A stretch of 64,000 nucleotides of DNA from Felis catus (taxonomy: Eukaryota): positions 78,990,001 through 79,054,000 of the forward strand of contig NC_058368.1 of the NCBI RefSeq assembly GCF_018350175.1, given 5' to 3'. A program made the translations under genes and the position numbers. This document shows, one piece after another, positions 1 through 64,000 of the stretch (position 1 is the stretch's first letter; every line of letters starts with the position of its first letter). The notes below the pieces were generated by a model. It saw nothing but the letters and a program-made list of their open reading frames with translations, was not told the origin of the DNA and searched no databases.

Positions 1-3000
1 TATATGATGTAATTTTATGACAGATTGAAAATGTATTGCCCCCTTATATAATGTGCTGGCAGATGTGTCTTTCTGTGGGTAGATTTTGATTATTTTCATC
101 CGGATTCTTTTTCCATCCCCTAAACTGCATCCCTGCAGGTAAAATTGTAATCCCAGACACGTAGACCTTGATCATTAGTGTTCGTGTCACTGATTTCTAC
201 AGGCCTTTATGAGAAGCTTTATGAGAGCCATATTACTAAAACATTGCTGATGGAAGTGATGTGAGGGAATGATGATGTTACTGATTTGTGGCCAGTCTAT
301 AAAGCATCTGAGTGTTTTCTTTTTTTTTCCTTCTCCTTGAAGAAGAGCTACCCCTGTCATTGAATAAACTAAAATTGAAATGTATCAGGTAAATGGATGC
401 TGTTACTCAGATCTCTGGGAAGTCAAGATCTTTGTCTCAGGGACACCGCAGGAAACTCCAGGTGCTGGAGTGATGACAGCCAGCCTCCTCGCCCTTAGAC
501 ATATTTACGTAACATGTATGCAGGGGAAATCTTAGCCTGTTTGATTTTCCCATTCCACCTGTACCAGGAACACCTTCTGTAGCTTGTCAGCTGGCCTTCA
601 CCCCAGAGATTTGTGGGAGACACAATGTGCCCCAGAAGGCTCGGAAAGTGAACCTTTAAATCAAAAGAAAAAGGAGGTGAACTAATCAATAGGGAGCCAT
701 CCATTCATCTCCCTTTCTTTTCTCCAGGCAGAATCCCCAGACATAACAATGAAATCTGTCTGGTCCAAGCCAAACTGGTGCTGTTGAAGGATATTTGACA
801 AAGATATCTTGAGCGACACAGGATGAACGTAATTTACATCTGTGTTTGTTCACCTCTGGGTCAGCCTTGTGGAAAAATAAAAATTAACTCCACAAGACTC
901 CTGGTGCTCTGTTGCTCGTATCAGTTTTGCCTTCGGCATAAATTTTTGTAGGAGACATGATAAACGTTTCCTGATCCAGGGTTTTGTCTGGAAGAGAAAA
1001 TGCAGGATCTCATTTAGGGAATCTTGCTGTTTCTTCAAAGATTTAATAGGTTTTGCTGTCTTCCTGGACTGACAGAAAGTTATAAATAAGTAACTTTAGG
1101 TTTCCTAGACTATTGATGTCTACTCATTAGTTGATTGGTTTTTTTTTTCCCTTGGAAGAAACCATTGAGGCTTATTTGTAAGTTTCAGGTATAGAAATTT
1201 CAAGACAATGTCTATATTCAGATTCCAGATAAGGACCCTTAACAATTCTACTATGTGCTCCTAACTTTCTTTATTAGTATTTATGACTTAAAGTCAATCA
1301 GAATGTAAGCAAGCATTACTGTTAGAGAGAATCACTTAATGGAAAAGTAAAAAACAGAAGCCTCTGCCTATAAATATTGATGGCCATAGAGAGATCAATT
1401 TACCGCTACACGTGAAATCGAGACTCTTTTCAGCAAACCTCAGATAGAAAGCTGAAACCACACATGAGAAATTATCAGACCCATTTGTATCTGCCTGAAG
1501 ATGATCTTTACTTTCTTTTCCTAAAACCCAATCTTTACGTCCTTTCTGATGTGACGTACTGGATTCAAGAGTATATTCCAAAGTTGCGCATTTTTGTCAC
1601 TTGGTAATCCCAACCACGTCTTCTCTGGAAATTATATTTTGCATCATGTAAATAACATGGTAGAGAAAGGGATTGTAAATTTGAGAAGTGGATTTGCTTG
1701 CATTCCGCAAATACCAGTGTTTCCCAGGAGAGTGTTTTCTGTCGCCTTCTAGGACTTTATACACCCTCATGATTCAGTGTCGTGCATGAGGTGACTCCCG
1801 AAACTCCCGTCTGTTTGTCTGCGGGCTTCACGCCTGCGTATGTGCGAGTTAGGACCTCTCCTTGGCTGGCGTCTTCAGTCGAGCCGATCCAGAAGTGACT
1901 GCACGAGATTCCCTAGCTACCTCCCACACCCCCCTCCCTCTCAACCCACTTCAAAAACATAACACAGTAAAACTGATTTTCCATATTTGCCTCACTTGTC
2001 AACTCATGGTAAAATCAGAAGCCCATTTAATTGCCAAATACAGAGCCCCCCGCCCCTGTCTCCGCTGCTCACTCTAGAATCCAAATGTGGATCCAAATCC
2101 CTTCTTGCTCCAGTACCCTGGTTCACGGCCACGTACGTACCCGCTGCCCCCGTCCCCTGCCACCGACTGACGGAAGATGCTCTAGTTTACCAATAAAGCA
2201 CTGAATGAGGAGTTTTCCTTAAAAGTGGGTTCACGGCTGCTATTTCGTTCTCTCTCTGTTCCTCTGGTGGCACTCTTCAGAGTTAAATGTGGTTCCTCTT
2301 CTTCCGCGTGTTAATAACAGACAGGCTCCTGGCAGTGACGGCTGCTTGTCCTCCTCAGCTTTCCCTAAACCGGTGTTGGAAGCCTTTTCACCACTGAGCT
2401 GATGTCTCCCTGCTGGAAGAAGAAAGTCGGCTTTTCCTTTAAAAAACCAGATCTTCCCGATCATTCTACCACTCTTGCTCTTCCTGTACCTCGTAGTTGA
2501 GCACACGCAACTCGGGATGTGATCGGATTCCATGTGATGTCTGGCTCAGGCCACATTTGAAAATACGTTCAGCAGAAACGGTCTTTTCCTTGGAAGCAGA
2601 TAAAAACCCAGGCAGCTCCAGGGAGGTTTCTGGTCTCTGTCCAGTAACGGGACGCCCTTCACTGGCTTTCACTGGCACCCACAGACCAGGTTCAATAACG
2701 CAGAACTGGTAGTCCTTTTTAGTTATCGTAATTAGAAGGGTTAGGCCCCTCCAGCCTCGGCCACAGAGGACGGTTTGTGCAGTGGCCGCCACGGGAGTCC
2801 TGTCTTGTCTCCTTCCTTGTGCTGCGTGGTCTCCTACCGTCACCACACCTTTCAGGGTTCGGGGCTGGCCCTGCCCCCGTGCTTTCACGTGTCTCTGAGA
2901 CGCTCGGCCGCTGGGGACCTCTGACACCCTCCCCGGGCACTAGGTGCTGCTGAGCCCTTGGGCTGCCTGCCCCCACCTGGCCCTGCTCTCTGGTGTTCAT

Positions 3001-3128
3001 TCACACAGGCTGTCTGCCCTGGGCTCCATGATTTCCAGCCCCAGCTCGCTTCCCCTTGGCCAGGATGTCACGTGACTTGGGCTTATGGACCACATGTCCT
3101 TTGTAGATCATCAGAAATATAATATGTT

Positions 3129-3261
3129 TGGGGTGCCTGGGTGGCTCAGTTGGTTAAGCGTCCGACTTTGGCTCAGGTCATGATCCCGCACTTTGTGGGT
3201 TTGAGCCCCGCATTGGGCTCCGTGCTGACAGCTCGGAGCCTGGAGCCTGCTTCAAATTCTG

Positions 3262-3303
<42 letters not shown>

Positions 3304-3372
3304 CCCCTCCCCTGCTTGCACTCTGTCTGTCTCCACAAAATAAATAAATATTAAAAAATTAAAAAAATATAT
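3129..3372 (+). mobile_element. CAN-SINE (SINEC_Fc2-like)
   Basis: ggggtgcctgggtggctcag head, (CT)n tract and A-rich tail; TSD atataatatgtt. Confidence 0.92.
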
Positions 3373-3656
3373 ATATAATATGTTCTGTGCTCTCCACGTT
3401 CGAGAGCAGACAAGAACTCCTGTCCCCGAAGCAGGGGCTGTTCCTTCGCCCCCATCACCTGCCCGTTTCTGTTTTTGTGCTTCTCCCCTGAAGCTTAGCG
3501 GGCAGGGGGAGAAACTGTAAAAGCATTTATGGCCATATTTGCATGGTGCTAATGCAATTACTACTGTGTATGAGAGCCAGAGATCTCAAACTAGGTAGGA
3601 GAGCCAGAGATCAATACATCCATAGAGGTAGACCTAGATATATAAGTCAGTTACAC

Positions 3657-3695
3657 TAGATAGATGATGATAGATAGATACATAGATAGATAGAC
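3657..3695. repeat. Imperfect (GATA)n microsatellite
   Basis: tagatagatgatgatagatagatacatagatagatagac. Confidence 0.75.
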
Positions 3696-3887
3696 AAAGT
3701 AAATGCACACATACACATAAACGAAGACCAGTGCCGCCAGAAACTCACAAAAGCTGTCCATGCTCTAATCTGGGTATCCTGAAATGCCTGAATTGTCACT
3801 GAAGGTGGCTCCCTTACAGAAACTTTAGCTTCTAACACTTCAACTTTGTGGGAATGCAGATTTCCATATTAGAAATACATTGTTTCA

Positions 3888-4112
3888 GGACGCCTGGGTG
3901 GCGCAGTCGGTTAAGCGTCCGACTTCAGCCAGGTCACGATCTCGCGGTCCGTGAGTTCGAGCCCCACGTCAGGCTCTGGGCTGATGGCTCAGAGCCTGGA
4001 GCCTGTTTCCGATTCTGTGTGTCCCTCTCTCTCTGCCCCCCCCCCGTTCATGCTCTGTCTCTGTCTGTCCCAAAAATAAATAAAAGTTGAAAAAAAAATT
4101 AAAAAAAAAAAA
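3888..4112 (+). mobile_element. Young felid SINE (SINEC_Fc1-like)
   Basis: Diagnostic gcgcagtcggttaagcgtccgacttcagccaggtcacg, long A tail; TSD agaaatacattgtttca. Confidence 0.93.
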
Positions 4113-4129
4113 AGAAATACATTGTTTCA

Positions 4130-4352
4130 GGACGCCTGGGTGGCTCAGTCAGTTGAGCGTCCGACTTCAGCTCAGGTCAGGATCTCGCGGTTCGTGAGGT
4201 CAAGCCCCGCGTCGGGCTCTGTGCTGACAGCTCGGAGCCTGGAGCCTGCTTCGGATTCCGTGTCTCTCTCTCTCTGCCCTTTCCCCACTTGTGTTTTGTC
4301 CCTGTCTCTCTCTCTCTCTCTCAAAAATAAATAAACATTAAAAAATTTAAAA
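4130..4352 (+). mobile_element. CAN-SINE (Fc2-like), tandem with the preceding SINE
   Basis: SINE head, body, (CT)n tract and A tail. Confidence 0.92.
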
Positions 4353-7300
4353 AGGAATACTTTATTTATATGATAATCTAATTAACAGTTTGGTCTGTCC
4401 TTAGCTCACTGCCTTCCTAAGGAGAATGTGCTTGCTGTTGAAAACTGCCCCATTCTAATGCGGTGTGTTTTGTGCAGGCTGTGGACGATGTCTTAGCTAG
4501 ATAAGAGTGACGGTGGAGGGAAATGAACACACCAGCAGTCTCAGTAGCGAACCTCTGAGCGAGGCCTTGAAAGGTCCCCCGAGAATTTTCCACGGTGGCC
4601 TGGTGCCTAGATGCTTGTCTGCTCACCCCTGATCCCGCCTGCAGTAAAGCCTGGGAGTTGTCACAGTTACCTGTCCAGCCTACAGTGCGATGTCTGCTTG
4701 TGTTCATTCCTCCTCCTCTCACCCGTGAGGCTGCACGTCCCTGTCCGGGTGCTGAGGTCCACTGTGCTCACTCCACAGGGTTCACATAAGGGTACACATG
4801 AGATGCCCTGGCACACACGGTCCTTCGGGAATGACTAGTTCTTAGCGCTTTGTTCCACTGCCTTCTCTCAGCCCTGCCAGGCCCTGCATCATTCTCTTTG
4901 CTTTTCTTTTCACCTTCGAGAGTTTCGTTCTCTTTCTTCAGGTGCTTTGCACAGTGATGAACATGGTTATCTATCCCTGTCGTTTCCTGAGCTTCAGAAC
5001 AGGTGGGCGCATCTGAGCCATTAGCACCAAAACAGGAATAGCCAGAGTGAGCACCTGGGAACAGGGGGGCTGGGGGCGGGGAGTCAGTCGGGGTGCAGTC
5101 TGGAGGGGAAACTGGAGTACTCTCCTCAAGGAGCAGAGTACGGAGAATAGCTTCCATAGGCAACATGGAGACAGACAAGTGACATCGAGGTGACCAGAGA
5201 CTTGTCCCAGGGGATGCGACCACTGCCTCCGAGACCAGAAAAGGAAGGGAAGAAGAGATACCCCGGATGCTGTCGCTGAGGGCAGCGTGCCCCAGGAGAA
5301 CTGGGGCCTGGGAGAGAGGGCTCTGGGGTTAAGAACGGAATGACTGTGCTGGGACGGAACAGTCTCTCTGAGGGTTCTCCCCTCTTTTCTCCAGCCTGTG
5401 GCTCCTGCTGCAGCCTGGCTACAGGCCTGGGTCTGACCATCGCTGGGCAGACGAGGGCAGTTCCCCGGCCAGCAGACTGTGCAAGTAAATAGGACAGGGC
5501 ATCCCCAATCACATCACAATGTGTGGCCAGTCCTTTTTTTTCTTAAAGAGCGTGCATAGACAAGAATCGATTTGCTAGATGACAGACAGATTAATATTGG
5601 CTTTCTCTGAGAAAAGGGATTTTTTACTTTATTTTCACTTCGTTATTTTTATCATTTTCCCAATTTTATAAACACACGTGTTGCATTTTATAAGGTGTTT
5701 GTAAAATATAAAAGATTATAAAAAGACTTGCCCCTAGCTGTTTTCCTTGATTTGTTTTTCCAAATGTAGTCTTTGAACCCCGACAATGTCCTCAATCTGA
5801 TGGGGACTGCATGTAGTCACCTTGGCTCTTAGCCACATCGGAGGCAATCTGAAAGCGTAAGTAGGTGCTATCTACTTGTGCCCATTTACTCTGTTCATGC
5901 ATAGCCCGTTCCCATTCCCTTAAAATAATTTTCTGTATCGTGGGCTATGCTGGCAAAATCACCAAACTTCAGTGTGAACTGGCCCCAGTGAACATTAAAT
6001 TGAATAAAGAAGGAACTGATTTTCAGAGAAGCTGCCGTGCCCGCAGCGAAGGATCCGTGCGTCCCATAAGTGTGTTTTAGGTCGGCGGGTAGAACCTAGA
6101 GTGAGAAGTCTTCTTTAGGACCCTGGGTCCGTCCCCCCCCTTCTGCTGTAGCACGCTCTTTTTATTCTCATGTCCCCAAACTGCCAGCACAGGCCGTGGC
6201 TTCCGTCGGGTACCACGACAATCAGTTGAAAAGCACCGAGTTCTCTCACTACTGTCTCAGATAAAAATAATTGAAACTCCTGTCTCTGGAGCTCACAGCT
6301 GTTTACAAAATGCTAACTATCCTAAGTGGGGGGCGGGGGGGAGGGGAAAGGTTGGCATCGCATATAATTATAGTGTAAGTCTCATTTTCAACTGATCGGC
6401 AATTTTAAAATATGCCAATATCTACTGGAATCACTGTTCTATATCTAAAATGCCCAGGAAACACTTCTCTGCAAACCCCATCTCTGGGCCCCCTTGCTCG
6501 TTGCCGGCATCGCATGGAGATTCCCAGAGCAGCCTAGGCCACCGATCCCCGGAGCCGTGATTCTCCTACTAGAAGGTGCACCAGAAATCAACTGGGAGCG
6601 AGTGAGAAATGCAGCTTCCTTGGTTCCACTCCCACAAGTGATGAGTAAAGAGGCCCGGGAGGGAGTCTAAAGTATGTGGTGTGTATTTAGCCCCAGAGAG
6701 TGTCCTCCTGTGGGCAATCTGCGAAGCATGTTTGCAGAGACACTGGGGGTATTAGTGCATGGTAGGTGCTCGGGACCCCTCCCACCTTTGGCTTCGGGTT
6801 CCTTGGCGATTTCACCAAGCAATGAGCCTGGCAGCCTTCAGTCGGGAAGAGAGTGCATGTGGTTGGCGTTTCCTAAGTCTTCTTTGTGGACCCAGGAAAC
6901 GAGGTAGCTGGATGAGGCGTGATTCGTAGCCATGGTGAAAGCTTTATTCTTTTACATATATAGCTAACGTAATTTGTCTCTTAATTGTGTGTAGTGTAGT
7001 GCCGGAGTGTTACAGCAAGTACTTTCCAGAGAGCGGCGCACGGCCCCTGCTCCCTGGTTCCCACCGCACCCCCTCCTTCAGCCCCCCACACAGAAGCATT
7101 TGCAGGAGCCTTGCTCACTGCTGAAACAGAAGCAAAATGCTAGGTCTTCCGGAGTCGTTTCATTGAGCGGACTCCTTCCAAAGGAGATCTTTAAAGACGT
7201 GACAGCTTCCTTAAAGATTTGTATTGGGCCGTATGCATATAAATGTCTCTATTACATGCATGAGGGACGCCGCCACTTAAAGCATGAATCCTATCTCCCA

Positions 7301-8487
7301 ATCCTTAAGAGGAAAAAAAAAATAAAGTCGGAGGTCCAGTTATGTAAAGACAGAGGGGAAAAAGGAAAAAAAAATGTATTTGAAAGGGTAGGCTGGCCTC
7401 TATCTTTTGCTACTTTGATGTTTTTTCTCTTTTCATCCCCGAATAATAAACCAGCAAGGAAAGGCAAGGCACGGCTGAGAGACAGCCACCCATCCTGAGT
7501 GACCTAGAAAGGCCTCTGCCTCCCACCTGCTTTCTGCGGCCCCCGCAGCACCTGTCCATCAGTCCCTCCGCCTCGGGGACACAGCTGAGAGGGCAGACCT
7601 TGATCTGTCCTTGTGACATCACAATCTCACAAAGCCATGTGTGATTTCCAGGACAGATTGAGTCTCTCTTTGGTCGTCTCCCTCTCATAGACACTTCTCT
7701 GTCCATTTAAGCAGGCTTGGAGACTCGCCTCCCTTTGGATTCTGGGAGCCAGGGGTGTTTGTCCCACTAAGATCTTCCGGTTTCTGTGGTTTCCCTTCTA
7801 TGCACTTGTTGCCCCTCTGCCTCCTAGAGGCCCAGATGCCCAGCTGTACATGGCTGACGTGCTCTGCACACTCTTGCTTTGTTTGGAAGCAATTCCTTTG
7901 TGAAGTGATACGTGGATTCTGGCTGACGAAATTACAGCTATGGGATGGACAGCCCACGGAGCAGATAACATCCAGGACTCATGAGTTTTTCTCAGGTCTA
8001 TATGGTAAAAAGTTCTGGAACGGGTCTGAGAAGAAGGTACAGGTGATCGTTAGAAGCAGGTATGGGGGGCGTTGATTAGAAAACCATAGATATGGTGCAA
8101 AGCTAAGTGCAAACAACCTCTTTCACTTGTCTTCAAAATCACCTTGAGAGAGGCAGACAGAGATGGAGAAGGACGCGGAGAGAGGTTGACATTACCGTCC
8201 GTGTTCTATAGACGAGAAGTCATGAAGGCCCCGCGTCTTGACCTGCTTACCCTCCAGGCGTCGTGACTTGTGGAAGCTGGAACTCAGCAGGCATGCTGTC
8301 CTGGAAGACTGCGTCTTTCTCCCCTGCAGCATGCCAGGCGTCGGGCCTGAGCACCAGACTGGCCGTTGGCAGCTGGAGGAGCTGGAGAGTTTGCTAAAGG
8401 GAAAGGCGGGATGGGTGCCAAGGGAGGGATTTGGCAGCAGTGTGGCTGAAAGGAGGACAGTGCAAAGAAAATGTGTCACATGTGGGA

Positions 8488-9125
8488 GGATCTTGCTGGA
8501 TGAGGGGGACATCTTTCTGTAGATGGTGAAGATTGATCGGGGATCTCCTTGGGCAAAGTGCACGTCTTCCTGTAGACGGTGAGGATTGATCGGGGATCTC
8601 GTTGGATGAGGTGAACGTCTTCCTGTAGACGGTGAGGATTGATTGGAGATCTCATCAGGTGAGATGGATGTCTTCCTGCAGATGGTGAATACCAATTGGT
8701 GATCTTGTTGGGCAAGGTGGACATCTTCCTGTAGACGGTGAAGATTGATCGAGGATCTCCTTGGGCAAAGTGCACGTCTTCCTGCAAGATGGTGAGGATT
8801 GATAGGGGATCTCATCGGGTGAGGTGGACGTCTTCCTGTAGACGGTGAGGATTGATCAGAGATATTGTTGGATGATGTGGACGTCTTCCTGTAGACGGTG
8901 AGGATTGATCTGGGATCTCGTTGGATGAGGTGAACGTCTTCCTGTAGACGGTGAGGATTGATTGGAGATCTCATCGGGTGAGATGGATGTCTTCCTGCAG
9001 ATGGTGAATACCAACTGGTGATCTTGTTGGGCGAGGTGGACATCTTCCTGTAGACAGTGAGGATTGATCAGAGATACTGTTGGATGACATGGATGTCTTC
9101 CTGCACATGGTGAGGATTGATTAGG
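8488..9125. repeat. Minisatellite, about 12 x 53 bp
   Basis: The anchor tcttcc recurs at 8512 (tctttc), 8565, 8618, 8671, 8724, 8777, 8831, 8884, 8937, 8990, 9043 and 9096. Spacing is 53 throughout except one 54. Confidence 0.97.
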
Positions 9126-9889
9126 ATCCGATCTGAGTGATCACTGTTCTTATATTCCATTTGTTCTCAAAATTAACTTCACATTCTCATGTCCATTTAG
9201 GACAAAAGTAAAGTAAATGTGTGTTGTTTTAGTCTCGATTATATAGTTTTCATTTTGACCACCTTGTTTTCTTTGATTTTTTTTTAAAGCAAAAACAAAC
9301 ACAACCATTTAGTTACATTTGTTAAAATACAGTTTCCTTGTAGGGCATGCAATTCTGAGGTGGCTAGGCATAGGTCAGATGTTAGTATTGTGCTAAGTTT
9401 CTGAATTTGTGTTATCCCCCCACCTCCCTACCGGAGGGGGATGTCAGAGGAGGCCTTGTCGGGGGCCGGGACTTTCGCCACCACCCAGAGCTAACCTGGC
9501 CACAGCTCCCCTCTCCCAAACCCCCTCGGTGGAGCCCACGTAGGAAGCAGTGAAGGGGCATGCCAGCCCCTCCCACCTGCTCACCCTGAAGCCAGGGAGG
9601 GAGGACGAGGGGCACAGGAGACCAGAGCACCTCTCTGCCCAGCAGTGACGAGAGCGCCCTCCTCTTCTTTGTCAGAGGTGGTTGAATGGGGAGCCTGACT
9701 TCTCCCACGTGGCAGCAACAAGGCTGTTGAGTGGCATGAGAGGAAGCAAGCTGAAACAGAAGTTTAAGCTAGAGACTTTGACGCCCTGCTCTGGACACGT
9801 GCCCGGACATCTACGTAGGATCTCCGCAAGGACAGAGAAGAGCTCAGCAGCACAGTCAGCCGACAGGCTCTACTCGTTTACAGAACATT

Positions 9890-12320
9890 GACGACGATGA
9901 GAGCAACATATGCCTGCTCTTTAAGTTCCAACAGAACACGTATCAAGAAAGACCACACGCAGGGTCGTAAATAAAAAATAAAGAAGTTCAGAAAGAATGG
10001 AATTATATAGAGTGGGCTTACCTCCCGCTATGGAACCAAACTAAAAAACCAATACCAGAAAGATGCCACTAGAATTTCCAAATACTTGGAAGCCAAACAG
10101 TGCCCTTCTGTATAATCCATGGATCAAAAAGGAGGTCTCCAGGTAATGGAAACAAATGTGCTGAACTGAATGAAAATGAAAATATGGACTACGTACCGAC
10201 TGTGTGAGACACGGCAGGAACATTGCCGAGAAGAAAATTTATATCACTAAATGCACATGTGAGAGAAGAGGAAAGTCTTAGTGATCTAAGCTCCTACCTC
10301 AAGAACCTGGAGAAGTGAGAGCAAAGTAAACCCAAAGCAAGCAAAGAGAAGGCAGTAACAAGACCAGGGATCGATGAAATTGAAACAAGTTAAAGGAAAT
10401 CAATGAAACAAAGAGCTGGTTGTTTGAAGATAACCAAAATAATGGCAAGCCTGTAGAAAGAATGACAAAGAAAAAGGAGAAAAGACACAAGGTGCAATGT
10501 ATCAGAAATGTCACCACACACCCTGCAGACATCAGAAAGATCAGAAGGGATAGACACCCAACTGTCACAAACGACTTAGATGAAATGGACCAATTTCTCA
10601 AAAAAACACAAACCACCTCAGTTGACCCAATGCAAGAGATCACTGAATGTCCCCATAAGCATCAAGGAAATGAATTTGTAATTTAAATCTTCCCCAAAGG
10701 AAAGTTCGAATCCCTGGTGGTTTCACAGGAGAATTCTACCAAACGTTTAAAGGAAAATTAACAGTAACTACATAGTCTTATCTAGAAAATAGAAGAGAGA
10801 GCACTTCTAAGTTCATCTTATGAAGCTAGTAGTGCCCAGTACTAAACCCCGACAAAGACAGTACACACAACCACACTCACACCCACACAGACACAGGAAA
10901 CTGAAGACCAGTATCCCTCATGAACACATATGCAAAAAGACTATTATTATTAACAACTGCAATGTAACAACGTATGAAAAGAATGATCCACTGTGAATAA
11001 TTTGTTTCTTTTTCTGGAGATGCAAAGCTGGTCTGATATTTGAAATCGGTCAAGATAACCCACCATCTTAATAGGCTAAACAAGAGAAGAGTCACATGAT
11101 CATATCAATTTGATGCAGAAAAAGCATTTGGCAATTCAGCATTCATTCATGATAAAAACACTCAGAAAATAGGGATAGAGGACACACAACCTCAATTTGA
11201 TAAAGAGCATCTACGAATGTCCTACAGTTAACATAGTATTTGATGGTGAAAAGCTGAGTGTTTTGCTCACAAGATCAGAAAGAAGAGAGGGACGCCCGTT
11301 CTCACCACTGTTATTAAACACAATGCTGGAAGTCCTAGCAAGTGCAGTAAGGCAAGTAATGAAAGAAAAGGCAGATATATTGGAAAGGAAGAAATAACTC
11401 TGTCCCTCTTTATAGATGATGTGATTGTCTGTGTTTGAAATCCCAAGGAATCTACTATAAAAGGAAAAAAGCCTCATAGAACCGATAAGTGAGTTCAGCA
11501 AGGTCACAGGATACAACATAAACACAAAATAATCAATTGTACTTTTATATTCTAATAAAGAGCACTGAAATTAAAAATACAATAACAGTTACAATCGCCC
11601 ATTAAAAAATGTGAAGAGGTATAAATCTAACAAAGCATGCAGACGATACGTTTGCTGAAACCCCCAAAACACTGATGAAAGAACCCAGAGAGCTGCATAG
11701 AAGGAGGTGCATCATGTTCACTGCTTAGAAGACAGCATGGGCAGTAGTCTTACATAGTAACATACATAGTATGTAAGTTACATAGTAGTCAACATAGTAA
11801 CCCTTCTCTCCAAATCGCAACCCAGGCTTAATGCAATGCCGATCAAAATCATAGCAAAAAATTTCAAGGCATAGAGATAGAGATAGGCAGTGTTATTCTG
11901 AAGTTTATATGGAATGGTGACTAAATTAGAATAGGTTACACAATTTTTATAAAGAATAACTGGGGAGGAATTCATCCATTTAATTTAGTGTCTTATTATA
12001 AAACTTCAGTAATCAAGACAGTGGTGGGGGGATTGACACGCAGATCAATGGAACAGAGTAAAGGGCCCAGAAGCAGACTCCTACCAATATGTTCAACAGA
12101 TTTGGGGGAGGTAAGTGTGCCATAAATGGGCAGCACGCGGGATCTGTGCACTGAGGTAAATGTCCTGCATTAATGTCATTGCATTAATGCCACTACCCTG
12201 GTTGTGATAGTTCTGCAAGATGTCACCATTGGAGGAAACTGGGTGAGAGGTCTACAGGATCTGTCTGTTTCTTACAACCACATGGGGATCTGCAAGTATC
12301 TCAAAATTAAAAGCTTAAGT
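9890..12320 (+). mobile_element. Old degraded LINE-1 (L1M-type): ORF2 remnant plus 3' UTR
   Basis: A-rich sense strand with L1 ORF2 remnants (DEMDQFL; IKSIYECPTVNIVFDGEKLS...PFSPLLLNTMLEVLASAVRQ) and an L1MC-like 3' end at 12220-12320. Confidence 0.88.
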
Positions 12321-13360
12321 CAGAAATATTTTAAGCTATTGGTAGCAGGTTATATATGGACGTAATAAATGGGCACGAGTGGGTATCATTTATTTAGATT
12401 TTCAGATTGCCTTTGACAAAGCCAATACTAAATGTCACTGACGTAAAGAAATTGTCATGGTTAAGAGACCAAATTTGGAATCTGGTTGTATTTTATTGTT
12501 GAGATTAAAAAAAAAAATTAAACCCTCACCTATGTGTTTGTTGGGTGTGTATACTTCTTGGATCCATCCACTGAAAACTAGAAACATTGAGTACCCCCCC
12601 AATAATGTGCTGCTAATCACCTCCAGGGTTCAGGAGGGAGTCTCATTTGATTTTCTCCTCAAGTACGCAAGGGCTTCTTGAGGAAGTATTTCATTCCAGA
12701 TTTGGGACCCAGAAAAAAATATTGTTTGGAACGATGCGTTAACACTCCAGTAATGCCAATTTTATGTTACGTGTTCTCAGTCATTTGCATTATTATATTG
12801 TGATGATAAAGGAATATGCTGTTGTGGGAAGTGTCTAATACTTGTGTTGAGCTGTACACGGAAACCCTGTCCATATGGTGGTCAACCAACCCTAGTCAGG
12901 CGCTCTCAGACTTGGAGTGCCCTTCAGAGTATTATTTCATACACGAAGAAAGACCCTGAGAGTCACAAAATAGTTAACACAAAGTAATTCAAGATTTGCT
13001 AATGTTACACAAAGTATGAAGTTGTGCTAAACCCCATGCTTCCTACGAGCATCAGACTGCCCTCGATGAGCATTTTTTTGTACTTGGATGTGTGTACTAG
13101 ATGTTGTTTTCCAGGGAACTTGACCAGCTGGAGTCTCCCAACTGAGAAGTTTTGAACTTTAGTTTTAACAGGGGGCCTTTAGCTTTTTCTCCATGTATCC
13201 ATGTCCCAGGGCCATTTGTGAAAACTTTCCAGAGCACATGATCTTGTGAAAATGAAAGACTCAACAGCACAATCTTGAATGAAATGAACAGCACAGTTGG
13301 TCATAATATAACACGACCTTTTTGTTCATTTCACCAAATATTTACTAAATGTGCCCCATG

Positions 13361-14391
13361 CTGGATCGTAGGGTAGTTCTATTTTTAACTTAAAATTTTT
13401 TTTTAATATTTATTTTTGAGAGAGACATAGACAGAGAGACAGAGTGTGAGCGGGGCAGGGGCAGAGAGAGACACAGAATCTGAAGCAGGCTCCAGGCTCT
13501 GAGCTGTCAGCACAGAGCCTGACGTGGGGCTTGAACTCATGAACCATCAGATCATGACCTGAACTTAATCAACTGAGCCACCCAGGCACCCTTATCTTTA
13601 ACTTTTTGAGGAGCTTCCATACTGTTTTCCAGAGTGACTGCATCCGTTTGCATTCCCACCAACGATGCAAAAGAGATCCTCTTTCTCTGTATCCTTGCCA
13701 ACATCTGTTGTTGCCTGAGTTGTTAATTTTAGCCATTCTCACAGGTGTGAGGTGGTATCTTATCATAGTTTTGATTTGTATTTCCCTGATGGTCCGTGAT
13801 GTTGAGCATCTTTTCACATGTCTGTTGGCCATCTGGATGTCTTCTTTGGAAAAATGTCTATTCATGTCTTCTGCCCATTTCTTAACTGGATTGTTTATTA
13901 TTTGGATGTTCAGTTTGAAAAATTATTTATAGATTTTGGATACTAACCCCTTATCAGATATATCATTTGAACATATCTTCTCAAATCTTGCCATTTGCAA
14001 TGACATGGATGGAGCTAGAGCGTATTATGCTAAGTGAAATAGATCAGTCAGAGAAAGACAAATATCCTATGATTTCACTCATATGTGGAACTTAAGAAAC
14101 AAAACAGATGAACGTAGGGGGAGGAAGAGAAAAAAAAGAGAGGGAGGCAAACCATAAGAAACTATTAACTGTAGAGAACAAACCGAAGGTTGCTGGAGGG
14201 AAGGTGGGTGGGGGATGGGCTAGATGGGGGATGGGCACCAAGGAGGGCACCTGTTGGGTGAGCACTGGGTGTCGTATGGAAGTGATGAGTCACTGATGAA
14301 TTGATGAATCACTTCTACTCCGGAAACCGATACTACACTGTATGTTAACTAACGTGAATTTAAATAAAAACTTGAAACAAAAACAAATAAA
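13361..14391. mobile_element. Carnivore L1 3' fragment with 5' inversion (about 13361-13983 antisense, 13984-14391 sense with A tail)
   Basis: Minus-strand ORF2 C-terminal peptide [22 protein letters not shown], then plus-strand ILPFAMTWMELE, 3' UTR and A tail. TSD taaatgtgccc(c/a)atg at 13346-13360 and 14392-14406. Confidence 0.9.
13392..13591 (-). mobile_element. CAN-SINE nested in the inverted L1
   Basis: Reverse-strand SINE ending gagccacccaggcaccc; flanking duplication around tttaactt. Confidence 0.9.
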
Positions 14392-14576
14392 TAAATGTGC
14401 CCAATGGACAGGGCATTTTGCTAAGTATGGGGGGCAGACAGAGCTGAACAGTCTGTAGTAACTACCCTCAAGGTATGGCAGGAATTTTACTGCAGGATGG
14501 AGAAATGGCCATTTCAAAACAAGGCCAGAACAGGAGCAAAAACAGCAAGGAATGTTGTTAGAGAAAATCAGGTAGT

Positions 14577-14579
<3 letters not shown>

Positions 14580-14614
<35 letters not shown>
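14580..14614. repeat. (TG)n microsatellite
   Basis: About 17 uninterrupted TG units. Confidence 0.97.
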
Positions 14615-14616
<2 letters not shown>

Positions 14617-14671
14617 CGGGGGGGAGGGTCTGTGTTTATATGTTTAATTCAGAATCATTACGTTTTCTTCA

Positions 14672-14784
14672 TTTTTTTTAAGAGACTTTTTTTGAATAAT
14701 GTCTACATCCAACATGGGGCTCGAACTCACAATCCAGAGATCTAGAGTCTCGTGCTCTACTGACCTGGCCAGCCAGGTGCCCCA
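14672..14784 (-). mobile_element. Short, older CAN-SINE (tRNA-like head with A tail)
   Basis: ggggctcgaactcac...ccagccaggtgcccc on the reverse strand; degenerate TSD gttttctt(c/g)attt. Confidence 0.8.
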
Positions 14785-15242
14785 TGTTTTCTTGATTTTA
14801 AAGACTTCATATTAAGTGTTTAAATGATCCAAAATGACCTTTTGAATAAAGAGACCATTGAATTTATCAAGCCGAAATCACTCCTCCTTCCCCAGGCATG
14901 GTGGAGTCCTCCTTCCTGGTTTAGTGAGTTTTCTGAGTAGGGTAGGGTCCTCGAGAATAAAGGGGGCCTGCATGAATGGGAGCCACCACCATGTTCTCTT
15001 GAACTCGCAATCAGAAGGGGGAGTTGGAAAATTAGAGCAGGAGGGTTGTCCCTTTTTTCATGTGCAGAAAGACGGCACCTGGATGGGAGCTTTGAACTTG
15101 TGTGTAACGTGAACTTGAAGACCTGACACACCTCTCTAATGAATAATTGAAAACATCCTCTGAGTCAAATTATTCTTTAAAGGAAATTATTTTGGTGGCC
15201 ATGTTTAAACATTAGTAACTATGCCATTTTCTTTTGTTATAG

Positions 15243-15318
15243 GTAACGTATGAAATTGTCGGAGCAATTGAAAAAAATAAAGACTCCCTTTCACAGAATC
15301 TTCTATTTGTAATGAAAA
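15243..15318 (+). CDS. MYO16: MYO16 coding exon (76 nt, phase 0 to 1), motor domain: [25 protein letters not shown]
   Basis: Acceptor ttttcttttgttatAG, donor AAAA|gtaagt. The translation carries the myosin (HYAG)xVxY...KNKD motif and splices in frame to the next exon. Confidence 0.95.
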
Positions 15319-16528
15319 GTAAGTTTTCCCCCTATGGTTAAAATGCCACACATTCTTTATTTCTCCGTGGCTCCGTCTCTGAACATTGTCCTTGGTAATA
15401 TGCCACCAGCTACAGAATAATTGAAATATCTCTTACATCCTAAAGCCCAGAATATTAAAGAATGGATCTTGCCACACTGGACATTGGCTACAATTTAATT
15501 TGGAGTCTAGTAGAAACCATAATTTAACGAAGCTTTTAGCAGATAGAAATATAAAATACCTTTACCACTCTAGCGATATGAATATAAAAAAGCTCTTTTG
15601 TGACGACTAATGAAGACGAATACAGCTTCCAAAATTATTTAGGCCACAGCAGGGTGAATTCCATTACTTAAGATGACTCTGGAGCACACCTAAGGGTGGT
15701 ATTTTATTCTTACGTACTTTCAGTTATAAAGAATTAAAGCCCACGGAGCAGAGGGAGTGTATGAATTTATATACACACACATACGTGCGTGGATGCATGT
15801 ATCAGTGCAAATTTATAGACCCCATCTACTCAGTGAATCTTAGCCCTTTAGGCGCATGTATCTGTTTCTACACAACATGTAAGTTACTATATGGCATTTA
15901 CATGTGGTGCGTTTGTGTGTACCAGTATGTATCTTCTGCCTCCTCTAGCAATTCTTTTCTTATTAGCAGTTCTGCAGGGCTTCTCATTTTCCAAACAACC
16001 TGTTCAGTGGATCAAAATATATCATCTTTTGTGCTGCAAGTTGCTCTAAATGAACGGAGTCCCTGATAGCGATAGACCTTCATGAGATAGTTAAGTGCCT
16101 CCGAGCTGGAAACAAGACATCCGTGTCACCGCTGGTTTGAGGCACATACTTACCTCCAATCAAGCAGAGCAGATGCACAATGTAGTTTTTCACAGGGAAT
16201 TACTCTGCTTGTCTCTCAGACCTTTGCTTACCGAGTTCTCCTGAAACGGAGACTGGTGGGGAAGGCGTGAGATTGGAAGAGTATCATGTAGAAAGACAGA
16301 ATTGAAATAGGTGACCCTACTAATTATCATTGCAAATATATTCCTTCTAGTTTTTAATGACGTCAACTTCCATTTGGAGTCATATAAATAAATGACCTTT
16401 CAAGTCATATATTTTTTGAAGATCTAATCTATAGTGTGTTTTTTGAAGTCGGTGCCGTGCCTTCTTTACTTTTGTATTTCAGGCAATGGAATATATATTT
16501 TGAAAGAGAATGTGGCGGTTAGTGATAT

Positions 16529-16750
16529 CAAATTATTTTTATTTTTTTAACATTTATTTATTATTGAGAGACAGACACTGAGCATGAGCAGGGAAGGGGC
16601 AGAGAGAGGGGGAGACACAAGAATGCGAAGCAGGCTTCAGGCTCTGAGCCATCAGCACAGAGCCCCACGGGGGGCTCAAACTCACAAACTGTGAGATCAT
16701 GACCTGAGCTGAAGTCGGAGGCTCAACTGACTGAGCCACCCAGGCGCCCC
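16529..16750 (-). mobile_element. CAN-SINE (Fc2-like)
   Basis: Reverse-strand SINE; 16-nt TSD tggcgg(t/c)tagtgatat at 16513-16528 and 16751-16766. Confidence 0.93.
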
Positions 16751-16959
16751 TGGCGGCTAGTGATATTGTGATTATCTGCTTATCTTCACACCGTCCCTGT
16801 ATTTTGAAGTCATTCTTTTGTGTACACTTGCTAATAAGCTCCAAGAAAAAGGAAGTGAGTCTTGTTTTATTCCAAATGCCTTCAGCTGAAGAAGATACAT
16901 CTGAACAAGAGGATGAAATTTACAGTGTCTTGTTATAGGCAAATGGGAGATGTTTTCTA

Positions 16960-17150
16960 TAAAGGACAAGAGAATAAACACTTTACGCTTTGCAAGCTGT
17001 AGGTCTCTGTTGCAGCTACTCAAGTCTGCTGTTATAATGAGGGAGCAGGTGTAGACAGCACAATTGGACAGGTCTGCGTTCCAGTAAAACTTTGTTTACA
17101 GAAACAGGCCACGAGCCAGATTTGACCCACAGGCCATGATTGCTCACCTA
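16960..17150. mobile_element. MER58-like hAT-Charlie remnant
   Basis: ctctgttgcagctactcaa...gttccagtaaaactttgtttacagaaacaggc...ccagatttgaccc resembles the recalled MER58A consensus. Confidence 0.65.
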
Positions 17151-17569
17151 TTCTATCATGTAAACAAAAGAGGCATGGTTATGATAGTATTTTATTAATC
17201 TGTAAAATGTTTTGATGTCGTAAGTAATTGTTAAAAGCAAGTGTAATTTATAGATACTGTTTTTTTTTTATTTTCGAGTACCTTGCAAGGTACTTTGTAG
17301 TATCTAATTCAGTCTTCATATTATCAAAAAGCTCACACATTGGGAAGGTGGTAGGGTCTGTTGCGGGATCTGAACAAACATACCTTTGTTTGTGTGATAC
17401 CTGGTCAACAGCTATTGTGTCTTTTACCTCTGAGCGTCTCCACAAACCTGCTCATAAACGGCACACCAAAGTTAGCTTATCCCGATTTGCTAGCAGGAAG
17501 ACACTCGATGTGATAACGTCTGTAGACCCCTGCAGGGGATGCTTCCCAGTCCAATGTAAACTGGTGATG

Positions 17570-18880
17570 TTGAAACGATTTCAAGTTTAAAATTACAAAA
17601 TTAGTACCAAGAACACCCAAATGCCCTTCCCCAGATTTACTTTCCTCTCTTCATTTCTCTTCCTCTATCTTGTCCCATCTTCCCACCCTGTCTTCTACTC
17701 CCCCGTCCCTTCCCTCTGTGTGCCTGTGCACGTGTGTGTGCGTGTGTGTGTGCATGTGCATGTGCATGTATTTTCTGAACCATTTGAGAGTAAGCCACAG
17801 GCATCTTTCTGCCGACACACCTTGGTATGCATCCTGAGATCAAGGACAATATCTTACAAAACATCAGTACTATCAGAGTTCTGAACCTTGACACGATCCT
17901 AATGTCTAACCCCCACTTCCTATCTCTGTGCCGCTTACCCCCGCCATGTCTTTCATAATGATTTCCCCCCAGTTCAAGGCCAGTCACTGCACTGAGTGCC
18001 ATTTCCCTCCTGCCTTCTTTCATCGGGGACATTTTCTCTGCTTTTCTTCTTCTTTCGTGACTAACATTTAAAACCTAAAGGCCAGTTATTTTGAAGGCTG
18101 TCCCTCAATCTGGATTTATTTGCAGCTTCCTCACGTGGGTGTCAGCCCGTCCCTGCTCGGTGGGAACCCCACAGAGGTGCTGGCGGGTCCTCAGCCCCTC
18201 CTGTTTGGAGAACACAGTGACAGTCTGAGACCCTACTGGTGGCACGGCCTTGTTAAGGGGGCATCCTTCCGGCTTCTGTAATTGAAAGCTGCTGTCTCCC
18301 TCTGTAGCTGATAAGTAGCTTGTGAGGGAGGTGAGGCAAGGAAATATTGTCAGACCGTCATCCGCTGGCTGGGGTGCAGGAATGATTCTTGCCTAAATCA
18401 ATGATGCCTCTTATGGTCGCGCTATTGTGATTTTCTGCTCCCCCCACCAATTTTCCCATCAATAGTAACATTCAACTGTACGATCTCCCCTTTGTCATTC
18501 ATTGATGAATTAGACTGCTATCAGTATGGACTCATGGATTCTTTTTCATTCAATGAATCACAGTCTATGACTATCTTTATTTTGATGCTAAAATTGCTCA
18601 AGACATGGCCAGTGAGAATCCCCTCAAGCCAGCCCCTACGTTCTTTTTCAGGTTCTCATGATCTTTATTAGCACTGTCTTATAGTCCTGCCTTCCAAAAT
18701 GTTCTGGGATCATCTTCTACGCCTCAGAATCAGCTGTGTGCCTGACACGCTTACGTTTATCATAGACAAGAATGGTATTAAGGAACACTGAGGGCTGGGG
18801 GCTTGTGAGCTCATTGCTACTGGATTGTCCTTGCTTTTAGGCCCCTTCTGAACTAGACAATTAAAGATATACAGGTAACA
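17570..18880 (-). mobile_element. Old L1 (L1MC/L1ME-type) 3' UTR remnant
   Basis: Recognisable blocks such as ttttctgaaccatttgagagtaag and cagtatggactcatggattcttttt. Confidence 0.55.
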
Positions 18881-18917
18881 GACAGAGATGCAGCCCTGTA
18901 TTAAAAATCATGAATTT

Positions 18918-19135
18918 TGGGGTGCCTGGGTGACTCAGTCGGTTGAGCGTCCGACTTTGGCTCAGGTCATGATCTCACGACTGGTGAGTTCGAGCCCTGC
19001 ATCGGGCCCTGTGCTGACCCCTCAGAGCCTGGAGCCTGCTTCAGATTCTGTGTCTCCCTCTCTCTCTCTCCGCCTAACGCACTCACATTCTGTCTCTGTC
19101 TCTCTCAAAAATAAACATTAAAAAAAATTTTTTTA
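18918..19135 (+). mobile_element. CAN-SINE (Fc2-like)
   Basis: Full SINE body; TSD aatcatgaattt. Confidence 0.92.
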
Positions 19136-20130
19136 ACAATCATGAATTTATCCTGAAAGCTCTAATTTTCATCCAGTACCACAGAGCCCTTTTTTGCTTC
19201 CTGCATTCCATAATTGTTTCTCCCTCCTCTCTGACACTTCTCCCTGGTTCCCTGTTTGTTTATTAATGTAGTGACTTTCCTTTGTACGAATTGCCACTAA
19301 GTATGTTAGCCTGAGCAAGCAGAATAATATGGATGTGGAAAAGTTAGGAACACTGCTTTGCCACTGACCACTGCTCACTAGCTGATAGGTAAGCAGGATC
19401 CCAAATGATATGCACATTATTTCACACTTTAATCCTGTATAATCCTCAAGGTGGGTATGTGATGGTCACTTTGTAGAAAAGGAAACTGAAGCGTAAGGAT
19501 TGTCTACATACAGACATAGGGGACATGAGAAACGTGCCTTCTAGATTTCCAATTGCCGCATACAGTTTTCACTGTGCTATTCCAATTTGTAGCCAAAATG
19601 TATTAGAATTTGTATAACGTAACATCTGAAATATATCAGCGTTTCACATGTATAGCTTAACTGGATCAGAAAAAAGAGGGCATTTCTTTCCCCTGACACC
19701 TGGTACAACCAAATGAGGGGCTCCCACAGGTGTTTAAATACCACCTGGAGACGAGTTACATCCGAGGAAGTGTGTTTCTGGGGATGGGGAGCAGCTGGCC
19801 GAAGCCACAGGTCTTCAGGACTTGGCCAAGGGCACCGAAGGCCTGGAGACCCTAGAAGGTGAGGTGTGGCTCCCACGGCTACGAGAGCAGCGAGTGTCGC
19901 TCAGTTAGAGAACCAAGGGCCAGGTGCTCAAGTACAGGACAGGAGACCCGGGTTCAAGACTCCTGGCCAAGGGCAAGAGGAAGATCAGAATTCATCAAGT
20001 GTTACGATGAACGGTGGGGACAACAAAATAGGGGCAAAGGGGAAGACAGACGCCCTCAGTGACATCTTGCACATGGAAAGTTGTAGTGGCAGCGGCACTG
20101 GGGTGTTTACTGCTCATGTAAATGCTGATT

Positions 20131-20345
20131 TGGGGGCCCCTGGGGGGCTCAGTAGGTTGGGCGTCCGGCTTCGGCTCAGGTCATGATCTCACGGCCTGTG
20201 AGTTCGAGCCCCGCGTGGGGCTATGTGCTGACAGCTCGGAGCCTGGAGCCTGCTTCCGATTCTGTGTCTCCCTCTCTCTCTGCGCCCCCCCCCCCCCACT
20301 CACACTCTGTCTCTGTCTCAAAAACGTTAACAAATTTTTTTAAAA
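20131..20345 (+). mobile_element. CAN-SINE (Fc2-like), ending about 50 nt upstream of a MYO16 acceptor
   Basis: SINE body; TSD aaat(g/a)ctgattt. Confidence 0.92.
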
Positions 20346-20371
20346 AATACTGATTTTAATGCCACTCATGA

Positions 20372-20602
<231 letters not shown>

Positions 20603-21408
20603 TGAAGTTTGCTCAGTACGTTTACTTCTTTTTTTTTTTTTAATGCAGTCTTGAAAACTGATGGAAATAAATCATTTGATTTTTAAAATGAAAGACAGGT
20701 TGCCTGCCTGACATAGAACCAGCAGACAGAGGAAACATGATGGGAGAGTCCAGCAGAGGGAAAGTTCGATAGCAAGTAGAGCGTTAGTAATTTTATTGGT
20801 TGTCTCTGCAACATCCTGTTTATGCCTCGTCTCTGTGACTGTCCCTCTGATGAATGGGGAGTGACTGCAGCAACGTTAGCCTTCCGGGGAAGAAACTTAG
20901 CTACCTTATTCTGTTGACATTAATCACTGCTGAGGCTTCAGGTCTCCAAACAGTACATTGTGGTTTCTCTTATAGACCTTGTGTATTTCTCAGGTGCTGG
21001 AATATTTGTAGACTTTGTAGATTTCAAACGTACTTTCTTATCATCCTCACTTCCAGTGTGGACTTGCCCTCCACACGTGCAGTTACACTCACAACATAAA
21101 GGTTCTGACTGTTTGTACCATGGAAGTAAAAATTCAGCAGGGGTGTTTCAAACGGATAGGAAACAGGTAGGAAATGTGGCAACTTTAAGGACTCCAGTGC
21201 CTGACGGTAGCCTGGTTTGTTTTGCTTGTCTCCATCAAAACTGCAGAGAAGGGAAATCTGTTTGGGAAGCTGTCCAGGACAATCGGTTTTAGAAATTTGG
21301 TTGTTGTAGGTTGTTAGAATGCATTTAACTTACCAATTAAAATGAAAGCATAATTAGAATCAGCTCTATTTTAGAAGATTGGCAAGATGTATATAACATA
21401 TTAGAAAT

Positions 21409-21410
<2 letters not shown>

Positions 21411-21448
<38 letters not shown>
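21411..21448. repeat. (GT)n microsatellite
   Basis: About 19 perfect GT units. Confidence 0.97.
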
Positions 21449-21450
<2 letters not shown>

Positions 21451-23004
21451 AGCCAGTGGACCCTACAATTAGAGATCCTCCGATATAGTCATTTCTGCCC
21501 TGTGTGATCACAGGAATTCAATCTCACTGCATACAAAATGGCATTTTTTACATAAAAAAGACAAAGGGTTACTCTTTGTAAGGAAGATCTCTACTCCTGA
21601 GGGTTTCACTGAACCTTCTGGCCCTTCCTTCCTCAATCATGCTGGAAATCGAGAGCAAGAAATCACCACCCACCTCTACACTGTAATTTTTAACCTTAAT
21701 TATTAAACATTACCAGGCATAGATGCCATTAGTCTTTTCCCTAAAGGACTGCAAAACGAAGATAATTCACAGTGGTTCCTCCACCCAGAAAGGGAAATTG
21801 AGCGTTCAGTTTCAAGGGATGGAGATTTATTTATTACGATTCTTCCTTAAGTGTTCCATTCCTCACTTCCCTTCATACTGGCTGCATCTCTGCACGGCCA
21901 GCCCTGTGACTGGCAGCGTAGGGCTCTACCACTGTTTAACTGAGCATCACACTTGGCTTTGTGTTTGGAGAAAACCGGTTGATTTTGGACCAATTGCTTC
22001 CTTTTACATTCCCTTGTCAGTTACAATGGGTCATTCCAGCCTGACAGGTCATGTCAACGGGAAGAAATCAGCTGCTGTCATGGTAGCAATAGCACCACAT
22101 TGACTAAAGTCTTTTATCAGGCTCTCTTCTCCTACCAAGACCTCTTTATTGTAACATAAATGATTTGGGATCTATAGATACGTTGGTCTGAGTCTGCGTG
22201 ATTTTGTGAAATGCAAATGGTACATTAGTGGCTGCGGTTCCTTTTAACCCCTGGTGGAGTTTAATTAATTACCTTCTGCCCTTTATTTCTTTACCCACTG
22301 GCTCCATTTCCACTGACTTCTTTTATCTCCATTATCATTTAATCTTTGCTACATATGATTTTTTTTCTTTTAAGAGCCGTATATAATTACTCATCCAGGA
22401 AAACACAAATTGTTGCCATTTTTCAGACAGATAATTTACTAACTCCTTTTAGTAGTTAAAAAAAAAAAAAGAGGAGGAATGGGAAGAAATTGATTGTGGT
22501 TAAACTTAAGGGAATAAACCAGCGCTTGTTAGAACATCAAACCTTTATAGCATAACATAGTATCCTTTGGCCTGGTGGTAAGCCTGCTGCTTTGTGATAA
22601 ACACGCATAGTGATGATACACCCAGGGCTCCCAGGTGCTCGGACTGTGCTACCCAGCAAGGCAGGGTCGATGTTTACTCTCAAAATTAAAATAGATACAG
22701 GACGGCAACTTCTGTGTACTTGAAAGGCTGGCAGGAATGGTGTTCTTCTACGGGCAGTTTCAATTTCCCTGATTCATAGTACCGTCGCAGAAAAATCATT
22801 TGGTACTGATTTTTACAGTCTGAGTGAATTTATGTGGATGGGAGGGTAAATTTTTTCTTGTAAATGCAATTTAGTAAAATACTACTAAGATCGCTCCCTA
22901 TGTTGTACACCTGAAACTAATGTCAACTACAATTAAAAATCAGTCGATACATACTTACATAAATAAATCCGCTCACCCTTTCTTTCTTTTTATTTTCATT
23001 ACAG

Positions 23005-23085
23005 TTATTAAAAAAGAAAGGAACTTCTTCGTTTCTTCAAAGACTAGAATGGGGAGGTCCAGTCACGATTGCAACACAACTCAGG
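23005..23085 (+). CDS. MYO16: MYO16 coding exon (81 nt, phase 0 to 0): [27 protein letters not shown]
   Basis: Acceptor tattttcattacAG, donor AGG|gttagt. In frame with both neighbouring exons; TIATQLR corresponds to the myosin TVxxQF(R/K) helix. Confidence 0.93.
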
Positions 23086-23324
23086 GTTAGTGGACTTTTC
23101 GGTTTTCCAAAATTTAGATTTAGATCTTGTCAACTGTAGAGGGTTTCTGCATCATTTTCCCCCCCGTTTTTGACCGCTTGGAAACCAGTAAGCACTCACA
23201 CACGGACACACACAGCACAGAGAATTCAGACTAAATAAAAGAGTTGTGGGTTGAAGATAAACTCTTTACATTTTCAGGCAGTGTCTTCTTTGGAGAATCA
23301 GATGTGTTTTGCTTCTCTCCTTAG

Positions 23325-23530
23325 AAATCTCTAGCAGATATTATCGGAAAACTTCAGAAGCGCACGCCCCACTTTGTTCATTGCATCAAGCCCAATAACT
23401 CAAGGCTGCCAGATACCTTTGATAATTTTTATGTATCTGCTCAACTACAATATATCGGAGTCCTGGACATGGTGAAGATTATCCGATATGGATACCCTGT
23501 TCGCCTTTCCTTCTCGGATTTCCTGTCAAG
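23325..23530 (+). CDS. MYO16: MYO16 coding exon (206 nt, phase 0 to 2): [68 protein letters not shown](R)
   Basis: Acceptor gcttctctccttAG, donor AAG|gtaaat. Contains the hallmark myosin motifs PHF(V)xCIKPN and QL..GVL...R.GYP.R. Confidence 0.97.
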
Positions 23531-23643
23531 GTAAATTCTGCTCTTGAGACATTGTATGTACTGCTTAGCCCTGCATTCTGACCAGACTGTGGCAAGAATC
23601 TTCTGTTTTGTTCTCTTTTTCGGGCATTGATTTTACTGTTTAT

Positions 23644-24228
23644 ACAGTTGACTCTTTTTTTTTTTAATTTTTTTTTTGTTTATTTATTTTTGAGAGACAG
23701 AGAGAGATAGAGTATGAGCAGAGGAGGGGCAGAAGGAGAGGGAGACACAGAATCTGACGCAGGCTCCAGGCTCTGAGCTGTCAGCACAGAGCCCGATGCA
23801 GGGCTCGAACTCACGGACCGTGAGATCATGACCTGAGCCGAAGTCACACGCTTAACTGACTGAGCCACCCAGGCGCCCCGATATAAGTTGACTCTTTGAA
23901 CAGTGGGGTTTGGGTTAGGAACGCCTCTACCCAAGCACTTGGAACCCCGCATGTAACTTTTGATTCCTCCACAACCTATCTACTAACAGCCTACTGTTGA
24001 CCAGAAGCCTTACTGATAACAGAAATAGTGGATTAACACGTATTTTGTTAGTTATATGCATTATATAATATATTCTTACAATAAGGTAAGGTAGCAAAGA
24101 GAAAATGTTATCGAGAAAAACCATAAGGAAGGGAAAACACATTTACATTTCTGTACCGTATTTATCTAAAACAATCTGCATGTAAGTGGACCCACACAGG
24201 TCAAACCTGTCTTGTTCAAGGTTTAAGT
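23644..24228. mobile_element. Tigger1-derived non-autonomous TcMar transposon, interrupted by a SINE
   Basis: TA + cagttgactctttgaaca left TIR and ttgttcaaggtttaagta right TIR; internal sequence shared with the copy at about 49746-50081. Confidence 0.85.
23655..23880 (-). mobile_element. CAN-SINE (Fc2-like) inserted in the Tigger left TIR
   Basis: Reverse-strand SINE; TSD agttgactcttt. Confidence 0.93.
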
Positions 24229-24624
24229 ATATTCTTCCAGCTTGAGTAAACAAAACACTCCGGGGAAACAATGAAATACACTGACCAAGCTTTTGTAAAA
24301 GTTACTAAACTTTGATACCTTGGAAACCATTTTCATGGTTTCCACAAACCACAAACTTTAAATTAGGGGATTTCCTTGCCGTTAAAAATTTCTAAAATTG
24401 TTGTGTATAATGTTTACCTAACAATTTTTACTTAAAAGAACGTATATGTGTGATTATTTTCTCCTCTATGTCTATGAACAAAATAGTTTTTAGATCAGGG
24501 GTTGGCCGACTACACTCATGGCCCAAATCTAGCCCACCACCTATTTTTGTAAATAAAGTTTTATTGGAACACGGCCACTGGTGAAATAAGGACTATGTTT
24601 GTTTTTAGGTAGTTAAAAAACAAT

Positions 24625-24625
<1 letters not shown>

Positions 24626-24694
<69 letters not shown>

Positions 24695-24788
24695 GGAAAG
24701 AAAAGAAAAGAAAGGGAGAGAGAGAGAAATAAAGACAGGGAGGGAGGAAGGAAGGAAGGAAGGAAGGAAGGAAGGAAGGAAGGAAGGG
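24626..24788. repeat. Compound purine STR: (GAAA)n ... (GGAA)n
   Basis: About 16-17 GAAA units, a purine-rich spacer, then about 10 GGAA units. Confidence 0.97.
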
Positions 24789-25290
24789 AAATTGGTAATC
24801 CTGTATAAAAAAGGTGAAATTTTTAAATGACATTGGCATAAACTATTATCAATATTACAAGAATAAAATCTAGCATTTATGTTTTAAACCAACCATGCAA
24901 CTAGTATGGAAAATCTATTTGACAAAACATTCATTTAAGAAAAGCGATGTAACACTTTGTTGTCCAGAATTTCCACTTGAGCCACCAGCGTGAGGAGGCT
25001 GCTGACTAAAATAAGCGGCTATTTGAATTGCCCTACCCCCCAGAGGAGGGTGGTGACTGTGGCTGTGTGTGTGTGTGAATGTGTGTGTGCATGTGTCTGT
25101 GCATGCATGTGCGCGTGAGTGTGTGTGTAGACTATAGCATATAAGAGAATGATTGGAAAATGGTTTTTACCTTTGTTCTTTGTATTCTCCCAAGTCTAGT
25201 TTGACATATAGACTCAACCAGGAGTTGAGTTTATCTCTATGAAAAGAGCATAAAAGAATAGGAGATGAATATCTTTTAAAATTAAGTACA

Positions 25291-25510
25291 AGGCGCCTGG
25301 GTGGCTTAGTTGGTTGGGCGTCTGACTTTGGCTCAGGTCACGATCTCACAGTCTGTGAGTTTGAGCCCTGCGTCAGGCTCTATGCTGACAGTTCACAGCC
25401 TGGAATCTGCCTCAGATTCTGTGTCTCCCTCTCTCTCTGCTCGTCCCCTGCTCATGCTCTGTCTCTCTTTCTCAAAAATAAATAAAAACATTTAAAAAAT
25501 TAAAATAAAA
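25291..25510 (+). mobile_element. CAN-SINE
   Basis: SINE body and A tail; degenerate TSD ending aagtaca. Confidence 0.9.
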
Positions 25511-25624
25511 TAAAGTACAGCATTTCACATGTCCCAGGACTTCTAGGTAGGGACCATCTCATATTCAGTAACAGTTCCTGTGCATTACAAGTATCTAATC
25601 AGTGTTTTCAGAATGAAACTGGCA

Positions 25625-25893
25625 TTGGGGCCCTGATCTGATAGGATTAGTGTCCTTATAAGAAGAGTCATCAGAGAGGATACTCTTGGTGGACACAGTA
25701 AGAAGGCGGCTTTCTGCAAGCCAAGAGGAGACCTCAGTAGAAACTAAGTTGGCTGACACCTTGATCTTGGACTTCCCAGACACTAGAACTATGAGAAAAT
25801 AAACTTTGTTTTTGTTTTTTTTTTTGTTTTTTTTTTTTTGGTTAGCTGCCCAGTCTGTGGTATTTTGTGATGGCAGTCGAGGCTGGCTAGGAT
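25625..25893 (+). mobile_element. MLT1-type (ERVL-MaLR) solo LTR fragment
   Basis: ggattagtgtccttataagaagag; caccttgatcttggacttcccag; cccagtctgtggtattttgt. Confidence 0.8.
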
Positions 25894-27034
25894 ATCTGTG
25901 TTTGTAGAGTGTCCCTACGGTGTCTATATGTAGCAAACCTGGACAAGTTATATTGGGAAGTTTTGGGTGCTTGTTCTTCTTATAAAATACTCTTGTGTTA
26001 ATGGAAGGAAATACAGTTTATGTGCACATAACCTGTGGTTTCAACAACTCATCCTTTCTACCTTTTTGTACATTTACTCAGCAACATTTAGTGGATATTC
26101 AAGATCCACTCTGGCTTTCTTTCCTTCAGAAAATGGTTCATAAAATCTCAGATTGGTTTGTGTCTCTTCTCTAAGCTTCAGGAAGGGCTCGTGTAATACA
26201 CTTATTATAAATGCACCCTGGAAATAGCCCCTCATGTAGCCAACGTCAACCACTAGACCAGAGGCCAGCAAACTACAGCTCCTAGGCCAGATCGTGTCCC
26301 CTACTTTCATATGGCCTGAGAGCTAAAAGTGTCCTTTAAATTTTAAATGGTTCCATGCATAGCCACGTACTATCCTCAATCTTGTCTCTTGGCAAGCAAC
26401 AGCCTAAAACATTTACTCTCTGACCCTTTACAGAAAATACTTAAGTAGTGAGCCCTCACCGGGCCATAGGCTCCTTGGATGGGGCACCGGTGTCACTGTG
26501 TGCCTGGGATCTAGCAGAATGCCAGTCACCCTCTGTGAAACTGAACGGGAAAGATCTCGTGTGCTTTTCTATCTCAGTGACTTTCCCTGATGTTGGTCTG
26601 ATTCTCTGGTTTGTGAGACTGTTCAGATGGCATTACAAAGGGCTCGCTCTCAGCACTCGATTCTGTAGAAGATAAAACCCCACGTCCGTGGCTTGCAACA
26701 GCAAAGGTTTATCTCTCGCTTGCCCTCCTCTGACTGTGATTTAGATGCAGCACACCTGAGCTCCGACCAGCTCTGACCGGGGGCTCCTTTTCATGATGGG
26801 CCCCAGGAAGAGCTGAGACATAGGACGTGCCCTTTCTGTGTCAGAGGAGGAAGAGAAAAGGTCTAAGTGGCTGTTACAGCTTCTGTCCAGCTGTGGTTTT
26901 TGTCACTACCTTATATTCCTTGCTTTCAGTCAGTCCCTTGGCCAAAGCCAAGGTGGAGCAAGGAATACAGTGGAGAATTGTTCTGCTCATAGGAGGTACT
27001 ATAAAACACACAACAGAGTGGGAATGTGTCTACT

Positions 27035-27239
27035 TTTTTTTTATTAAAATTTTTTTTTAACATTTATTTATTTTTGAGAGACAACGTGAGCAGGGGAGGG
27101 GCAGAGAGAGAGGGAGACACAGAATCTGAAGCAGGCTCCAGGCTCTGGAGCCTGACGTGGGGCTCGAACTCACAAGCCGTGCGATCATGACCTGAGCCGA
27201 AGTCAGACGCTTAACCGACTGAGCCACCCAGGCACCCCG
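27035..27239 (-). mobile_element. CAN-SINE with a short internal deletion
   Basis: Reverse-strand SINE; TSD gaatgtgt..actt. Confidence 0.9.
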
Positions 27240-27699
27240 AATGTGTGCACTTCCTGCTCGGTTTATCTGTTGCGGTGTATCAGACAGCCCCAAAGCTTCG
27301 TGGCATAGAACGACAATTCATTATTTCTCCTGGTTCTGTGGGTTAACTGGGCTCAGTTGGGCAGTTCTTGCTAGGGGTCTTTCTAGAAGCTACTGCCAGG
27401 TAGAAGATGATCATGTTAGCCAGGCTGACAGCTTCTTCGCTCCCATGTCTCGGGCCTCGCTGCTTCTCCAGCAGAACCATTCAGACCTCTTAGTCAACAG
27501 CTCACACTTCCTGGGGCAAGAAAGGAAGCTTGAAGTCGTCCTAGCGGCGGGGCCTGGAACTAGGGGCACATCCCTGCCCTTGCATTTTTTTGGTCAAACA
27601 GTTGCCAGCCAACCCAGATCTTTCCCCCTGGGAGAAGCCATTGATAGTAGCCAGTGCCAGAACGACACCCATATACTCTTAAAGGGAGAACGTGCAAGG

Positions 27700-27890
27700 A
27701 TCCGGCTCCAGCTCAGGTCATGATCCCACCTGTCTGTGGGTTCAAACCCCGCGTCGAGCTCTGTGCTGACAGCTCAGAGCCTGGAGCCTGCTTCAGATTC
27801 TGCGTCTCCCTCTCCATCTCTCCCTCCCCAGCTCATGCCCCCCCCCTCAGAAAGAAACATTTAAAATTAATTAAAAAGTTAAAAAAAAGA
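27700..27890 (+). mobile_element. 5'-truncated CAN-SINE
   Basis: Begins at tccggctccagctcaggtcatgatc; has body and A tail. Confidence 0.85.
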
Positions 27891-30296
27891 ATCTTTCATA
27901 GCTATGCCTGGGTGTATGAACTTCTATTATCTCCTCTCTCCCCAGTAAGTATATGTGAGTTCAGTGCGTTGAATAACATAATACCATCATTTTTATTTTC
28001 CATATTCTAGAATCGAGGGAAGAATAGTATGAGGCAATGCTGAGGAAATTGTTTTGAGGAGTCCTTAGAGCAATGGTACCTTGTACCTTCTCAGGTGCCC
28101 TGCCATCATTCTCCAGAGCTTTCTTTAATGCCCTGTGTGCTGGGGACATTGCAACTAACCCCGCTGCCCAGCAGAAATCCAGGCGCATGCCAGACCTTAG
28201 TGGCATGAATCTCTGCTCTCCTCGGAGCACTAGCCTCTATGTTTTCATCTTCTTCCAGATACAGCAGGGAAATGTGTTGGAATCTAGCTCTGGATGCGGG
28301 GTGGCAAGCTTGAGGGCTTTAGCCCCTCATTCATCTGTGGACTCGTTTGTGGTCAGCAGGGGACAGTGGGACGGCATCACTCCCGGGTTGGCCGTTTGAA
28401 GAGGTGACTTTATTTGGAAAAGACTCAGAAGGACTTGTCGGCGAGAAGCACGCCCTCGGATCTGTGCTCTGACACTGGGGCTGGATGAGATCCCTCTTAG
28501 AAATAGTCTGAATCATCTACTTGTTTAAATGACCCCGTCGTTGCCCAACAGTCAGGCTGTGAAGGAACACGGCCGTGATACGAAATCGGGCGCAGGGAGA
28601 GGGATGAAGCGAGCCACACTTCAGTTTCTTGGATTAAATTCACGGGTGGCGGCTGCCCAGTGAACAGTCACGAGAACTGTGGGTCTGAGTCAGGGATCTT
28701 GTAAAAGTTCCCCTCGTTCCGCCAAGTGCTGCCGGTTACTGTCGATGGGCTTTAATAGAAACGTGAGCTATTCAATGTCCCCAAAGCTTTAACTGGCAAA
28801 AGACATCTTTTCTTCAGGCTTAATTTTGCCAAGGCTTACTGTGTTCTTCCTGCTAAAGCCGATCCACAGGGTTGGCTTTGTGAAGTTTGGGAGGAGGGGA
28901 TGTGTTGTTCTTCAGTGAAATGTGAATCAGGAAAGGGAAGCGGAAGTCACAGGTTCTAGAAGCCATTTCAGTTTATATTCTTGCAGGGAGTCTGTTGTGC
29001 TCCTCAGTGGATTATGAATCGTAACGTCTCCCGTAATCTACTCTGGGCACCTGAAGACTTTTTCTATAAAGGACCAAAGGGTAACTGTCGTAGGCATGCA
29101 GGCCACACGGTCACTGCTGTGACAGCTCAGCCCTGCATGTGGCCCCACACAGCCCCAGACTGCGTGGGCACAAATGGGTGAGGGGGGGCTGTTCCAGACA
29201 ACCGTGCTGGCAGGAAATGGGGTGAGTGGCTTGTGCCCAAAGGCAGCTGACCCTTTATCTAGTCCCATGCACCCCCTTCCGGTGGAGCTGGGGGAAAGTT
29301 TCTATAGAAAGGGAGCAGGTAGGGAGAGGTGACTGATGTTTGCTTTGCTGCTTCTGTAATCTGGCTCAGATCTGTAATTCTGCTCTTGTGCATCACGTGT
29401 TCTCCCAGGACAGCATTCATTCACCCGTTCATTCATTTTTATCTCTTCCTTATATAACCTCCCATTTTTGTGTTATTGGAGCATTTTACTGCATCGATGT
29501 CATCAAGATGGGAAGTCACTGTCACCAGTGGCAGCATGGGCATCTTCCCCGCGTGTGACTGGTGCCCAATGGGTCAAGCTCCAGATCTACACTTTGCACT
29601 CATTATTCTGCTCCTCATAATAACCTTTTGAGACAACTCCTCTCATCACACAGATATTAGTCATTATGCCATTGCTAATTTCCGGCTTTGATGTAAATGT
29701 GCCTGGAGGGCGTTCATCAGCCCTGAGCAGGCACGGGCCATCACCAAGCACATCCTCACCACACCCCTATGACTCGCACTGGTGGTCGCATCCTGATTTG
29801 TAGCCGAGAAAATTCAGGTCCCAAGAGTTAGGGGCCGGCTCGCACCTCTCGTCCCTGACACTGTTTTTAGCCTCTCCCCGGTACCGGTCTTGTACTGACA
29901 TTGACCGTGTTCCCATCCACGTCTTCCACTACCGCGTGCTGTGCATCGTCTTCGTGCTTCATTGTCATCAGCAGTCACAGGCAGAAGCACCTCTACCTCA
30001 GTAGGGAGAATAAATCCCTGGAGATTTCTAAAATTCAGCCCTGCAGAGAGCCCTGCACTCTGGATTTTCTTTGCTCTATTTCCTGAAAACTGATCCAGTT
30101 AATTTCACCGAGTTTCCCACCCTCCCCAGCGACCTTGTGTATCCATGCAACGGCAGCATGCGGCTGGTGGAGGCAGTATGGGAGCATCAGTCAGGGCCTC
30201 TGGAAAAGAGCTCCAAGACAGTAGGAAAGCTCCTTGGAAGCACCGTTTCTCCTTGGAAACGGAGAACTGCACAGTCTCACTTAAAATAACAAGAGT

Positions 30297-30530
30297 GGGG
30301 CACCCAGGTGGCAATCAGTTTAGCATCTGACTCTTGGTTTCTTCCCAGGTCATGATCCCAGGGTCGTGGGATCAAGCCCTGAGCGGGTGTCTGCACTGAG
30401 CATAGAGCCTGCTTGAGACTCTCTCTCCCTCCCTCTGCCCCCCTCCCCTTCTCATGTGCACGCGCGCTCTCTCTCTCTCTCTCACAAATATAAATAAATA
30501 AATAGCAAATAAATAAGTAAATAAAAAAGC
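30297..30530 (+). mobile_element. Older CAN-SINE
   Basis: ggggcacccaggtggc head, (CT)n tract, (TAAA)n tail. Confidence 0.85.
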
Positions 30531-32254
30531 AAAAACAGGAACATTTTACAACTTTATAACAAGACCTTGGAAACAATACCCCCAACCGACCAGCCTAAAA
30601 TAATCTACCAAACATTTCCACTTGAGGAAGCATCCAATAAGAAACTGATGGGATCAGAGTCATTATTGCTGCTTCGGGAAAATAGACACGAAGCTACATT
30701 CGGCATGCATTCAATGTTTTGACGATTCTGTTGCATCTCTAATACAATTTGGGGAGTGCAGTAAAAAATTCAGTCCCAGAATTCTGAATCTTGTTATTTA
30801 TGACTTGATTTACCTGGGCTTCCCCAGTTCCCTCCACTGATATATCTTAATGTTTTTAGTTGTAAGTGATGTCAGACAGAGCATAATCACAAGGTGACGT
30901 TGCCTTCCAGGGCCAAACCAGTCTTAAATATTTACTTACAAGGTGCTCGTTACATTACTTAATAAACTATTTAATTCTGTTTATACAACAACAGTGGTTT
31001 TTTAATGTGACCATTAGTATGTATAGTTTTCACTGATTATATCTGAGCGACCTCAACAATTCAGGAGTCTGCAGAGAACCTCAGAGCATCATTGGGATCT
31101 TTGAGGGGACCCAATCAATAGCATCGTTTTCCTTATCCAATTTTTGACTGAGATGAGAAGAGAAAATGGTCAAAATATCACTTTTCGTAGACGGCGCTAG
31201 GTGAAAGAGACAGACGTGCCCACTAATAGGGCCAAGCCAGGATTAGCAGCCTGACCCCTAAGTTAGAGACAGCGTGGGCCCAGTTGGGCTCTCCCATGAG
31301 GGAGGCTGTTCAGGGAAGGCTGGCTGCTTGGAGAAACTGAGGAAAACCACCAACGGTCTTTGTGAGCAGTTTGCTCGTTAGCAGCTGAGGATGCTATGTG
31401 TTTTTCTCACCAAAATTGCCAGTCCGACTGGTCTGTCACTACACCTCCCTCAGGAAGTGTGCAGGATTGGGTGGCCAGAGGATCATCCCACCTCGATCCG
31501 TAAGGAGACAGCAGAAAAGAAGAGGAAGCTTCCTCCGTGGATCTCTGTGGCATTTTGTGTGCTGGGACGTTGGACTCCTCCAGTGAACCTGTCACCAACC
31601 TGGGGTGTGGCTGTTCCCTGAGGGGACATCCAGTCCTTCAACCCATCCTGTCTCCCATCATCATGAGCACCCCACTGGTTCTCTGGGTCCACTTCTGGGG
31701 CACCTGATAAGCAGTATAGATTTTGCACCCAAAGATTCTGAAGTGGGCCAAGAGTGCATTATTTTAATTGACTTCAAGGGCACTCTATATTCATGGCTGA
31801 AAGTGCATTTTATTTTCTGTTGCAAACCCTGTCTAGACACGGTGTCCAACTGAGTCTCCCAGAAATGCTACAACTGGACTAGATGAAAATATCAAAATAA
31901 AACAAAAGAGTGACTCAGACAGTAAAACCCCAGTAGCCTAGATATTCCCCAAATTTGACTTTACATTTTCTTCCATTATTAAGTTCCCAGGGAGAAATAA
32001 AAGTTCAAAGATTAATGCGTCCTGTAAATTGAAGTCCAGAGATACTCAATTCCAAAGGAATTGAAATCCCAAATCTGATTATCTTGCCTTGCTGAGTTAA
32101 ATGCCCAGAATTCCATATGCATAAGTTAAGTTTCTATTTCTCAACCATTCTTTCCATTTTCTTGCTTGGCTGAGACTAGCTAAAGAGATTCCAGATACCT
32201 TGGTTGAGCTGGGGACTCTTCAGCATAACTGTGCAAGCAATCGGTCACTGCAGT

Positions 32255-32690
32255 GGTCTGTGGAGCTCCCATCACAGAAAACCACAGGCTGGTGGCTTAA
32301 ACGACAGATGCAGATTTTCTCACAGTCCCAGAGACTGGAAATCCAAGATCAACATGGCAGCGGGGTGGGTGTCTGGTGAGGGCTCTCCCCTAAGATGGCA
32401 GACAGCTGCCTTCTTGCTGTGAACTCCCAATGCCTTTCCGGGAAGCGTGCACACAAACAGAACGAGACAGTGAGAATCAGGCACAGAGAAAAAGAAACAG
32501 GAAGAATGCTCTCTGGTGTCTTTACTTATAAGGACACAAGTCCTATTGAATTAGGACTCCACCCTTATGACCTCGTCTAACCTTAATTCCTTCCTAAAGG
32601 CTCTCTTGACAGATACAGTCATCAAATACTGGGTATCAGAGCTTGAAAATGTGAATTTTGGAGGGTGGGGCAACACATTCAGTCCATAAG
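32255..32690 (-). mobile_element. MLT1-type solo LTR
   Basis: ggtggcttaaac...tctcacagt...tccaagatcaa...tctggtgagggc...cttataaggacac...cccttatgacctc...acattcagtccataa. Confidence 0.85.
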
Positions 32691-32914
32691 TAGTCATCCT
32701 TCTGGATATGAGTAATTCAACCTCAAATGTTGTGTTGACTCAGCACCATGACTCCTCTCACCTTCACATTGAGGGTCTGATGAGTAAATAGTGGACATGA
32801 GGTTATTCGAACGTCATCATACACACTAAATGTAGAAACCTAACCCTAGTCTATGGAGCAGGATACCACAAGCAGAATTATTCTAAAATCTAATATTTGC
32901 TGTTGCCAATGACA

Positions 32915-33047
32915 AGGGTGACCGCATAGCCTCTTGATCAAACCTAGGCATGTTTTATAGTGGAATGGGGAACAATTAATAATTTTGACAGGAATACAGG
33001 TATAAACTGGGACTGCCCCCTGGCAAACCAGGACACTGCCCCCCTAG
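32915..33047. mobile_element. MER94-like hAT MITE remnant
   Basis: agggtgacc end; caggtataaactgggactg...gcaaaccaggac resembles the recalled consensus. Confidence 0.55.
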
Positions 33048-35251
33048 CACCCTTGCACCCACCTTTTCATGAATCTCGGCACATTGCCAGGATGCTTTAA
33101 CCTCTGCCGTGCCCAGGGGATGCAAGCCCTCTTAAGGAAAACCTTTTATTGTGTGCACGTAACAGGTGGCCAGCCACTAGGCGTTGAATAAACTAAGACA
33201 TGAATGAATACTGTTTTAGTTTTCTGTATAGTTTTATACTTGAGCTCTGAATTTTGTGTCCAAGTTGTAATATTCAATGGTATCCTATACAAGATTGATT
33301 AGAGGGCCGAAAGAGTTGTCAGTATCTAACCAGCTGAAAATGCGTGTTTTAATTATGCCAAGATATTTCCATTTTAGGGCAACCTTATAGACTTTAGTAT
33401 GAGACAGTGATTCCGGCTTGCCTTGGCCACAGTTTAATAATATTCTCTCTCACTCCCTCCAAAATACCATGAGCCATTCTCCAAAATTTCGAGTTATTTG
33501 ATAACTATACAATAGTGACTGGATTTGTACTCCCATATTGATTTAAGAAATAGCTTCATTTGATTTTTTTTTTCCTGTTCTTTGAAATGCTTTAACTGAA
33601 GGCAATTTCTGCGATACCATACGGGTGGAGAATCAATTTATGCAGTAGGAATGTATTTAGGAATAAAAATACCAAATCACAGTAGACTCTACAGATGATC
33701 TATGTTTAGGGGAGACGCTATTTTTAACGAAGTAACTTACAGTTAGAGCTGACCCACTTTGTGGTCTTTCCACAATATACTCACTTGAATATACTATACC
33801 TATGTTATTGCAAGACCCAATTGCTAAACTTGAAAACTTACTTTTGTGGCATTTCAGTAAGCAAATATTTATATTATATGAAATAAATATTTCTACCTTG
33901 AGCAGAATGTATTTAACTTTAGAATAAAAGCAATTTGTCTTATTGTTCGGAAACCCATAGTTTTAAGGAATTAATAGTTTTCAAAACATGGTGATGATAA
34001 CATATTTTTAAACTTCAGTATTCTTACAAATCTCTCCATTTATGACACAAAGTCCCAACATATTTCTGTATAGTGCCTCGTCTACTCTCTCCATAACCGG
34101 AGAGATAGGATAAGTTATATTAGGAAGGAACTCATAATATATTCAAAACAATGAAATCTGCAGAAAAAGGAGCCCTACAGAATGCCCTGAAAATTATCAA
34201 TGCGCCTAGTGAGGGATTCAAGAGGCAAATACATTAATAGGAATAATTTGAAGTATCTCAGCAGACAGATGGTTAGAGATAAGGGGCGATGTGACTTTTT
34301 TCCCAATCTGATCATCATGACATCCATGAGAGATGTCCTATACATCATTTCAAGCTTGGCTTTTATAGAATTGTCAAGAAAAAACCTTTTAAAAGGAGTC
34401 ATTACATGGTCTATTAAAAATTTGACTGGTCTCGTCCCAGTGAGAGAGAGGTGTATTTGGAGCAAGTGTAGATTCAGAATAATCTGTTCTCTATGCCCGC
34501 TACTCCCCACAATCAAGATCAACATTGACACCATAATCATCTTCCCACACCAGAATTAAATAGGTCAGCACTGTGTCATTAGATACTTTTATGTGTTGAC
34601 TTCTAGTTCTTTATTATGCCTTGGCCATTGTTCCAAATGAAGTGTAAACATTCTGATACAGGACATGCATCATCCCTAGCCCCAACCCAGTGCCCTCATT
34701 CATGGTGGTTGATTGCAGGTCTGTGTTCCAGTCATGTGTCCTGCTTCACAGGTGCTCTAGCGTTACACTACAGATTGGTCCCTCTTAGTGAACCAATCTT
34801 AGTGAATACTCTTGTGATGCATGTGCACTGAGAATGGTTAGTTTCTACAAGACATGCTACAGTGTACCTTAGAAATGCAGTGTTAAAGGCATTTTTCCTC
34901 TTCTGGCTCTTTATTATTGGAATAGAAAGATTTGAAATAAAGAAGAGTTTTCTCTTCCCGTTGTACCATAATATATTCTCATGGTCTTATTTAGATACCA
35001 CTTTAATGACACATACCAGTCTCCTATTTTAGACCGTGTCCCCAACACCTAACATGGGGCCTGGTACAAGGCCTAATAATTACGTTGCTATTTTTGAAAT
35101 AATTAACAAAATATTCAGGTTATCGCTGGGAATTTTCCAGGGAATGCTCTTAACTCCTTATGCCTCTCCTAATGTGTGTAGACCTGTTATTAAGTGCACA
35201 CACGTGCACTCGGGCATTCACACGCACACCAAACATTTTTCAGACCAAATT

Positions 35252-35419
35252 CTTTTTTTTAAGGGGGTGGAGGAGCCAAGAGAGAAAGAGAGAGTCTCAC
35301 GCAGGCTCTACACCCAGTGAGGAGCCCGATGTGGGGCTTGATCACAAGACCCTAAAATCATGACCTGAGCTGAAATCAAGAGTCAGATGCTTAGCCAACT
35401 GAGCCATCCAGGCATCCCT
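35252..35419 (-). mobile_element. Older CAN-SINE
   Basis: Reverse-strand SINE; TSD caaattcttt. Confidence 0.85.
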
Positions 35420-35523
35420 AGAGCAAATTCTTTAAATCAGTGCCTCTCAACCATACTAGCTCAGTAGACTCACTTAGTTCAAAAAAATTTTTTGGATGGC
35501 TGGGTTGAGGCCTGGGCAGTAGT

Positions 35524-35586
35524 TAGGATTGCCAGGTAAGACACAGGATACCTAGTTAAATTAAAATTTCAGATAAACAACAAATG
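35524..35586. mobile_element. MER53-like hAT fragment
   Basis: ttgccag...acaggatacctagttaaatt...atttcagataaacaac. Confidence 0.55.
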
Positions 35587-36679
35587 TTGAAAATTGACAA
35601 AAATGATGACGTCTTAGGGATGCCATGTTCCCGGGATCATAGTTTTAAACACTACTCTCTCTTTTCCCTCCCCTTACCTTCTCTCCATACTCTGACCTTC
35701 TTTCCTTTCATAGATAGCTGTGGATCATCCCCTATATAGAGGAAACTTTTAGCTACACTAGCTAATTGAAGTCTTTTGCAATTCTTGTAGACTATGATAT
35801 TCAAATCCATTATTTGTATAAGATAGGTTTCCATTTTCTATTTGTTTCACATTAATGATTGCTAAATATTGAGTAAGAGTGTTGAGTGAAAGAATGGGAC
35901 ATCTTTATATCATACTATGGAGTCTAAATTTGATGATCTCTACTCCAATTATTCAAAAAAACTAAGAAAAAAATTATTTTCTTTAGTGTACATTTTAAAC
36001 TGGGTCCTCTTCTTCTGAGATAAGAAGTATCCACTTACACCAACAGAAAAATATAGAGATACATATTTTCCTATACAGATATGTATTTCCATATACTTTT
36101 AGCACAACTGCAGTCATATACAGTAAATGTGGCCATTGAGGACGTGGAGAGTCCATTAACTCTCACTAACGGACTAAACCGTATTATGACCAAATTACTC
36201 TGTAAAACTTACAGGCACATGAAAAAATAACCTGTTTTTTTTCTACCTTTCAGCATATCCCATTGGGAATAATCCTTATCCATTAAATACACTTATAACA
36301 TCAAAAATGCAACACATCAAATACCAGTGACTGACATTTAATGGTTTTGCTGTTGATCACACTGTCAGAACGTGTGTTATGTATGCTACTCCTCCAGCAG
36401 TTACGTGAGCTACCTTTTCATCAACATCTCAGACCACTCACTTCCTCTGAATCCATTTTCCTTGCTTTCTTCCACCCAGAGGAGATACTCTTCTGGCGTT
36501 TACTTACATGCAAACTGAACATCAAAAGGAGTGAGTACTTTGGTTCCTATTGTAAACATCCAGAACATATTTTTTTGTTACATTTCTCTGAGTTCTTTGT
36601 ATGGATGTTCATTCATTTCTAAAATTTTTAACAGTTTTAATGAAATACAATTGACATGCGATCAAATACATCTGTTTTT

Positions 36680-36885
36680 TAAAATTTTTTTAACATTTAT
36701 TTATTTTTGAGAGACAGAGTGTGAGCAGGGGAGGGGCAGAGAGAGAGGGAGACACAGAATCTGAAGCAGGCTCCAGGCTCTGAGCTGTCAGCACAGAGCC
36801 TGACGTGGGGCTCCAACCCACGAACAGCGAGATCATGACCTGAGCTGAAGTTGGATGCTTAACAGACTGAGCCACCCAGGCGCCC
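36680..36885 (-). mobile_element. CAN-SINE (Fc2-like)
   Basis: Reverse-strand SINE; short TSD ctgttttt. Confidence 0.92.
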
Positions 36886-37560
36886 CTGTTTTTTCGGTTT
36901 TTAAAAAACGACAGGTTTTGATATCAACCTACATCCTGGAAACCATTCCACAAACTTGACGTCCCACTAAAGATTACTTCTCGTCCTTGGTACTCTGGCC
37001 TTCCCACCCACCCCTGCTTCTCCAGCACCAAACAAGCATTGGTATGCTTTTGTTTACTATCAATTAGTTTCATTTTCTGAGATATCATACAAACACAGTC
37101 ATAAAGTATGTACTTTTTTTTTGCTCTAGCTTCTTTCACTCAGCACAGTATTGTTGATGCTCAGACATAGAGTTGTATGTATCCATAGTTCACAGAGTGG
37201 TGTTGCTTTTGTATGTTATGCACCTGTTGACAGACAGTTAGGTCGTCCCCAGCATTTGGTGATGACAAGTGGAGCCAGTATGACATTTTGTGTACAAGTC
37301 TTTGTACGGTCATGTTTTCATTTTGGGGGTGGAGTCAAGGGTGAAAATATAAGAGTGGAATGGCTGAGACATATGGTTAGTATACATTTAACTTTTTAAG
37401 AAACTGCCAAACTGCCTTCCAAAGTGGACATAGCATTTTGTATTCCTGCTGGTAGGGTATGGGAACTCAATTACTCACACAGTCTTTAGCACTTGGTTTT
37501 ATCAGCCATTTCAGTTTTGGCGTTCTACTGGATATGTGCTGATATCTCATCGTGACTTTA

Positions 37561-37644
37561 CTTTCTTTTTTCTTTTCTTTTCTTTTCTTTTCTTTTCTTT
37601 TCTTTTCTTTTCTTTTCTTTTCTTTTCTTTTCTTTCTTTTCTTT

Positions 37645-37685
<41 letters not shown>

Positions 37686-37885
37686 TTTCTTTCTTTTTTG
37701 ATAGAGAGAGAGAGAGCACACACACACACTCAGGGGAGATAGGGGCAGAGGGAGAGAGAGGGAGAATCCTAAGGCTTTACACTCAGTGTAGAGCCAGACA
37801 CAGTACTTGATCCCACAACGCTAAGATCGTGACCTGAGTCGAAATCAAGAGTCAAACACTCAACTGACTGAGCCATCCAGGTGCC
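37561..37885 (-). mobile_element. Older CAN-SINE whose tail has become (GAAAA)n/(GAAA)n (37561-37699)
   Basis: SINE head at about 37885 reading leftwards; the STR occupies the poly-A tail position. Confidence 0.88.
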
Positions 37886-38252
37886 TCATTTTGCTTTTTT
37901 CTAGTGACTAATGATATTGAGCATCTTTCCATAGGCTTATTTACCATCCATAGGTCTTCTTTGCTGAAGTTCCTATTCAAATATCTTGCCTAACATTTCA
38001 TTGGGCTTAATTGTTTTTAGAGTTCTTTGTAGATTCTGAAGACACATATGAATTAAATATCTAATTGGCAAACATTTTTCCCAAGATTGTGTCCTATCCT
38101 CTATGTTGTGGAAAAGATTGTGTAGAATAGGCATTAATTTTTCTTTCCGTATTTGGTAGAATTTGCTTAGTGACGCCATTTAAGTGTGGAGATTTCTTAT
38201 TTTGAGAGATTTTAAGTCTGAATTCAATTTCTTTAATATTCCAGGGCTATTT

Positions 38253-38419
38253 GGGGCACCTGGGTGGCTCAGTCTGTTAAGCATCCGACTTTGGCTCAGG
38301 TCATGATCTCATAGTTTGTGAGTTCAAGCCCCACGTCAGGCTCTGTGCTGACAGCTTAGAGCCTGGAATCTGCTTCAGATTCTATGTCTCCCTTCTCTCT
38401 CTGCCCTTCTCCTGCTCAC

Positions 38420-38466
<47 letters not shown>

Positions 38467-38490
38467 AATAAACATTAAAAAAATTAAAAT
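38253..38490 (+). mobile_element. CAN-SINE
   Basis: Full body with long (CT)n; TSD atattc(c/t)agggctatt. Confidence 0.92.
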
Positions 38491-38782
38491 ATTATTCTAG
38501 GGCTATTCATGTTACCTATTTTATCTTGGTTGGATTTTAGTAATTTGTGGGTTTTGAGGAATAGTTCTATTTCATCCAAATTGACAAATTTATCTATATG
38601 GAGTTGTTTATATCATTCTCTTATATACTTTTAATATCTACAGTGTCCGTGACAACATCCTTTCCTTTGCTCCTAATACTGATAATTATATGTTCTGGGT
38701 TTGTTTGTTTGTGTTTTTTTTTTTTTTTTTTTTTTTACGAGTCTAGGGTTTTATCAATTTTATTCATTTATTCAAGAAGCCA

Positions 38783-39008
38783 GTTTTTTTTTTAATTTTT
38801 TTTCAACGTTTATTTTTATTTTTGAGACAGAGAGAGACAGAGCATGAACGGGGGAGGGGCAGAGAGAGAGGGAGACACAGAATCAGAAACAGGCTCCAGG
38901 CTCTGAGCCATCAGCCCAGAGCCCAACGCGGGGCTCGAACTCAAGGACCGCAAGATCGTGACCTGGCTGAAGTCGGGCGCTTAACCGACTGTGCCACCCA
39001 GGCGCCCC
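38783..39008 (-). mobile_element. Young felid SINE (Fc1-like)
   Basis: Fc1 diagnostics on the reverse strand; TSD agaagccagttttt. Confidence 0.93.
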
Positions 39009-39077
39009 AGAAGCCAGTTTTTGATTCTGATTATCTCTATTGCTTTATGTTCAAGTAATTTCATTGGTTTCTCTTCA

Positions 39078-39244
39078 TTTTTTGAGGTTCATGTATTTAT
39101 TTTGACAGAGAGAGAGTGTGTGGAGGAGGGGCAAAGAAAATGAGAGAAAGAATCCCAAGCAGGGATTGGGTCTCAAGATCATGAAATCATGACCTCAGCT
39201 GAAATCAAGAGTCAGACATTTAACTGACTCAGACATCTGGGCAC
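39078..39244 (-). mobile_element. Degenerate older CAN-SINE
   Basis: gaatcccaagcagg...atcatgacctcagctgaaatcaagagtcagac. Confidence 0.8.
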
Positions 39245-40006
39245 GTTCCCGATTTCAGTTCTTATCTTTATTGTGTCTTTCCTTCTGCTTGCTTTAGGTT
39301 TAGTTAGATCTTCTTTTTCCATTTCTAAGGTGGAAGTTCTAGATTAGCAATATGAAACTTTTTTTCTTTTCTAATTATAAGCAATTAATATAAACTTACC
39401 TTTATCTAAACAGCACCTTCAAGCTGATTTTGAGTTTACCATTTTTTCCCCAGTATCCCCTGGACTTAAATCCAGGCATCTCTAAACCCAGAAGACAGCA
39501 CTGGCACAAACAGAAACAGCTCCAGGAGAAGCCCTACTTCAGGCTCAAGAGACAGGATATAAAACTCATAAGGCTCCAAATGTGTGGAAATACAGTGTTT
39601 TTAATTTCCTCCCTTCTCTTGCACCCCATCCTGAGTAGTCCCATGGCAGGGGCCTCTGATGAAGGGAGCCTTCTTCCCCAGTCAAAAGAGTAGTGGTCCC
39701 AAGAAGCCAGGGTGAACCCCTGTTGATCCCCCCTCCCTGGAACCTGAAGCTCGGCCCCAGATGCAGACTCACTCACAGGAGTGCCCAGAGAAGAGGGGTA
39801 AAGAAAGCCCCAGACAACAGGCTAGAGGGCAGGAAACAGGATGTCCGGGCAACACAAAAGCCCTAGTGAGGCTGGGTAGGAGGAAGAGTTCTGGAAAGAG
39901 ACACAATAAAATTTTATATGGACCCACGGCTCACCTCCAAGCTGTATGTATATGGATGATATACAGATTTCACCTTCATTTTTTTACAGTTTAACTTATT
40001 TTTATA

Positions 40007-40205
40007 GGGGCGCCTGGTGGCGCAGTCGGTTAAGAGTCCGACTTCAGCCAGGTCACAATCTTGCTGTCCGTGAGTTCGAGCCCCACGTCAGGCTCTGGGC
40101 TGATGGCTCAGAGCCTGGAGCCTGTTTCCGATTCTGTGTCTCCCTCTCTCTCTGCCCCTGCCCTGTTCATGCTCTGTCTCTCTCTGTCGCAAAAATAAAT
40201 AAACG
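40007..40205 (+). mobile_element. Young felid SINE (Fc1-like) lacking a poly-A tail
   Basis: Fc1 diagnostics; TSD ttaa(c/t)ttatttttata at 39991-40006 and 40206-40221. Confidence 0.92.
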
Positions 40206-43200
40206 TTAATTTATTTTTATACACCATATTTTACAGTACTCTTAAGTTTACAGCAAAACTGATTAGAAAATTAGAAGAGAGTTTCTCCCCCACACCCCTG
40301 CCCCCACACTGGGACAGCCTCCTCCATTATCAACAGCCCCCAGCAGAGTTTTGTTAAGTTTCTCTGAATTCTTGAGTGTGAATATAATTTATTGGCACAT
40401 TTCTTGTCACAATCAATGAACCTGCATTGACACTTCATCGTCATTCATATTCCGTAGTTTACATGACAGTTCATTCTTTACATGGTACATTCTGACCTTC
40501 ATTTCTGAAAGGTATTTATATGAGGTAAAGTATTTTAGGTTGACACATTTTTCTTCTAGTATTTTGAAGATATTACTTCTCTGTGTTGTACTCTTTCCAA
40601 GAAGAAATTGGCTGTCATTCATAATTTTGCTGTTCTGTACAAGATTTGCCTTTTTTCTTTTTGTGTGCTTTTAGGATTTTCTCTTTTTTACTACTTTTGA
40701 GTAATTTGACTATGATGCATTGTGGTGCATGTTTCTTCATGTTTTCTTGTGCTTAGGGTTCATCAGGGTGCTTGGATCTATGAGTTTCCTGGATCTATAA
40801 GTTTCTTGGATCTATGAGTTTACAGTTTTCATCAAATCTGGAAAATTTGTGTCCATAATTCCCTCAAGTATTTTTTCTGTCTACCCTTTTATCTCCTCTA
40901 ATTTAGATACTACAATTAATTACATGTTTATTAGGTACATAAAGTTGTCCCATCACTTGCGACATCACTGATGAGTGCAGATCACTGATACTCATCATTT
41001 TTTTAGGCTTGTTTCTCAGTTTCAATTTGGATAGTTTCTATTGCTATGTCTTCAGGTTCACTAAGCGTTTCTTCTGCAATGTCTAATCCACACTTAATCC
41101 AACCCAATGCATCTTTTGCCTCAGATACTATAGCTTTCACCTATAGAAGTCCAATTTGGAGTTTTCAAAAATCCTTCAATCTTTATCATATTTTGCCTTT
41201 CTTTTAGTATCTATTTGTCTACTAATTCCATTCTCTGCCATTTCTGGGCCAGTGTTGGTTGATTCATTTTTCTCTTTATTATAGATTGGATAGTTCTGCT
41301 TCTTTGCCTGCCTGGTAATTTTTTATTGAATACCAGACATTATGCATGTTACTTTTTCAAGTGGTACGTATTTTTGTATTTCTACAAATATTTTTGAATC
41401 TGGTCTGGAAAATAATGAAATCGCTTGGAAACAGTTTTTTGTTTTGACAGTTTGCTCTCATGTTTTTCTAGGGGGGACCAGGCCAGTACATAGCCTAGGG
41501 CTCATTATTTAATACTAATTATGCAAAATAATTGACTTCTTTGTTCAGTGCCTCATAAATTATGGGATTTTCACTCTGGCTGATGGGAACAGCCTTACTT
41601 CTTTTTATCTTTGCCCTGGGATGGTTCCCTCTCTTCCATTTGGATAAGTCTTTTATGGGACTTAGATAGTTTATTCACATGCATGTACTAACAGTATTCT
41701 GTTGGAGACTTGAGTGGGACTCTGAAGGTCTGTGGAATCTTCTCTTGGTGTAGCTTTCTCTTCTCAGACTATCTTCTCTGTGAACGCAAGCTACCTTGGC
41801 ATACCTGATCTTCCCAGGCCATGTCCTCAATTCAAGGACATCATCAAGCTTCACTTGGGATCACTCTTTAAGCCACAGTCTGGAATCTTCCCTCATGAAG
41901 TAATCTGGGAGGCCTTAAGGCTTACCTCCTTTGTTTCTTGTCTCTCAGGGATCACTACCTTTGCTGTGTGGTTTTCAGTGCTCTGAGAACCATTGCCTCA
42001 CATGTGTTATCAGGTTTTAAGTTGTTTATGGTTGGAGGGTAAGACCAGGCACTATTCCCCTATCCAGACGTGAAAGCAGATATCTGTAAATTTGTTTTTT
42101 TTTAATGTTGGGTTCCTACTAGATGGGAATTTTATCTATTAGCTTGTTCCTAGGCTATCTTGTGAGCACCTATAATCTATTCTTAAAACAGAGAACTTCC
42201 TGAAATGATGGTATAATTTGAAAACTTGTATTTTTTTAAAGATAATTTTGATAGTTTAGATAATGGCACACTTTTCTCCCTTGATTATTCAGATTATGTA
42301 TACTAATTTTTTCTAAACAGACTTGTATCTCTGTATAAAAATTAACATAGAGCAGCTGGTATTTTATGAAATGATGATGCTAGACAAGAGTTTTGGATAG
42401 GAAGTGGAGGCGAATACTATATTTGTTTGAACGTGCATGGGATTTTAATTAAGCTAAAATTAAGCACGTTAGAAATTGTCCAGGAAGCTGATGACTTTCA
42501 TTCTTATTCTTAGGGAATTCATGGGTTGGACGTTTCTATGACCAAAATGGTCAGAAATGCATATTTATGTATGGGATTCTGAACAGGCTTATGAACATTC
42601 TGCCCTCAATCCCATGCCAAAAAAATGCTTTGGCTCAAGAAAAAAGTGCCACCTGCCTTGCCCACAGTAGAATTTTAAACTTAGCAGGAAATCTCCTGTT
42701 CTCTTATTGATAATATACTAGTGCTTTAACACAGTTAAACCCTGAGACTTCAACAAATTCTTAAGACATTCCAAAAATTAGTAAGTAATGACAATAGGGG
42801 GATATGCTGTTTTAAAAGTACCTTTATCTCAGAAATCTTCACAGCAAGCATTACTTGCAAATATTGCTACAACCATTTAATCAGACATTTATAAGAATCA
42901 GGCTCAAAAATTAAGATTTAAGCAAATACCTCTGGCCCTTACTACATTTTATTGCCATTCCATTCCATTTTATTTATTCTACATTCTTTCCTTGGGATTC
43001 GCACACATTACTTATTTATTCAAGTATTTAATATTAAGAAAAGTTGCAATCATAAATAAAATTGAACTAAGTTAGATGTTATATTATGCATAGTATACTT
43101 TGTTACCCTCAAAAAGTTATTTTATTTCTTGCCCTAAATCTTGCTCAAGTGTTTCTAAAACCCTGGAATCTTGAAAGCTCAAAAAGTTGCTTATAAAAGT

Positions 43201-43398
43201 TATGCGCTCGATATAAGACTAAGCTCCTGCGGACTACCTGCAGCAGATCTGAGTTTGGGGATACAGAGATGAGTAAGTGTTGACTAAGTCTAGAGTATCT
43301 CCCTGTTGAGTTGGGGGGATTGACTCCTCAGGGTGCTGTGGTGTGTCATCAGAGCCTGGAAGTAAAGCCCGTTGTCTCACCAGAGAGCAGTGATCCTA

Positions 43399-43435
43399 AG
43401 AAGTTTCTAGAAGAGTCTGGAAGACTCTTCTAGAA
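43399..43435. promoter_or_regulatory. Candidate heat-shock element overlapping a 14-bp perfect inverted repeat
   Basis: aGAAg tTTCt aGAAg aGTCt gGAAg are in-register nGAAn units. Palindrome arms ttctagaagagtct (43405-43418) and agactcttctagaa (43422-43435). Confidence 0.45.
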
Positions 43436-43752
43436 GGGTCTTGAGCAATGATTAGAAGTAAGCTTATTGAAGGGGGTGATGGGGGGAAACCTCAGACTTG
43501 GAATGAGACCTCAGGGTGAGATTGGGTAAAGTTAATATCAATAAAGGAAAGAGATGAGAAACATCATAAGGTGTATGAGGAAAGACATTCTTACTGCAGT
43601 AACGTAGGAACAAGCCAAGAAAATGAGAGCAGAAAGAAAGCCAAGACCTGTGTATTTTAGGATCCAAAATGGGGCACTTATCCTGCGGCTAATAAGCATT
43701 AAGTGTTTAAAAGCAGTAAAACAATGTAGTTTTATTTTCCTTTAAGCAAGAT

Positions 43753-43978
43753 CAGGGGACAACAGACTATGGTTCAGAGACCAAACCCAATTAGCTGCTT
43801 GTTTATTAAATAGAGTGTCACTGGCATGGAGCACACCTGCTCATTTGCACCTTGTCCTTGGCCACTTGCATGTTACAAAGGCAGAGTTGAGTCATTATGA
43901 TGCAGAATTTATGGCCAAGAAAGCCTAAAACATGTAGTATCTGGCTCTTTATAGAAAAAAAAATTTGCTAACGGCTGA
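43753..43978. mobile_element. MER58A-like hAT-Charlie element
   Basis: cagggg...actatgg; ggcagagttgagt; aagcctaaaa...tatctggctctttatagaaaaa...tttgc. Confidence 0.75.
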
Positions 43979-43992
43979 GCTAGATCTGTGAG

Positions 43993-44220
43993 CAGAGCAT
44001 TTCTCAACCTTGACCCTTAATGCTCTGGGACAGATGATTTTCTGTTGGTGTGGTCTGACCTCTGCATTGTAGAATATCAGCAGCATACCTAGAGTCTACC
44101 CACCAGATTCTAGGAGCACCCCCATCCCCATCATGATGCCCCACAATGTCTCCAGACACTGCCAAGATGTTCCCCAGGAGGGAAAAATACTCTCCCTCCC
44201 ACCCCTGGTTAAGAACTACA
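43993..44220. mobile_element. MER20-like hAT-Charlie element
   Basis: ttctcaacct; tgcattgtagaat...cagcagcat; aatgtctccagacactgcca; ggttaagaactac. Confidence 0.8.
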
Positions 44221-46058
44221 TTGAGCAGCTATGTGGGGGTTGGTTTTAAGTGAAAGTGATCATAGCTGAAATCAAAACAGTGGAACACTGAATGGACGGG
44301 AAAGACAGATGTAAGAAACCAGATATTGTGAACACGAAGGTAGCATCCCTTAGTGACTATGAGCACGGGCTTCAGACAGAGGAGGATTGGGGATGGCTTC
44401 TAGAGGTCTAGCTTGGGTTACAGACTGGGTAACGGCGCCCATAACTGAAGTAAGGAATAGCAGAGGAGAAGCAGGTGTCAGAGGGAAGAGAATGTGGCTG
44501 GTTTGGATGTCGTGGGTTCAGGTACCGAGAGCTGATGGCTACTGAATATGTATATTTGAACGTCAGCGGCTTATAACCGGGGCTGTGGATGCAAACCAAA
44601 GAGCGCAGCGTCAGAAAAGCCACAAGAATATGAAGTCGATAGAAACTGGGACCAAAAGAGTTTCTGCAGAAGAGAGAGCCAGACATAAGGAGTACAGATT
44701 GTCCACTGTATCTCTAAATTAGGGACTGACTCACCGAGGGTGCTGGGGAGAAGAAAAATCCGTGTAGATCAAGGCATGTTGCTAATGAAGAACTTTTGAA
44801 AGATATAATGAGATGAGGGAAAAGAAGAAGAGAAGAGACTGCGGTCAAGAACTCCGTGCCCTCTGAAGAATGCTGTAAGGACAGTCAGCACTTAATGCTG
44901 GCCAGAAACATTTCCAAGAATAGCATAGGTGAGCAAGATACTTAGCTTAAATGTTTCACAAGGGCGGGTTTCTTGTAAACCCTGTGCCTGTGTGGATATC
45001 GCGCCTGGGAGGTGGTGATTCGGGCAGCAGGAGTTTCCGAGGGCACCGTCATTACAGAAAATATTTGCATCAATCTGTGGAAGAAGTGGAGGGTCTTGGA
45101 TTGAATCTGTGAAGCTGAAGCCTTCATCTTTTCCTGTCTCTAATAGAGACCCCCGCTGTCACACAGGATATACCATTCTGAGCAGCATACATGTTACCCG
45201 CTACCTGTCAACGTAGGTTTGAAGTTGGTCTGTTCTGTCACTTTCACTGAAGTTCACCTACTCGGCAGTCCTGGCTGTAGACGGTTTAAAATGGTTTCTT
45301 TGATGGATTGGCCACAGACTTTTAAAAAAATATCATTCAATATGCATGTGTAGCATCTGAAGAAAAAGGAATCTCTAAAAAACTTATTAAGCAGTGAATA
45401 AGAGAAGAGAGTCCTGGGAGGGGATCGCTGGCGGGACACAGGGGCCGGGGGGGAAAGAAGGTCTGCATTGCAGATTCCTCCTCGCTCCTTGTGCACCTGC
45501 TCCTTGTGCTGCTGGAACCCACACAGCCACGCCTCCTCACCGCCTCCGGGACAGCAGGCGACAAACCAGATAGTCACCTCCAGCTGCAGAGGGTGACCAG
45601 GCGCCAGATAGACAAAAGCGGTCAAACCCCTCAATATGGTAGAAATACAAGTAAGAAGTGGCTGGCTCTGGAATTCTGCACTTTATCTTGGTGACTCATA
45701 AAATCCACTGCGCGAGAGTGTGGTCACTGGTTTTTATATGTTGGTAGAAGGGGAAGGTCACCAGAAAGAAATATATCCCTGAGTGATCATTACAATAATA
45801 GTAAATATTTTAGAAAGTATTTAATTATATTTGCCTTATAGATATACTTATTTATGCATGAATGTTATAGGTTTAATTATATTCCTATATAAAACAATAT
45901 TTAAATAATCATTACAATTCTACCTCATTTCTCTTTTCTTCTTCTTGTTCCTTTGTCTACTCACTCAACAACAGCTTGTTGAATGTTTTCAACATGCCAG
46001 GCACTGCAGGGTACTTTAGAGGTCAACATATGGAATGCATAGAACATTCTGTCTCAGA

Positions 46059-46282
46059 GGGGCGCCTGGGTGGCGCAGTCGGTTAAGCGTCCGACTTCAG
46101 CCAGGTCACGATCTCGCGGTCCGTGAGTTCGAGCCCCGCGTCAGGCTCTGGACTGATGGCTCGGAGCCTGGAGCCTGTTTCCGATTCTGTGTCTCCCTCT
46201 CTCTCTGCCCCTCCCCCGTTCATGCTCTGTCTCTCTCTGTCCCAAAAATAAATAAAAATGTTGAAAAAAAATAAAAAAAAAA
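46059..46282 (+). mobile_element. Very young felid SINE (Fc1-like)
   Basis: CpG-intact body; perfect 20-nt TSD atagaacattctgtctcaga at 46039-46058 and 46283-46302. Confidence 0.96.
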
Positions 46283-47975
46283 ATAGAACATTCTGTCTCA
46301 GAAGCCAGGGGCATAGAAAATGACAATGTGGAGCGATGTGATACAAGGGAATGCAGACAGTGTGTGGACCAGGCAGTGTAGGTTTCCAGGGAAGGGATTC
46401 ATCTGGAGTAGATGGCATTGAGCTGAGGTTTGAAGACCACTTAGAATGAACCAGAAGAAGAATCAAAGGGTCAGTTGTTCACATAAGCATATGTGGAAGC
46501 ACCACAATGAGGAAGAAGGGGGAGTTCAGTACAGTCTAGTGTGGCTGGAGTGCAAGATCCTAACGGCTGGTAGGTGTTTAGACAAAGATGTAAGAAAGGC
46601 ATCATCTTACAAAGAGTAAGAAAGGCATCATGAAGGACCCCGTAGTGTGAATGCTGAAGGTGGGAGGTCCCTAAACGATGTTGGGCAAAATGGTGTGAAA
46701 ACTTGACAGGGCAAAGCAGGTGTCTCAGAGCACTGTTGATTACAGTAATTGAGAAAGAAGTGGTTGAGGCTTTACAGAGAGAATTTAAATGAGATGAAAG
46801 AGAGGGCATAAACATCAGAGATGTTTAGGATGTAACACCAGCAAGACCAACATCTCAGCAGACTCAGCAGACTCCTGGTGGCAAGTGGGGAGGGAGACAC
46901 ATGGTGGATCCCGTGGAGTTGGATCAATGGGGAGTCTGTGGGAGGAGTGGGGTGTGGACTGTGTAAGGCTTCCGGAGTACTTGGGCGATCCATGTCGTGC
47001 CGCCTGGCAGGCAGTTCCACAGACTGGTTTGCAGCTCAGGAAAGTGACTATTGTGTTTTACAGACGCACACATTTCAGATCATTAGTTCCTAAGTGCTGG
47101 TTACAGCCTTGAGTGTGTTTGAGATTGCTCGGGGAAGACTTTTCCAGGACAGCCAGAAGCGAGTGCTGAAAAACAGACCAACGGGTCGGAGGAACTGGCT
47201 GTAAAGGGACACTGGGGTGTGGCCGGACCATGGGAGGGACACTCTGGTGGCAGGGCCACCGGGGAGGCCGTTTCAAGGAGGGAGAAGTCGGTGCTACAGA
47301 GCGATCAGGTTGTAATGAAAACAGAAAAGTGTGGAGGGAGGAAAAGCCCGGAAATAGTTACTGGATTTGACATAGAAGATGTTAGCTATCTTGACACACG
47401 ACGTTTCGATAAAGTGATGTGTACGCGAATGGAACGTGAATTGCAGACATTGGAGAGTATGCGGGGATGAAGAGCTGACTTGGATTTGACTGTTGCTAGA
47501 ACGCACACCCATCCCTGCCGATCCTTAACCCCCGGACGTATTGTGGTGAAGCATCATTTTTCAAAACGGCGAAATCATGACTATCCTACAAATATAAAGC
47601 ATATCAGATTTTGTTGAGCTCCGTATGAAAAGAGGAAACTAATAAGATGTTAAAAACCAGTTCGAATGAAAATCTGATTTACAGAGATCTATCTTCTCTA
47701 CTGACAAATTTTGTCTGCGCTGCCCAGGCAAACACCATTTGCATTGCTTTGGAGGGGAACCATCTGCATCGGGATCAGTTTCTCACAGCGTAGTCCTGCA
47801 GAGTTGTACAATAGCTTAGTCAAAAGCAATGAAATCACACCTCCCTAAAGTTAAGTGATTTCCAGGGGTCCAGTGGACAATGTCCAGCATCTTATTGAGA
47901 CGATACCCAAAGGCAAGGCAATGTCTTATTCACCATTGCCTCCAGTATCAAGCAGAATGTTGTACAATGTGTCAA

Positions 47976-48231
47976 TTTTTTTGTATTATTTTTTATTTAC
48001 TTATTAATTTTTAAGTTTTTATTTACTTTTGAGAGAGAGAGGGGGTGTGTATATGCACACGCATGCGTGTGCGCAAGCGGGGGAGGGACAGAGAGAGAGG
48101 GAGAGAGAGAATCCCAAGCGGGCTCCGTGACATCCAGAAGGAGCCCTATGCAGGGCTTGAATTCACGAACGATGATATTATGACCTGAGCCAAAATCAAG
48201 AATTAGACACTTAACCAACTGAGCCACCCAG
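47976..48231 (-). mobile_element. Older CAN-SINE
   Basis: Reverse-strand SINE ending ttaaccaactgagccaccca. Confidence 0.88.
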
Positions 48232-48796
48232 TGTGTTCATCTTAATGGGTAATTATCAAAGGAAGTTATGTAAGAAGTAAAAACCATACACACCAACACT
48301 TTTAAGTGTGTGCTATGTCAAAGGTGTGCGATATGTTAATGGACATGAAGAGTCAGGGCATTTTGTGTGTTACCAATTCCCTTAGGGTTCTAGTTAATGC
48401 CAATTTTAATCATGTCTTTTTTATTTAAAACTTTAATTACGAATATTAGTACCTATCAGTGAATGATAATAAACATGCATTATTTAGCTACCTCAAATAT
48501 CATGCATCTTTTATCATTTGAACCTATCTAGTAAATAATTGCAAACTGACAATAAGTGACAATAAGTAATTACGATTTGATATGACAACTAAGTGCTCAT
48601 TTAATTTTCCCTCAAAATATAAGTGTACTGGATCCTAATGCTTAGCGTTTTACCCCTCACTCTTACCAAAGCATCTCTGTTATTTTGTTTAAAAGTCACG
48701 TCACTTTAAAGTGTCTCACGGAAAAGAAAAAAAAATTCTGTTCCTTATTTTAAATTTATCATTTTGATCATATGCTCTTAAAACTGTATGCTTCTT

Positions 48797-49021
48797 GGGG
48801 CACCTGGGTGGCTCTGTCAGTTGAGCGTCCGACTTTGGCTCAGGTCATGATCTCACAGTTCGTGGGTTCGAGCCCTGCATCAGGCTCCATGCTGACAGCC
48901 CAGGCCTTCTTTGTCTCCCTCTCTCTCTGTTCCTCCCCTGCTCACACTCTGTCTCTCTCTCTCTCTCTCTCAAAAATAAATAAACATAAAAAAAATAAAT
49001 TAAAAAATAAATAAAAATTAA
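48797..49021 (+). mobile_element. CAN-SINE with an internal deletion
   Basis: SINE body; TSD aaaactgtatgcttct. Confidence 0.9.
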
Positions 49022-49179
49022 AAAACTGTATGCTTCTAGCATTTCTTGGCTCAAGATGACTTAATTCAATCAATTAATGTTAGAATTTATTACTGCTCGT
49101 TTTTGATGACTCACCACAGGAATATCTGTTTTGGCTTTTATATAAGTATTGGTTGGCTGTATTTTAAAGTTAATACTTT

Positions 49180-49735
49180 CCATGTGGTATCAGCATACAA
49201 TGGAATATTATTCAGCCTTAAAAGTGAAGGAAATTCCGCCATTTGTAACAACATGGATGAACCTGGAGGTTCATAGAAACACAAAAAAGACAGATACTGT
49301 ATGAGCTGACTTATATGTGGAATGCAAAATAATTCAGATGCATAGAAGCAGGAGAAGAATGGGGGCTGCCTGGGGCTGACGGTGCAAGGAATAAGGAGGT
49401 GAAGGTCAAAGGGTACAAAGTTTCAGTTCTATAAGATGAATAGGTCCCAGAGATCTACTGTACATCATTGTGCCCACAGATGACAACACTGTACTGTCTA
49501 CTTAAAATTTTTCTAAGAGGATAGATCTTATATAATGTATTCTTACCACAAATAAATAAACAAACAAATAAAACCAAAGAGGGTGGGAGGAACTTTCAGA
49601 GGCGATGCGTATGTTTATGGCATTGATCGTGGGGATGAGTTCACAGGTTTTCCTTTATTTCCAAACTCATCCAGTTCAATATATTAAATACGTACAGCTT
49701 TTGTCAACCATACCTCAAGCAAAGTGGTTTCTAAA
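49180..49735 (+). mobile_element. Old L1 (L1MA/MB-type) 3' end
   Basis: tacaatggaatattattcagccttaaaa...acaacatggatgaacctggagg...gggtacaaagtttcagtt. Confidence 0.85.
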
Positions 49736-49745
49736 AATATAACTA

Positions 49746-50081
49746 TAGTTCACCCTTGAACACGCTCAGGGTGGGGGTTATAGGCCTGGAGCCCCCCTGT
49801 AGTTGAAAATCAGAGTATAACTTTCAACTCCCCAAAAACATAACCACTAGGACCCTTCTGTTGACTGGAAGCCTTGCCGACAACAAGAACAGTTGATTAA
49901 CACGTATTTTGTATGTTACATGTATTATATACTATATTCTTAGGATGAAGTAAGCCAGGGAAAAGAAAATGTTATTTAAAAAACCGTAAGGAAGAGAACA
50001 AACATTTATGTGGTGTGTTGTAAAAAATCCACATAGAAGTGGATCCACTCAGTTCAAACCCATGTTGTTCTGGGTAATTGT
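49746..50081. mobile_element. Tigger1-derived non-autonomous transposon (second copy)
   Basis: agttcacccttgaaca left TIR; ttcaaacccatgttgttc..ggt right end; homologous to 23881-24228. Confidence 0.85.
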
Positions 50082-53000
50082 GGTGCTCTCTGAAATTAAC
50101 AAACGCAATTGGGTTCAGACACTGATCTCCAAATCATCATTCAAGCCTGCCGCATGCTTTCAAAGCAGATATTTGAAAGGAAGTTTCATTACTATTGAAA
50201 TAGTCAGATCTAGTTGCAGGACCAGACTGCTCATGATCTGCGTCATGATCTGCTAACCAGTCATGACGACAATGACATTCTCCACAGCAGATTCATATGG
50301 TAGTAAGCACCTCAGTTCCATGTCCGAAATAGGCATAAACTTATTGAAATAATAAAACTGGCATCAGCTACTGATCTCCGTAAAATGTTTCAGCCATTCT
50401 CAAGGAAAAGAATTGCCTTCTGTTTCATAGGGAGAGAAAACGCTGGAATAACAAACATTTCCAACAAATGACCTGCCTTGGTTTCGTGTCCCTACTCGGA
50501 AGCTAGGTGGTCAGACTGACCCTGGCGAATATTCGGTGAAGAAGCAAATTGCTTTAGAAATGGGATAATTTTACTTAAACCACATAGCTTGAAGAGGTCT
50601 CTCATTTAAAGGCTTGAACAACCAATGAACATCTGTTCTTTTCAGTTTAACTACACAAGCTGTTCTTGTACCTGATAAATACAAGCTCTGACTGAGCCAG
50701 TAAATTCTGCAAAGCCCAGAGGGGGAAAGACGCCAGCACATCAGTTTCAGTGTAGGCACTGGGGGCGCTCAGCCTCCTGGGCGTGTGTCACGAGAGCAGA
50801 AGCCGCAGGATCAGGTGGTTTGCCTGTGACCATTTATTTCAGCCCCTTTGCAACCTCAGTCCACCAGAAGGGCGCAGTCTTCAGGGTCCCCTGTGGTAGA
50901 TGGCTCTGGAGTGCTGTGCGTGCCCGGATGGGGCTTGTGTGCAGGAAAATCCCAAGGGCTGTATCTGAAGCGAGTACCAACCTGGCTAAGGTAAATGTCA
51001 CCGGCTGCGACGGCTGCGGGGGGAAAAGGAGCGTGGTGTATGTTTCACACCGGGCCACTTCTAATGTGGTGTTTCCCTTTCATCCGTTTATTGAACACAC
51101 AGAACGTTGTTACATCGCACAATTAAAATGAAACAGTGAGACTGGCTTGAAGTAAGAGAACTTGAGAGTATTGTCATGGAAATTCTTAGCAGATGCTCTG
51201 AATTCATTTTTTTTTTTTATCTGCCTAGCAGCACTGGCGAATCCCAGGAGCTGAGGTCGAGTTTAGCATTCTTTTTTATTACTCACCTCCATATTGTCTG
51301 GAGGGGAGAGCCCCCTGGCTTGATTACAGGGCATAAATGAGTGCCCTGGGATAAGGCCACGTCTCTGGGAGGGCAGTCTGCTTTGGCACGGGATGCTTTC
51401 CAGGACGAGGTGACAGTAGAAGTGGATGGGTCTTGCCGTGGTCATTCACAGTTACCACCTTTGCCCCGCCGGCCAGCAATGCATCACACTAGTTCACACA
51501 GCAGCAGGTGTAGCAAAAACAAAAAAAAAACAAAAACACCTTTGGTAGAACTCATAGCCTGAGAGCTGCAGTCAGCTTGGGAACCTGGGGGTGAAGGGGG
51601 GGGGGCTCCATGGAAGCCTCTGGGCTGGTCCAGTAAACACTCAGGAATCCAGGACTCCCTCCCTCCTCCATGCTGCCCCCTCCCTCTTCCCAGGGTCTCT
51701 ACCAGCAGTGGTGTAGAAGCCAGACGTTGCGTGTGAATTTGCGGTGCTGTGTTTTAGGATTGTGACAGATAAGTGCCTCATCGTCATGGATGTGATGACA
51801 TGAAAATAATAACATAATCGTGTTGTTAAAATAATAGTAACGGAAGCAACAGCCACCTGCGCAGTGAGTCGGGAGAGAGAGAACAACGTCTTGGAATTGA
51901 AGGGACTATAGCCTAAAGTCTTGCTTTTCCACCTTGTGTCATATTAAAACTCCTCATTTATACATTATCCTGTACGATGGTCACCTTTGACCTTTCAAGC
52001 TCAGAAACAAAAGGGGCATGTGTTTGCTTTTATCTCGTCTCCCACAGAAACTTCGTGGAAGCCAGATTAGCCCTTAGCTCTGCTATAAACGAACTCTGAA
52101 GGTGTCCCGCAGCCTCTTTAAATGTCACCCTGGGGTTGTTGTGAGAATTCAGTGTTGGCGTGCGGTAACCTGTCATCACACCGGGAATTTATAGGCACTT
52201 TGTTAATCTCCCTGCCTCCCTCCCTCCGTCTCTCCCTCCCTCCCCGCTGCTCCATCTCCAATCCTGGAGAACCAGGCATGGGAGGGAGGGATGCCCCTAA
52301 TCCTGCCAGCCAGAGCCGGGGTGGGTGTGGGGTGACGTCTGGGGGCAGCTCCTCCCATAGCCTCCCCACTCTTCCCAAGGACTTCATTCCTGGGGACTCT
52401 TGAGCCTGGAGGCACATGGGGATGTGAAATGCCACCATGCCTTTGAATGGTGTGCCCATGTGTCTAAAGGTGACAGTGGCCTCTTCACCATAATTTGGAA
52501 AGAAAAGGGAAGTCAGTCTTGACCAGTGGCATCAACAGGAGGCCCGGGATTGTCGTAGTGTCTTTTTCTCTTCATCAAGTCATATGCAGATCATGATGCG
52601 CACTGATAAGCCCAGAGTGGACCCCAGTAGATGTAAAAATAAGCTCAAGCCCAAATGCCCGGCCTGCACAATCCAAGAGACCCAAAAGCTGTTGCCAAGC
52701 ACAACTACTGCCCCCTTCCTGTCCTTCTGGTAAATATACAGGAAGAGCCGTGGGTACTGCCGGGTGGAGATAGGTGACGGACGCACTGGGGCGCAGATCA
52801 GGCAGAGGGCACAGCAAGTGCAGAGAAATGTGGGAGGACCGGAAGCGGTGTGTAAGCCTTGACGCAAAGGCCCCGTGAGGAGCTGGGAGAAGACAGAGTG
52901 ACGGGCAGGTGCACGTGATAAAGGATCCGTTGGGGCTGCTGAGCAGGGCCCTTGCTGTACAGTCATGTGAGCACAGGACAGACAGTTCAGGACGGACAGT

Positions 53001-56000
53001 GCAGGGGGTTGGGCAGAGCCTGGACAAGCCTGTGATGGGAGATAGGGCTATTAGACCCCAAGTCATGGGAAGGTGAGACAGAATGTGCACGCTTAGAGAG
53101 CACCATACGTTTTTGTGTGAACGATGATTTTTAACAACTTTATCTATTTGCTTTCATGTGTTTTAGAGAGAGAGAGAAAAAAAAAAGTGCTCCTCTTTGG
53201 TTGAAAAGCACCTCTGCAAACCCAGTCCCGGTCTGTCTCATTTTGCTCTCTGGTCTGCTCCCCCCACGCTGAGATAGATTTTATTTCTCCCCCAAGCCCG
53301 TTGCTAGGCAGCTGTTACACTCAACCCACCACTCAGCATTCTGAATGCTGGAAATTAGCCCCAAATAGCTAGAAAATCACCCCTCCGCACCTGCACTGTG
53401 TTTGCTGTGAGAGCATGCATATGTAGAACAAAATGAACGGTCCCAGCAAGTGCGGGGAACAAGCAAAATGCATCCCTACGTAGCCACAGACAGAGCCACG
53501 CATCTGGAGCACCTGCTAGGTGGAGTGCACTGTGGGGAAACATCACAAGAGTGGTTCTAGAAGAAACCGCAACCTCGTCCCATCAGAGCTAAAAATGAAT
53601 GACCAAAATGATCTGGAGCAAAACAGCCGGACCCCAAAATAAGCATGAATAGGATGCAGGCTTTGTATATTTCTGTAAATGTTGCCTACGAGCTCTGTTG
53701 TTCTTCCTTGCCCCCTGAGAAACAAAACGCCCAAGAAACTTCGCTTGGTTCTATTTCACCCTCAAGTTACTGACCTTTTCTTCTATTTTCGCTGCGAACC
53801 AGCACTTGTGTCCCCCCCGCCATCTGCTCATGTCTGGTACCGTCTCAGTCTTCTTCCGTGTCTCTGGCAGGGCCCCGGATTCCCCGGTCACCCACCCACA
53901 CGCTTTCTCAGTGTTGACATGCTTTAACATTTACACTCTGACCGCAGTTCCAACTCTGCCTTCCCTGGGCTCCTCTGAAATTACTCGGCCCCAGCCTTGC
54001 TTCCTGCCCCTCCCCTCCCTCCTCTGCCCTTGCCAGCTGCCTCTTTCTACCAACCTCCACTCCAGGGCTCCCAAAACACCCCGTTCCTCTCTCTGTGGAT
54101 TATCCAGCCCATTCTTGAGGGATGAGGTTAATGGTGCTCCCCAAACGTTATTTTGTTGTTCCTGATTAAGTTAGTAAAATATGTCCATTAGTAGAAAATT
54201 TCATGAGGTCTTGAAATAAGAAAACCACATCTTTTCTGATATATAATTTTGGCCCCAAACATCGTGCTTTATATTGGAGCATAGGCAGTAATATGAGAAC
54301 ATTGCTTTGCCCGTCTTGTTAACCTATGCATTTCTTGGCAGAGCATCTTGTTCATAATAGGTGCTCAATAAGTATTTGTTGAATAGAATTAAATATTTGG
54401 GGACTGAAACTTTCACAACAGAATTGTGTTTGGCAATGACGAGATGAAGTCGATATAAAGCAGATAATCAGTTTCAGAGAAATTGCACCTGAGGTGTTTG
54501 TTTGTTTGTTTGTTTGTTAAGCATTAGCTTTGATACACATACTTTGTATTTTTCTGAGGAAACAGTTCTAGGATTTCATGGTACCTTTCCTAAAGTAGTC
54601 AATTGAGAGTCACTACTTGGTTTAACCTGACCTCTGTGATCAGCTCTCTTTTGTCACCAGGTTCACAAGACATAGGATGTGAAAGTTCTCCTTAAATGGG
54701 GAAGGAACAATCACTTTGGAAAAGACAAGTAGATACCTCATTCCTGAGAGTTTGCTGTATGCCTCTAATTATTGGCTCTTGTCTGCCTCTCTGACTTCAG
54801 GGTATCCCTCTTAGAATACAGAGACCCCCCAGTGAATACAACCTACTAGGTGGTTCTTCCACCGACGATTTTGGCAAGCATCGTGACGCCTGGTATTATT
54901 TCGGTGTCACCCTGTGTCTGATGGTGCGAGTGTGTTGGGAGCCTCTTGTACTCGAATCCTTGAAGTAGAGAAAGTACTCAATGAATAGTGTGCAAGTTGG
55001 AGAATTGTTCGGTCACTGTGATAGAACTTGCCGTGAAACCCCACACTTGAATATTGACCATTCAAGCTATGGGCTGACTAGAAGAAGGGACATCGAAGGT
55101 CAGCAGTCATGTTCCTGAGGCAAACGGGGCATTGAACACAGTTTTCGGCTGCAGGCGCACGGGCACAGGAGCACTCAGCACTGTGACGAACGTCGACTAG
55201 ATGGTCAGCACCGTCCCCACCAGTCAGGCAGAGGGTCGGGACACATGAAACTGACAACAGCTGAACAACTGGCAGCCGGGAGGCAGTGGGCGTGTTTCGG
55301 GGTGTTGACTGAGGTTTGGTCCCCCCATCCTTCGTTCCAGAAGAATGCTTCTTGTGCCCCCCCTCGGGTGTGCTGACCAGCTCCTTCCTGTTTGTGCTAT
55401 GTCAGGCAGACAGCTACTCTTGTCCGCCTGCTCCCCCGCTGTGGATGTCAGTTTCCTCCCCGAGTCTGGGTGGTCCGCTCCTCCCTTTGCACCCACGTCC
55501 ATCCATCAGGAACCCCTCCCACATCCCCCCACCCTAGACAGGGCTCACCCACTTCCTCCCACGTATGCTGCTTCCCTCCCGGGCTGTGAGAAGAGTCTCT
55601 AATTAGTCTCCCTGGCTCCCCCCCCCCAGGCCAGCAGCTTCAGTGACTCTTCTGGGGTCAAATGGCAGGACCCATGTGCCCAAACTGCAGCTCCCCAGGG
55701 CTCTCAGAGTCCAATCCAGAGTCCCCTACATGGTCGCATCCTCACCTTTGTGAGCCTGTCTCCTGCACCTTTCCTCTATATGCTCTGCCCCAGCCACGTT
55801 CGCTGCCCTGGTGTTCCTTGAACAGACACATGCATGACCCCGTTCGGGGCATCTGGATTTGCTGCTCCGTCCCTTAACTTGGATTCCTCTTCCCCAGAGA
55901 GCTCCCCAGCTCACCGTCAGGTACTTGCTCTCCGCGAAACCTTTTCTGCCCCATTTTTCTCCATCTCTCTCATCATATCGGCCATCCTTCCTCATGTATG

Positions 56001-57117
56001 TTTCTGTTCTCTCTTTCTCAGGGAATGTTGAGAATTTTCATCTGATTTGCTCCCTGCTGCGTTCCATGTCCAAATTTTGTATTCAGTCAATATTGCTGTT
56101 AGTATTGGTTGATTGACTGAATGAGCCCGAATGAATGAGCCCTGGGGCTTGGACTCTGGACTAGAATTAGATCCCTGTCATTCACCTCAATCTGAACCAG
56201 GAAGGACGAGACAAGAGTGGGTCGTTTAGGAGACTGGACATTGGCCTTTTAGAGCCAACTGATTACCTCGGACCCAGGAAAGGTGCCAGCCTGAATACAG
56301 AGATCTTCAATGGGTCGAGGTGACCTTGCCTGGGACCACAGAGGCAGAGGAGGGTTTAGGGAATGGAAGTCCCAGCTCCATCACACCTGTGCTCAGGACT
56401 CATGCTCTGTCCCCAGGCTCATTATTACCACTTGGTCTCAGGTTGAAGTTTCTGTGAGATAGACCAGTGACACCACCTATGGATGACGCTCAACATTCCA
56501 AAAGACAAGATGTTTTTAATTACACTAAAATAGAGTACCTCGCCGTGTCTGAGATGACATCTTTGTCTTTTCAGTCGAAATGTCAGAATTATACCATTTT
56601 AGGTGTCAAAAGAACAATAGAAAAGGAGGGGAGAAAAAGCACCCAGTGTAAGATCTTTGTTCTGACTTGTTAATACTGTATTCAGATACTTGAATTATGT
56701 CAATTCAGTTCTCAGCGATAATTAGCAGAGCTCCAGAATGAGACAATTGTAAGGGAATAAAAAGATAATTTGAGTGATTTCATTTCATTGTGTGACTCCG
56801 GCTAAATGGTAGGGACGTGCCGGCTTTCCTGAGTGCTTGAATGGGTCTGTATTTCATTATGAGCTCGAGTTTACCATCAAAGAGGCCCAGTCACCCAAAG
56901 GTCAGAGGAACGTGAGTTGTCGTCTCTGGGTGTGCAGTGTGTTGCTGCTATGCCGGGGTCCATCTTTTCTGTTTCTCGTGCTCCAAGTTTCCACCCTAGA
57001 GCCCTCTGGGGCTGGGGCTTGTAAGTTCCTGCCAAAAGTGTGGCAGTGGCAGCAGAGGGACTGCTCTGGAGTCGTGCTGCCCTGGGTTCAGATCCCCGCT
57101 CAGCCATGGTTACCACC

Positions 57118-57780
57118 TCTGTCAGTGTCCTGGGGCTGTCGTGACTAAGTTCCACAAACCGGGTGGCTTAAAGCAGCAGAAATCCATTCTCTCGCAGTTC
57201 CTGAGGCCAGGAAGTCCCACATTAAGGTGTCAGCAGGGCAATGCCCTTCTGAGACTTTGAGCGGAATCCTTCCTGGCCTCTTTCCAGCTGCCGGTACGGT
57301 CGGCAACCCTTGGCGCTCGTGGCTTGTAGCCACATCCCCTCAACCTACGCCCCCTCGTCACACGGCCTTCTCCTTGCCTATCCCTGTCTTCACGTGGCAT
57401 CCTCCTCTCTTTATCAGGACACCCGCCATATTGGATCCTGGCCCACCTTAACGACCTCATCCTAACTGTGTGACATCTGCAAAGACTCTATTTTCTTTTT
57501 ATTTTTTTTTTAATTTTTAATGTTTATTTTTGAGAGAGAGAGAGAGAGAGTGAACCAGGGAGGAACAGAGAGAGAGAGGGAGACACAGAACCTGAAGCAG
57601 GCTCCAGGCTCTGAGCTGTCAGCACAGAGCCTGATGCAGGGCTTAAACTCATGAACTGTGAGATGGTGACCTGAGCCAAAGTCTGACGCTTAACCAACTG
57701 AGCCACCCAGGCGCCCCACAAAGACTCTATTTTCAAATAAAGTCACATCACTTTTTGGGGGGATGCAGTTCAACTCATAA
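57118..57780 (-). mobile_element. MLT1-type solo LTR interrupted by a SINE
   Basis: ccacaaaccgggtggcttaaagcagcaga...tctcgcagttcctgaggccag...aaggtgtcagcaggg...catctgcaaagactctatttt|caaataaagtcaca. Confidence 0.82.
57495..57717 (-). mobile_element. CAN-SINE nested in MLT1
   Basis: Reverse-strand SINE; TSD caaagactctattttc. Confidence 0.93.
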
Positions 57781-58094
57781 GATCATCTGTGTGAACCCAG
57801 GGGAGTGACTGGATTTCTGTGATCGTGGGCTTTCTCAGTGTCAAAAGATGACCTCCTGCCTCTGTGGGGAGTAAGAGAGGCAACATACTAAAAGCCCCCT
57901 GCTCTCTTTCCATGCAGGAGAAATGTCCCTTGCCACCCCCCATCCCCCAGCCCATGTTCTTGACCCCTCATCATTATTTGTGCTTGGTGCATACAAAGGC
58001 AATGTAACAGACACTAGGGAATGCACAAAGATGGCCCATCCCCTGGGGAAGCTCACACACTTTGAGGACACAACACACAGGGATTAGACTGAAG

Positions 58095-58325
58095 CTTTTT
58101 ATTTATTTGTTTATTTTAAGGTTTTTTACTGTTTATTTTAGAGAGAGAGAGAGACAGAGCATGAGCAGGGGAGGGGCAGAGAGAGGGGGAGACACAGAAT
58201 CCAAAGCAGGCTCCAGGCTCTGAGCTGTCAGCACAGAGCCCGACGTGGGGCTTGAACCACGAACCGTGAGACCATGACCTGAGCTGAAGCCGGACGCTTC
58301 CCTGACTGAGCCACCCGGGCGCCCC
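58095..58325 (-). mobile_element. CAN-SINE (Fc2-like)
   Basis: Reverse-strand SINE; TSD tagactga. Confidence 0.92.
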
Positions 58326-60324
58326 TAGACTGATACTTTAAATGCAGTATAGAATTTCTGCCGCGTCCTGAAAATACACGCGGGCAGACCCAAGAGGGGG
58401 GATTACCGGTGAGATGGCTGCCCAAGGGTCTCCTAGCAACTCCCTGCAGAGTTAGAACCCGAGGCTGTGTTTAGTCCCCCCTCCAGTTTGTCTCCTGTTC
58501 AGACACATCGTGTGGGTCATCATCTGTCTCTTTTGACCAGTTCAGACTTGGTGCGACGTAACCCGTGTTTGCTCACTGCTGTGCAGACGACATACCCCAG
58601 CACGTGGGGAGATGGCCATCCCTTTTAGAGGGTCTCCCCCGCTACCTGCCTCACACTTGACTGCCAATCCCGGCCCTCCCCACACATACCTCATTTTACC
58701 CATTTTCTCTGTTCTATTCTACCCTGGAGGTACCTTGTCTCTTCTGCAGCAACCACACTATGACCAGTAAAAGAAAAACAAAACAAAACAGAAATGGTCG
58801 ACTTCTTCCACAGACCATTTCAGTGCATTCAGTGGGATCAAAATGATGTGCGAGATTTTCCATATCCTTGCCTCTGGCACTACGATTTTTACGTTCCGTC
58901 TCTGTTACCCGCTATTATTACACCCTCCTGCACCGTGAGTTTGATGCACGAGCAAAAATCTGTATTACGGGAAGGAAGGGTTGTTGCTGATATTGATGTA
59001 TTTATTTTGTCTGACGCATGGCTACCACCCAGGGCAACCAGTATAACTCCGTTTTCAGTGACAGTGCTAAGGATGTAAGAAAGGAAACAAATGTCTGCTA
59101 CCAAAAAATCCAAACTAGGTATGGTTTCTCAGTGTGCGCTCCACACGAGCGAGCCCCGCCGTGACTGCAGCATTGCCCCCGTTGATGCGGGGAACCTCCC
59201 TGCTCTGCAGCACCTGCAGACGGAAAGACGTGTGGGCCCCTCTGGTGTGGTGTCGGGGGTGGGGGGTGTGTGGGGGGCACGCCTCTCAGAGCTTGCTCGA
59301 GGGAGCCCGGTGGATAAAGACCCGGAGGCCAGGCACTTCCTTCCTCCGTTGCTCTAAGGAAACAAAGAACTCATTTTAGAAGTTGCCAGATTTGCTGCAA
59401 CCAACTTTGATGGAAAGCTAAGATATTTTGCAGGAAATAACAGGGAACTTCCGTGATTTACCTCTTGGCGTTAAGTTCCCAGAGCAGCTCGACACGGGAA
59501 TCGTAAACCCACGCAACTAGATGCAGTTACGCAAATCCTTGCCTATTTCTTCCTCCTCTTCCTCCCCCTCCTTCTTCCCTTAATACAGTTTTACTTACAC
59601 ATCAGGTTAGATACCCTGCATGCAACGGAAATTTCATATAGATTTTTTAAGTGGCTTATGTAATTTTGAAAGGCATTTTTAAAAAAATCCATAGAAAAGC
59701 ATTATGTTGCCATGGATTTCGGCTAGGGAATGACAGCCAGTGATTCAGAGGAAGCTGCAAATAAATAAATAAGTAAATAAGTAAATAAATAAATAAATAT
59801 CCTTCTAGAAGATGGAAAGTGCTCGATATGTAGTAAGTGGGGAAAGAGCTTCTCTACCTCTCGCTGAGATAAAACTTCTGGAGGTTTTGCTATTCCTTTC
59901 TTACGGATTCCAACTACATCTAGATTCGCTTTCAAATGGGGATAAAGAATTCTGAGATTTCTTAAAAGGTGTGTTTTTAAGAGCATTCTAACTATTTCAG
60001 TGAAAACCATTCATTTCCTCTCTCTCCAATTTTCTCTCGTTAAGTGGTTTTCATCCACCCTTGATCATAGTGTTGAGCACACATTAAAGGATTGAAATAC
60101 ATATTTGGCTCCTTTTAAAACTCATTCTCCACGCAACAGATGAGGGTTATTTCACGGTTGTACAGTGTTACGTGCACGGCGGATGGAGATTTGGGGACTC
60201 GTAGGGTAAAGTAAGAACCGGAGAGAATTTAAGAAACAGTGTGACAAAGACAATCCTGTTGAACAGAAGCACTTGCTTGACGAACTCAGTCATGGCTCTC
60301 AGTGTTCCCGTTGCTTTTTCACAG

Positions 60325-60427
60325 GTACAAGCCATTGGCCGACACGCTCCCGGTCGAGAAGAAACAGCTGTCTGCCGCGGAGAAATGTCGCCTTGTTCTC
60401 CAACAGTGTAAATTGCAAGGCTGGCAG
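60325..60427 (+). CDS. MYO16: MYO16 coding exon (103 nt, phase 2 to 0), converter: (R)[34 protein letters not shown]
   Basis: Acceptor ttgctttttcacAG, donor CAG|gttagt. Completes the FLSRY motif across a 36,794-nt intron (23531-60324). Confidence 0.93.
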
Positions 60428-61339
60428 GTTAGTGACCAGCAAGCTACTAACGTCGCAGTTCAGGACTTTTAAATAAGTGAGCTGAGTCATTGTGGGAGCC
60501 ACCGGTCTCAGTGGCATGAACTCTGATGTGTTTGGCAAGAGGGGACACTAAGCGTCTTCCCTGGAAACACATCACTCTTTCTGATTTACTGGTGTCAGCA
60601 GCATGGCAACAAACAGGGGGGGAGCCAGCGGGCTCCTCTTGGGGGGGCGGTGCGTGGCGTGGGGTTCCTGAAGCCTCCTTGTTTGCTTATGTCTCGGGGT
60701 GCAGCCTTGTCATTCAGGCTTCCTGAAGGATCAGAAAGAGAGCAGAAGTCAGAGAAGGCAGTTTGAGGACCTTGATTTCTCGGCTTCTGGTGGGTAGGTC
60801 ATCCGCATTCTGGAGACCCACTTCCTGGCCCCTCTGGGGTCGTCCAGTGTCTGTTTACTGCTTCTCTTCCCTGCTTCTCAACTGCCACACACTGACAACG
60901 TCACTGTCCCTTCAACCTCGCTTCTTGGCAGAAGCTTCATACATAACTGGAAACGTTTAATTCTTTTCTGTGACCCTCTGAGTTGGCGGAGTCCCAGGGC
61001 ACGGTGGGGACCCAGCCCCTCCTTCCAGAAGGGGGGAACATTAGGGAGACAGAATAGCCTGGGAGGGGCTCCCCAGAAGCAGTGGGGCACGCTGTAAGGT
61101 ATTAAACATCAGAATGCGATCCGTGACGAGTGTTGAGAACAGGAGGTTTGAAACTTCAAAGAATTGAGAAGGTTGTTGTGATGCAGGAGTAGGAAACAGA
61201 ATAGAGCCCAAGACACCAGGAGTTCCTGGATGTTTCTAGCTATAAAACAACCAAAGGTTTGCATGGGCGGCAAAGATCATGGCAGCTAGCGGCTTTGGCA
61301 AAACCCAACAATTACCAAAAAGCAGGCACAAGTCTCGTT

Positions 61340-61568
61340 TTTTTAAATGTGATTTTTTTTTTTTTACATTTATTTATTTTTAAGAGACAGAGCGAGATAG
61401 AGTACAAGCAGGGGAGGGGCAGAGAGAGAAGGAGACACAGAATCCGAAACAGGCTCCAGACTCCGAGCAAGTGTTCAGCACAGAACCCGACGTGGGGCTC
61501 GAACCCACGAACCGCGAGATCATGACCTGAGCCGAAGTCGGTCACGTAACTGAGCCCCCCAGGCGCCC
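61340..61568 (-). mobile_element. CAN-SINE (Fc2-like)
   Basis: Reverse-strand SINE ending tgagccccccaggcgccc. Confidence 0.9.
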
Positions 61569-61597
61569 GGACATAAATCTCATTTTTAAATAGTAGT

Positions 61598-61806
61598 GGG
61601 TCTGGGGGGCTCAGTTGCTTAAGATTCCAGCTCTTGGTTTCAGCTCAGGACATGATCTCATGGTTCGTGAATTCGAGCCCCGCACAGGGCTGTGCGCTGA
61701 GTGTGCGGAGCCTGCTTGGGATTCTCTCTCCCTCTCTCTGTCCCTCCCCTGCTCATGCTCACTCTCTCTCTCCTCAAAGTAAATAAATGAACTTAAAAAA
61801 AAAAAA
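61598..61806 (+). mobile_element. CAN-SINE (older subfamily), head-to-head with the preceding SINE
   Basis: SINE body and A tail; TSD around agtagtgg. Confidence 0.88.
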
Positions 61807-64000
61807 GTAGTGGAGCATTTCCAAGAGGCATCGTCAGATCATGGACCAGGACAAAGAGGAGGACCTTCCTTCAGATGGTTCAGAATTGCTAGATGTGTCT
61901 GGAAGCGCCCACTCTCCGGGACACAGGAGGAGCCCTGCTGGGCTGACGGAGGCGCACGCGTCACCCGTGGCAAAGGACAAGGAGCCTAGAATTTGAGCAT
62001 TCGTGAGTGATGACTTAACTGTACCACCCGGTCTCTTCCTTTATCATCGTTCTTTCCCTTTTCTTTGTCTTAAACTAATAATGGAGATGAACCTTAAATA
62101 GAGTCTGAAGGAGGCAGCACACACAGTCTGTATAGTCATGGACACACATCCGTGCCAGGAGACCGGATTAGAAAGGGAGCAAGGAGGAATCACTAACACA
62201 GGGGGTGTCTGCTCACCACTGTGGCACTGATCAGAGGCACATCGACAGGAGATGTGGGTGCCCATACGGAATTGTCCGACAGACTCACGGGTAACGGAGG
62301 TCATTTCCGCTGAATCATTGCCGGCATCTTTAAGCTTAAGTACTTGGGTAGTAGCGGTTCAGGAATATGTCACTGAGATTTTCTGTATTTTTTTTCCCTT
62401 CACAAACACTCGCAGATAAGTATAACGTGTTTTATTGGTGGTGAAAAGAAGCTGGGAGTCGTAGAGAACAGGTGAGGGAATCCAAAACAGTTATTTTACC
62501 AGCAGATGGTAACCACAGCGGGTGACGAGCGCCGGTCCTCTGATACGCATGCGGAGAGAGCCTGGGGTGACGCGTGGCGGTGCCCGGGAGGCAGGTGGCT
62601 CACCTGGTGGCTCACCTGCAGCCACTGTTCCTCCTGCACTCGTGCGTGTGCCGGGACACTTGACATTGCAGCAGGGAGGCTCTTAAATCGGAGCACGCGT
62701 TGGGACTTTGGAAGAAGCGCATCCGAAGCCAAAATGGGAACGGGTTCCCATCGCATCACACCGGTCTATTTTCCTCACTCTTTAACTCCCCAAAGGAGGC
62801 TAAAAATACAGGACGAAAAAATAAATGAATTCATTTATTCGCTGCATGCTTGCTTGTGTGTTCCATATTGAATCGTCGGGAAAGACCGCTTTCTTCAGCT
62901 TCTCCAAGATGTAACTTTTCGTATACTTTATACCAGAAGACCAATCTTTAACTCCCTAGCAATAAAGCACGTTCATACTTCCCTTTCGTGCTAGTCAGAG
63001 AGCAAAAGGGTTTTTCAACCATCGTTTATTCCTGACCTGGAAAGCCAGACTCCTCAGTTTCAGAAGCAAAACATTGGTTTGAAATGTGTTGGTAGTTGCA
63101 GGAAGGGTTGGCCTGTCTCTCTTTCGGGTGGTTAATCTGGACAAATCGAATGAGGAGCTGTTGAAACAACAGTAAGTTCCTAATGGATGGCTGTTGTTTC
63201 TGTGGCATGGTTCCCAAATCGCTAAGAGTCACAGCGTATGTTTCTATTAAGAAGTCAGTGTTCATCATTTGGCTGTGAACGGTTACCAGGAATTAATTGC
63301 CGTTCTTTTCCATAGTTTTAAAAGCAACGCTAGCAGACAACAGAGATCAGAGCCATCTTTTGCTGCGTGAAACTGCATAGAATATTCGCCAGAAATTCAA
63401 TTCTCTTAACTAAAAATACGATGATCCCCTTATTGTCGCTCTGATTTGTCTTGGAGACATTGTGAGATTGTTTCAGTCCTTTACATTAACCAGACTCGTG
63501 CAGAAAAGTCTCAGAGGCATCAGTAGGGGCTTCTAGCTCCATTTTCTCCCATTGAACATTGGCTCCCACCCCTGGAACCGCCTCCGTGGCGGTGGTGAAC
63601 CCCAGCACCTCCTTCTGTTTCTGGTGCGGTGGACACATCTTCCTTTCGGAGCTGCTGGGTTTGTTCACCGATCCCACGCATGTTTATTCCCTATGTAGTT
63701 TGGGGTCTGGGGTCAGTGCGTGAGGCATGGGAATTTTTAATGTTTCACTCACAATGATTCCTCCCATCCGCAGAATGTGCTACAACTATTCAGAGCTTTG
63801 ACTCCATTTGATCTAAACCCAATAACAACTCCGAAGAACAACTGTACGCAAAAAAGGAAAGTCAGCAGGGCGAACGGTAATGGCCTCATGTGGGACACGA
63901 GGAAATAGAGTCTTGAGGGTCAACATACTCATCAAGGCATTCGGTGCAGTTCGTGCTTAGTTTCAGTGGCAAGGCTGCTTTGCCGAGCCCGGCATCTAAG

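Follow-up and report, generated by a model that had tools for sequence, protein, structure and literature searches.

A putative truncating alternative exon of MYO16 in the cat, interrupted by a SINE insertion

The DNA analysed here is a 64,000-nt stretch of the Felis catus genome (contig NC_058368.1, assembly GCF_018350175.1), below called the window. We favour, with moderate confidence, the reading that the splice acceptor with first exon base 16483 corresponds, in the cat, to the acceptor of a conserved alternative exon of MYO16 that truncates the protein. Such an exon would follow the exon ending in ...LLFVMK and would end the reading frame almost at once. Its product, as predicted by models from dog, horse, donkey, pig, peccary and mouse lemur, would have about 940 residues. 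It would retain the ankyrin, PP1c-binding N-terminus along with roughly three quarters of the motor, and would be missing loop 2 and the remaining motor as well as the IQ motif and NYAP tail. A sequence-only reading of the window had proposed at this site an alternative or poison exon, remodelled by a SINE and serving as a variant of loop 2. The truncating part of that proposal is upheld indirectly, by short MYO16 models from six mammals and by the horse and lemur tails; the loop-2 role is not. The open frame is the least meaningful feature of the site, and the acceptor that it appears to share with the short isoforms of other species is the meaningful one.

The gene in the window is MYO16, represented by five exons at 15243-15318, 20394-20569, 23005-23085, 23325-23530 and 60325-60427. 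The exon at 15243-15318 (plus strand, identified by tblastn) is a constitutive 76-nt motor exon that ends in ...LLFVMK and exits in phase 1; it appears to be the branch point of the long and short isoforms. The exon at 20394-20569 (plus strand) is the canonical 176-nt exon ending in ...YLELSK, and the 58 residues translated from 20396-20569 match MYO16 of Puma, Prionailurus and Felis catus with 100% identity. We take this exon to encode most of loop 2 from the general layout of myosin motors, as it follows the EKNKD helix region. Matching to MYO16 proteins bore out the phases that had been assigned to the 76-nt and 176-nt exons. The 20394 acceptor is the weakest of the five real exons (6.1 with the approximate matrix described below). 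A sense copy of the SINE family found in the candidate exon occupies 20133-20349 (plus strand) and ends about 44 nt before this acceptor, its A-rich tail lying at the expected branch point position of exon 20394-20569.

The candidate acceptor, a polypyrimidine tract followed by AG, occupies 16463-16482 on the plus strand, 1165 nt past exon 15243-15318. It reads TCTTTACTTTTGTATTTCAG/G, with 16483 as the first exon base (its upstream stretch can also be quoted as ...TTTGTATTTCAG/G, with the same first exon base). The opening 46 nt of the candidate exon (16483-16528, plus strand) contain the left copy of a target-site duplication, a weak donor and two stretches that match tails of short isoforms, namely 16489-16497 (GAATATATA, horse) and 16511-16519 (TGTGGCGGT, lemur). 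The weak donor, GCG/GTTAGT at 16517/16518 (plus strand), lies inside the left duplication copy. Two real MYO16 exons also have a T at position +3 of their donors (AGG/GTTAGT at 23083-23091 and CAG/GTTAGT at 60425-60433), and share the unusual GTTAGT with this inner site. The duplication is 16 bp long, TGGCGG(T/C)TAGTGATAT, with copies at 16513-16528 and 16751-16766 (plus strand) that agree at 15 of 16 positions, the single mismatch being the T/C. The rest of the exon, with the donor GAA/GTGAGT at 16854/16855, lies at 16767-16860 (plus strand), and the 2.43-Gb assembly has just one copy of the flank 16767-17000.

Without the SINE and one of the two duplication copies, an exon of 134 nt remains that is open solely in the frame entered in phase 1, where it encodes SNGIYILKENVAVSDIVIICLSSHRPCILKSFFCVHLLISSKKKE; the remaining two frames contain four and two stops. 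This SINE-less exon enters in phase 1 and exits in phase 0, as does the 176-nt exon. In the present cat genome the same phase property is held only by a 35-nt mini-exon ending at the inner donor. The distance from the acceptor to the 16854 donor is now 372 nt, and the sole frame-keeping donor is the weak one. With the SINE present the entered frame closes 22 codons in, where the T-rich end of the element supplies the TAA at 16548-16550. The restored frame continues past the 16854 donor to 16935, for 72 codons in total. Further downstream, an AATAAA hexamer at 16973-16978 (plus strand) precedes a GT-rich stretch near 17000. The hexamer is the lone canonical poly(A) hexamer within 2.4 kb 3' of the acceptor; with 79 such hexamers in the 64-kb window it is not significant by itself. 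The anatomy described by the sequence-only reading was thus confirmed, including the acceptor, the antisense SINE between duplication copies, the 134-nt stop-free exon in the MYO16 frame with its phases and its donor at 16854/16855, the inner donor with its 35-nt mini-exon running from phase 1 to phase 0, and the stop met on reading into the SINE.

The SINE at 16529-16750 lies on the minus strand, antisense to the gene, and has 23 further copies in the window, which are 69-87% identical to it. It has the two marks of an interspersed repeat, an A-rich tail, which appears as a T-rich run on the plus strand, and the target-site duplication. We take it to belong to a carnivore family of tRNA-derived SINEs; ARAGORN finds no intact tRNA in it. 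No acceptor of at least 5 bits on the approximate matrix lies within the element. The SINE is the origin neither of the candidate exon nor of its acceptor, which lies in unique sequence, 46 nt before the insertion. What the insertion does supply is the stop codon of the cat frame and 238 nt of additional exon length.

Splice sites were scored with position matrices that give approximate values. On this scale the 16483 acceptor reaches 9.8 bits and falls in the top 39 of the 4558 AG sites of the window. The 16854 donor (8.0 bits) falls in the top 46 of 3583 GT sites and the 16517 donor (5.5 bits) in the top 200 by the same GT-site scoring. The real MYO16 exons have acceptors of 6.1-11.4 bits and donors of 6.2-8.5 bits with the same matrices, and the candidate splice sites match the real ones in quality. 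At the thresholds of the candidate, however, the plus strand of the window holds 10 acceptor-donor pairs spaced 50-300 nt apart, of which 4 are open-frame, and the minus strand holds 4, of which 1 is open-frame. At least 45 open codons follow 12.4% of 4526 AG sites, and 72 codons are reached by 3.5%. Since good pairs and open frames are this common in the window, the anatomy by itself is not beyond chance. The frame that overruns its donor looks accidental rather than bound to an exon, and the 16854 donor and the 16973 AATAAA are each expected by chance at such spacing. Intronic pairs that score equally and have open frames occur at 4942-5002, 28987-29177 and 41949-42038 (all plus strand); we took them for pseudoexons.

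Short MYO16 models in other mammals bear more directly on the site. From 25 listed protein clusters we examined 222 proteins (P0001-P0003 and P0119-P0337). Ten of them, from six mammals, diverge exactly at the counterpart of the 15318 border and stop 4-7 residues after ...[FS]VMK. The tails are RCGGI in mouse lemur (P0149), SYEYI in both horse (P0199) and donkey (P0201), SCRYTSV in four pig proteins (P0247, P0249, P0250, P0253), SCRYISV in a fifth (P0251), KTSV in Chacoan peccary (P0252) and RGCI in dog (P0336). Among the other 212 proteins, 192 continue canonically and 20 are without the motif. Up to the border, short and full-length proteins of the same species are identical in dog (935/935), horse (936/936), donkey (958/958) and lemur (935/935). 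By Pfam, the short forms retain the ankyrin repeats together with positions 2 to 517/518 of the 679-position Myosin_head profile, and lose the remaining motor and the NYAP tail. UniRef was the sole source of the ten short entries, which come from one annotation source; from the style of the accessions we infer that this source is Ensembl. Their UniRef accessions include A0A8C0PPU0, A0A3Q2KRD4, F1RLN9 and A0A8C5UN58. Some of the entries may be mutual projections rather than independent transcript evidence.

We considered retention of the intron as the source of the tails; in cat, read-through would give SKFSPYG followed by a stop. An intron starting with GT forces serine (AGT) as the first residue, and the tails beginning with R and K without this serine exclude read-through. 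The short models therefore splice from the counterpart of 15318 into another exon that stops at once. The listed NCBI (XP_) isoforms of felids and other carnivores include no tail of this kind, which is weak evidence against the exon, as truncated isoforms are often omitted by annotation pipelines. A literature search for a motor-truncated MYO16 isoform, or for the candidate exon, found no paper. Among unrelated peculiarities of the models, P0003 (Felis catus) and P0148 (Vulpes lagopus), at 1973 aa each, exceed the usual forms of 1835-1885 residues by about 95 residues, and the surplus is located away from the junction after ...VMK. P0082 (Phodopus roborovskii Myo16, 1469 aa) reads ...HYAGRVT/SENVVI and is without most of the peptide of the 76-nt exon, a gap due to an error in the model or else to a distinct splice form.

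The tails were back-translated to degenerate DNA, anchored at the first exon base and aligned after every AG of the window. For the horse tail SYEYI the best position is 16483, ranking 1 among 4555 plus-strand AG sites, and none of the 4562 minus-strand sites reaches its score, so that the candidate is the best of 9,117 AG sites on both strands. The cat sequence GC AAT GGA ATA TAT A.. fits the horse pattern GY TAY GAR TAY ATH with one gap, a 1-nt difference that puts the cat in the longer open frame. The lemur tail RCGGI matches at the AG with first exon base 16509, 26 nt downstream of 16483, with rank 5 of 4555; its score is also reached by 7 of 4562 minus-strand sites, and the cat reads K C G G stop at 16509. 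The tails of pig, peccary and dog rank 577, 655, 1162 or worse of 4555 and are uninformative. The dog, the nearest relative, thus fails to map; an indel in dog, or use of another AG there, would explain this. An unanchored test on a sample of 1500 of 4556 AG sites gave 0.004 for horse, 0.023 for lemur, 0.76 for pig, 0.95 for peccary and 0.54 for dog, and 0.037 for the five tails summed, which is much weaker than the anchored result. An exact-frame scan of the AG sites in 15319-23004 with the five tails returned three loose matches, of which only 16509 (KCGG followed by two stops) has any support. The site was fixed beforehand, which makes it very unlikely that the joint fit of the horse and lemur tails, as judged from these alignments, is a coincidence. 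A scan of metagenomes for the orthologous intron yielded a single contig, from JGI (L002:1214-1270, minus strand), which carries the MYO16 ...NLVFVMK exon. Its flanking repeats look avian; we took it for bird host DNA in a metagenome, useless for the mammalian intron.

The role originally proposed for the site was that of a coding exon for loop 2, mutually exclusive with 20394-20569 and later remodelled by the SINE. The equal entry and exit phases, the frame that is open once the SINE is removed, and the length of the restored frame, at 72 codons attained after few AG sites of the window, speak for it. The resemblance to the loop-2 exon that had been seen in KENVAVSDIV turned out to be of chance level, with a BLOSUM62 local score of 20 that 1198 of 2000 shuffles equal or exceed. 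Likewise 55% of 676 stop-free 45-residue intronic windows score at least as high as the candidate peptide against the loop-2 exon peptide, and 346 of 1000 shuffles score at least the observed DNA-level similarity between the candidate and the 176-nt exon. The two exons thus match in phase and show neither the relatedness nor the similar length of a mutually exclusive pair (134 versus 176 nt). The candidate peptide is hydrophobic and rich in Cys and Ile (GRAVY +0.56), unlike that of the real exon (-0.30). The open frame disregards the donor, and the frames in other mammals end after 4-7 codons. No isoform with the candidate exon occurs among the 222 cluster members or among 106 proteins with the ...VMK motif. 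The latter are the members with the motif L[LFI]F[VI]MK in a set of 116 retrieved by searching with the real exon, and all 106 continue canonically; given that query, they carry the canonical exon by construction. Together with them, 298 motif-bearing proteins other than the short ones have the canonical [TAS]S[ED]N exon directly after ...VMK, and all listed felid isoforms (P0001-P0003, P0119-P0132, P0143) read FVMK/TSENVV. The right part of the candidate with its read-through (P0117) has no homologue among proteins of 33-107 residues. Its sole match among 1.84 billion representatives, P0118 (E 8.6e-5 over 8 stretches), is repetitive and unrelated and was set aside as a chance match of low complexity. 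Five Logan/ENA entries that match the 176-nt exon (P0004, P0025, P0033, P0098, P0103) were also rejected as mRNA evidence, being genomic open reading frames that run into the intron. With no similarity, a frame that overruns its donor and no isoform carrying the peptide among those examined, the reading as an alternative loop-2 exon is close to refuted.

Two further readings concern the use and the origin of the site. It may be orthologous to an exon used elsewhere and yet be silent in felids, either because the SINE disrupted exon definition or because the exon was never more than marginally used. We regard this as possible and rather unlikely. It agrees with the uniform felid isoforms, with the result that a 40-residue query of the cat tail including the intron translation retrieved no protein at E up to 10, and with the 372 nt that now separate the acceptor from a donor while the only frame-keeping donor scores 5.5 bits. 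The acceptor and its pyrimidine tract are nevertheless intact and strong, a last exon would not need the donor, and the frequent omission of truncated isoforms from annotation makes their absence a weak argument. Alternatively the site could be a pure chance pseudoexon, the horse and lemur fits being coincidental or the models artefactual. The ten comparable plus-strand pairs with their four open frames, the 12.4% of AG sites followed by at least 45 open codons, the three of five distinct tails that do not map to the site, and a combined unanchored value of just 0.037 would all agree with this. We nonetheless consider it improbable: the horse tail selects, out of 9,117 AG sites, the one that had been chosen beforehand, the lemur tail falls 26 nt away with rank 5 of 4555, and the short models of six species diverge exactly at the border with species-specific tails.

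If 16483 is the acceptor of a conserved truncating exon, as we favour, the exon could act in either of two ways. It could be an alternative last exon whose transcript is polyadenylated within the intron, perhaps at AATAAA 16973, or an internal poison exon at 16483-16854 that would lead to nonsense-mediated decay. The data fit both options equally, and the 16854 donor and the AATAAA do not discriminate between them. An in-frame stop lies within the exon in either case, after 22 codons in cat and after 4-7 codons elsewhere. In the cat lineage, the 1-nt difference from horse would have prolonged the open frame by accident, and a carnivore SINE would then have inserted 46 nt past the exon start, giving a predicted cat tail of SNGIYILKENVAVSDIKLFLFF before the stop. 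MYO16 is a neuronal myosin, and a recurrent isoform ending within its motor would be a protein that has the PP1c-binding ankyrin domain without a complete motor or, alternatively, would serve as a switch coupled to splicing that reduces the output of MYO16. The cat locus would in that case show a SINE that changes the stop codon and length of an exon and leaves its acceptor untouched. We speculate further, and with little confidence, that placental mammals share a conserved and regulated MYO16 isoform of about 940-960 residues, made of the ankyrin/PP1c module and a motor stump without loop 2, which could serve as a motor-independent regulator of PP1c or as a dominant inhibitor of full-length MYO16, and whose C-terminal tail and 3' end the SINE rewrote in felids.

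Several known systems resemble the candidate in part. Mutually exclusive exons of motor domains, as in Drosophila Mhc, are as a rule duplicates of one another, alike in length and recognisably similar. The candidate shares its phases with the neighbouring exon and sits in the preceding intron as such pairs do, but has no similarity to that exon and differs from it in length. Intronic pseudoexons are good pairs of splice sites that are not used. The candidate is like them in its strong sites, its accidental open frame and its several equals in the window, and would differ from them in that its site appears to coincide with the terminal exon of short isoforms annotated elsewhere. Antisense SINE insertions can alter exons, as in the exonisation of Alu and of carnivore SINEs. 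Here too the SINE is antisense and tRNA-derived, has a T-rich end, and alters both the length and the stop codon of a putative exon; in contrast to exonisation, the acceptor lies 46 nt upstream in unique sequence and the exon is not made by the SINE.

Alternative processing that shortens the C-terminus has a precedent in MYO16 itself. In the accessible text of PMC7464383, Myo16a (1322 aa) and Myo16b (1912 aa in rat) are the sole two isoforms described, and that text makes no mention of a motor-truncated short form. As far as the same text goes, these two isoforms diverge downstream of the IQ motif and have the whole motor, whereas the short form stops at about position 518 of the 679-position Myosin_head profile. 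A further parallel is offered by cryptic last exons. The available portion of PMC7997972 describes such exons, repressed by SFPQ, in long introns of neuronal genes, and that of bioRxiv 10.64898/2026.01.30.702498 describes physiological cryptic last exons across vertebrates, the sequences of which are 'poorly' conserved. MYO16 is not named in the literature that we found on these exons. Poor conservation, as worded in that portion of the preprint, would fit MYO16 tails that differ between species. The candidate resembles cryptic last exons in having an intronic acceptor in a long neuronal gene, a stop within a few codons and a C-terminal truncation; unlike them, it has here only a candidate poly(A) site, and an internal poison exon fits equally. 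The kind of feature is ordinary, and its place is new.
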